The position numbers and the translations under genes were made by a program. Shown here piece after piece: positions 1 through 64,000 of a DNA stretch of 64,000 nt. The DNA comes from Bigelowiella natans CCMP2755. Its lineage: Eukaryota; Protista; Cercozoa. The first letter of the stretch is position 1, and each line of letters opens with the position of its first letter. A model generated the notes under the pieces. That model was not told where the DNA came from. It made no database searches and saw only the letters and a list, made by a program, of their open reading frames with translations. The stretch covers positions 38,887 through 102,886 of the forward strand of contig ADNK01003372.1 in NCBI GenBank assembly GCA_000320545.1. The letters run 5' to 3'.

Positions 1-167
1 TGAAAAGAACTTAAAAGGCCAAACACTACCTGATAGTAAAATATATCATTTTAAGGGATTAAAATACATCAAAAGAAGAAAAAATCCTATCTCGGAATAG
101 TGTAGTCATCATATCGTCTGTGCTGCTGCATGATGCTGTATGTTTGATTTGAGCATTATTTGAGCAG

Positions 168-2790
<2,623 letters not shown>

Positions 2791-3929
2791 TGCATTCTTT
2801 TCATCATATTAGGTTGTGGTTCACTACGTTTGTTCGGAGAATTTTCAAGCATCAGTGGAGGGAATGTGATGCATGAAATGGAAAGCTGGTACAGTGAATG
2901 ATTCCGTTGTACTTCTTCCATTTCTGAGTAGAATTCATTAGATGTGAAATTTGTAAATCCATGAAGGTTAGTTTCAAATTGACGCATCTTCGTCATTTAG
3001 TGCATGGCAATGAATGCCATGTTGTTTGGCACAGTCAACTTGCGCTTCTGTTTCACAGTGAGTTCTTCTCACGATGATGGCGTCATCATATCTGAGCTCA
3101 TTGCTGCAGCGCACAAGGTAGCAAGGCCAAGATTGGGTGCATGCACTTGGCCCGCAAGTTCGATCATTGTTTGCTTCTTTTTTGGAGAAGCATTGTGAAT
3201 GACTGATGCGCAACATTGTTTGTGCTGTCATTCGCGCCACAACATGCATGATGTGCGCGAGTGCATCGAAGTTGACTCCACATCGATCCCCACATGAAAA
3301 TGCACACGAACGGATTGATCAGACGATGCGACAATCGGTGCATGCTCACAACTCATGCTGTCAGGCTGATCTTGCCAGCCACTTGTGATGGCTGTGCACT
3401 GGCCGTGGCAAACCTTCTGTTTGTTTCAATGCGATCTCAGCTGCTGCGTGGCTGGCTTGCACACTGCCAGACTTTGGGACTGCTAGACGACTAGCTGAGG
3501 CACTGCTGCAATGTGACCTGGTTGGTGATGGTGAACGCGCACACAGAACAAACAAAGCACACCTGCCAGGTTCGTGTCCAACAGTGACCCTTGCATGTCC
3601 AGGTCCACAACCACATGTCGACGCATGTCAATGTGTCCTGGCGCTAGCGCCACACCAGCAACGCAGCAGCGCTGCGCAGCGCATGAAAATCGATCGCAGC
3701 GCTGATGTGATCGCAATGCAATCATTTTGAAACACATCATCAATCACATTTCTCCATGTTGGCCATGTTTGGGTCACAAAGCTAGCTGTGGAAGCCCAGA
3801 AATCAGCATGAGCGTGCACACACACACACACACACACGCACACACACAAACACACACACGTGCAGCTAGCAGATGCACCTGGACAATGGAAAGGATGAGA
3901 AGTCCCGTGCTCCGCAAAATTCCAGCGTC

Positions 3930-5128
3930 TCACCATCTGAAAGGTGAAAAGAAGTTCACTGACGAAGTGAGCAAACACACACCTGCATCAGCAATGCCAT
4001 CAGGCCACACGTTCGCTTCGAGCTGAAACTCGAGCTCATTTGTGACAGACACAGCAACACAAAAAGCAGCAGGAACCTTGCCTCTGATGGTTTTGTCAAT
4101 GAAACTTCGCTTCTGACTGACACTTGGTGCCACCACCACAGGCTGGGACGATCTGACTCGATGCTCATTGATGCATGCAAGCTGCTGGTTCGAAGAAGAT
4201 TTTTCCTTGCTCTTCCGATTTCTGATTGAATGCATCACAGATTGAGCAGTGAACGTTGCTTTGATTGGTTTCAACAATCAACTCACCTTTTGGAAGCTTT
4301 CTCAGCTTTCTTGGCGTTGAGCTCCTGACACTTTGGCCTTTGTTCAGCATTCAATTTGGTGGAGCAAGGCACAAGATTTCCAGGAAAGCGGAATGTCATT
4401 CTGCTCTTCGATGCAACCCTTTCCGTCCCTCGAATGTCAATCTGTCGAAGTGTTTGACTCTTCCACATCACCTTCACGTTTTTTTCATCAGCGTGAGACT
4501 TTTGAATGTGAATGCAACTGCAATCTCTCCTCTTCAAAGGATCCAATCCACACATCCTGCGAATCACTCAACTTCCCTCGTTGGGCTCAATGCCGAGTGC
4601 TTCTGCCAGCTTGTTCGATGTGTCTCGTTGCCTCTCACCACCTGTGGTTGCCAACAGGACGTCTTCTGTGTCATTGCTCTCCACTTTCGCGCATCCTTTC
4701 CAAAGTTGGAGAAAGTGTTCCTTCGACATGGGAAGACTGAAAGAAGCTGTGGCTCTTTTCCTGAGGGTGCATCTTTTCAATGCCTGCTGTGCTCCAAATG
4801 CCACATTGCAAATTGTGGCCCCCAGTCCGTGTCCATCGCATTTGCAGCTTTGTTTCTCCTCGAAAAGCGTCTTGCACACTTTGCGTGAAATCCTGCGTGT
4901 GAGATGACGACAATTCTCTCTCCTTTGGAGTTTTTTTTCGCATCTTCGAATTGACAGTGGGGCATTTTTCAATTCCAATTCTTCCCTTTGCTCTGCTGCC
5001 AGGCGAAGCGCCCTTGGGAAACCTCGGCTCCGTGCAATCCGAGCTCGAGCCCCATCCCCCCCCCATTCTTCCTCGCATCCTGTGCGTTGGGTCCACACCC
5101 ACCCACCGCTGTGCCAAACACCTTTCAT
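3930..5128 (-). pseudogene. Degenerate second gene of the element, unknown function, divergent from the transposase
   Basis: Chain of protein-like, Tyr-free ORFs (4568-5128, 4283-4567, 3930-4277) separated by TGA stops or frameshifts. No firm family assignment. Confidence 0.35.
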
Positions 5129-5163
5129 TCAAAAATTCGCTCAGGTGAAATCACATTGAAAAA

Positions 5164-5567
5164 GAGTTGATGACGGATCAGCAGGCCCCATTTTTGCAGA
5201 TGACGACTTTCCATGAAAAATCCAGCGCGTTCAATTTCAACTCTTTTTTCATGCGGACTTCGGCATTCGCTTGCTCTGCGCCTGCTGATTGTCCATCTTT
5301 GTGGGACAACACAGGCTTTGAAAATTGAAAGAGCCAAGACAAATTGAATTTTCATGAAAGTGTGGCGGGAACTCTCGTTTCATGTGATGCAGCAATGCTT
5401 GCACAAGTCCCCCAAAACTTCACACTGCGCAGGCGCAGGTGACAGCAGGAGAAGCGAATGTCGAAGTCCGCGTGAAAAAAAATTGAAAATTCGTGGTGCT
5501 GGCACATTGCAAAGTTGCTGTTGCTCAGGATCAGAGGGAATGGGGGCTGCTGATCCGTCATCAACTC
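5164..5567. repeat. Imperfect inverted repeat (about 120-bp arms) between the two divergent element genes
   Basis: GAGTTGATGACGGATCAGCAGGCCCCATT at 5164 matches the reverse complement ending at 5567. TTTTTTCATGCGGACTTCGGCATTCGCTT (about 5244) matches the reverse complement at about 5452-5481. Confidence 0.85.
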
Positions 5568-5873
5568 AAAAGTGTCCGAATTGACACTTGTCAACCTTTT
5601 TTTTCATTCAAAAGTTCGGAGGCGCCTGCAATGGGGCGAAGGCCTCTCATGGCCGTGGAAGAGGCGATGAATCTGGTGAAATTGCTTTCCCTGCCTCGAG
5701 CAGGAGAACACAAGGTTCGATGAAAATGCAGTGTTCGATTTGATCTCTCTTGCGAGAGAAAAAGAGAATTGTGTTTTGATCACTTTGTGAGTTTTCGGTG
5801 TTGGTTTGTTGTGTTCATGACAGCCACTTGTGCATTCTGAGCAGACGTTCCCCTGGCTTCGGACGGGATTTCG

Positions 5874-8654
5874 ATGTTGCGAAGGATCACGTCCTTCGAA
5901 TGCAAGGGACACCATGGCGAAAACCCACGAGAAGACCCTTTGCTTGGTGCCAGGTGCAACTGTGATGGGAATTGTGCTTCCGGAAAAAAATCAAAGAAGA
6001 TGTCAGCCGAACTTCGTGCTTCGAGCGCTCGGGTTTCGGGGTGGAAAGAGAAAGCCACCGAGGCACTGTCGCAGGTTGATGAGGTGAAAAAAAATTCCAA
6101 CGAAGCTGACATTGAATTGAAGCTGAGCAAAAAGAGAGAAGCTCGGCCAAAGAGGCAGCTAGAAAAATCGAAAAAAGAGCTTGCACGCGCCCAAAAAGAG
6201 CAAAAGGAGGCTGTGATGCAGCGCACCGATGCCATTGCTTCAGCCACTGCATCCAGAGCCAAAGCGAGGAAGCTCACAGAAAAAGTTGAGGCTCTCATCT
6301 CAGAAAAGAAACAGAAGTGCTGAAGCTCGCCATGTCAAGAGATGGAGATCGCCAACAAAAAGTGATGGGTGCTGCCAGCTTCAAGCTCAAGACTCAGAAG
6401 TCCAAGTCGGAAAAGCTCCTGTCATCCCTCAACAGCAAAGCCACTCAGCTCTCCATCCAACTCCAGGCATCGAAGTCTGCTGCGAAAAAGAATTCAGAAG
6501 AGTTGTCGAAGCTCAAACGCAAGCATCAAGTGGTGTCAGATCGTTCCAAAAACAGAGGGAGAGCTTTGAAGAAAATTCGAGCCAAGCTCTCTTCAATGAA
6601 GCAAGAAGTGAGGAGTTCGTGTTTGATCATGGGTCCAAAACGCAAGCTGAAGGATGATTCCAAAATCAAAACGCACCGCTTTGATTGCGCGCCGCAAAGC
6701 AGCAGAAGCTGAAATTTCTCGCTTGACATCTCGGGTGGCAGAAAAATGGTGCATGCAGCTCTCTGGATGTGGAGCATTGGAATTCGCTGCTGAAGAAGAG
6801 TGCTCCGTGAAGGTGGCTTTTCGAAAAGGCACCAAAGCAGCTGATGTGGTTGGCAAGTTTTTGCATTCAGTTGGTGGTGGACCATCGAAAAAAAAACTTC
6901 ACGAAGTTCGAATGCTCTCGCATGCTGTTCCATCCACGTGCTCGGTCAAGAAAGTGCAAGACAAAATGGATTTGGCCATGTGACAGACACAGCAACAATG
7001 GAGTCCATGTTTGATCCATCTTTTGATGCTCATCACTTCGCAGTGCATCCAGAGAAGTGTTTCAAGCACACTTTTGAGCATCGAGGGCTCGAAAATCACA
7101 CGACGCATGACGCACTGCTCGAAGGTGATGGGCGTGGAACAGGGAATTCTTTCAAGTCTGTCACATTTCAATTTGGAATTCTCAATGAGGGCCGCCCAAT
7201 GCACAGGGAGGACAGACAGTGCGTGTTGGCGCTGCTTGTTGGGGATGGAAATGGACCGATGCTTCAAAAACATCCAACTCCGTTGTTCACCAAACTCAAG
7301 GACTTGCAAGAGTGTGGCTTCACGTGGAAAGGGTGCCAAAGGAAAGTGGGGCTGCACCACACTGGAGACGCAAAATGGATGAAAATCATCCACGGCATGG
7401 TTGGTTTCCACTTGAAAAACCACAATGACTGCTTGCACTGTCACTGTCATGCTGAGGACAGAGCGGACACGACTGTGAAGTGGGCCACAGAAAAGCAGCG
7501 CTTCTCGGGACCTCTGAAAGAGTGCGGAAGGCAGCACAAAGATCTTCTTCCATTGTGTGCCAATGGAGCGTCGCTGGAGTGAAAACATGCACCTCGTGTT
7601 TCGGTTTCTTCGTGATGAGATCACAGCTCGTGTGTTCACTGACATCACAAACACAGAGTTGGGCACCCCTCAGGAGGGCATGAAACAGACAGAAAACGAC
7701 TTGCAAGCAGCTCCATTTGACATGACCAAGTTTGAGTTCAGGGCGTGTGAGGTGAAAGACAGATCAGCAGTGGGAGGATTCACTTGGGCCACTCCGAAAA
7801 TGGCGAAGATGCTGCAGATTTCAGAGGAATGGGACTTCGAACATCTGTGCAAAGTCAATCCTGGGAGAGGCGAGCCATTGCAAAAATCGGCAAGAAGCTG
7901 GGTCAAAATGCATCGCAGACTGATGGTTTGGCCAGGAGACGGGCCAGAACTGACTTGTGAAGAAACATGGAAGGAGCATTCGGATTTCATGGAGGCGCTC
8001 ATGGAAGAAGGGTGACAACAACGAACAACATGCATGCACATGTGCAGTGTGAGTGTGCGTGTGTGTGCAATTCATGACAATCATCACGTTGAAAATTTTC
8101 ATTTGTGTGTGCTTGTCAGAAATGGAGAACCAGGCATGGATGACGTGGAGATGAAGGGTCTTCCTGGCACGATTGTGACTCCTTGTTGTGCTCACACTTG
8201 GGTCAATCACATGGGGGAGCAACACGGAAGAAGTGCTGCTCATTCCAACCACTTTTCAGAGAATCCTGGACCAATTGAATCAAACATGGATTCTGATGAC
8301 TCATCTGATGAGGTTCAGGAGCTGACAGCTTGCTCAGGCGGGCTGAAATTTGCTCGGACAGACGCACTTGAACGGAAAATTTTGGCGTTTTTTCACAGTT
8401 GTTTTCAGACACTTGGCAGGCGAAATGATCATGTCATGCCAGACGCCGGGTTCCAAGAGCTCAGGAAACTCATCAATCCACACAAAAGTGGCAGCTCCAG
8501 TGGACACAAACATTGGTGCGAGTGGTGCGGCAAAGGACACGTTGGAAAAAAATTTTGCGCAGCGCATCAGCTCGAATGTGCCCAAGCACCGTGGACAGCA
8601 TTGCAATTGTCATGCATGATGCACTTCAATCACATTTTGGCAACGTTTGTGTGA
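5874..8654 (+). pseudogene. RAG1/Transib-like DDE transposase relic with N-terminal coiled coil and C-terminal Zn finger; frameshifted, one clear intron
   Basis: Motifs in RAG1-core order: EGDGRG (D at 7127), ALLVGD, TGDAKWMKIIHG (D at 7367), CxxC (7430-7441), LLPL/VPM..ENMH, VTP.(.)AHTWVNH (H-x4-H, 8193-8210), GGLKFARTDALERK (E at 8370). GT..AG intron 8012-8119 joins the frames. Frameshifts near 6320, 6680, 6980 and 7555. Confidence 0.75.
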
Positions 8655-9765
8655 CATCTGATGGCTTCAATGTCAATTGCAGTGATTTTTCCATGCATGT
8701 CCCATGCGCTTGCTGCTGGTGCAGGCTCATTTTGACATGCGTCGACACATGAATGGAAAACGAACAAAACTTGTTCACAAGATTTTGTGGCACGTGCCAC
8801 CGACCCGCTTCAAGCAAATTGCGATCGATTTTTCGAAAGCTTGCCGCCTGCGCAACGCTGCAGATGAGGCCTTGCCTCACACGCACACTCGTCTAGTCGT
8901 GGTTGCCGCGCCAGTGCAGAGCAAAAGTTCGTCACGTTCCTGACAGCTTTCCTGAACTTTGATGACCAGTTCACTTTTGAGCACTTTCCATCTGCACTCA
9001 CACCAGACTTGTCAAAACCAGAAAAACGAACAAAAACCACGCGAAAAAGGTGCGGCAAGAGCTTGCAAAGTCTGCAAAAAAAAACAAAATCCGAGCAAAA
9101 TTGCAGCCAAGCAGGTGTCAAGACAAAACTTGGTGTCACCACAACAACAGACACCCTGACCCTGGCAGGTGTGAAGTGGCAAAAAATGGCTGACGCACGC
9201 ACTTCTTCCCCGCGTAAGTGACGAGACCACGGGACAACCGCACGAAAAGAAGGGTCGATCACAAGTGAATTGCAAGCTGAATGAGTGATTGGATGAGTGA
9301 AGAAGAAGGCGAAGTGCACGTGCGAGTGAAGTTGAAGTGCCCACGGGGCCCCAAGCCAGAAAGGTGGTTTGCAAGACAGAGCAAACAAAGTTTCCAAGCG
9401 GCGATGTGTCTGATCGAAAGGATCAGGAGTGCCGTGCCAACTCATCCACTCCCTTCCCCATTGACAAGGCAGCCAATGCAGGGAAAGTGAAGGCTGAGAG
9501 AACGACCGTGAGCTGGCGGTGCGCGTGCGTGCAGCCCGCCAGCCCGGAAGTCAACTTGCCAGCAGTTTGGCGTTGATCGATCGAACGTGCGATGTGTTGT
9601 CCATGACTAGATGATTCCGAGATGACGATTGAAGCTTGTTTCTCATCACTCTTTCCCCCCATCATCATCGTCGCCATCGTTTTCGTGAACAGCAGCCAGC
9701 TTGCAGCAAGCACGTGGGTGTTCTTCGAGTTGTCGCAGTGGAAGAATGGCAGCAGGTTTCCTTCA

Positions 9766-11143
9766 ATGGACGTTGTCGCAAGTGGTTTTTCGCTTCTATT
9801 TCAAAGTTTCTCGCATCGCTTCTTACGTTGTGAATACCAACGCTTATTAGTAGATCTCTCAGTTTGCCCCCCTCCTCCTCAAACGAACGAAGATGGGACA
9901 GGTTCAGTGCTGTCGAGCTCATCACCACGGAGAAAAACCAGCGGATTTGAACAGCAGGGTTATCCTATCTGTTCTACTCTGTCGAATTCACAAGGACCTA
10001 ATGCTTAAAAAATTCCTGAGGAACAACAACTACATCGTTTACTAACATCCTTCTTTCTCTTCTTCTTGTAAGGTTACTGACTGGGAGGGTAGCGAGAACA
10101 AGGATGACGGACCTCCCATCCCAAGTGGGGAGGTATTAAAGCCCGAAACTAAAATTTTAACGCCTAAATCTGCAAAGATAATACATTCGCGGCACGTCTC
10201 TCGAGGCGGGAAAACTCCAGCATCAAGCGTGTACATCTGTGCAAGCAGCGACGATGAGGAGGTATAATACCAAATAGTGCATAAATTCTCATTTGATATT
10301 TTATTTTTTAAGTTAAAATGCTGTGTTTTTGTGTGAATTGGCGGGGAGAATGCGATGATAAGAAGGTTATTTATATGGTGCAACTACTACTTACTTACTA
10401 GGGCGAGAATGTGCTACCACCACACAGAATGAGTGGCCAAGGTGGCATTGAATCCCGCTCTTCTACAAGCCGTAGTACCTCCCATCATAGTCGTCGTCCC
10501 TCACAAACAGCAACATCAGGTTGGTAAATGAGTGGTGGTAGTAATAGTAGTAGTAGCTGTAGGATATAGTCATACCTGAAAGTAAATGTGCTATCATTGC
10601 TGTAGGATATAGTCATACCTGTAAGTAAATGTGCTATCATTGGGCAAAAATGATCCTCATTTGTCCTTCTTCTCTCTATAATCTTGGATACACATATCAT
10701 TTTTTCATGGTTAATATATGGAGAATAATCGTCGATATCTGCTGCATCGCGTATTATTATAATTCTTGTTATTATTATTATTACTATCGTTTGTACATAA
10801 GGAGAATAATCGTCGATATTCGCTGCATCGCATATTAATATTATCTTTTTTACACTTTTATACTTTTTCAATGAAAGGAGGAAATATTTGCCATATGACT
10901 CAATATAAAAAACGAATGCTTATGACGAATAGGCGCTACATCCATGGCAGAGACTACAAATATCGAGGCTTCTTTTGCTCGACTTCCAAGCCGGATGGAT
11001 TTGGACGCCCTTCACCTTGACTCTCCTGTTAACCGTCGAGATCCAAAAGGAATAACGGTGCAAACTCCAAAATTGCCTACTGCTGGCAAGAAATGGGTTA
11101 CTACTAGCATTATTATAAAATCAGAACTACATCATAGTACATA

Positions 11144-11179
<36 letters not shown>

Positions 11180-11797
11180 CAGGTCCTAATGTTAACAATG
11201 AATATGTGTTATTATCAAGTGCTGATGTTGATGTTTCTTTCTCTTGCCTATGGTTTTAATTGTTCAAGAGCAAGGAGAATGAGGAGAAAGAGAAGATTGA
11301 AAAGTCTTTAGAACCTGATGGTAGTAATAGCAGCACTGAGGAGATGAAGATGGTGATGATCATGGGAAAAGACGGAGGAGGAGGAGGAGGAGGAGGAGGA
11401 GGAGGAGGAGGAAATACTTTAGAAGACGATAATAAGACTGGAGTAGTTGCGGCAGCTGTGGTGGTAGCAGGTGATGATGCGAAAGCAGTTGAAGATGAGA
11501 AGAATTCTGCCACCCATAACGGAGTAGCCAAAGAGAAAGAGGGGATTAACATTGCTGCAGAGAGAACACAAGATAAAAGAAGGGAGGAGGAGAAGGAGGA
11601 GGAGGATGAGGAGGCTTCTGTGGAAGAGGACTTGGATATTGAACTAAAATTAAAGACCCAGATAAAAGTAAGAAGCCGCATTACATCTATCGTCTCGTCA
11701 ATCTCACAGGCTGGATGTCAATGTGTTGCAGGTGTCTAATAATAAATCTATATTGATTTTCTCCTAACCCTTAAGTTTCCATATATTTCTCTCTGTT

Positions 11798-11842
<45 letters not shown>

Positions 11843-13709
11843 CTGTCTGCACCTTTTACCTTCTTTTCTACTCTAAATCAGGCACAAATGACGGCCAACT
11901 AGTGATCATCGAACAGGGAAACAGCATTGTTTCAAAGCAGATCCATACGCGTTCAGTGACATGCATCAACCAACTAGACAATGATCGGTTGATTTGCATC
12001 CCTCCTCCTCCTCCCTTCTCTCCATCATCGTTTTTAGCTCCCTTTCCTTCCTTCCATCATCACGGCACTACTGCAACCTACTTGTAACCGTATTTCACAA
12101 TAACTGCATGATGATTATTCTCCTCTTTCCTCCTCTTCCTACTACTACTGATACGTTACCTTCACTACCATCCTCCTCCTCTTTCTACTACTACTACTGA
12201 TACCGTACCTTCACTACCATCATCATCACAAACACCCTCCCCCCCCCCCCCCTACCAGGTACGTAGTCGGATTTGTCGATGGATATGTGGTGGTGTATAA
12301 TGTCCGCAAGGATTCAAAGTACGAGATTCGTCCATCAAGGGACTCTATTACTTGTCTTTCATGCTGTTGCGAAGGAACATACATTGCCATTGCGGTTGGA
12401 GACACTGTTGTTATATTCTCTCACAAAAAAAAGGCCGAAGTTGCTCGAATTTCAGCCAATAAGATTCTGAATACGACGACGCGAAAAAATGAAGAGGAGG
12501 ATGCAATAACTACAGTCAAGTTTATCCACAAGAAATTGCTTCTCTTTGGAACGTTAGTGCAACGAAGAATGTTTGAGAGGGGATGGGAGGGAGTTGTGAG
12601 AAAGGGAGAAGAAGAAAATAAAGACTTTGAAGAAGACAATAGGGTGGTGGCTGCCCTACCACCTTTTTCTTCTTCTATTGGCATACCTCACCTTACCACT
12701 GTATCCATATCTTACCTTGCTATTATTATTACCTTAGAAGAAAGAAGAGATCTTTTTACCTTATTGATACCTCCTCCCCCATTATAATCAGCTACAACGG
12801 TAATGTAGCCATGATCACTTTGGAGAAAAAACGCATCGCATTTCGGCAGAAAATTCGTCCAAAACTGAGATATAGAAAGCGCATTGGAAGGCGCATTAGA
12901 GACCTAGTTACTCGAGTGGATCAGGTTGCTTGCTTTTGTTGATGATGTTGAAAATGATAATGATAATGATGATAATGTTGAAAATAACAGTAATAATGAT
13001 AATATTCTCAATATTATTAATGGTAAATCATGAAAGGCATTGAAGTCCTCCATAACCATAAGGAGTGTTTGTTTGGGAAGTTATGGAAAATATCATCGTT
13101 ATTGCCGACTCACTGCATGACTTTTTTTTTTCAGATTCGTAAGAAACGTGCTCAGGACTTTAACATTAGAGTTTTATTCGACTCCAAGCCCACTGTTGGA
13201 TCGTCTTCATCTTCCTCCTCCTCCTCCTCCTTCCACATCTCCTTAGGAACTACCGTAATTGATCTCAACTTCACCAATTTCTATGCGGGGAGACCTACTG
13301 AAAAGATAGGTGTCGTCGGTGTGTCTAAGCTGGCGATGCGACATCCATTCATAGTGGAAGAAAGGCAATACCATTACATTTTCTCTTATTAATAGAAAAC
13401 ATTTTGCCTGATCATCCACCAATTTTCATCAATTTTGTGTGTGATTTGCTCTTGTTATTTCCTCCTTTTATCAGCTTATTAACTGCAACAAAAGAAGGCT
13501 TGCTGATCTGGAGTGGCAACGACTCGAGCGGTTCAGAAAGGCTTTTCATTTGTGGTAAGAAGGGAATTGGTAGCTATGCATGGGCGGATGGAAAACTCTA
13601 CACGGTGCAGAAGAATACTATTTTTGTGTGGGACGCCCCCCTCGCTCTAATAGTCGAGCCACCCCCCTCTCTACAGAGAAAGGAAAAGGAGAACACTGAG
13701 AAGAAATGA
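9766..13709 (+). CDS. WD40/beta-propeller protein with low-complexity N-terminus (multi-exon; start uncertain)
   Basis: Exons encode IHTRSVTCINQLDND, YVVGFVDGYVVVYNVRKDSK..SITCLSCCCEGTYIAIAVGDTVVIF and LLTATKEGLLIWSG..IFVWDAP, which are WD-like strands. TGA at 13707-13709. Confidence 0.6.
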
Positions 13710-13924
13710 TCGTACTTATATTACAACTACTTTGATAAGATTGTATACAACCAAACTACCCGAACGGCTCTTGTGCGAGTTCAATGAGTAGTATGTGAGA
13801 TCGAAAAACGGAGATGATTGCATAGAGTAGAATCTGGCGTTATTGACATACGAATGATGATGTAGCAACAGATATAACCAAAAAGTGTGCATCGATTTGC
13901 GCATTATTCGTTTTTTAATCAATG

Positions 13925-14480
13925 GCTAGATGGTGTTCAAAGTGATGCAATTTCGTCTGAAATGGACTTTGAGACAAATGGTTGAATTTTCATACTCAGC
14001 CACCTTGTTACTTGCGACAAGCCAAATTTTGATGCATGTACGCACGTCGAGCAAATGCGCGAGCTCTGCGGTAGAGCAGCCCATCAAATGAAATCGTGTG
14101 AAAATTCACATGTGCTCATTTTTCAAATGGCGATTTTTGTTGGGCACAAGACGTCTAGACGTGCAGAGGCGAGGCATGTGTCATGCACGTGATGCGCGCG
14201 CGCGCGCGATGTTGTTGCTGCGCATGCACTAGTGCAGTTGAACAGTTGAAAACATCCGCCTCGGTAGGCACTAGCGCAGATGAATTTGGGGAAAAAAATT
14301 GTGCCAAAATTCCATCTGGAACCCGCAATCCCGCCATGCGCGCGGTTTGAACAAGCTGCTGTGTGTGTACGTGCGATGAGCACGCCGCGTGCAACGTATA
14401 AACGCAGAAAGTGCAATGTCAGCAGGCTAGCAGGCTAGCAGGTGCATGTGCGTCACGATGCATGCGAACAATTTGCATCG
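13925..14480. mobile_element. Partially TpA-depleted repeat island 2
   Basis: TG/CA-rich with several CTAG. Shares GCAGGCTAGCAGG(C)TAGCAGG with island 3 (14422 vs 22752). Confidence 0.5.
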
Positions 14481-14645
14481 AAATAGAGGCTTTTGGTACG
14501 TTGACTTCCCATTCGTTCAAACTTTGCACATGACTATTAACTAATAATCACTTAATTTTGAGCGACAACATTCGATGGTATGGCATCAGTAGTAACTAGT
14601 AATATGCTTGGCAAACATCCCATAGTTGCCTATACTCTGCTAAAT

Positions 14646-16286
14646 TTATACTACCTTGTGCTTCTTAGATTTTGCTAATCGCGCCTCTCTGCGCTCCTGA
14701 GTTTCTCTCCAGAAGCTTGCATGATAAGGACAAAACGAATACACGCACGGGCCCGACCTATTTTTCAATAGTATATATGAGTTGCAACAGGTTCCAGTAG
14801 CTAGCTAATTTTGCGTGTTCGAGTATAAAGGCAAACCTTGTTTCTTCATAGTTTAAGTGGCATCGTCTTCTCAATCCGCATGTCAGATGGAATTTGTTGG
14901 TACACCCATCGTGACTGCATTCAAGGCAAGCGCCTTGTGGAATCTGTTTGTTTCAAGGGAGAGATATTATAATAGTAAAATGGGTGCGAACATGTGTCTT
15001 AATTTCTATCGAGAAGACCTTGCAAATAGAGCACATATTCATCCAACGTCGTTGGTTAACTTGGAAAGTATCGATTGCTTCCATCCCCATTCCGTTTCTG
15101 AAGTAAACTTCCGGTACCCACATGGCACTTGAAGAAGAATGGATCAGGTGGATTTGCTTGCAAGAAGAAATGCAAATTTGGAAAAAGCACCACGACTACT
15201 ACTACTACTACTGCTATTGCTATTGCTTATTACAACCATGCGAGATGAGCCCATTTTCCATCAGTTGTCCTTTTCATCATCCCAGTCTTCATAGGACAGA
15301 GCACACAACGCTCGTCTTTGGCCCCCATTCTTTTTAAGGACCAAAGAAGAATCAAAACTAATCACTAATTTAAAGCCTAAAACACAATACCTGCATTTCT
15401 CGCAGATCCATTCTCCTTCTGGAATTTTTTCGCTTAATGGGTAACCATAACCTTTGCACAGAGTAAGCTAATGTTACATCAATGTTAATTTTAGTATTAC
15501 TGAGGGTTATCGTGTACAAGAGGCATGAACTCCGTAGTTGCAGCTTTCGCAATAAACGATGGGGTCCTCCTCGTCGCTTCGGCTCTGTGTTAATAAATTT
15601 AGAAGTTTAGCATTGTGTACTTCTGGGAGTAAAAGCCTACGCATGTCTGTCTGTCGTGTGCTTGTTTGTGTGTGCTTGCGTGCGCGCGTACGTATGTGCG
15701 TACGTATGTGCGTGCGTATGTGCGCATGTGCGTATATGCGTATGTACATATGTGCGTGCGTGTCCGAATTTAAAATTGTGAGAGACCTCAAGGCAGACTG
15801 AACAATTTCCTTTGTTCTTATTTGTGATGTAGTCCATATCGTCTCCGGCGGAAAGTGGTTGAGCTGTCAATGCGCCATTCTCTCAGTGTTCTCCATTTGT
15901 GTGTGAAATCTTTATTGTCTAAAGTATTGTTTTACACTAAAGATATACCAGCTTTTCTTTTTTTCCCTTTCGGTCTGCAGCAGCCTTTCTCATCGTGATA
16001 GACATCTAAGGCCGGATTTTCAGAGAGGGTACTTTGCAAATATCAAAACATGGGGAAACAAACAAAGGGAGAAGAATTTTGCTTAAATTTTTGGGCCGAA
16101 ATGAAGACTTTTGAATTATTACCTGTGCTTTTCCCACGAGACTACTTTCGATGCATTTACGTCATCACCATTCCAGGAAACCTTATATTCAACCTCTCCG
16201 TCCTTCGTGATGCGGTGCTCCAAAATTAAGGGTGGCGATGCTTTCTGAGGTGTTGATGCTTTTGGCTTCGCGTTTTGGACTTCCAT
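14646..16286 (-). CDS. Chromodomain-like + PZP (PHD-Zn knuckle-ePHD) chromatin reader, JADE/BRPF/AF10/Nto1-like PHDs
   Basis: Exon 1: MEVQ..ILEHRITKDGEVEYKVSWNG..SWE. PHD: CSVCLE-SRSDEEDPIVYCESCNYGVHASC-YG..IPEGEWICEKC. Knuckle: LCPMKTGMMKRTTDGKWAHLA. ePHD: CKWVPEVYF..GACLECSHDGCTNKFHLTCG..FCPYH. Confidence 0.85.
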
Positions 16287-16430
16287 GGTAACAAAGGAAG
16301 GCAGGTATGAATGGCGAGTTGGATGTGGATATGAGGGTTTGGGATGTCTCTGTTTCGTTTTCCAGAAGTTGCAACTCCTTTCCCGCGGTTTTCCTCGAGA
16401 GTCTCGTGAGATTATTAAATGGATGCCATA

Positions 16431-16480
16431 TCCAGAGAGTTTCCAGAGATTAGAATCCAGAGAGTTTCCAGAGATTAGAG
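16431..16480. repeat. 24-bp tandem duplication in the short head-to-head promoter of the PZP gene and TRAPPC13
   Basis: TCCAGAGAGTTTCCAGAGATTAGA occurs twice. Confidence 0.8.
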
Positions 16481-16551
16481 CTCACAGACGAGCTTACGAC
16501 AGAGCGGGAGCAAGGGCATACAATTACGGTTGCAAGCACACGTGTTCGAAG

Positions 16552-17571
16552 ATGTCCTCTTCTCAAGAAGTTGCGCAAGATGCTGGGCCATCATCAAGTG
16601 CAACTTTCAACACCAGAATGCTTCCTAACGCTTCAAGGTCAACATCAATTAATGGAGTGCAAAAAATCCTCATTTAACTTTCGTCTTGCTTCGTCATTTT
16701 TGGAGCAGTTCATCATCATATTCTTCGGAGCTATTCAATCTCAAAGTAATGAGGTTTCCTCAACCATTCCTCAAAACCGGTTCCTGTGTCGTAAGCTCGG
16801 GTGTTGAAGAGGACTCTCCACAGATGGTGAGATAACTTTTTAAATTCTTCGAGTAAATCTCTGCATTTTCCCAAGAAATAATTGCGCTGATGATCAAAAT
16901 CATACATCGATCAGGCGCTACATAAGCCTGGGAACACGTACCTTGACAATGGCGCCCTTTCAAATGCTCTCCGTTTGGTTGCTGAGAGAAAAAAAGTCTA
17001 CTTGGTATCATCGTCCTAGCTCAATGATGATAATGATGATGCAAATACTATAATGATGATCATTTTCATTTAGCTTTAGCAGTGAGTACTAGTATCTTTG
17101 ATATGTATTATCACTCTTTTATTTCAGGGAGAAGATTTTTGGTTGTGCGATAATAAATATCCCGGATAGTACTCCGTTGTGCGATAATAAATATCAAATA
17201 CTCCAACTACTACTACTACTACTACTACTACTACCAATAATAATTCACACAATCCTGCATCATATACAACAACATTATATGTATTCCTTCTAGGGAGAAA
17301 ATTCTAGGATGTGCGTGATAATATCCCATAATTCTGATCGCGCTGGTAAGTACTCATACCAACTAATTATAAATCATAGTGAAGGAAGGTCAGTTCTGAT
17401 ATCACAGAATAATGCGTAGCGCTGCTGCTACTTTGATCCTGATTCGCATGCTAAATGTATTTTCATACGCTGCTGCATATATATCTTAAAAGTAGTACTG
17501 ATAATCCATCAAGAAATTAATATATTATGTGAAAAGAGGATTATTCAATGTACGTAGACATACGTGATCAT

Positions 17572-17609
<38 letters not shown>

Positions 17610-18840
17610 GTACTCACTTTCGTCGCGCAATTGCCTGGTTTATAATATCATGACCAGTATCGAGCGTGGGAGTCAGAATTGAAGTTCAAACGCAGAAATC
17701 GAGGCAAATACTTGTTGATACCATCAAAAGCCCCCAAAATCTCAAGGTCTTGATATTCTGCTGCTACAAATCATGGAATTGTTCAGAAACGTCAAGTTGA
17801 CGATGCATGTTGACGATACTTATTGTTACCATGACCATGCATGTTGACGATACTTATTGTTACCATGTTATGCTGTAAATGATCGTCATCGTCGTCGTCT
17901 TTTCTTCTTCATTAATTTGATTCTATTCTATTCGGGTGATTGGTTTAATAGTTTTATAATATCACTCTCATCGTGATGATCATGATCACACTACGTGCAC
18001 ACAGGCTGGGCAAACCATGGACTATATGTTGGATTTCAAGCTTACAGACGCTGGAGAAAATGCCCTTGTGTGTTGCGTGTTTTACAGAGACGAAGACAAC
18101 CAAGTTAAGAACTTCCAAAAGTTTTTTCGATTCGCCGTTGATGGTAATAATAATTGTTAGCAAAGAGATAGCAGCAGCAGACACTTATGAAAATAATCAA
18201 AATGAAAATTAACACAACTACTGATTTGAATGTTGTATATGTTTGTCAATCTTCAATATCCACCTAAGTCCAGGGCCTTCCCCCCTCATTATTATTAATG
18301 CAAGAATTGAATTCAATTGAAATGAGTCGGACTGTTTATTGATTTATTTAGAGCCGTTCCGAGTGGATACGAAACTGAGCACTGGCAGTGATAACAGCAC
18401 GACGATTGCAAGACTTGCTATTACAAACCTTGCTGATGTATGGAGTAGTAGCAGCAGCAGTAGTAGTCGTAGAAATTATCTCGACGATAAATAATCATGA
18501 CAACGACGACAATCAATCATCATGAAGAGCCACCTTCTCATTTTTATTCTTGATTTTGATACCTTTTTATACTTGATTTTGATACTTTGAATAATGGGGA
18601 AAGTCGAGCAAAAATGTGATCATCTTTCGATATGATCAATCATAGCTACATGATGTGATGCGACCATACGCTGGTTGGCATTGGTTGTTTTTCATAGTCA
18701 TCACCATCATTATCATTATCATTGAAATAATCATTATTATTTTATTTGTTGTTACTACTTACTGTGTTGTTGTAATCACTCACTAAATTTAGGATCCAAT
18801 CTTCATCGAAGCGCTTAAATTCCGTACTACGATTTGTCTA

Positions 18841-18878
<38 letters not shown>

Positions 18879-18938
18879 ATGTGTGTGTGTGTGCGTGTAC
18901 AATTAGAGACATAAGTGATGGAAGTGGTAGTGGTGGTA

Positions 18939-18969
<31 letters not shown>

Positions 18970-20930
18970 TATTGACATGTTACACTACTATTTAAGCATC
19001 ATCATAGTTGTCGAGACGATCAAGCATCATAGTTGTCGAGACGATCAATGAACAAACACAGTAGTAGTAGTGTGATATTATTTTATTTTTATGATGACGA
19101 TGATGATGATGAATACAGGAGAGATATTGATAAACTACCACTATGTACAGATGATGAGCTGCAACACTAACAACACAGTAGGCTGCTACTACTATACGAC
19201 GTCAATAATACGTAAATATCTTGATGAGTACTAATAAAAGATAATGTAGAAGCTGTACTCATCATCATCACCACATATGAATACCAGACAATTGTTCTTA
19301 CTTATTAGGCCATAGAGAGAATATAGCGGTTGAGGATCTCAATCATCATATTTTCGAAGACAAAGACGACGACAAGTCGGGGGGGAGGGGGAATTCCAAA
19401 GAGATTAAAGTTTACCACGATGATGTTCCCACCTCCCCCAATACTATCACTTGTTCCTTTTCCTCTTCATCATCATCAACCCAGCTACTCAATACCAATG
19501 TCAGTAAGTAAATAAATAATATTATATAAAGCTGTGAAATCATTTTGTCTTGTTCTTTCAAGATAAACATCATGATTGATATCATCATCATATTAATATC
19601 ATCATTATGAAGCTACTGCTACTGCTGCAGTAATAGTAATAGTGCTACTGCTACTACTTACTATTACATACCAACATGCTACTATCGCCAAAGCTCCTAC
19701 TCCACCAAAGGCAGTAGTAGCACCACCAGCAGCAGTAGTATTCTTTTTGAGGTTTTATAATGAGTCGTGATTGTGTGATTACAATGGACTAATAAAGGCT
19801 GTAAGTTGCTTTGCTTTCAAGTTAACGAAGAATCCGAAGATGATTAACACCAATATAGGTAGGTAGGTAGGTAGATGGTGGTGTTCAGATAAAGCGGAAG
19901 GATCCATTCATCCATCCATCCAATGCTAATGCTGATTGCGCTATTTAATAGTTGACCATGCGTACGACTAGTTTCTGTTTGGTGCTCACAAGTAAAGAAG
20001 AAGAAGAAAAAGAAGAAATTATGATGATGATTATCATGATGTGGTTGATGATCATGATGGAACGATCTTGTTCATGGAATGGCAACTATCGTCAAGCAAA
20101 TTCGGCTGAGCTTGGGTGTGTGGAGATTCGCTGGAGACGCTCCGGGTTTCTGTTATACTTGTTATCATTAATGATTTCTTGCATACATTCGTTAGTAGCG
20201 TACTACCTACTACTATAACTACTACTAATACGACTACTAGTAGTAGTAGTAGTAGTTATTATTATGAACTGATGCTGTTGATGCTGCTACTACTACTACT
20301 TACTATGAGTGTGGTGTATCCATTATCATCATCATCGTCGTCATCATCATCATCATCATCATCATCATTATCATCATCCTCTCTTGTTGTATGGACTTCC
20401 TACTGCTACTACTACCACTACTACTACTACTACTACCACCTGTAGGCATGTGGGGGTCTTGAAGACGAAAGCGTTAGTAAATCCTCATCGGTCAAATGAA
20501 AATGCGAGATGTACATTGTCCATCGTGGAAGCTCCTGACAAGTGAGTAACCACTGTAGTAGTGTACTGCCCTGCATTTGACTAAATGCAACCGAAGAGTA
20601 CCTGCTACCTACTAAGAACAGTATTGATCATCGATTACTAGTAGTGCTAATTTTAGTGGTAGTACACCATGAAAGGGGGGGAGGGGGGGGAGAATATTTT
20701 GCATGGCGATTTACCACACACACACACACGCACACACACACACACACGTAACGGACAAGATGATGGTGATTGTATTCGTCGTGTGTAAGCATTATTGCGA
20801 TAGGATAACACGAACCGATGATGACGCCTGTTTTGCCCTTGCCATCATATTTATGATGTTGATGATGTATATTGTTATCTCTTTCTTATTGCATGTTGTC
20901 GATATGTCATCATAATTATCATCATCATCG

Positions 20931-20963
<33 letters not shown>

Positions 20964-21806
20964 CAGGGTCTTGATAGAGAGGGTGTTCCACACGACTGTG
21001 GAGATAGAGAGTAAGAGTGCGAGGCCTCTTCACTTGCGCCTTTCAATTCCAAGGTGGTAGTATAAGTAGTATTGGATCTATCTTTCATGTACGATGAATA
21101 ATGGGATGATGATGATGGTGATGATGATACTGCTGCACTCTGATCGTCACCATCATCATCATCATCATCATCAGCCACAAGCACTTATCCATCGTTCCAG
21201 CTGGAGTTTCTAACTATTCATGTGGAGTTCTAAAGATGAATGAGGTCAGAAGAAGAAGAAGAAGAAGAAGAAGAAGAAGACCTGTATGTCGTCTCAACAG
21301 CAATGATGATTATGAGGAGGAGGAGGAGGAGCATGGTCAGATGATATGTATATTCTTAATAAATATATGATGCATGCAGAAACGGAGGGTGAAAGTGGCT
21401 CTGCTTCCATTGGCTCTTGGGATTCAAAAGATATCGGGATTTAAGCTTAGATGCCCAGAAATTGGCTTCACTGCAGGTATCTTCTTTCTTACATTCATGA
21501 TCATCCTTAATCATGAGAGGGGGGGTTGATGCAGCAACAATATAGCGACAATGTTTGATTCATCATTTTATAAAAAGTACAGCGCTCGCACACACATTAC
21601 TAGCTAATGATTTTTGTTCAGCAGTGCAGTGATAATGCTATATCAATGGATACGGCGTTGTTGTTATCCTCCTCCTCCTCCTCCTCTACCTTCCCAACAA
21701 TCTAAGTTTGAGGAGCAATAAAAGATACTGACATTGATATGTATGTGTTATTGCAGATTTCGATGATTTGCATCAGTGTTGCGTAATGAAGACTTCGACG
21801 GATTAG
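16552..21806 (+). CDS. TRAPPC13: Trafficking protein particle complex subunit 13 (DUF974), about 15 exons; start uncertain
   Basis: Exons give LTLQ-VMRFPQP, VYL-GENSRMCVIISHNSD, VGVRIEVQTQKSRQIL, MDYMLDFKLTDAGENALVCCVFYRD..KNFQK, PFRVDTK, ELGCVEIRWRRS, VALLPLALGIQKISGFKL. These are collinear with TRAPPC13. TAG at 21804-21806. Confidence 0.8.
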
Positions 21807-22079
21807 ATGAAGAAGAATGCACTAAACAACAGCTACAGTGTGTGAAAATATCTCTATCTAGCTAGCTGCTTCAGCATTCATAAAGAATTTCTGCCGGTTG
21901 TTATCTGCAAACCTTATGCGATTATCATATGCAGATAACGACCGAAAAAAACAATAGTACTACATCTCTGACCGAAGATTATAATCATGATGCAAAAAAC
22001 TACGATGGGAGGGCCACTGAATTACTACATCATGCCCGCATCGTTGCGTCGCCATGTAACAATGGTGTAAATTTACACG

Positions 22080-23260
22080 AATGATCAAATGTGCAACAGA
22101 TGATAGACTGACATGCATGATCTTCCGGGCGTTCACGTTGAGTCGCTCATGTGCAGCGCCAGTCAGCACGCACTCGCAAAATCTTCGCGAATGATGCTAG
22201 AATGCAAGAAACTTCCACTGCTGGCTGTATGATTCCAGAATTTCCTGGCACAGTTCCTTTGATGGGTTCCGCCGAGACCCAATTCACCAATGCGTATGCG
22301 CACACACAGCATGCTATGCATGAAAAATCCCAAACAAGTGTGTCAAGTGCTGGCAATTTGCATGAAGAACACTCAAATTAGCTCTGAGCTTCACTGCTCT
22401 AACACTGCTGTGGACCACCACAGCAATCACAGACTCAACTAGTCAAGTAGTAAATGTCTGCAATGCGTGTGTCCACAGACTCATTGATGTCTTTGACAAC
22501 GCACTTCACTAGATCATGCAAGCCACGCTAGCACGCGCTACGCACACGATTCTGGGACCATCGATTGGCCACGTTGCAAAGACGTTCGTGCCTCCTAGCA
22601 AACCTCATCAATCAACCAAAAGATGATGATGCAGCACACGCACAGCACACAGCATACTAGCATGCATGCGCGTGCATGTGCGAAATGGCGTGCACTGGTG
22701 CACTTTGGCACTCTAGCACTCTCTAGCTCTGCACGTCCTGCATGGAAGAATGCAGGCTAGCAGGTAGCAGGCTAGCAGGTGAGACGCCTGCTGCCAGCAG
22801 CCCAGTCAGCTAGTTGACTAGCTGTGCGCTGATGCACGCACGCGCCGATCGAATCGAACGCAGGCGGTGGCAAACACAACTCTCAAGGGAGCAGAGTGTT
22901 TCCATGCAGGCATGATCATCATGCAATCAACAAAGCTAGAAAGGCCGCCACCATGCCAACTTGATCACGTTTCCACAGATCTAGAGATCTAGATGCACGC
23001 GGCTGCGCTGCGCTGAGAAGTTGAAGTCGCCTACAGCGGCCCATGGCTGCGTCTGACGCACATTTTCATCACAATGTGCAACATGCATGCGAAAGAAGAT
23101 GACAGATTCGAGAACTTTCAAGACCAACGATCGATCTCATGCACGCCTCACTTGATCATGCTTGCTGCCAACCAGCGGTGCGTTTTCATCATTTCCTTGT
23201 GCTGTCAATTTTGTCCATTTCTTCTCAATGACAAGCATGAATGGCAGCATTGGGTCTAGA
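22080..23260. mobile_element. TpA-erased, CTAG-rich island 3
   Basis: About 15 CTAG in 22439-23260 and only a handful of other TA. Graded depletion over 22080-22460. Confidence 0.65.
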
Positions 23261-23271
23261 GGTGGGGCTCA

Positions 23272-23815
23272 TTAGATGTCATTAAACTTCATGAGCACCC
23301 CGGCAGAACCTAATTGGTGATGATAGAACACAATTGCAAATCACCATGAGCATTGAACAACAACGATTTGGAAACGATCACTATGAATAGGATGTGATTT
23401 GATGTTAGTCTTGCATCACGAACAACCACCACCTAATATGAAGCCCCTTTTGTCGTCATAAAACTTAATCTTGTAAAAGTTGGCAGGTTGGTTATCGCCG
23501 CTAGAATCTGCAAATGAGGATGATGAATGTCAGATTGTGTCAATAAGTGTTGCTAATGTTCAAAGGAGGAGTCGATCGTTAATAACAAAGCAGTAGCAGT
23601 AGTAGCAGTAGTAGTAGTAGTAGCATCGAAGGAAGCAGCAGCAGCGCATCCATCAACAGTTTTAACAACAGCACCAGTGCTAAAAACTACCTGCCGTCCA
23701 CGTCTTCCCGTTATTACGGGATAAGAAGATCTTTCCTACAGAGATGTAGATCGGTATATGTCGATTTTGTAGAAGAAGAGGAATGAATGAAATGAATGCA
23801 AGAAATTCACAAGGA

Positions 23816-23849
<34 letters not shown>

Positions 23850-24108
23850 TCATTATTTATCTGTGTGGATAGAATCATTTAAGACAGAACAATGCTGGTG
23901 ATTGATTGAGATGCTACGTACTTATTACTACTTATAGTATTTAGGCAGCAGCAGCAACAACAGCAGCATCGAGAGCACCCAGTAAAGTATGAGTAGTGGT
24001 GTTGTTGAAAGGGCTGCTGCTAGCTGGTATTTACTACCTCCTCCTCCTACGCACCAAAGATCACCGTTTTCTCTTCGCGTCACATCCTGATTTATATACG
24101 AATAGAAT

Positions 24109-24141
<33 letters not shown>

Positions 24142-25088
24142 TAGTCGTAGCTGCTGCTTGTGCTGCTGCTGCTGATGATGATGATGATGGATTTGCTAAG
24201 GAAGTTAGGATAACGACAACGACATCATCGCCCAATTATCATCATTACAGCATCATCATATCATCGTCATCATGATCAACAACAACAACAACAACACCAT
24301 CCAAGAAATAAAGCAACCAAGATTCCATATCCCCCTGAATTGATGCTTGTCTCGTAGAAATCGATCTAGGAGATAATATATAGGATGGAGGATACATGAC
24401 AAGAAGATGTACAATAGTAATGAGAGACCGACATTATCAATAATCAATAGAATGTAGACCAAGCGTAAGAACAATACTTTGTGTTCTTCCTCTTCTTTTG
24501 CATGGTTGTAATGTTACATAAATGCTGCTGCTTACTAGGTAACATAACACTAACTAAACAACCTCTGGTTCATCAAGATTTGCATCACCCTTTACGAATG
24601 ATACTCCCCCAGCCTAAAGGAGGAGGAAGAAGAAGAGTAGCATGATAATATATGATAAGAGCACGATGTAGTAGTACTTGTAGTAGTAGTAGCATCAGCA
24701 GTATTGCTTGATTCAATAAGTGGGATGGATGTATTACTTCTACTACAACAACAACAACTACTACTACTACTATTACCTAGTATTATATTAGTTATGCAGT
24801 CGTATTGATTACCCTTGTCGTCATCCACATACTATTAGTCAAGTCATCTCCAACAACTCCCATCGTCACGATTCGTCGGATAGTTCTCCTAAGAAAAGAG
24901 ATCAGTTATATTAATATTTAATTACAATACCAACCAACGACGTATCACATAAATACAAATGCAACTGTATGTATGTGTATATGTATGTGTATGTGTATGT
25001 GTCTATACTGTTGGTGATATTATTGCTGTTCTCTGCGACTACTACTTACTCCCTGCTATTTACTAGCTTCTTCTCTGTGCTTTAACAT

Positions 25089-25123
<35 letters not shown>

Positions 25124-25258
25124 AGCAGCACTCGCCCCACCTGTTGTGAGGCATCCATGCATCCGATCCAGGCTTAAATGTCAGGTAGAAGTTTCCTCTA
25201 GCATTAACACCGATGTATTGACCCATGTTGTCTCTCACAACAGAGTTGATGCTGATTA

Positions 25259-25296
<38 letters not shown>

Positions 25297-26242
25297 CTCA
25301 ACCAATCAATTCTTTCACTGAATCAGAAAAAAAGAATGCTAATGATGATAACGGAGTGGTTTGATGGATGATAAGAAGAAGAAGAAAAAGAATAGAAGCA
25401 GACAGTAGCAAATGATAAAACTACTAGTTGTAGTAAGTACCTTCCGGAGTAGTAAGAGGCTCCGCTCACGCCAGAGGAAGACACACGGTTCAAAGTCGCA
25501 TCAATAGTTTCAAGGACTTGTGCTTTCCAATTCTTCCCAGCATTCACAGTACGATAAATCCCTCCAGCGTTGGTGATAGTCTCAGCCTGTTGTACACAAT
25601 AATAACAATAATCATAATAATGGTAATAATAATAATAAGAAGAAGAATAAGAATAATATAGCACTTGTTCTTCTATCACCACACAAAATACCTGTCCATC
25701 TCCAAGAGCTGTAACCCCTAAGAAATCACCAGGAAGTTGCGAAGAAAAAGGAATGCGTTCCCAGCTTTTCCCTGTTGTTTGTTATTATTATCAATGGGAG
25801 GAGGAGGAGGAGGAGGATGGAACTACCAATTGGTATAATAATAGATATGCTCATCATATACCATGCTGACGACGACGATGATGAAGATGATGACAACAAG
25901 AATAATAACAACTACAACCATCAGCACTTCAATTTCTAATCTGGATGATGATGATTATGATGTAATAAATTGCTAGATTGCTTCGCACATGCAATTATTA
26001 CCTCCATCAGTAGAATGAACCATAATCGCAGGTTTGCCTACTGCCCATCTAAATAAATAACATCATCAGCGAGGAGGAGGAGGAGGAGGGGGGTTTGAGA
26101 AAGACGATACTAAGGCCTTTGGTAGTACCCTTCGTTATCCTTGAATGATACCGACTCCCAACGATACTTGATCTCATCATCTCCGATCTAATATTATAAT
26201 TAACATAGTTGATGATAATAAATAATGATAATAGCAACAATA

Positions 26243-26282
<40 letters not shown>

Positions 26283-28347
26283 ACATAAATACAAACCCGG
26301 TGGGAATACCTCCCACTCCCCACATACTACTATTATTTCCACTCACTCATCTCATATCATCGATGACGAGGAAGAGGGAAAAATACAACATCACAGAGAC
26401 CACATTTTTTCACTGTTTTATTATCATGGTTATCAGCATTTTAGCTGTATTTAGCCCTCCTCCCCCCCCCCCCCTCCGCCCTACAATCATTATCACAGGC
26501 AATGTAGGGTCAGTTGTTGTGCAGAAACAGCATCGACTAGAATCTGCATAAGTAACTAACTAACCGCATTCGAAAGATCAGCATTGCTCCATGTTTTCCC
26601 TCCATCGTTGGTCCTCAAGAAGGTTCCCTAACAAAATAAATAAATAAATGAATAAATAATCGATGCATAAGAGGAGGGTTTGAAGAGTGTTCGATGATGA
26701 TCGATCATCGGAGGACGACGTGCGTCCTTCCAGCAGCAGCAGTAGCACCAGACAAAGATACAGATAGCATAGTATGTGACCAGTAGGAGGAGTAGTAGTT
26801 GTAGCAGTGTCAATAATTAGCAGTAGGGTTGAAAGAGGTAGCAGTGTCAATAACTACTAGTAGTAGTAATAGTAGTAGGAGTTGGAAGAGGAGGTGAGGG
26901 CAGAGCAGCAGCAGTAGTAGTAGCAGAGGCTATACGATTATTGCTACTCTATGATCATTATCGTCGTGAACAACAACATAATCATCATCATCATCATCAT
27001 CGCGATCTGAGTACTACTGATGCCAGTAGTAGTACCTGCGATCCCACCAAGTAGCCATTCTTATCATCAGTAAATTCAATGTCGAACAAAACGACGCTGC
27101 AGCAATAATCAAACAAGAAGCACAGATCATCAGCTGCTGTTGCTAGTACCAGTAGTAAAATTTTGAGAAGAGAATGTTAGTATGAATAGACGACAACGAC
27201 AGTGATAATGATGATTACGTGTCTGCGACAGGAAGATCCAATCGCTCCCAGGAAGCACTCTGATTACGTATGTTTTATGAAATAGTAGGTAATTATAAGT
27301 ATCAATAATGTCATTTATAATAAGAACGATAAATCAAACAAAACAGTTAATAATTATAAGTATCAAAAATGTCATTTACAATAACTCAAACACACACCCG
27401 CACTACCTACCTAAAGCCATGCACACACGTCACATGCAGCATAATCTGTGTGCTAGTAAACTATCACCTTCGCAGCTGCTGCATCCCTTGGACTTGAGAG
27501 AGAAATGGCTCCCTAATAGATGAGCGGGTGTGGTATATTTATACGTGAGTTGAGTTAAAACAGTTGAGAGAGACATAAGAGTACTCATCCATCACCCAAG
27601 CAAGCAGCAATTGTGTGAGAACGTAATGTATATAGTAAAAAACCATTCCAGCTGCAGCCATCCCGGTATTTTCCACGAATTTGCGACGTCCGACTACTTC
27701 TTGACTTTGAGCACCACGCGATGAAGCAAAAACTCTACTACCGAATCGTTGACATCTTCAGCGATCGGTCAACATATTCGGTCAACATATTCGTAAAAAA
27801 TCATGGTCAGTCTTTAATGAATAATATGATACATTCTTCATATTTCCACCCTTCGATCTCGTCTATATTGGTGTTCTTCCTCGTTGTATGAGGAAAAGGT
27901 TGCATAACATTCCTACCTTGATGATTGCTGGGGAACAAAGGAGGAGGAGGAGGAGGAGAAGGATGATGATGACATCCTTGTTGCAGGGGCAGCCGACCGC
28001 GCAAATGATGCTGCCGCTCCTAAGTCGTAGTCGGACATCCCAGTGGCATCTGATAGCGGGTGCGGCGTTGTAAACGAATAACGAAAACAAGGAAATCAAT
28101 GTTTGAAATAGTAAGTAGGTAGGTTTTAATGGAGGACCTAGATCGTCACAAGCAATTACATTTGATTATAGCAATATGAGGAATATATTATGCCAGAATG
28201 GGACAGTAATTGTTTTTGTTGTTGTTATCGGTATGCGGTGCTGCATCGTTGTATCAGGTGTATGTATGTGCTACCTCTTTGGAAGATGATGCACACGAGG
28301 GCAGCTGCCACAAGGGTGACAGAGAGCAAGAACGTTTTTGTATTCAT
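23272..28347 (-). CDS. HCF136: Photosystem II assembly factor HCF136/Ycf48 with tripartite presequence
   Basis: GGIYRTVNAGKNWKAQVLETIDATLNRVSSSGVSGASYYSG, GVNARGNFYLTFKPGSDAWMPHNR, NFYKIKFYDDKRGFILGSAGVLMKF. N-terminus: signal peptide MNTKTFLLSVTLVAAALVCIIF, a Ser-rich transit-like exon, then Tat motif GRRKF..AAA. Confidence 0.9.
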
Positions 28348-28944
28348 GATTGATACACGCTTCTTATTTTGTGTTCAACACTTTGTTTGATTGTTAGTCC
28401 TACAGGCTGTGGTTCTTCTTCGTCCTTGCAGTAGAGCTATCCGTCTTGTGTTATCCTGCGAGAATGAGCGTCGACGTGCAGCAGGAGAAAGAACTTGTGG
28501 TTCCTCACAATTTTAAGATTTTAGTAACCAGGAAATGTGCCATGCGCATTCCAAAATGCTTCCCCTCATCACTTGCGTCAATAATATTACATCTAAATTC
28601 TAGTTTCTACAAAGGCATTTGAGCTGGTTCGACAAACAAACGTCGATCTCACGATTTGAGCGGCTCTCTTGCTTGCCCGTCGTTGGTTTACTACGAATGT
28701 AGAGAAATCCCGACCTTTATTCATCTACGACACTAAATCCAATGCTTACATGTCTAAAAATTCTCGATTACTCCACACAGGATATGTGCCGCCGGTAGAC
28801 GTTACTACCGGAAACAAAGTAGGCATTCCCCCATCACGGAATCCAAACTCCACTTCTCGGATCCCACGCTTCATGTCAAGTAAGTATTCCCCCATCACGG
28901 AATCCAAACTCCACTTCTCGGATCCCACTCTTCATGTCATCAAG

Positions 28945-29740
28945 CTAGTTCGAGGCACTGCGTTTCGCACACTGCCAATGTCTTGCAACATTTTGGAAGT
29001 GCAGTTCATCATCATTGTTCATTGTTCACTGTCAAGAATTTGCGATGTGGAGAATGGCTTGTCGCAGGCACATTCGTTCAAGAATGCAGTTTGTCAGCCA
29101 CATTGCTGCGTCCTCACTGAAGACAGTTGGAGGCACTGCATTTCGCACACTGCAAGTGTCACGTCACACTTTGGAGATGCAGTTTTTCATCGTGTTTGTT
29201 CTCATTGTTTGTCACACTTTCGAAGTGTGGTTTTTCACCATTGTTCTCATTGTTCTCATTGCTGCGTTGTGGCCAGAACACCAATCTCAAATTCAATTGT
29301 CTCAAATTCCTCCTGGTTTCTCGACAGTGGTGGTGTGCGCGTGGTGTGACTGCGTGCTCACACGTGCGACGACCTTCCATTTGTCCTTCCGTCGTGCCCA
29401 ACTGGCCAATCTGGCAATGCAAGTGAGCCACTGTGGACACAGTGTGCACACTGCTCAGTCTGTTGCAGCCACAGAGAAGAAACCTGTGGACCGCAAACCC
29501 TTTTCGATCGTGCTGCCACCTGGCCATGCTGGCATGCACGCCTGGCTGTCTTGACCTCCAAACCTGGTCATCGATCAAGCGTGCGTGCGTGCTCAGACAC
29601 CAAATCGTCAACTTGCACAGTCAGCGTGTGGCAGTGTCCATTTTGGCAATGAACAATGAACAATGAACAATGATGATGAACCACACTTCCAAAGCATTGC
29701 AAGACATTTGCAGTGTGCGAAACGCAGTGCCTCGAACTAG
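28945..29740. mobile_element. MITE/non-autonomous TIR element, about 800 bp, with about 85-bp TIRs beginning CTAGTTCGAGGCACTGCGTTTCGCACACTG
   Basis: First 31 bp of the left arm match the reverse complement of the right arm exactly. Internal degenerate copies of the arm lie at about 29127-29260. No TA except the terminal CTAGs. Confidence 0.85.
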
Positions 29741-30419
29741 CACTGACTGCACGGATCGCGCACTCTGGCACTGCCTGTCCCGCCCAGCTAGCTATGTGTC
29801 TGACCTAGCCATGCTTGCGTCTCCAAAAACAAACAAATGCGCAATTTTTTGGGCTGTGGGGAGACACACGCCAACACGCATGCAACACCAACGCAGCAAT
29901 CGCTCAATTATTAGTGTTTCGCGGCAATCATTGCTTTGTCTTCATGAACTTTCATGGAAACATGCGTGTTTGCATGTTCATTGTGACACTGACGACATGG
30001 TTGTTGTCACTCTGTCTCTGTGGATTGCTAGCTAGCTAGGCCACACGTTGCAACAGATGCTCAATGCAACGCCTCGATCATCACAAGCAGCAATGTGTCA
30101 AGCAAAGTTTTGAACACTGTGTGTTGTGCACATCAGGATTCAATCGCATGGTGCATGTGGACACAGCAATCTAGCAATGTCATGTGCATGTGCCCATTGC
30201 ATGCATGGCATTGCAATGTCTTGTTATAGACACAGTGATGTCATGTGTACATTGCACATGTGGCATTGCAATGTCCATTGTGCACATTTGCATGTTGTGC
30301 ATCCACTTCATGGATCCATGAGCACTGTGTATCTAGACATTGACATGTGTGCGATCGACGACGCCTGCGATGATTTTTATTTGCGCGCACATGTCTCATT
30401 GGTGCGGTGGTTAAACTAT
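29741..30419. mobile_element. Second, partly TpA-erased repeat segment of island 4; related to island 7
   Basis: GCAATCTAGCAATGTCA occurs at 30166 and 61222. CATGCATGG(A)CATTG[CA/TG]ATGTCT is also shared. Scrambled TG/CA tracts. Confidence 0.55.
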
Positions 30420-30961
30420 TCAATTATTTCCAAAGTTTCTATGCATGAATCTAGGCCATCGTTGTGATCATCATTACTTATTCCCATACCAGGGTCTTCA
30501 TTGTCATTCTCCATCAAGTCGCCAATATTTTGCTCAAACCAAAAATTTTGCACAGATTCAGCATCAATAATTTTACACCAGGCTTCATATGATGGAATTT
30601 GGTCTCGCCAGATAAAATTTAGCATGTCGCATGCCCTTCCTTCTGACTCGACAACTGCTGCTAGAAGTTCCCATATGCGCCTCAACATTACCATACTGGC
30701 GTCATTACTACTTTGATTATTAACTCTATTTGGAGGTGGCGAAGGTGATAGCTTGGGTGAGAATGTGGAATTGAAGATGCTGTTACCTTCCCCCTCTGGT
30801 AATATTGCTGACAGGATATCTGCATGAAGCATAGAGAGAGAGGGAATATCTCGCTCGATCACTCCCCTAAACAGCTACGAAATATCACATTCGGATTATA
30901 TTGTTAGCAACTACATAATACGATTTATTTGTATAAACATGGTTAGCAAGATGTATCAGTC

Positions 30962-30995
<34 letters not shown>

Positions 30996-31269
30996 TAGTA
31001 GTGGTAGTAGTAGTGGTAGTAGTAGTTGTAGTAGTAGTAGTATAGAACAGTAAATTAGAAGGCATCCTCTTTTCTCTTTATTCAAATGATGATATTCTTA
31101 TTTCTATACATGACGATAACTATAATATCATGCAGAAATTATGACTAAGCTAGAAACAATCGATTAATCCTCAATAATAGGGTAAAAGACAATGCCAAAA
31201 GTCAAAACATTGGCGCGTCATTCTACACACCCAGGAGATTCTGATTCTCTTTGCTTTTGTCATTATCAG

Positions 31270-31300
<31 letters not shown>

Positions 31301-32452
31301 ATTATTATTCAGTGCTGTTTGAGTGAGAGATGGTACTAGAATTTTGAGATATTGAAGGACCATCGTTCTGGCCCAATACAGTTGTGCATGGCGCAGGCGA
31401 CTGTTCCGTATCCATCCCCCAACCACGATAATTTTCCGCTCTCTCATTTGCCGTTCTGATTCGAATTCTTCTCTAATGTCTTCCACGCTACAGAAGTGGT
31501 TGGGTAGTTTTGAAGCTTGTGTATCGGCCATTATCACTTTCAAACGATGGTGTTGCCATTTTCTTCCACTAAACGGAGGAGCGAGGATTCGATATGGAAG
31601 ATGAAGAAGAAAAGAATATTATTCAACCGGTATCTGCAAGCATGAGGAAATGCAGCAGCGGCTATTGGAGGACCTGCTGATAGCGTTTAATTGTTTGCCT
31701 TTCTGGTTCTCCATCCACACGAGAGCACATAGAACATTTTTGAACTTTTTGTTTCCAATCCACAAATCAATGGCGCTGATGTGATGACAACGAATTTAAT
31801 GGAGAACGTGGAGAGGATGACATTATCGAAAATAACTCGCACTGATATAGTTAGTGTTCTGTTGTATTTTCTTGCTCTGTCTTCAAGTTGATCACTTGAT
31901 GATGCTTCTTTTAATAATTTACAGCTGCTAAGTGTCATGAAATTATAGCTCCGAGCAGGTGAGTAAGTTGTTGCATATGTTTCATAATGGAGGATGAGAG
32001 GAGGATGTGTGCGTGTCTCCTCGTTGAAAGTGATTTTTATTGCATACTGTTCCATAATATTATTTGAGAATTTTTTTTTCATAACCTGTGCAGATCATAT
32101 TTTCCAACGAAGAATCTTGCAAGATTGTAGATATCTCCATCGGCGATATCGTCTGGATCTTTCTTCACGCCGACCTATCGACCGAACAACTTGAAATAAT
32201 GTACACATCGTATATGCAAATGTTTGCGCTTCCTTCCCGTCTTCCTCCCTCCCTTCCTTCCTGCCTTCCTCATATTCGGTCTTCCATATTTGAAGCCTTA
32301 ATGTTTTCAACCTTGCTATGGTATCTCCCCTCTTTGCTGTTCATTCCCTTTTAAGTAAGGCTCTGATACGCTGCCACCCTCCTCCTCCTACTCTTTCTCC
32401 TCTCTTTATCGCCGTCCGTCTTCGTTGTACCTGGTGTTGCTGCCAATCAGGA

Positions 32453-32491
<39 letters not shown>

Positions 32492-32777
32492 GTCTCCTCC
32501 TTGTGTCTCGTACTTCATCATAATCGTGAAAGAGCACCGATGAATACGACGATGACTTAGGTCTACTATGTCTCACACCATAAAATGGATCCAATTTTGA
32601 ATAATAATAGCAAAAACAATGATAAAAATGTTAATAATTCCCAGTAGATTTAGATCTAGTAGACTAGGACCAAATCTGTTGACCTACTTCCACCACTTCT
32701 TTCTGCCGGAGGAGGAGGAGAAGGAGGAGGAGGAGGAGGAGGAGGAGGTTGCCAACGTGGATCTTCCCCCCTCGACG

Positions 32778-35700
32778 ATGGGGTGCAGCAGGGGATGCCC
32801 TCGCACTATATTTCAGGCACTGCCAACTTTGGCAATTATGATTGTTGTTTGGTGCCTGATCCTGGATGGATTGGCAGGGGGTGAGGCAATAACATCTAGA
32901 TCAATGTTATCAGTAGCCACATCTCGCCAAATGCGTCATCGCCTTTCTCAAAGAAAGGGGATAATTAGGGGGGGAGTCTCCTTAACACGACCGATAATAA
33001 CGACGACGACGACGACAAAAAAGGGGTTCCAATCTAGAATTTCCAACGGCCCCTCCATTCCCCGCACAGCCAGCGATTTCGTCGTAGCGCATGCGTATGA
33101 GGAGGGGCTCTCTTCTGGAAGTTTGGGTAGCACGACGATTCTGTCAGATGAGATGCACCTTTCTATGCTCGAGCCAACTGATCTCCTCCGCGGTCATCTA
33201 CCAAACGGCATGCAATATACCCTACTTAAGACACCGTGTGAGAAGGGAAACTGCGAGATCCATCTTCAGCTACACGTTGGCTCAATAGAAGAGGGGGACG
33301 GAGAGAATGGTCTCGCACATGTGCTGGAGCATGTAACTTTCGTTGGTTCGAAGCACAGGAAGGGCGTCCTCTCCCATAGCAGCGTGAGCGCCAATGCGCT
33401 GACCGATTTTCACCACACGGTGTACTTTGCAAAATGCCGGGATCATCATCGGAACCTAGACTACTCGTTGTCCTCGTCCTCCTCCTCATCATCATCCTCC
33501 TTGCTAGACAGAACACTGTGTGCTCTCTTTGATGTAGCTTTCCGCGCTAAGATCGATGAGGGTGTGTTGGCACGCGAAAAGGACGCTGTACTCTCTGAGA
33601 TTTCCATGCTTTCAACGGCTGACTACAGACTACGAATAGACCAACTATCTGACCTTCATAAAGAAACGATGCTACCATCTCGTATCCCTCTAGGCACCGT
33701 TGAATCTATCCGCAACCTATCTGCGGAGAGAGTAAGAGAATTCTACACGCAGTTTTACCAACCTAACCGTGCACATGTTTACATAGTTGGCGACATTGAC
33801 GTGTTGTCCACTAAGAAATCCTTGGAGCGAAGCATGTCCTCTACCGTTCCTTCCTCCTCCTCTTCACCTTTTCCTATTCCTTCATTTTCTTCCCCGTCGT
33901 CATACGCCTCCTCTTCTTCGTCATCCTCTTCTGCTTCTGGCAGTAGTAGTAGTAGTAGTGGTGGTGGTGGTGGTGGTGGTAGCACTACATACAAGCGATG
34001 GATAGAGCGCCCCCAGTACAACCACACTTTCTTTCGCACAGAAAGCAGGAAACCTCGCATAGTGCATCATGATCTCAGTAAGAATATTCATGTCGCCCTT
34101 GCAACCAAGACCCCACCCGCAATGTTGCAGAGATTGGGAGACGTTAGAACAGAATTTGTCCGGAGATTTGCTACGGGAGTCATTGAACGCCGTCTTAGCA
34201 GCCGTGTGCCAACAAGTCCTCCCAGCACAGATATCGATTTTCAGAACTCTCTTCGTACTGGAGAGGGGGTTGAAACGTTTGAACTGGAGATGCATGCTCC
34301 TGCAAAGGTAGGTAGGTAGGTGATAATCATGATGATGATGATGGTGATGATGATGATGATGATAATGTCTTCGTCTTGAGTCGTCTATAGGAAGGAGGAG
34401 GAAGAGGAGGGGGAGGAGGGGGAGGAGGAGTTTCTACTATTACAAACAACGACAATCACTAATTACTACTACAACTACTACTACTACTGCTACTAGTACT
34501 ACCACCACTACTGCTACAACGCTACACTAACTACTACAACTACTACTACTTCTGCTACTATCCAAAACAGATGCAACATTCTCGAAAATGTTTTTCTTCT
34601 TACGTTCCTTGTATTATTCCCACTTACTTCTTCGCAGAATATCGAAGCAATCTTGTCGAAATCCATCCGCACACTAAGCGAGCTGTATGTACACGGAGCT
34701 GACGATGACGAGATAAAGTTTCTTGCAACCGCGTATTACAAAGACGTGCAGAACGGCAAACAGTTGAGAGAGGGTGTCGATGATGTGGTTAGCAACCTAA
34801 TGGACTCGGAGCTACGCGGCGTGCCTTATGTGTCTACAAATCAGTTTTCGCAGCTTATCAGTGATATGTTCTTTGAGGAAGTGACTGTTGGAGAGGTGCA
34901 AGCAATGCTGAGATCAATTCTAGATCCATTCGTACGGTAGTAAAGAGGAGGAGGAGGAGGAGGAGGAGGAGGAGGAGGATGATGATCACAAAGATGATAT
35001 TAAGAAGAAGAAGAGGAAGAAGATGAATAGGAAGAAGAATGATGTACACTTATTTTATGTTTGTACTCTTGAGAAAGCAATCGGCATCTATAACCACAAT
35101 TATTTTCAATGAACGCTAATGAATAAACAACAACTATCAACTATTAGGTACAACAAACCTTCCAATGATAGTAGCAGCAATAATGGGATGATGACGACGA
35201 AATCATCATTGCCTTCTTCTTCATCACCATCATCATCATCATCATCACCGTTGGCACTCTCCCAGTTTCTAGTGAGTATACCTAGGAATATGATCGATTC
35301 TAATGACAAAGAAGACAGAAACAGCAGCAGCACCAATCCTCTATCCACTCCGGAGTATTATGAACAAATTGTGTACGACAGTGGTAGTAGTAGCAGCATG
35401 GTACTACCAAACGCTGTTGAACAAGAACAACAACAACATATGGATATATCTTCTTCTTCTTCTTCGTCTTCCTCGTCAAATACAGTCACCACTTTACTAG
35501 ACTTGGTCATGAACGAATTGGATTTTATGCATAAAGAGGATGATGGAAAGAATAACAACAACAACAACAACAACAACACTGCTCACATAGACGAGAAGTT
35601 CTCCGCGTTGTTAGTATTATTGACGGAAGAACAACGTGATAGGGTCAGAACGGCGGCAAAAAGGTATCCGTACGTGCGTGCGTGTGTCTATTATTAGTGA

Positions 35701-36282
35701 TACTAACATATTGATGGAAATGGCGGTGGACAATGAGGAGAGTGTTGTGTACGTCATTCATCTGTTTGAATGATACTGGGCAAAGTACTAAGTTGTTCTT
35801 CACCTTCTTCGTCTTCTCATCATCATTATTAGTAGCATCATCAGTTATCCTTCTGTTGTTTTACCTCCTATTAACTTCTCCCCATTTCTTCTTCTTCTCC
35901 TTCTTCTTCATCATTAATCCAATTATTATTATTCATAGAACTCTAGACGTTCTTCCTTGTTTCCTACTTTTTCCACCTTCCTTTTCACGTAGCACTAGCA
36001 CTAGCATAGTACTACAATGATGGTGTGATTTGATGGCACACACAACAACAACAAACAACAACAACAACAATAATAACACTAGTTTTTGGGAGCTACGAGA
36101 TGAGAACGATAGTCGTCATCTTCATCAAGGAGAAGAAGGGAAAGATGGAGAAGGTTGTGATATTTTGCAAGTGGAATAAGATATAAAAAGGGGCGGGATC
36201 ATGAGGGATTCGAGAACAGTGAAGGATATAATTGTAATTATCAACAAACAACTCTTTCAAATGAGAATATGTTTTTGCAATA

Positions 36283-36324
<42 letters not shown>

Positions 36325-36335
36325 ATCAAGCCCTC

Positions 36336-36377
<42 letters not shown>

Positions 36378-36564
36378 TCTAATTCTGTGTGTGTGCGTGT
36401 GTGTGGAGAAAGAGAAGTCGTGTTACATGTGTTTCAGTGCATTGAGTACAATTTTCCTCCCTTATCCATCGTCAATTGATAGAAATAGCCTTGGGGTGGG
36501 ACAAAATAGGCAAAACGAATCAAAGTGTCATCAGGTGGAGATATTAGCAGATTTAGATTATAAT

Positions 36565-36599
<35 letters not shown>

Positions 36600-37065
36600 T
36601 CTGGTTGACCATCAGAGATGTTCCCAGTGGTATTGTGATGAGACGCCTGAAGAATGGAATCAAACTCAATTACAAAAGGTATAATATTCTCATCATAACT
36701 GCACATTAGAATAATAATAATTACTATTAACATGTACTATGCAACTACTAGTGGTTTGAAGTAGTAGTAAGTTGAAAGTTGTGCACGGAGTGAGAGCAGC
36801 AGATTCTTCACTTTCCTTCTTTTTAGCCTATCCACCATAACAAGAAGATATTACTACTAGGCTGCTGCTCTTTGTTCCTTATTCTGTCTGAAATATGCAA
36901 TCTTCTTGGTCTTTTCAATCCGTTTTGTTCGTCATCGTCATCATATCTCTTTCTACAAATACTTGTACTTCAATAGCTTATCATCATCGGACATGGACGA
37001 AGTGCACAGAGGAGGAGAAGGAGGAGGTTTTAGTAATCATGCTATTTATCCTTGTAGTCTCTTAA

Positions 37066-37120
<55 letters not shown>

Positions 37121-37604
37121 TGTGTGTGCTATAGCGCATATGAGAGGATTCAATAGCGGCACACTTACTACTATGAGATTGTTGATCACTCTATACTATC
37201 TTCTTCTTCTTTTTCTTCTTCTTCTTTTCCCTATCGTCTTAGGAGGAGGAGCCGACGATTTTGAGTCTTGTTCGTCTTTTATATTGGAAGCATCTGCACC
37301 CGGAGGCTTATATCATGAAACGTTGGAAGTAGTATTGTTAGAATAGCAATCATCATCATATAGAGATAAAGAATAACAACAACAACAAGAAGAAGAAACA
37401 GATCAAACTATATGATAACTATACACGAATGATGACAATGACAATAAACATCACTCACCGCAATTAACCAAACTGAAGCTTTTGTTTGTTGCATTGCATT
37501 CCCTTGATGCGTGGTGCTGTACGTTCAGAATCCTTGTGCAATACGGCTAGGATCGACGGTAAGTACTTTACGGACTAAACACTACTAGTAAACACTGTGT
37601 GCTT

Positions 37605-37639
<35 letters not shown>

Positions 37640-38301
37640 ACAGGCTCATTTTGTTTCATTTGCACAACGACTGTTATTACTATCAGTATCTATACGTCGT
37701 TATGCGTGTAGAAAGCAACCATACACGCAGCACTTCTATATGATGCAACATCATCCAGCAAACACACCATACATATACTCAATAATATTTGATTTCAAGT
37801 TTGTTACTACACATGGCCACCGTGAAAGACTTTATGTTTCTCCTCCTCTTCCTCAGGCCATCCAGACTGATAACAACATTAAATTTGGTGGCAAATCTCT
37901 TAAAAGTGAGTGAGTAGTCGCTCTACCGATCCACCTCCCTCCCCATAAACGAAGAAAGCAATGGGGACTTCAAGAAGATCAATATTTTGTGGATGATGAT
38001 GATGATGATCATGATCATGATGATGTCACATGTACACACGTGCTGCCATTGGGCTAATTTGTACTTATGATTTTGGATATTTTATGCTCCTCCCCCCTTA
38101 TATACACATGGTTGTTTGTTGATATTGAATACTTGTGGTATTACTAATAAACGATATCTTTCTACTACATACGGAAACATCAACCAGCAATTGAGGACTT
38201 CTTTCTTGCAATGGGCATGAACTTATCAACAACAATGGAGGCAGAAGACTTCCGCATATCAGTCTCCGGGCAATTCAACAAGATTCAGTATGCATTTCAG
38301 G

Positions 38302-38338
<37 letters not shown>

Positions 38339-39067
38339 AAATAAAATGATGACAATAATTATGATGGATAATGATAAAGATACAATAAAAGAAGATGACA
38401 TATTATCATTATTACCAAATAATTATCAACTAGTTATAGTAGTGGGATAATACTACAATATATCTGCTGTCCGCATCGACCCCATTTATGTGATTGATTG
38501 CGTCATTTTTAGGAGCGAGTAACTTGCTTATCAAACTTTGTGTGTGTGTGTGTGTGTAAGTTGTGAGATGTTGATGATTGTTCTCTCCTCTTAGTTCTTG
38601 CATATGGTCATGGATGGTGTGGAGCTGACAGAAGAGAGTATACTTCAAGCAAAAGAAGCATGGGGCGCACAGTAATCTATTGTATTTTTAAGTAGTTGTA
38701 GCAATAGCAGCAATAGCACCAGCCATTTTGTTTGTATTGCTATTAACGTGATTCTCTGTTGGTTTTTCTTGTAACGTAGTAATGTGTATTGTTCGTATTG
38801 ATCCATTGTTGTTGTTGTTGTTGTTTCTAAGGTATGATTATGGGCGATCGGAGTTGTCGGTCCTTGCAATGGATTCTCTCTGTGGTAATATAATATGTGT
38901 ACTATCAACCAACACCAGATAGTACCATAGCAGAAAGTGTGTACGTACTCTATGAGATGAATTACCAGAATAATAATCATATAGTAGTAGAGATTGTTAT
39001 TAAAGCAGAGCAGTAGTAGTAGTAGTAGTAGTAGAAGTAGTAGTAAAATGACGACAGTGTAGATATG

Positions 39068-39110
<43 letters not shown>

Positions 39111-39361
39111 TACAGCAAGTGGTAGTTATAGACATGTCTCATGGTGTCTCTCCCTTCTTACAGCAAGTGGTAGTTATATTCTTCAATGCTGTAGGTATAC
39201 ATTTAAACCAACATTAAGATGATAATGCTGCTACTATTTGGTAGATGTGATTAGCAATGGAGACCCTCGTGTAGCCCTCCCTTCTCCAGAAATTGTACAA
39301 CCTCTTACAAGGAACGTAGTAGAGGCAGAGATGGAAGAGTTACTCGCGCCTTCAAATATGG

Positions 39362-39397
<36 letters not shown>

Positions 39398-39677
39398 AAC
39401 TGCTGCTGCTGCTGCTGCTGCTACTACTACTATATTACTACTTTTAGTACTACTAGCACTAGTAGTACAAATTACAACCGTTCATTTGATGATAACTAAA
39501 TCTAAAGTAGTATACATATATAAGCTTCTTGCTACTACTACTATATGATTAGCGATAGCAGCTGCTCGATTACCATCTTCTCAATGACATCAACATTTAC
39601 TACTACTACTACTACTACTACTACTACCTTGTCTGATGCTGCGGTTCTTCTTTTACCCCCCCCTCCCCCTTTCTCTG

Positions 39678-39723
<46 letters not shown>

Positions 39724-40035
39724 GCTCTCTCTCTTCTAGGAGGTACAAATTGTAGGAAGAAATCTCGATGAAAAGGCACTGGAGGAATACGCACAGGTAG
39801 TACGTACATAGTGATGATGATGGGTAACTAGCATCATCACATGATCATGTGCTTTCTCATCACCATCATCGTTATTCACCATCGTTATTCATCATCGTTA
39901 TTCACCATCATTCTACTCATCATTTTTATGTTTCTTTGTGATCATGATTAATTGAGTAGTTCTTGCTACCACCATTTGCTTGTTGCTGCTTTGCTGCTGG
40001 CATTTAATCATTCATTCTCTTATACTCTACTACTG

Positions 40036-40068
<33 letters not shown>

Positions 40069-40419
40069 GATTTACCTGGGGTCTGTCAAAGAGCGTTATC
40101 AGAAAAGACGCCATTATGTAGATCCGTCCTTCAACAAGGTGGTTGTGATCATGATGATGATGATGATGATGATGATGATCATAATGATGATATTCTTGGT
40201 AAAGGCGATAAGAACAACAACAGATAGAAAGAGAGCACAGCACCACCAACACACAAAACACAAACACACACACACACACCGCAAAATGTAGATATATGTA
40301 ATGTCCATCATGTTTAATTACTGCTTGCATGCAGATTCTACCGGATACAACGAGAAGATCGCAAGTCAATTTTGTTCAGGACGTCAGAGAGTGAGGAGAC
40401 CCCATAGCTAATCATGATT

Positions 40420-40454
<35 letters not shown>

Positions 40455-41001
40455 AGTTACCCAGGCCAAGTAAAACAGTAATAACAACAACAACACACAA
40501 ATCATTTATAGTACTTGCTTCTTACCGTTTGTACACCATCATCGTCACTCGTAGCACATGATAATAATAATAATAATTAATAAAGTGTAATAATATGTCT
40601 GAATTACATTCAACTGATGAATGAATGCAGAATCATACAGTGAAGAAGTGAGAAAGAAAGAGGAGAAGAAGAAGAAGAAGAAGAAGAAAACAGCATATTT
40701 GTGATTTTTGATTTTTCCCGCTCGACGTTCTCTGTAAGCGAGTCATTGCTTCTTGCATAGTAGTAGTAGTAGTAGTAGTAAGTAGTAGTAGTAGTGTAAA
40801 TAGTAGCAGCTAAGGTTTCCAGATTACGATAATAGTGAATGATTAGCAGTGTAATATTCTTATCATCATTTAAATGCATCATGGGCCAAAAAAAGACGAG
40901 CTGCTGTGGTTTTGGGACAGATCGGGCCAAATATGAATGGTAGTACTACAACTACTAGTAGTAAGAGCCAAATCCAACAATAAATCAACAACAAAATCAA
41001 C

Positions 41002-41036
<35 letters not shown>

Positions 41037-43515
41037 GGAGATTTAGTGGGAGAGCTTGACACAAAGCATGACGTGACTGGTGTGTGGACGGGGGGTTCAG
41101 ATAGTAAGTTTTCATCGGAGACCAAGGTTGGTAGTACTAGCACATATGATTAACCTAAAGATGACCGTAATAAAAAAGTACATATGCATGCTGTAATGAA
41201 GATGTGCTCACTGAGCAGCTAACAAACAACGTTCGATGTTTTGCTGATAATTGTGTGTATTATTATGATGAGATATGATGATGATTGTTACTATTATGCA
41301 GGAAAAGCGCGTCCTTTGGAGAAGGTGTTCACGAAGATGAAGATGATTAATCTTACGTTAGTAACCTTATTGTAATCATATGATACTCATCGTTGCCAGT
41401 GCTGTGTAAGTAGTAGCACGGTGGTGCTCGATAATTTTATGGGGGGGGGTACTACTACCTTATTCTTGTCCTCTCTTCTTTTTCTTCGTGATCATCATCA
41501 AATCAAGGTCGCATCCTCTCTATGTTCCTACCACAATACAAATCTTGGAACTACTTGCCAATGCGGAGATATACTACAAGTAACTATTAATTGAATCCTA
41601 TGATCCCTGAATACATTACAAACGTGGGGATGAAATAGACTACTTACTTACTTACTTCTTATTAACGATTCGTTGCGTTCATTCGCACCTCCTCCATCCA
41701 TCCATCTACAGCTACACCTACAACTACGGCTACTACTCTGATCTGTAGAGTTAACTTAGTTGTTCTTTTCCCCTCAACCTCCCCTCCTCCCTCCTCCCTC
41801 CTCCTCCTCCTCCTCATTTGTGTTGGTTGTAGGCTACGAGACCAAAGTGGTGTTGCATATTCATCCGAATTTGAATATACATTAAATCGAAGGTGATCTT
41901 GCTTCTTCTTCTTCTTCTTATTCTTACTTAAACCATGCAGTGCCTTGTAGCTTAGAGCCATCATCATAATAGCATAGCACATCATGCTGCTACCTAGTAG
42001 AAAGATGCAGTTGTCTGAAGATATTTACCCAAATCAGAATAGCTTTGAGTAGCTTTTGTCACGATAATAATAATAATCATCATCATCATCATCTCATCAT
42101 CATCATCATCTTGATCTTGTTTGTCGTCGTTCTCTTTTCCAAGGCATTCTGGTGGGATGTGGACCTTAGAAGTTTCAACACAAACACCTCTTTACAGAAA
42201 GGTACTATCACACAATGGCGGCTGCTACAGGAATCCTCATCATATATAGCCTCCTTCTATAACAACAACAATAACAACAACAACAACTAGAGTGAACAGG
42301 ATTCTAACCAGTAGATAGAATCATTACACCGACTAGCAACCAATGGCTATTTTGTCACTTATATATTACTGTCATCCTACTCAATTTGAAGGCACTGGAT
42401 ATGAGCATTAAAGCGATATCAACGATAAGATTCAACGATGTTGATCTTCTCTCGGCAAAAGTATGTATATGCTGCAAAATAAACATTATCAAACTATCAA
42501 TTTATCGAAGTCGTTGGTTGATCGTCGTTATGAAGAAAGAAGATGTGCGTCATAGATTTCCAGCAATGAGACAGTGTTGGTTGGAACACCACGTTTGATG
42601 TTATGAATGCTGATTTATAACTAAAATGCAGGCCTATTTGCTGGACAATTACTCCGCACAACAGGATGACCTTGCGTTTTGGGTGGAAATGATGCGCGGT
42701 GCTATCCATCAACTACTTTAAGATGATGATAATGCTGATGATAATGATATTGATGATGAGATATTCCATAAAATAATACCCTATCAAATATAAACAAAAA
42801 GTCGGTTGGAGGGGAGGAAAGGATAGCAAAGCATGAAGAAGAAAGATACGATCATGATGTCATCAACTGAAAAGATTTTATTCCTTTTGTCCAGTACCAC
42901 TACCAATACGATAGCAGGTATTGATGTTCTAATTCTTGTTATCATCTATCTATTATTCTATACAGGTTTGCAGGATGATACAGTCGCTCGAGATATACGT
43001 TGCATAAATGAATATGAGAAGGTATAGGTGCGCATGCATGGATTTCTAATTTTTAACATACACTCCTCAAAGAAACATACACTCCTCCTAGTTCATCTTC
43101 ACCTAACCACAATCCCCACTTCTCCCCCCTTCCCCCCCCCCTCACCCACATCTAGCTTGTGAAAAGTATTACTCTGTCCGATCTATATGACGTGTGGGGT
43201 AGTTTCAATACATCACCTTCACAGGTAATAATGGGTTGATCATTAGCGTAGTGCGATGCAATACTTGTTCAGCAAATCGCTCTTGGAATTGCTTCATTTA
43301 TTATGGGGGAAATGATTATGTGAATCCGTTGGAGAGCGTGTGTGTGTCTACATGTGTGTGTGGGGGGGAGGGGGGGGGGGGGGAGACAGAGAGAGTGTGA
43401 GAGAACCAATCATCAAATTGAAACATCTACTTTAATGTTTATTAATGCTCTTGTGGTCATCCTTCTACAGATACTGGCGTCAGTTGCACTTAGCGGTGAA
43501 ACCCCTCCAGAGTAA
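32778..43515 (+). CDS. SPP: Stromal processing peptidase (M16 metallopeptidase), plastid-targeted, multi-exon
   Basis: LLRGHLPNGMQY..EIHLQLHVGSIEEGDGENGLAHVLEHVTFVGSKHR..ANALTDFHHTVY contains the inverted HxxEH zinc motif and the SPP-type TDFHHTV. N-terminus has a hydrophobic signal plus R/S/T-rich transit-like stretch. C-terminal exons include GLQDDTVARDIRCINEYEK. TAA at 43513-43515. Confidence 0.85.
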
Positions 43516-43899
43516 GGAATGCAGCACTTGAGATAGTGATGCCAGAGAGTATCATAGTAGTAGTAGTAGAAGCCGTAGCAGTAGCAGTAGTGACAATGCA
43601 ATTCAAAAGTGTGTGCTTTCGTTCGTCAATTATGTCCGCACGTATGTAGCTGCTACTCTGAGACGCCATTCAGATTGTGGACATCATAATTTGTTTCGCA
43701 CAATAAAGCGAGCACAAGGTTAAAAAAATGGTAGATTCAGTTCAATATACGCTTCTAATTGTTGTCCTCAACAGAGATATTCTACTGCTGTGTGTACGAT
43801 GTCCATAGTTTACCAGATCTCGCGTAATAAATAAGCCTACGCCCATGCGCTCGCATCATATGTTCGGTCAAGATGAGATGATGAGCCTAAGCAGTATAA

Positions 43900-44260
43900 A
43901 AGAAAGATATGCATTCTAGCATTCTAGCATTACTAGATTATCCACTGCACCAAACAGCCCTGCAGCAGCCTGCGTACATCATTGCACAGCAAAGAAAAAG
44001 ACTATACCAGCAGCGCTCTGTGAAGTCACTACTCTCGTCGACAAGCAATGACGACACGCTAGCACGAATGCAACAGAAAACTGACCAAAAAGCGCATACA
44101 AATACGTTTGCTCTCGCGCGCGGCAAGCGTGTGTGTAGTGTTTGTAAGATAATACCACATTCGAAAACATGAATGATATGACTAAATGATGCACATGATT
44201 AATCGTCGAGCGAGACAGATCAAACACAATCACAGCGCTGTAGCCGCCGTTTTGCAAAGC
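43900..44260. other. Weakly TpA-depleted, CTAG-containing patch between the convergent SPP and AMACR 3' ends
   Basis: TTCTAGCA x2 at 43914-43929. CA/TG-rich, but many TA remain. Confidence 0.35.
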
Positions 44261-44407
44261 TACATTAGGATGACCATTGAAAAGATGTAATTATTTCATA
44301 ACTTTCGTCTCATATACTGTGTATACTTCGGAATGAATGAGGAAACCCTAAGAAGGTGTGCGCTTAATCGCTTACATTCGATGATTCATATACTTGCTGA
44401 TCGAATA

Positions 44408-46550
44408 TCATAACTTCGATTTAATTTTGGAAGAATTGCAGGGGGCTGAGATCACTACATCCTTAATCATGCAATCAATTTCACTCCTTGAGAATCCAAG
44501 CTCTGAGAGGATCTGCCTGGAATGCTCTCCAACCTCACGAATGATGCTGCTTTTGCATTCTTTCAGTGCTGGTGTGCGATCTAATCTAGGCGCTGGAGAT
44601 GGTTCATAGACACGACGATACGTGCCTCGAGCTTTTGTGTGCGGATGTTTCATCACATCCATTGGTGACAACACCGGGGTCACGCATGCGTCCGTCTCGT
44701 CAAATATCTGTTGATAATTACAACAAGTTATTCTATTTTATCTCTGTTGCGCTAGGATGTTTGGAGAAAGTGCCAGCAGCAAACCTCTTGCCATTCAGCC
44801 TGGCTTCTTTGTTTAAATATGAGCTCCAATCTTTGCCGCATTTGTGACCAGCTACTGTTGTCGTACTGGCGAGACATAAGCTCGGGACTAAACATGTTGA
44901 GTTTCTGCCATAAACGATATAATGATGAAGATGATGATGTCTATTATTTGATTAACAAGTTTTTATCGGAAAACTATCTCATCTACTTTAAGGAAAATTC
45001 TGTAGAATTTTGGCTCCAAAGCACCGACCGCCATGAACTTTCCGTCCTTAGTCTCGTATCTACCGAATAAATGAAAAAATACTTTGTGCCGACAGTTTTT
45101 TATAGGGAATTAACACCTCTTCTAATTTATTACGTGTTGTAGAAAGGGGCTCCTCCATCGAGCCAGTTGGTACCCCTTGGCCCCATTTTCCACACATTTT
45201 GCCTCAAAGTCACAAATGATGCTAAATACGCAACTCCATCTACCATGCTGGAGTCGATGACCTTTTCATAAATCATGATTATTTACAAATGAAATAAAAC
45301 GACAAGATCAGTGTATGATTTATGTCATCAAAAAATTAAAATAGCCTGCTACTCAGCTACTCAGCTACTCAGCAGACGCAGCATCAGCAACTATAACAAC
45401 AACAATAAATTCTACTACTACTATTACTATTAACATTACTTGTCCTTTCCCTGATCTTGATCTCTCCAGTAATGCTAACAGGATTCCCAATGCACAGGTC
45501 AAACTGTAAAGTACATTATTCACATCACCAAAACTGCTTTATTTAACCAGTCGAGGTGAAAGAAAAACTTAAATGACTACTCTTATGTTTGAATGATTTT
45601 ACCTTCCCCCAGCAAAATCGGCTAGAAGATTGAGCGGAAACGTCGGTGGGGACCTTGCAATACAGATATCGTAATTGGCGGTATGTATGCATCTGTGGTG
45701 CTGGTTGATACCCTTTGGGCCCCATCAAAGAGAGGATGCCTGACATAGCAAGGTAGTTTATGTCGTGGCCAGCCATTCTCTTGTACTTTCCATTCTGACC
45801 ATACCCTGTTAGCCTGACAATTAATGATGAAGGCTTTCTTAAGTAGTGCTTATTAAATTGCTGGCATCATGTCTCGTTCCAGGATAATAATGAATCCTTA
45901 CCTTGCTATGATAAGACGCGGATTCATCTTTTGTAGGGTATTACAACTGAGCTCAAGCTTCTACGATGGTAAGCAAATAGATTATGACAACTCCAACTCT
46001 CTCAAGTATGGTGATCCTGACTGAAAGAGGGGTACTACGCGAAAGAAGAACAGGAAGGACTATACCTCAAGCGTTCCCGGGCGATATGGGTCGATCAAGA
46101 CATCCGCCATACTAACAAGCTTCCGAAAAATGTTTCTCCCTTTTCGCGATTCTGGACAGGAATGTTGATATTTAGGTGCTAATTGGCGATGATCTGTATT
46201 TGCTCAAATGCCCCTCACTTAGATTTACAGCAAGGCTTCGCTTTGATCGGGATAACGGATCCGGCACTCCGTCAGTGATGTTATCTCCACGGACTCCTCT
46301 AACCTATTAGAAAACTTCAGTACATTTAACACGAATAAGTCACAATATTCGAACAGAAACCGTGTCGACTCTAATCACGTCAGCTCCAAAATCCGCAAGA
46401 ATGAGCCCACAATGAGGGGCTGGAGCAAGCCCTGCAAGTTCAACAACTCGAATTCCCTAAATGCGTCGATATCTTTCAGCGTTCGAGAGGTGCAGTTAAG
46501 GTCATGATTATCATCACCTCAAGCGGAAGATGATGTGTAGAGGTCTTCAT
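44408..46550 (-). CDS. AMACR: Alpha-methylacyl-CoA racemase / CaiB-BaiF CoA-transferase III with C-terminal PTS1 (SKL)
   Basis: [98 protein letters not shown]. Confidence 0.92.
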
Positions 46551-46886
46551 TTCTGTTGCCCGGAAGTGCTCCTATCAACGATTGCTCAGCCGCCTTTTTA
46601 AGTTAATAAAATACTTGCCGATAAATTACAAACTAAAAAACAGAGAGTATATTATAACAGAAACCCTTTGTATTTCCCTTGTAATGAAGGGATTTTTGTA
46701 ATTAACCGGGACTACCGGCTGCCACTGCTGTTTTAACTGCTTAACTCCTTTCCCTCCCTCCTTACTGTCTGTACTAACAAAAAGAAGCAAATAGTAGATC
46801 TACAAAGAAGCGTACTGCGGGGTGGGGAATACGTTAGCCAGCAAAGGTTAGGTTGAGGTTCATACTCGCTTGACCGGCTCTCAAAC

Positions 46887-48294
46887 ATGCCTGCTGTCCA
46901 TTCCGTGTTCTGGTTCTCTGTGGGGACGGGAGCATTATCATGGGTACTGATCTTGCATACGTGTAGAGTAGAAAGATTGTGTTTCTTTAAAACACAGTTT
47001 AGGACTTTGCCGATTTGCAAACTTATTGCAACATATTTATATTATAAAGACATCGTCTCGAACATATCAAATGTAGGTTTGCTTCAAGATGTATGAGTAT
47101 GAAGCCGGCACTCTCTCATCTACGCCGTACATTCCAATTGAGGATCTCCCCTCTCAGCTTGAGTCAAACGGCGAACCAACGTAAATTACGACTAACTAAT
47201 CCATCAAAGTGGCTTTGAATATAGTTGAATATTGTCACGTATTCACTCGTACATCATTGTATGTACTCCTTTTTCAACAGAAAATTTACCATCGAAGGTG
47301 TCGTTGCATGCGACGAACCACTAGAGACAAAACACAGACCCGGGACCCCAGTTCGTCTTGTAATGTATAGCTTAACCAAGATTGCTCATTTTGCTACCAC
47401 ATCGGTAGGATATGAAGAAGAAAAAGAAGAGAAAGAAGAGAAGGAAACAAGAAAATAAGCATGTTCATTTCCATATAGCTCACAGTGTGGCGTATTTTAG
47501 ATATTCGGGGGGTGGACTGAAGATGAGAAGCACAGCACATCTCACGACTCCGTTCCATTCTATGTAATTCCTGATCTCTCGACGCAAGATGGAAAGGCAT
47601 CAGCAGCCGCAACAACTTCGTCCTCAAGGGGGATACTCATTCCTTCTGTAGAGATAAACGATGGAAATGGGTCTTCTGAACTGCTCTCAGTTGTAGGAGA
47701 TGTGACAGTGGAAAATAAATTTACTTTTCAGGTATTAAATCTACCGGATCTGTAAGTCAGTCTCCTCCTACTGAATAGATCATCGCACAGCATTCAAGAA
47801 AGAAGCTCAATTGATTTTTGCTGCTTTGATCATTCCTGATATGTTACCATTAAGACTTTTCTGGAACGGACAAGGAGCTCTGGGAGGATTCATCGCTCCT
47901 CACAGTAACTTCATTTTATAATAACGAATCCCATAAGACGACGAAAACGTATGCGAGTATTGTTGCGACACTGCCGCATCTCGCCCCCTCCTTCCATAAA
48001 GCGGCAAGCAACTCACCTTCCTCCCCCATTTCATTCTGTGTGGTATTCTGATTCTAGATATGTTGAGTCTGGGCTGGAGGTTGGGACTCCTATTACGATG
48101 GTAGGCCCCGTAAGCATGAATAAGGAGGGTCATTTGAAGATGGTAGCACAACCACTTGTCATTTCGCGAAGATCAAGGTTGTGTTGAAAGCTTGGGATAA
48201 CATGTCGAATAGCGTCATTTGTAACTCTGGCCTCGACAAATGTAGTTGTTGTTGAAGATTTTTGAATATATAGCACGTGCGTGTATGCGTGTAT

Positions 48295-48333
<39 letters not shown>

Positions 48334-48725
48334 ACCATCACCTTAGTTTCTCTCAGGTATGAGCTTATAACAGAGGCCGAGGAAAGGGCTACCTTCTGGC
48401 AGTATGCGTTCTATTTTTGCGCCGGTTGAATAATCAGAAGACGATAACATCATAAACTACAACAATTGTTGCTTGTACTGCAACTTCCGCATATTGCTTA
48501 TGCTGACCATTACACACAGCTAACACAACATGAGCTCATATTAACGAATATTTATGGGGTGGGATCCAATACAGTAGAGTCGGAGGTGCATTTAAATGAT
48601 TCTAACCTGCCATGCTTATGAATGTAATGTCGTGCCTACTTTTGCCATCATTCAGCCACTGCAACCTCTTGCATCCTTTACATGGGATATAGATATATGC
48701 AAGAGTACCTACAACGAAGGTGAGA

Positions 48726-48781
<56 letters not shown>

Positions 48782-49536
48782 GAGAGAGAGAGAGAGAGTC
48801 ATTTTAGCCATACTTTACCGATTTTTCCGTTAAGCGCTTTGAATCACTATCGAATCATTTTACCTGTAGCAGTAGTCCATTGCACAAAACATTGAGATCC
48901 AGATTTAATTAACTTAGATTGGCACGTCGCCGACTTGCAATGTTACGAGAGAGGAAATACCGGGCAGGTATGCATTTCTATAGATGCCTTAAAAACAACG
49001 TATAAAGAGAGAGTGATAATATGCCAGCAGCCTACTAGTACGTGGGTTCGTGGTGGTATCGAACCATAAGGGCCTAATGGAAGCTCATGAACATTGTTGT
49101 TCTACTTACTACCTCATCATCTACCAGATGAGAACGGACAGCCCCTCGAAAACGAGGACCTGCTTATAAAGCACCACAGCGGTGGTGGTGGTGGTGGCGG
49201 TAGTAGCAGTGGCACCTCTAAAGGAGAAAGAAAAGGAGATGGCAGTGATGCAAAAGGGATGATGACTTCAACCGATGAAGAGGTCATTGCTTCCATCTAA
49301 AACGACGATTTTAATAAAAAACTAACTCAACATGTTGAAAAATATTTGTTTTGTCTCATCTTTTTCAGGGCGATCGACGTCAACTGTGTGTCGTGTGCCA
49401 AGAAAATACAGCAGACGCGGTGCTGCTAAGTTGTAGACATTTATACACATGCGTCAGTTGCACGAGGCGATTGCACCCTAGGAATTGTCCTATATGTCGC
49501 CAACCGATCAAACGTGTAATAAAAGTTTACAATTAG
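46887..49536 (+). CDS. MUL1/SP1-like membrane E3 ubiquitin ligase (N-terminal TM, GIDE-like region, C-terminal C3HC4 RING)
   Basis: RING: CVVCQENTADAVLLSCRHLYTCVSCTRRLHPRNCPICRQPIKRVIKVY. GIDE-like segments IEGVVACDEPL and ESGLEVGTPITMVG. Hydrophobic N-terminus. Confidence 0.7.
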
Positions 49537-49609
49537 CATTGCCTTGTATAATTACTCACGCACGGTGCCGCGGGTATCAATTCACCAACCAAAAACTGAA
49601 TCCATACTC

Positions 49610-49960
49610 CCCCCATGCCTCACCAATTTCATTTGCAATTGCACGTGTCATTTTCATTTTCACATGAGTCTCACAATGTCGATCGATGTGCATGGCAATT
49701 TGGCAGAAATGAAGAGACACAATGTGGCATGCAGTGCAACAGCCGCAGCTTTGCACAGCTACAGTCAAGATGACTAGATGACTGCTGAAGACAAATGACC
49801 ACATTTGAAAAAACAAAATCATTGTTTCATTGCATGTGTCTGACTGCTAGCTTGCTAGCTTGTAGCAATGATTTGTCACAAGCTTCATGCGGACAGTCCT
49901 AGAGTCCTAGAGTCTGGCTGTGCACACAGTGCAGACACTCACGCATTGCGCTCCCTAGAG
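49610..49960. mobile_element. TpA-erased island 5
   Basis: Nearly all remaining TA are in CTAG (6 CTAG, one GTAG). Two 8-bp CTAG-centred tandem duplications. Confidence 0.6.
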
Positions 49961-50280
49961 TACCCAGCAAAACGCACTCCCTATTACATCTAAACATACA
50001 TGCATGGCATTTGTTATGCTTGCAGCGCGTGTCATGAGCGGCCATACCATTGTATGTGTACGCTCAGAATTTGATGGTGAACAGAAAAGGGTATAACTTC
50101 GTCCCTGCATGCAAGTATCCAATGCATAACAAAATGTGGAGCAAACCATACTTTATAATGAGATATGTAAAAATGTCTAGTGTCACAAAACTGCCTGCTG
50201 GCAGCGAGATGCGAATGCACAATATATATATTTTCTAGGTATTACGCACACTGTCGTCAGCACATTTGACTCCAGATGAA

Positions 50281-51600
50281 TTAGTAGGCATAGTTCTTCA
50301 CGTAAAGGCTCTTAGAAGCTTCTCCTTCAGTTGCAGCGTATCCTGAATACTTACCAAGGTTAGCATCACCGTTGGCTCGGGCACGGAGCAGTAGCATCTT
50401 CTGAGCGGCTTCTACGTTCTCTTTCTTTCCCTGCCAAACCGCTAGCACGCTCTTCTGGAGAGCACGGCCATATGAGAAAGTCAGAGACCATGGGCGGTAT
50501 CCCAACCCAGGCTGGTTAAGAGCATTAAGCATGACAGTAGCGTCTTCTTCTCCTTGTCCTCCAGAAAGGAAGGTGATCCCAGGTACCGCAACAGGGACCG
50601 AGCGCTGGAGGGCAGTAACGGTGGCAGCAGCATTGTCTGCTGGGGTGTACTTCTTCTTGCAATCCGCCCCTGGAAGGACCATGTTTGGCTTAAGAAGCGT
50701 CCCTTCCAGGAGTACCCCTTGAAGACGCAGGCACTCGTAGCACCGTGCAATCACCCTCTCAGTCCACATCTGAGCAGTAGCGAGATCATGGTCGCCATCC
50801 ATTAGGATTTCAGGTTCAACAATGGGGACGAGGCCATTTGCCTGGCAGATGGCTGCATAACGAGCAAGGCTGTGAGCAGTCTCGACAATAGCGTTCTGGG
50901 AGGGTCCCTTGTTTGGAAGAATCTTCACCACAGCGCGCCATTTTGCGAAACGGGCCCCAAACTCGTAGTACTTCTTGCAACGCTTGTCAAGGTCGGTGAG
51001 ACCCTGGGTGTACAGCTCATTATCAGTCCCTGGGAGCCAACGAGTTCCCTTGTCAACCTTGATGCCTTTTGGAGGGGAAGGGGGAGGGGGAGGGATGGAT
51101 ATCAACGAACACACATTAAACAATATCATGGATACATCATATTTGGGCAAATTAGTCGCTCAAAAGGAATTCCTAGTACCAAGAACAACATCTTTCTTCT
51201 TGAATCCGTCAACGAGAAGAGAACCATCCGGCATCTTCTCAAAGAGGGACTCTTCGAAAAGAATAACGCCGGAGATATTTTTTCCTAATCCAGGGGTGCT
51301 GGCAAGGAGGTAGCGATACGCGCGACGGTTCTCTCGAGTGTTCGGGACATTAATTGCCTTGAAACGCTTTCCAATCGTTCCGATTGATTCATCAGCCGCA
51401 AGGATTCCTGATTTTACGCGTGCGAAGAGAGAGGAATCACAAACCATTCTTCCTCGGAACTTTGAGAACAACTAACCTTTTCCTGGAGTCGCGATCTTGT
51501 TAGCTGTGGCGATAAGCTCCTCAGCAAACTTGTTTGGCTTGGTGAAAACGTGGGAACAGATAGCCCTCAGGCGCTTCTCTGCTGTTTTGTAGTCTCCCAT
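50281..51600 (-). CDS. FBA: Fructose-bisphosphate aldolase class I; 3 exons (51477-51600, 51180-51407, 50281-51065)
   Basis: [62 protein letters not shown]-terminal Tyr. Confidence 0.97.
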
Positions 51601-52696
51601 GATCGTGAATCGAATGAAGGAATGAAGATGAAGGTTGGCGGGTTGAGAAACGAGGGGGTAAGTGCGAGGCAAAATTCCGATTTTGTCGGCAAGGCATTTC
51701 TTTAAAAAAATGTCCTAAGTTTAAGGAAGGCGTCAACAATAACTTGATGATTTATGTCATAGGGCCTTCTTTTCTCCTATTCACCACAACTTCATTTAGT
51801 CATGAGAGATGTGAAATAAAATAATATCTTGAATCATCATCATCCATCATCAACACAACGTCGTACGGAGATACTCCCAGCACTTTGACGCAGACACACT
51901 ACGACCAGCATGTTCGCATGATTTACTCGTTATTTTCGCGATCTTCGGGGAATAAACGATTTTAAAAAGTGACATAATCTTCAACTAGATCTTAATAATA
52001 ACTCACAATGCTCCTTGAAAAACTAAAATTCGAAACCGTTTTCACATTTTTGTGTCTTAGACGTACTATTTTTGTTATTTTTCTGTAGAATGTTGACGCA
52101 TAGTAAAAATGACCTTCTTTTTCTCGAAACGGTCTCTCCAGCAGTTTAACAACAACCCCTCTCCATTGCCCCTTCTGACGGGAGTGATATCATATCGAGA
52201 TAATAATAATGAAACAAGAACAACTTGGTGCCCTCCGCTCTCCTTTCCTGCACATCATTGCCTTTCAATTTATGTCCTCTCATGCTTTAAGAATGCTGCA
52301 TGTCCGATAACTTTGATTGGTAAAATATTACTATGAAACAATGTTATACAACTTGTCCTCCTTTCAGATTTTCCCCTTACATTTACATGTTTGTATCATC
52401 GCTACTGCGGACAATCAGATTCGCTTGAAGTGCAGCCTCAAAATGTTTCACGCCCACGCACTAGGAGTGGTCAAGAGCTCATCACGGGTTGTAGACGTAC
52501 ACAAAATAACATTTGTATATTCTTTTATTTCCCCCAAATGAATACTCGGCTGCGTCGTCTTCGCCGCAGTAATTAACATATGCTTGAGCAGTAAGGCTTG
52601 ATCCCAAAATCTTAGGATATTTTACTTATTTTCCCGTTTGTTCGCACTTGTTTCAGCTGTGACCGTGACTACAATGCATGCATTTGCCCATTACTT

Positions 52697-52838
52697 ATGA
52701 CAGAACAAAAAGCAGGAGGAGGAAGCATTGATGGGGCTATACAACTATTTGCAAAATCAGAACATGATTATCTAAAGGTAGTAGCAGATCCTATAAGGGA
52801 CGCAATTGTGTCGTTAGTGAAATCATATGTGTATATAC

Positions 52839-52874
<36 letters not shown>

Positions 52875-54027
52875 ATGTATACATTGGAAAACATATGTTG
52901 AGCCGCAAAATTGCTCTTATGTCTTCGATTCCATTTACGCGTATCCTCAATAATATTTGTGATGAATTTCAGAAGGAATTGGCGAAATGGGCCTCTGATA
53001 TGATAAACGAGGAGGTACGCAGTAACATACATGCAGCATTTCTAAAAATTACTACTCTACTACAATATCACATTGCATAATTCATTCACACACATTTATG
53101 TAAAAATAATAAGTAACTTATTAAACATGCGTGGATACGTTTATATGAATATGCACTCATAATCAGCAATCCTTCAGATAATATTGAATGTACGTGCACC
53201 AACTATGGTTCTTCTTGTTTGTGTATGCCACTATGCTGCGACTACTATAGATATCATTGCCGTTCTCATCGTCATTGGCATCCGGAGTTAAATTATGCAA
53301 ACTTGTGGAAAAGGTGATAGTCATCATCATCGTCATCATTGTTGCTAGAAAACATATTTTCTTACCGTGCTAACCATTGCTATGGTGATGACTGTGTTTT
53401 GCTTGCAACTAACAACACACGATTTTACTTTTCCTTCTTCGCTGCTGCTCCTCCTCCTCTCCTCCTCTTACTGCTACTAATACTTCTTCTTTTTCTTCTT
53501 CTTTTCTTCTTGTTCTGCTACTCATTGGCATTGCAATCATCCATATGTGAATTCACCTTCCCATATAATGATGGTGGCAGGTAAGTCGAGTACATGTGGC
53601 GGGGGTCCATCCAGAAAAGAAATGTACTGTTGTCAATGGGAGTCAGGTAATAGCAGCAGCAGCAGCATTAATTAATGCGCCATCACAATCCAAACCATAT
53701 TTATTTCAGAATGATGATGCTATATCCAATGTGTAAAAAAAAAGCCTATCTCTTTAAATTTTTACTCAGGCTGAAATCTCAAGAGCTCAAATTTTTAAGA
53801 CTGAAAATCTGAATGTACGTGTTTCTGTCAATTTTATTCGTGCTTGCCTCTGTGCCTCTGTTCATTTGTAAGTATGTGTACACCGATGAAATGCGAGATT
53901 CTCTTATTTTTCATATTAAATCTTTCTTCCTTCCCTCACCGTTCCATCTTCTATTGCACGTGTTGACTTTCAAAGCTATTTCTGGAAGCTTGCAAAGCGA
54001 TTAATATTCCTGCCCAGGTGATAGTTA

Positions 54028-54101
<74 letters not shown>

Positions 54102-55322
54102 GAATGGAGAGGGAGAGGGAGAGGGAGAGGGGCCAGGAGGCTTTTGGGGGGGAAGAAATGGTAGCGTCGTACGTTTCCTAGACAAATCATTATCATCATC
54201 TCATTGATCAATATATAGCTGCTTTCTGCATCATCTCATTGATCAATATATAGCTGCTTCCTGCTAATATCTTCTGCATATATCTTATCGTATGTCTTAA
54301 TTGTGAATTTGCAGGATCTTTTTACACCTGAAGACCTCTCTAAGGGGGAAGATCGGCCTGGTAGTGCTCAATGTCTCACACATCATCATCATCATCATCA
54401 TCGACTTATTTCTTGTGTGCTCAATCAAGTCCTTTGCTCTCATTTCAATCGTAATAATGAGGAGGAGGAGGTGGAGGATGCTCCTCCCTCCTAAGAACAA
54501 AAAATCAATGAAACAAAGAATATTCAATGACATTTTTTGAAAGTGGCCAGTATTAATGTCTTGGCACATATTCTTTAATGCTGCTGTATACATTTTACTG
54601 CTACCTGATCTTCTCACATATTCATCATCATCATCATCCATAGTCCTTCATTGCTTACTGGCCATCCTGCGCAAAGCGGATATGAATGGGATCCTTATTT
54701 CTGTAATAAGAAGAATGAATCAATGAATAAATGTGCTATTATTATAACTACTGCTACTACTTTAATAATTTTCACTACAACAACAACGACTACACCTGTA
54801 CTGCTGCTGCTGCTGCTGCTGCTCCTCCTCCTACGATGATGAATATCATAGAAGAAGAAGAAGAAGAAGGAAAACAAACTTTGGATGAGCAGGAATAAAT
54901 GAGAAGAATAGTAGGGAAAAGTAGGAAAAGTACTAAAATATCTGCGTATAGAGTAAATACATAACCCCCCACCATCTTCTTTGTAGAACAAGTTAAGGAA
55001 TCTTGCTAACCTGGGGGGAGCAACCACCAGTGAAACCAAGCCCCTCATCCGAGCGCATCCTACTGCTAAAAGTGAGAACAAGCGTACATGCTGCATGGTT
55101 CGTTCACTGGGGGCGGTAGATAAACAGACGAATGCTACTACATACATACATACATACATTCATACATACATACATACGTGATGATATTGGTGAGGATGAT
55201 GGTGAGGAGGAAAAGAAGAAAAGAAGGGTTGTCAGAACGTAATAAGAACAATCACTTAATCTCTAGTGCAGGCACACATGAAACAACACTCCTTATACTT
55301 ACTAATCCCGTCTTTTCCATTT

Positions 55323-55365
<43 letters not shown>

Positions 55366-56010
55366 CAACGCCACCTTTTGCCTCCTCAGGAGCCATATTA
55401 CCGCCTCTCACAATCGTATTAGCTACAATCACACGTAATAATGAAAGAACAACAAGTATACTTCTTATATATGAAATGGAGGGGATATACATAATAGAGA
55501 GAGGGGGGGGGGGGGGGGGGGCTAAAATTCAGCACCAAGTCACGTATCGATAAATGGTGTGTGCCACGAATAAATCAGAAATAGGTCTTATCTTCGTGCT
55601 TGTTACCGGCTCTTTGGAGACTATCGTCTTCCGCAACCAAGGGTCTATAGCTATGGGGAGGGGGGCGGGGAGGAATTGGGTAGATAGAAATAATGAAGGA
55701 GGAAGAAGTAGCAGATCCGTGTGTAGGACGTTTCCATGTTGTGCTTTGAATATCAATTTTCCATTAGATGCTTATATCAACCAGAATTGTCTTTCTTAAA
55801 CGTTGAAGAAGGACAATGTCATTTTTTACGAAAGAGTATCATCATAAATGCTGTTTTTACATTTCTTGAAAACAAACGACGGATATCATCTCAGTCATCG
55901 ATCAATATTTCTTTATCTGTAAACAAAAAGGATCTCTGACAACAATTTTGAGTTCTTCTTTCATACGTGATAGAAATAGTAGTCACATCAAATATCATCA
56001 GTGTTTGTGT

Positions 56011-56043
<33 letters not shown>

Positions 56044-57141
56044 AGTGCGCGCGCGCGCACACATTCTCATTCTGTTACAACTCCATCCATTAATATGTTG
56101 TACACGTTTGGATTCTTTGGATATAATATCATTAGAATGTTGTACACGTTTGGATTCTTTGGATATAATATCGGGGAGATTGCTTATTCTCCTGCTTCTT
56201 TCAAGGTGGTGCTGCATAGATGCCATATTAGCATGTGCATGCATTTGCAGTAGTACCCTATTCATGACAACAATGTAAAGAAAAATACGCAAGATATCTT
56301 AGCGCCACAAATTATCATATGTGAGAGCAATGATGAAAGAAAGAGTCCTGATAGTATGTGATAGCATCCATTTCATTTATCATGATGTCACCGACAAATG
56401 ATAACACTACAGAATCATTACAAAACCACTGAGGGTACAAGGACTGGTAGTTTTCCCTATACCACACCGCACGGTCAAGCTGCTTTTCCTAACGACGTCG
56501 TGGCCAACCTAAATAGCAGCCTCTATATCGTCGGTATGTGTGTATCTATGTATATAGCACCCACACATACGCATGACACTTTAGCAATAACTGTGAAATG
56601 ATGGGGCAATCCACTGGTTTATCATGTGCCTTACTCATGTAGTGGTGTGTGTGTGTGTGTGCGCGCGCGCGCGCAACCAACATAAAGTCCATCGTATCCA
56701 GTCGAAATGGTCAAAAATCGAGTATCATCATCATCATCATCATCATCGTCGTCGTTATCATCATAGCAGCAGCATCGCATATCCATAATATGCACGTCAT
56801 CCATCTTGTTTCACATTCATTTTCCCCTTCCCTATTTCCCCAATGGCTATATTCCTTCTTCTCTATAAATGTTAGAGAATAACAACAACAATAATAATAC
56901 TAATGACAACGACGATAACAACATCTCTCCTACAAGGCACAATTTGTTTCTGGTTGACTTTTTTCCCACTGCTCCTTCTCTTCTCCGCAACTGTCTTGGA
57001 GACTATGCGGTAGTAGAAATAGTAGTAGTATTAGTGTAGTATCGGGCGCTGAAAAGGAAATAGAAGGAGGAGGAGGAGAATTACAATATCATTGGTTGAC
57101 GCGAAAGAATGAAACCACTCTCATCAAATATCTCATTTCAA

Positions 57142-57213
<72 letters not shown>

Positions 57214-57240
57214 GATGCTGATGATTTATTAAAGACTGTC

Positions 57241-57272
<32 letters not shown>

Positions 57273-57322
57273 GGTGCTAATACCGTCGCCATTCATTATC
57301 ATTATTCTCATCATTCTCGTCG

Positions 57323-57353
<31 letters not shown>

Positions 57354-57493
57354 TATCATTACAGGCTCATGATCAAAACAACATAGTATGTCGATGTTAC
57401 ATAATACAGACTCGCAAAGGTGAAAGTATGTGCAAGAATCTTTGGTTGTGGATATGCTAGATTCACAGCAACCTATTGGATGGCAATGGCCGG

Positions 57494-57525
<32 letters not shown>

Positions 57526-57791
57526 CATATATGGATTGTATCATACACATACACAAAGAAATTACAAATTTGATGTTGATAAATTTCCATGGCATTTTCC
57601 CCCTTCCTTGACTATAAACGCGTAATCATTATCATTATTGTCATCATCATTATCACTAGTTTTATCATTATCAATATAATCATTGTACTCTTTACTACAT
57701 ATGAGCAGCTAGCATATTATTGCTTTGCGGCGCTGGAGTCTGGGCAATGCTTGGACCTCGGGTATGAATGAATGCATAATGTCCTTTGTAA

Positions 57792-57824
<33 letters not shown>

Positions 57825-58009
57825 CAGGGATTGCGTCAGCAGAGACTCAATGATTATGCAGCAAATTGCAGTATTGTTTCATTGAGCTGTGTGATTGAAT
57901 TGCTGTGTATACGTTCTTTCCCAATGTAAATTCTCATCAAATGGTTGATAATATCGTAAACAGCATTGCAAGGCTCTCGTTAGGCACCAGACAACAAAAG
58001 AAGGTATTA

Positions 58010-58053
<44 letters not shown>

Positions 58054-58949
58054 TCTCTCTCTCCCCGAGAATAGTAGTGTAGAGTTAGCGGGAGAAAGTG
58101 GCCACAAAACAGGAAGATGGAAAGGAGGAGAAGGAGGAGGAAGAGGGGGGATAAGATTACAAACTTATAAAATCAAAGAGTTGGTGCTAGCAAGTACATA
58201 TTATTGATGATATGGTTGCTAATGTAGTAGCTTAGTAGACCTTGCTCCTTGCCAATTACTTGCTATCAACCATAGGTTTCATCTCTGATTAATATGTAGC
58301 ATGCACAAACACAAACAGAACCACAAGCGTGTCCATACTCCGTTATTTTATTACTATCTTAGCCCTTGCTATATACTACTCTTGCTGTGGTGTCACATTC
58401 TTCCTCATCAGAGAAATACGAAAGCTCTCTTGGACATGCATTTTGGATTATCGTAGCAGGTACAACAACAACATCATGATGATGATGATCATGATGATCA
58501 TGATCATGATGCTGATGATGAAAATAGTAAAGCGCCGTATCTGTGTTATCTACGAAATACAAGCACTCGGCGCATTTTGTAGTAGCGAAAGCCTTCCTCT
58601 GAAAATATCCCCAGTCAATCGTAACATACACGCATACACACATATAAGATATATCTGGCATGGTTTATTTTGAGTAGTTGTTATTTATTTGAGTTGTTCC
58701 TCCTAAGGATCAGTGATAAATCAGCAGCCTATGAGATCATGCATCTTAACCTCTTTGATGACATACCTCTCCATTTGGCCCCCCCCCCCCCCCCCCTCCC
58801 CTCCTCCCTTCAAAGGTGCTGGTGCTTCCTTGGTGACAAGCATCATGATGGAAAGGATCGCACGTGCACGGAAAGACGGAAAACTGGCAGACAATGGAGC
58901 CGCTAAGTACATAGGAAGAAGATACTACAATTCGTTAGAAAAAAACTGA
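52697..58949 (+). CDS. Calponin-homology (CH) domain protein, many short exons
   Basis: KELAKWA..SLASGVKLCKLVEK..LFLEACKAINIPAQ-DLFTPEDLSKGED is a calponin-type CH domain. Further GT-AG exons of unknown function run to TGA at 58947-58949. Confidence 0.6.
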
Positions 58950-59299
58950 TGAAAACAACTGGGACTTGTTGTAGCGGGGTGCAACAGCAGCAGTACAAGT
59001 GTGTTGGGAATAGTGAGGAGATTGACGCTGATGGTAAACAAGCAACGCATTCGCAAAATGATGCTGATGTCATAAGATTGGTCTACTACTACTACTGCTA
59101 CGTTGTTGTTGAAGTCATAATGTTTTGAGTCAAGAAACCAAAGCTCAGCGTGGCAAATCCATGGAGTTGGTGGCATTATGATGCACTGTCATGAAAAGAG
59201 AGCTGCGGTCGCCATCGGCTATCATCATGCAATCGACCAACAACGCAATGACTTGCATTGACAACTACGATGCAAGGGACATAAGAACATGAACTAATC

Positions 59300-59980
59300 A
59301 TCGTGCATTGCGGCGCTAGGAGCAGCGCATGGTTGCTGTCATCAAGTCGCAATGATGACGCATGATGTGCTTCGTTCCATGTGGGATGCGACAACTGTGG
59401 CTCAAGGTGGTGAACACAAACCTCATGAGTGCCAACGAATGACTCACTGGCTCATTTGACGCATCGATCGCCCCGATCTAGCGATGCCATGTGTGCAATG
59501 AAACGCCCATGCACGCGTGCTTGCGATGCGTGCCGCGCTCGGCCAGTCGCTGTGAGCAACTCCAGACCATGCTGGCATGGCAGAACAACACATCAAAACA
59601 AAATGAACCAGTGAAGTCCCACGTGCGGCAGATTCAACATTGGCGCTGTGGGTGCTGATTGCACAGCTGCATGAACATTGAACAAACTTGATTGATCAAT
59701 TGCATCCGTCTTGCACGCTGCGAACTGCACGCAGCAGCATGCATCGATCGTGGCAATCGGCATGCATGACCACCACAACCACCACATGTGTGGCCGCGTT
59801 GGTCACAACAACTGTGCATGCAGGCACACAGCAACCAATCAGCAGCAAAATGCCACTCCGTCAGTCCGAACATGCACACATCTGCACATGGACGCAATCA
59901 AAAGCAATCATCTAGATCATCACTGTCAAAGTGCGACTTCCCAGTTGAATTTTGAGCGATGTTCTTCTTGAAACTTCGAC
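59300..59980. mobile_element. TpA-erased island 6
   Basis: The only TA in 59300-59980 are three CTAG (about 59315, 59478, 59912). Partial depletion over 59130-59300. Confidence 0.7.
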
Positions 59981-60124
59981 GAGATTAGATTTTTCCTTGT
60001 CGTAGGGTTGTAGACACGGCGCTGTCGTACCGAAAACAATCTTCCCTTTTTTTGTACGGGAAACATCTAAATTATACTACCAGATTTATGGAGCAAGCAT
60101 TCATTCGCCCACTGATCGAACGCA

Positions 60125-60759
60125 ATGGCGGTCCAGCTCTCCTCAGCATCCGACGTCGATCAGGTTTGTCCAAGTTGGTGCAGGATATGGTTTTTATCAT
60201 AAATTCATGCTGTATTATAAGCTTTCCCCATGGTTTCGCAGGCCCTGATCAATGAGACGGAGCGGATGGTGGTGATACGGTGGGGTTACGATGAAGACCC
60301 ACTCTGTCAGGAGGCAGATAGAATAATGGTATCGAAGCATACGATTAGAAGCCTGCATATTCCTCTGATAACTACACGGATAAATAAACCTCGAGCTTTT
60401 GATGCGCAGGAGGCAATTGAAAACGAGTGCATAAACATGGCGGTCTTCTGCACCGTGGACTTAAAGGAGGTTCCCGACTTCATCGTCGAGCACAAATTGT
60501 ATGATCCCTACACGATCATGTTCTTCTACAAAAGAAAGGTGATTGTTTTTTCCTGCTATAGTCACGTATCATTGCTGAGAAATAACAAAGGGCGTGTGTT
60601 TTCATATCGCTGCAATGTACACCGTTGCAGCCAAGGAACATCTTCACCGGAACATCGACGGAAAAGTACCTCGATGCTTTATTTCCATTGAGCGAGAAGG
60701 CTCTTGCCCGGGTGGTGGAAGAAACATACAAGAATTTAGTGTCAAAATCGACGCGGTGA
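60125..60759 (+). CDS. Divergent Dim1/TXNL4-family thioredoxin-fold spliceosomal protein
   Basis: VDQ-ALINETERMVVIRWGYDEDPLCQEAD..NMAVFCTVDLKEVPDF..LYDPYTIMFFYKRK. Three short introns. Confidence 0.8.
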
Positions 60760-61089
60760 TGATCTTTCTGCACATCCACGAAACCTCCTAGTCGCTAGGT
60801 TTGTCGTCACCGAATGATGTAGAATTGTAATGCGATATAACTGGTGTACGATCGTATCTGCACGTGAAAAAATGATTGATTCTACATTTCAACCGCAGTG
60901 AGCATGTGATATATATTTAAATTATAGAATGAGCAACTGTAATGCAGCCGAGAATCAGCCGATTGTAAGGGCCGATACTACAAAAGTAGAAACATACTCA
61001 ATGACTGAGTAGATGAGTAGCTGTACGTGTGTATGAAGCCCAAAATTCGAAAGATAAAATGAAGCATGGTGGGCAAACTTTCATGTTTT

Positions 61090-61480
61090 TCGCACTTTCG
61101 CAATTTTTGCCACTGCTAGACTGACGATGCTGGTGCGGTGTGTCAGCAGCACACGCTCTAGACGTAGGTTTAGACGTGCTAGAGTGCACCAAAAATCAAA
61201 ATACATGACTGCATTCACGTGGCAATCTAGCAATGTCACACACACACGTGTACATGTTCGTATCACACGGCCTAGACAGCTAGCGGTCACACGTACGTGA
61301 CATGCATGGACATTGTGATGTCTCCATGCTAGCATGTGATTACATGGTTGAGCTCGGACTGTCAATGTGTGCACACGTGAATCTGCTACTGCTCATGCAT
61401 GAGTAGCGCGTGCTGCGTTGCTAATAACACGTACACATGTGACTAGCTACATGTCATGTAATAATCTGCATGCTAGAGTA
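61090..61480. mobile_element. Partially TpA-erased, CTAG-rich island 7
   Basis: Many CTAG, scrambled CA/TG tracts, and sequence shared with 30150-30220. Confidence 0.55.
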
Positions 61481-61630
61481 AATATATCTCATCTCATGCA
61501 TCTATGGCTGAAATAAGCTTTAAGTCGCGCAGCACGCGACGAAATAAATAAAAGCGTAACAAAACACCACACGTTCAATATCGACTAGAGGCCTATTATG
61601 AGCGTGATGATTATTCTGCTTCTTTAGAAA

Positions 61631-63011
61631 CTAAAGACCAGTGTGGACCTTCTGCATGCTGCCAAGGAGCTCTGTTGCTTTGACCTCGTTTGTGCCCTTT
61701 CCAATTTTCACTGTCCTATACTCAGAAGGGCTCGGTTTCTCCACTCCCGCCGGTGCGAAGAAGAATTCGTGGTCCTCGTATGTGTTGATCATGACCTAAG
61801 AAGAGACCACAAGAAATGCGTTCTTACTCATCATCGTCGCTCGTGTACTATATTATATTATATATATATATATATATATATATCTAATGAGGAGTTGAGG
61901 GTCCTTTTCTGAGAGATATTTCTCAATCGAGCACACCGATGTCTTTTTCCTCTGCACATGGGTTGTTGGCCATGTCGCGGGAGGAGAAACCATCAGCCGT
62001 TCATCACCACCTCAAACAAAGCATGCGACCAGTATGGAAACAAAAACATGTATCTAATTCATCCTTCCGAATATGCTCAACCCACCGTCTGGCCCGCATC
62101 CATAAAGGCATTTCTCATAGCGACCCCGTTGAAGTCCACCCAGTACAGTGCCAAACCGTGTTCCGAGTCATTCACGAAATCCACCTTCAGAGAACCAGCC
62201 GCGGCAGCACGCTGCCCCTGGAAAGCACAGCAGCATGAAGGATAACAAAGAGCATGGAGGACGAGGAGAGGAGGAGAAGGAGGAGAATCAATGATGAGCC
62301 TCTCCGCTCATTTCGGGCGACTCTATATCGTCACTTTATGAGGAAGGGTTGAGTGTGTATATGTGCTATGTAATGCGTCATTGGACACGAATGTGCTTTT
62401 CAAAGCAGGTGGAAGAAGCACCCGGGAATGGCGGTTGGATTTCGAGGACGATGTAGCCTGAGTGGTGTATAAGGAGGAGAACAGCCGTAAGAAGAAAACA
62501 ATTCCATAGCAAAGGACATACATACACATCTCTCAAAACAAGTAGAAACTCGAAGTCCGCCGGTTGTTAAACCGATGATTTTTTGTCCCGGCGCACGTGC
62601 ACCATCATTCTTTTCACATCCGACTGAGTAGAGGCCTGCATACTCCCTTTTCTATTTGTTCTTCGTGTATAGGAATACTCTAGGGAAACTCATCATCATC
62701 ATCATCATCATCATCATCGTCATCACCAAAATCGTCAAATCACCACGACCCCCCCCCCCCCCCCACCACACACCTTCTTCCTGCTATCCCTGTTCTTCCG
62801 ATCCATATTCTCTGGCGTAACGATGACTTCAACCCCCCGTGGTTTTTCCGGGGGGGGGGGGGCATGCGTGCTATCTATGGCTCTCTCGCTGTGGAAGACG
62901 AAGAGAATATATCGGAATGGCGGAGTGGAGACCTGAGTTATGCTGTTCTGCAGTTTACGCCGTCCTTCAGAGAGATGAGGTTTGAACGTGCCTGAGAGAG
63001 AGGGGGCGGGG

Positions 63012-63052
<41 letters not shown>

Positions 63053-64000
63053 TTGCATGGGACACGTACACACACACACACACTTTACAACGATGCTATT
63101 GATGATGGGAAGCAACCACAATCATCGATGAAATCACCGCGACTACAGCTACTACAACTACTATAACGACGGCGGAAAAGGGGGGAGGAGGAGGTGGTGG
63201 AGGAGGAGGAGGAGGACAGCTTACTTTCATTGAGAGGGGAGAAGTGTACGAAACAGCCAACGTGAATGCCATCATTCATGCGGTAAGGCCGACTAAAGAC
63301 AAAGGCGAATAGTCACAACCAAAACAACAACCACACACCAGCCATACACGCAATCATCGCAAAATATCACCATCATCACCGTCATCACCGTCATCATCAG
63401 CATACCCATGCGGCCGCGTTGAGGATTCATAGAGAAGCATCTCCCCTGCCCTGTGCTCATATCTCATTCGTTTGCCTATATTAATGCGAATAGAGACGAT
63501 GTTTGAGCAGCGGCAGCAGCAGCAATAGTAGTAGTTAGTAGGTTTGTCGTAGATCTCCCCGCCTTGCCCCCCCCCTCTTCCCGTTATGACTTGATATTAT
63601 TCCTTGCTTCCTTATTCTGATTGATTACCTGACCAATCCACAGTCTCAAGCGGCCATGGCTCGCTGCTGTTGATCTTCAGTAGCTGTCGTGATGACCACC
63701 GATTTAATGTCGCGGTAGAGGAGGAAAAGGGGGGGGGGGAGGGGGAGAGTGAGATATCTTCTCACTCGTGAAAGTTGATTTACATACCAACTGCGTAACG
63801 TGACGGCGCATGCACATATTACGAGTGTTTTGCTATGAAACCCCCCCCCCCCCCCCTACCGATATCGTAGCTGAGATGACGTGTGTGTCGATGCGATCAA
63901 CGTGGGTTTCCAACCCAACTCCCGGGAAAGACTCCCGCATCCCCTAAAAAGCATTTCGCTGTTTGGTATTTGGAGGGGGAAAAAGAAAAAGAGGAGGGGG
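61631..64000 (-). CDS. 2OG-Fe(II) oxygenase with C-terminal VHL-beta-like domain (5' end beyond window)
   Basis: ETHVDRIDTHVISATIS (HxD), EPWPLETVDWSG, GEMLLYESSTRPHGRP (distal H), GCFVHFSP. C-terminal VDFVNDSEHGLALYWVDFNG..INTYEDHEFFF, ending HTGL*. Confidence 0.75.

Follow-up and report, generated by a model that had tools for sequence, protein, structure and literature searches.

Loss of TpA and rewriting of tyrosine codons in a dead transposon of Bigelowiella natans with a predicted RAG1/Transib-like transposase

The transposon and its two genes

The window is the whole 64,000-nucleotide stretch of Bigelowiella natans CCMP2755 DNA that was analysed (contig ADNK01003372.1, positions 38,887 to 102,886). 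It harbours a dead two-gene DNA transposon that is bounded by terminal inverted repeats (TIRs). The features of the locus are shown in Table 1. The transposon is about 4.56 kb long when its two nested insertions are removed. Further copies were identified on contigs C406, C218, C1847, C3043, C2605, and C453, and their identity is 88-95%.

Table 1. Features of the locus, in positions of the window.
Feature	Position	Strand	Remarks
TpA-erased domain	3120..9796		6.7 kb; 9 TA remain, 8 within CTAG
Transposon copy, TIR to TIR, predicted RAG1/Transib-like	3612..8751	+	5140 bp
5' TIR	3612..3632	+	CACATGTCGACGCATGTCAAT
Insertion	3818..3982		165 bp; (TG)n-like tract at its start; missing from other copies
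Relic of second, divergently oriented gene (ORF2)	4275..5150	-
Nested MITE	5164..5567		404 bp; TIR GAGTTGATGACGGATCAGCAGGCCCC; 3-bp target duplication; lies between the two genes
Transposase exon 1	5874..8011	+	N-terminal coiled coil and RAG1-like core
TGC (Cys) in RQ[C]VLALL	7220..7222	+	Tyr in 11/11 Tyr-normal homologues; His in three Tyr-poor paralogues
Putative intron, GT..AG	8012..8119	+	108 bp; contains an in-frame TGA common to all copies
Transposase exon 2	8120..8654	+	Codons from 8121; TxYxHxxxxH zinc-ligand motif, ALERxN with third acidic residue, C-terminal finger
TGT TGT in VTPCCAH	8184..8189	+	8184-8186 is a 3-bp duplication that is not in the C218 and C406 copies
C-x2-C-x12-H-x3-C (C2HC) zinc finger	8511..8579	+	Translates exactly to HWCEWCGKGHVGKKFCAAHQLEC in the true reading frame
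3' TIR	8731..8751	+	Ends in ...GACATGCGTCGACACATG

Exon 1 of the window copy is disrupted by four frameshifting insertions (+5 at ~6297, +1 at ~6668, +20 at ~6997, and +1 at ~7555). The C218 copy has kept a 791-aa open frame in this exon that contains zero Tyr. The frame of exon 2 is genuine, as it scores 128 bits against an HMM that was built from Tyr-normal homologues only and is aligned over its full length. Two copies have CAG at the acceptor of the putative intron and three have TGG, and the ancestral acceptor would therefore have been TAG. Only 18 RNA reads were found over 5.9 kb of this nearly silent locus, and they gave the intron no support. A contig labelled 'RNA?' proved to be the C1847 copy.

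The TIR tips of the mutated copies read CAYRTGTCGAC, where positions 3-4 of the 5' TIR are CA, TG, or CG depending on the copy. The tips of three unmutated relative families read CATATGTC, and the tip of the transposon therefore once held TA. A tip of CACGTG that decayed via CpG was considered and dropped, as the unmutated relatives carry CATATG. No matching 5-mers that could represent a target-site duplication were found beside the three full copies, the flanks of which are diverged and hypermutated; the Logan contigs of the relatives are unreliable across element ends.

Homologues of the transposase were searched exon by exon and 49 were found. One of them, P0001, is the EukProt/JGI Bigna1 gene model 146380, which is 83% identical to the protein of the C218 copy. 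The residues D, D, E, CxxC, and YxHxxxxH are invariant in the family. D101, D181, and E473 do not vary among 16 homologues, and D181 (DxK) is aligned to D708 of RAG1; by motif resemblance we take D101 to correspond to RAG1 D600 and E473 to RAG1 E962. C201/C204 and H419/H424 are also invariant, and HMMER aligns them to C727/C730 and H937/H942 that form the zinc site of RAG1.

The profile search against the PDB was performed with the core alone because coiled-coil matches dominate when the full-length alignment is used. The core matches RAG1 (E=2.6e-4) with D708, C727/C730, and Y935/H937/H942 aligned. An AF2 model of residues 280-829 of homologue P0002 (pLDDT 85, pTM 0.85) has RAG1 as its best Foldseek match (E=1.7e-10), followed by HzTransib (E=4.8e-8) and BbRAGL, and the TM score to the RAG1 core is 0.52-0.58. 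Foldseek returned 48 matches at E<=0.001, and among the matches listed all are RAG1, RAGL, or HzTransib. They are followed by the fold of the P element (E=3e-3). By the profile match and the predicted fold, the gene is a RAG1/Transib-like DDE transposase, as the sequence-only reading had proposed.

The element shares the RAG1-core fold, the zinc site, and TIR boundaries with RAG1, Transib, and RAG-like elements (ProtoRAG and AanRAGL), but it departs from them in several characteristics. The TIRs of Transib and RAG-like elements begin with CAC and resemble the RSS heptamer, whereas the tip here has only the leading CA in common with them. The 5-bp target duplication of RAG/Transib was not seen at the three full copies. 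The transposase has a coiled coil at its N-terminus and an additional C2HC finger at its C-terminus. Pfam also gave no family for any member tested, i.e., 10 ORFs of the window, the 791-aa frame of C218, exon 2, the C1189 paralogue, and 10 homologues.

The finger had been recognised as C2H2-like from its spacing, and the family profile matches PRDM9 and other C2H2 fingers (E=1.9e-7), which bears this out. A beta-beta-alpha unit is predicted at residues 516-538 in the AF2 model of a homologue. The spacing C-x2-C-x12-H-x3/4-C is common to this finger and the classical C2H2 zinc finger. However, the last ligand here is Cys, the finger is single and located at the C-terminus of a transposase, and the aromatic position past the second Cys is His in the window copy.

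The companion gene ORF2 is a conserved one: the C218 copy holds it as an open frame of 292 aa, the C1189 paralogue has it as well, and its unmutated relatives are 249-336 aa long. ORF2 gave no Pfam match, and the PDB profile search returned nothing for it, RAG2 included. The AF2 model of ORF2 is of low confidence (pLDDT 57) and helix-rich rather than a propeller. In contrast to the RAG1L+RAG2L transposon, no likeness to RAG2 or kelch was thus detected in ORF2.

Loss of TpA within and around the transposon

In the TpA-erased domain, rho(TA) lies between 0.01 and 0.11, and the values for CA and TG are 1.2-2.0. The transposon itself retains 4 TA in 5140 bp (rho(TA) 0.01; rho(CA)/rho(TG) 1.53/1.54). 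CpG is moderately depleted (rho 0.63-0.90), with 187 CG still present. The TA in CTAG largely survives. The erasure overshoots the transposon by ~0.5 kb on the left and ~1.0 kb on the right into (nearly) single-copy DNA. The locus fits TpA-hypermutated DNA of B. natans where TA is lost and CA and TG are gained.

It has been reported that foreign DNA integrated in B. natans undergoes hypermutation of TpA to TpG/CpA (Mettrop et al., bioRxiv 2026, 10.64898/2026.01.13.699255). In this preprint, the de novo changes in a mutation-accumulation experiment arose solely at TpA, giving TpG or CpA, in the genomic DNA of cultured lines. The preprint also describes 324 TpA-depleted CDS in which a zinc-finger domain, DDE endonuclease, and reverse transcriptase are over-represented, and its authors propose adenine deamination where A becomes inosine that is read as G.

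Comparison among the sister copies revealed 149 dinucleotide sites where they are split between CA and TG, and 66 sites with CG versus TG or CA. The window copy and the C218 copy are CA/TG-discordant at 95 sites, where decay of CpG would be expected to give 0.9. The ratio of CA to TG is close to 1:1 in the three long copies (76:71, 63:76, and 72:74). Runs tests for strand clustering of the CA/TG outcomes were not significant in these three copies, and nothing was found when flank-dependent strand choice was tested. Hardly any TA remains at this locus as a target for new mutation, and the contigs of the 2025 DNA run blend paralogous copies. The copies of the nested MITE vary between TA, TG, and CA at identical sites.

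The same signature is borne by Tyr-poor paralogues on environmental contigs that are absent from the B. natans genome.

Former tyrosine codons of the transposase

The element lacks Tyr in ~970 codons. The columns where Tyr is conserved were defined on 11 Tyr-normal homologues at thresholds of >=70% and 50% Tyr. At the stricter threshold, 7/7 columns are occupied by Cys or His in the element and never by Phe, as the sequence-only reading had predicted; at the 50% threshold, the same is true of 10/12 columns. ORF2 repeats this result at four Tyr columns. His/Cys-discordant codons among the copies number 19, and most of these coincide with columns that are Tyr or aromatic in the homologues. TA is the ancestral dinucleotide that was lost by T>C or A>G separately in each copy, because the Tyr columns hold Cys or His and because the sister copies are discordant in both CA/TG and His/Cys. 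The direction of mutation first read from the sequence is therefore confirmed by the Tyr columns, the discordance among copies, and the published mutation-accumulation experiment.

The four motifs of the core that had been assigned to aromatic columns lie in ORF 6938-7582 (LHHTGD, RQCVLALL, and IIHGM) and ORF 8034-8654 (VTPCCAH), and they differ in their support. The assignment holds for RQ[C] and VTPC[C]AH, each of which falls on a column with Tyr in 11/11 homologues. The codon at 8187-8189 is equivalent to Y935 of RAG1 and reads TGT, TGT, CAT, CAC, and CGT in five copies. The His of II[H]GM is ambiguous, as its column has Tyr in 4/11 homologues and His in P0002. The assignment fails for LH[H]TGD, where His is invariant at the first H and the column of the second H is variable and lacks Tyr. 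Together with the codons of the finger, only about half of the sites named in the earlier reading are former tyrosines.

HMM scores were compared before and after reversion to Tyr, as the earlier reading had suggested. In exon 2, the ex-Tyr codons outside the finger are mostly discordant among copies. With Tyr in place of its six copy-discordant His/Cys codons, exon 2 scores 150.4 bits instead of 128.0, whereas replacing six random non-discordant His/Cys lowered it to 114.9 +/- 7.4 bits. In exon 1, the reversion of 10 copy-discordant codons was neutral (+0.3 bits) and random replacement cost 11 bits. Converting all His and Cys to Tyr lowered the scores from 415 to 383 bits and from 128 to 109 bits; therefore, most His and Cys are genuine.

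The finger had been proposed to carry three former tyrosines, CAT 8511 (H1), CAC 8538 (H10), and TGC 8556 (C16), and this three-site reversion is not upheld. All three codons are identical in the five copies that cover the finger, and the chance of such agreement is 1/16 per site if the codon was TAY at dispersal. The column of H10 (+4 of the second Cys) has Tyr in five homologues, Phe in five, and Ala in one; the Tyr-poor paralogues have Phe and no Tyr-normal homologue has His. The column of H1 (-2 of the first Cys) has Tyr in three, Phe in three, His in one, and other residues in four of the 11 homologues, and that of C16 has Tyr in 1/11. Single reversion to Tyr changes the HMM score by +3.7 bits at H10, +1.8 bits at H1, and -0.5 bits at C16. 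Reversion is thus plausible at H10, ambiguous at H1, and unsupported at C16. The closest Tyr-normal homologues have His at H1 (P0002) and Cys (P0003) or His (four homologues) at C16, which the earlier reading had itself named as a refutation.

It may be that none of the three codons was ever Tyr and that the sole scar in the finger is a change from Arg to Gly at 8544, where GGA of the window copy is AGA in C218 and the ancestor therefore read T|AGA (Arg). We give this explanation slightly more than an even chance. It accounts for the agreement of the five copies at all three codons, given that the same five-copy region holds seven discordant ex-Tyr codons and fewer than one concordant codon would be expected under independence. 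It also accounts for the His and Cys of the homologues at H1 and C16, and for the small or negative gain in score at these two sites. Its weak point is H10, where the column is aromatic and the gain is the largest. Moreover, the consensus of the family profile emits Tyr at both H1 and H10, and the codon at 7911, which is clearly ex-Tyr (Tyr in 10/11 homologues), is likewise concordant in five copies. In general, 4/10 Tyr-rich columns are concordant among the copies, where a star tree would give ~1.25 by our own estimate from the codons. This excess may reflect partial erasure before dispersal or copies that are not fully independent. From the aligned sequences, H10 is the sole likely former Tyr within the 23-residue stretch.

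A proposed mechanism and its alternatives

Very probably, the reported stretch is the finger of a RAG1/Transib-like transposase in a dead transposon, each copy of which underwent TpA hypermutation by the host after dispersal, with H10 as the only likely ex-Tyr in the stretch. We infer that a host enzyme was responsible, that the 108-bp segment is an intron, and that erasure followed dispersal at most sites. The copies of the family would have dispersed first, and TpA-specific hypermutation would then have hit each of them, converting nearly every TA to TG or CA site by site. TG would arise where A was changed on the top strand and CA where A was changed on the bottom strand. Both outcomes occur at ~1:1 without strand runs, and the TA of CTAG mostly escapes. 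Tyr is encoded by TAY alone, and every Tyr codon was therefore rewritten to a His (CAY) or Cys (TGY) codon or, in rare cases, to one for Arg (CGY). The scars include two invariant tyrosines of the core, one of which is the equivalent of RAG1 Y935 beside the zinc ligands, and the TA of the TIR tip. TAA becomes TGA or CAA and TAG becomes TGG or CAG without new in-frame stops; therefore, long open frames persist in dead copies.

An alternative is that TA avoidance was selected, either to evade an activity that cuts or inserts at TA or to remove TAA/TAG, and that a Tyr-less transposase remained functional. The open frame of the C218 copy and the TA-poor family consensus of the nested MITE would suit this explanation, but the open frame is expected regardless since TA to TG/CA makes no stops. 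Selection on a master copy cannot yield CA and TG at the same sites of different copies. The destruction of the invariant core Tyr and of the TIR tip, the erasure in the single-copy flanks, the four frameshifts of the window copy, and the near silence of the locus in RNA also oppose it. We regard it as very improbable.

ADAR enzymes favour a 5' U, and this preference would suit A-to-I editing of an RNA intermediate that was then reverse transcribed. However, we are dealing with a DDE DNA transposon bounded by TIRs that has presumably retained its intron, and the erasure spans the TIRs, both strands equally, the nested MITE, and the single-copy flanks. The loss is also near-total and strictly dinucleotide-specific with CTAG alone spared, and the preprint places the changes in the genomic DNA of cultured lines (10.64898/2026.01.13.699255). 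Editing of this type is even less probable than selection. Decay of methylated CpG (CG to TG or CA) would fit the CpG depletion and the 66 sites with CG versus TG or CA, but it has next to no probability as it predicts 0.9 of the 95 discordant sites, leaves 187 CG beside 3-4 TA, and would place the discordant His/Cys codons on Arg (CGY) instead of Tyr columns.

Repeat-induced point mutation (RIP) of fungi also scars repeated or foreign DNA, solely through transitions at a specific dinucleotide, and reaches into the flanks; it makes TpA from CpA and creates stop codons. The process at this locus runs in the opposite direction, as TpA is destroyed, stops cannot arise, and the outcomes are strand-symmetric and unclustered. 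A single-copy NCLDV insert is also targeted according to the preprint (10.64898/2026.01.13.699255), and duplication is therefore not required, unlike in RIP.

As the process and the direction of mutation have been published before, the core finding in this work is a confirmation. The system of Mettrop et al. concerns the same organism and the same signature (A>G or T>C at TpA, with CA and TG gained). Its de novo events are in NCLDV and virophage inserts that are still rich in TA, whereas the erasure here is complete and concerns a DNA transposon. Tyrosine, transposase, RAG1/Transib, and CTAG are not mentioned in the text of the preprint, and the sections of its Results that were consulted contain no copy-by-copy analysis of discordance, which is present here. 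The new findings are the consequence at the protein level, a two-gene RAG1-like family that has CATATG at its tips, the survival of TA in CTAG, and the strand-symmetric and unclustered outcomes. Relative to the preprint, the sparing of CTAG, the 1:1 strand outcomes, the lack of clustering, and the spread into flanks are further constraints on the mechanism.

Tyr cannot be encoded in TpA-free DNA, and Tyr-less proteins that are rich in His and Cys mark hypermutated genes. TpA-depleted gene models with open frames, such as the 324 CDS described in the preprint, may be dead genes because this type of mutation cannot create stops. Discordance of CA/TG and His/Cys among sister copies allows the ancestral TA sites to be recovered without an outgroup.

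A broader joint reading is possible but on the doubtful side. The mutator would attack the TA sites of duplex DNA singly, with no strand preference, processivity, or dependence on a single flanking base, would be blocked only by the full CTAG palindrome, and would spread up to ~1 kb into unique DNA. The system would also be present in other, uncultured protists, as the mutator signature on environmental contigs would imply if true. The victim would be a clade of two-gene transposons, RAG1/Transib-like and tipped with CATATG, that has so far gone undescribed and that, in other organisms of the sea, is still intact and seemingly active.

RAG-like elements are known in the unicellular alga Aureococcus (PMC9435367). 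Our literature search returned no paper that names Transib together with Bigelowiella, and B. natans does not appear in the supplement of the 2022 paper on the origin of RAG. The RAG1/Transib-like two-gene family in this rhizarian alga has intact relatives in public read sets and is relevant to the early evolution of RAG-like elements.

A RAG1/Transib-like transposase and its C-terminal finger

The stretch at 8511-8579 (+) translates to HWCEWCGKGHVGKKFCAAHQLEC, exactly the peptide reported from the sequence alone. The stretch is real and in frame, and it forms a zinc finger in the relic of a RAG1/Transib-like transposase. Three lines of evidence, independent of one another, confirm what the sequence-only reading claimed in general, namely that Tyr codons had turned into His or Cys codons through TA -> CA/TG. 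Because TAA and TAG have been lost, ORFs run in all six frames, 40 of them reaching 80 aa or more within 8 kb, and a frame picked by eye therefore requires outside support.

No Pfam family was found with sequences of the element's own family (W, the copy in the window, and its sister copies) or in any of 10 relatives tested. When the core of the protein from the sister copy on contig C218 was used as query, an exhaustive HMMER search identified 49 relatives. Eleven long relatives have a normal Tyr content (2.2-3.6%) and other relatives are Tyr-poor. The JGI Bigna1 gene model 146380 is also a homologue, 83% identical to the sister-copy protein. The residues D101, G102, E141, D181, K183, G190, C201, C204, H254, R258, D262, Y417, H419, H424, E473, N476, R504, C522, and H535 are invariant in 16 Tyr-normal homologues.

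The core profile matches mouse RAG1 (E=2.6e-4) and amphioxus RAG1L (E=0.013). In the RAG1 alignment, D181 corresponds to D708, C201/C204 to C727/C730, E141 to the LADES glutamate, and Y417/H419/H424 to Y935/H937/H942. The T-x-Y-x-H-x4-H motif named in the sequence-only reading was right. The AF2 model of P0002:280-829, from one of the two closest Tyr-normal homologues, has a pLDDT of 85 and a pTM of 0.85. Foldseek matched this model to RAG1 (E=1.7e-10, TM 0.52-0.58), HzTransib (E=4.8e-8), and BbRAGL (E=5.3e-8), with the P element (E=3e-3) as the first other fold. The C-terminal finger of the profile matches the C2H2 fingers of PRDM9 (E=1.9e-7). The sequence-only reading was right in both of its labels, RAG1/Transib-like and C2H2/C2HC. 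Transib and RAG-like elements have TIR tips reading CAC..., whereas the tip in unmutated relatives of the B. natans family reads CATATGTC. They also have a 5-bp target duplication, whereas none is visible for the B. natans element.

Features of the transposon copy W (window positions)
Feature	Position	Strand	Remarks
Transposon W, TIR to TIR	3612-8751		inverted repeats reading CAYRTGTCGACGCATGTCAAT
Nested 165-bp piece	3818-3982		
ORF2, divergent from transposase	4275-5150	-	also on the C218 contig (L022:5047-5922:+) and C1189 (L023:5002-5877:+), as proteins P0050 and P0051, and on contigs L030-L035
Nested 404-bp MITE, between the two genes	5164-5567		own TIRs GAGTTGATGACGGATCAGCAGGCCCC and 3-bp target duplication
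Inferred intron, 108-bp GT..AG segment	8012-8119		in-frame TGA at 8013 common to all copies

The sister copies on contigs C406, C218, C1847, C3043, C2605, and C453 are 88-95% identical. The C218 copy has a 791-aa open frame with 0 Tyr, 32 His, and 26 Cys, and the transposase of W is the same gene disrupted by +5, +1, +20, and +1 base insertions. The C218 copy (L008:4644-8851 / L022) is split by an insertion of ~5.6 kb that is TA-free across >4 kb. The reading frame of W resumes at 8120, into the finger-bearing part, and the GT..AG segment before it is read as a putative intron. Two copies (W and C218) have CAG as the putative acceptor (8113-8119 in W) and three (C406, C3043, and C2605) have TGG, which implies an ancestral TAG acceptor. 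From such an acceptor, the CAG outcome would keep the AG and the TGG outcome would destroy it. Only 18 RNA reads fall on 5.9 kb, so the locus is nearly silent. Conservation of ORF2 extends from the W family to the C1189 paralogue and to the intact relatives (249-336 aa). Neither Pfam nor PDB gave a match for it, and AF2 produced a poor model (pLDDT 57) that does not resemble a propeller.

TpA erasure and discordance among sister copies

A 1-kb scan gave a TA observed/expected ratio of 0.00-0.02 across 4001-9000, with CA and TG at 1.25-1.9. Successive TA are spaced 2293 and 2734 bp apart. The erased domain (3120-9796) retains 9 TA, and 8/9 lie inside CTAG. The same context holds 20/26 residual TA in seven copies (L007, L008, L022, L009-L011, and L018), and TA within CTAG largely escapes erasure. 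At CTAN and NTAG sites either strand can be the one that changed, and therefore only the full CTAG palindrome is slow or protected. The erasure overruns the TIRs by ~0.5 kb at the left (3120-3611), where the flank is single-copy in the genome, and by ~1.0 kb at the right (8752-9796), where the flank is nearly single-copy with only short matches of 73-78% identity. Elsewhere in the window, short TA-free patches lie at 23032-23257, 28946-29738, and 59479-59913.

The seven-copy alignment has 0-11 TA per copy. In 133 of its adjacent-column pairs the copies show no dinucleotide but CA or TG, and in another 16 CG or TA occurs as well. There are 95 CA/TG discordances between W and C218, where CpG decay, estimated from how often these two copies show CG/CG and CG/one-step sites, predicts 0.9. 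Twice the 95 makes ~190 TA lost from 4.5 kb, which comes near the TpA frequency that is normal for CDS of B. natans (0.041; 10.64898/2026.01.13.699255). Therefore, most of the erasure appears to have come after the W and C218 copies parted. Copies of the nested MITE also read TA, TG, and CA at the same sites (alignment A1, 10 copies). Its subfamilies have states in common, and partly erased copies thus apparently went on transposing.

Former tyrosine codons

Nineteen codons are His/Cys-discordant among the copies. Sixteen of these are alignable to homologues, most of them on Tyr or aromatic columns, including columns 953, 1090, 1096, 1099, and 1149. The predicted double hit, CGY (Arg), occurs three times.

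The conserved Tyr columns were tabulated against 11 Tyr-normal homologues (alignment A2), as the sequence-only reading had proposed. Where 70% or more of the homologues have Tyr, 7/7 columns are Cys (4) or His (3) in the element, which is far beyond chance since His and Cys together make up 8% of the columns compared. At columns with at least 50% Tyr, it has His or Cys in 10/12; the other two are Met and Gly, where the two closest homologues also do not have Tyr. There are zero cases of Phe in place of Tyr. Many of these columns are likewise His or Cys in the Tyr-poor paralogues. In ORF2, four well-aligned columns have Tyr in both Tyr-normal homologues; C218 has Cys at 4/4, and the residues in the C1189 paralogue are Cys, Lys, His, and His.

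HMM scores were compared before and after reversion. The HMM was built solely from the Tyr-normal core, and the two inferred exons were searched one by one as separate sequences. Reverting six copy-discordant His/Cys codons of exon 2 to Tyr raised the score from 128.0 to 150.4 bits, and six random non-discordant ones brought it down to 114.9 +/- 7.4 bits (maximum 132.1). Exon 1 was neutral for its ten discordant codons (415.1 to 415.4 bits; random replacement 403.7 +/- 7.7 bits). Changing all His and Cys to Tyr lowered the score in both exons.

Among the individual sites named as former Tyr, the Cys of RQC (codon 7220; Tyr in 11/11 homologues, +6.2 bits on reversion) and the second Cys of VTPCCAH (codon 8187; Tyr 11/11, +6.5 bits) are solid. 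The latter, the invariant Tyr of TP-Y-AH, reads TGT, TGT, CAT, CAC, and CGT in five copies, and the extra Cys ahead of it is a 3-bp duplication absent in C218 and C406. The His of IIHGM is ambiguous, with Tyr in 4/11 and +0.7 bits but His in the closest homologue. LHHTGD is unsupported, its first His being an invariant His and its second column being without Tyr (-0.8 and +0.1 bits).

Reversion of the three finger codons is at best one-third right. H10 (codon 8538) is plausible (Tyr 5, Phe 5, Ala 1; +3.7 bits), but H1 (codon 8511) is ambiguous, with Tyr in 3/11 and +1.8 bits against His in the closest homologue, and C16 (codon 8556) is unsupported, with Tyr in 1/11, Cys or His in five, and -0.5 bits. 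The CAT, CAC, and TGC of these codons are identical in 5/5 copies. The ex-Tyr codons in the same five-copy region are discordant in seven cases and concordant in one (7911). Less than one concordant codon is expected under independent resolution, and three more within the finger are therefore unlikely. The stretch shows a single clear scar, GTT|GGA, which is GTC|AGA in C218. The ancestor read T|AGA with Arg, in agreement with the Arg in P0002.

The mutational process and relatives elsewhere

The underlying process has already been published. In a mutation-accumulation experiment in B. natans reported in a 2026 preprint, 231/302 new mutations fell within an NCLDV insert and a virophage insert (Mettrop et al., 10.64898/2026.01.13.699255). 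The insert mutations were almost all A>G or T>C, every one at TpA, yielding TpG or CpA, so the direction of mutation deduced in the sequence-only reading had already been shown by experiment. The preprint also reports 324 TpA-depleted CDS, among which DDE endonuclease, reverse transcriptase, and a zinc-finger domain are enriched, together with 124 genomic clusters depleted in TpA and a candidate deaminase that is ADAT2-like (10.64898/2026.01.13.699255); its text mentions none of tyrosine, transposase, RAG1, Transib, and CTAG. The present work adds what the erasure does at the protein level, the use of discordance among copies as a method, constraints from CTAG and from strand symmetry, and a description of the transposon family.

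The CA:TG ratio is ~1:1 in each copy at 149 inferred sites. Runs tests for strand runs at these sites were not significant (P 0.07-0.88), and neither the base 5' of T nor the one 3' of A determines which strand changed. It follows directly from the genetic code that TA -> TG/CA replaces TAA by TGA or CAA, replaces TAG by TGG or CAG, and never makes a stop of a sense codon, so open frames survive. The reported 211 events on 6169 TA in 3132 line-generations (10.64898/2026.01.13.699255) give, by our arithmetic, ~1e-5 per TA per generation and a half-life of ~6e4 generations. Complete erasure is therefore expected in copies that diverge by ~4-5% at non-TA sites.

A profile search of the B. natans genome detected only the W family and a second, paralogous RAG1-like element on C1189 (L023, C1189:1-9000; 48% protein identity). 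The latter is almost TA-free and has a 707-aa frame with one interrupting TAG and its own ORF2. The Tyr-normal homologues originate from Logan assemblies of public runs and metagenomes. Their contigs (L030-L035, L025, and L026) are 4.15-4.46 kb with a normal rho(TA) (observed/expected) of 0.62-0.77. They carry a divergent 249-259-aa gene and an intronless transposase between CATATGTC ends, and look like whole, intact elements. This tip holds a TA, in place of which 9/9 termini in the B. natans copies read CA, TG, or CG.

Three Tyr-poor paralogues on ENA/JGI metagenome contigs (L027, L028, and L029) have a rho(TA) of 0.12-0.19 and were not found in the B. natans genome by the profile search. 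Their contigs thus appear to derive from further organisms that carry this signature, and the same TpA erasure may be at work outside B. natans. The TA left on these three contigs are mostly in CTA or TTAA.
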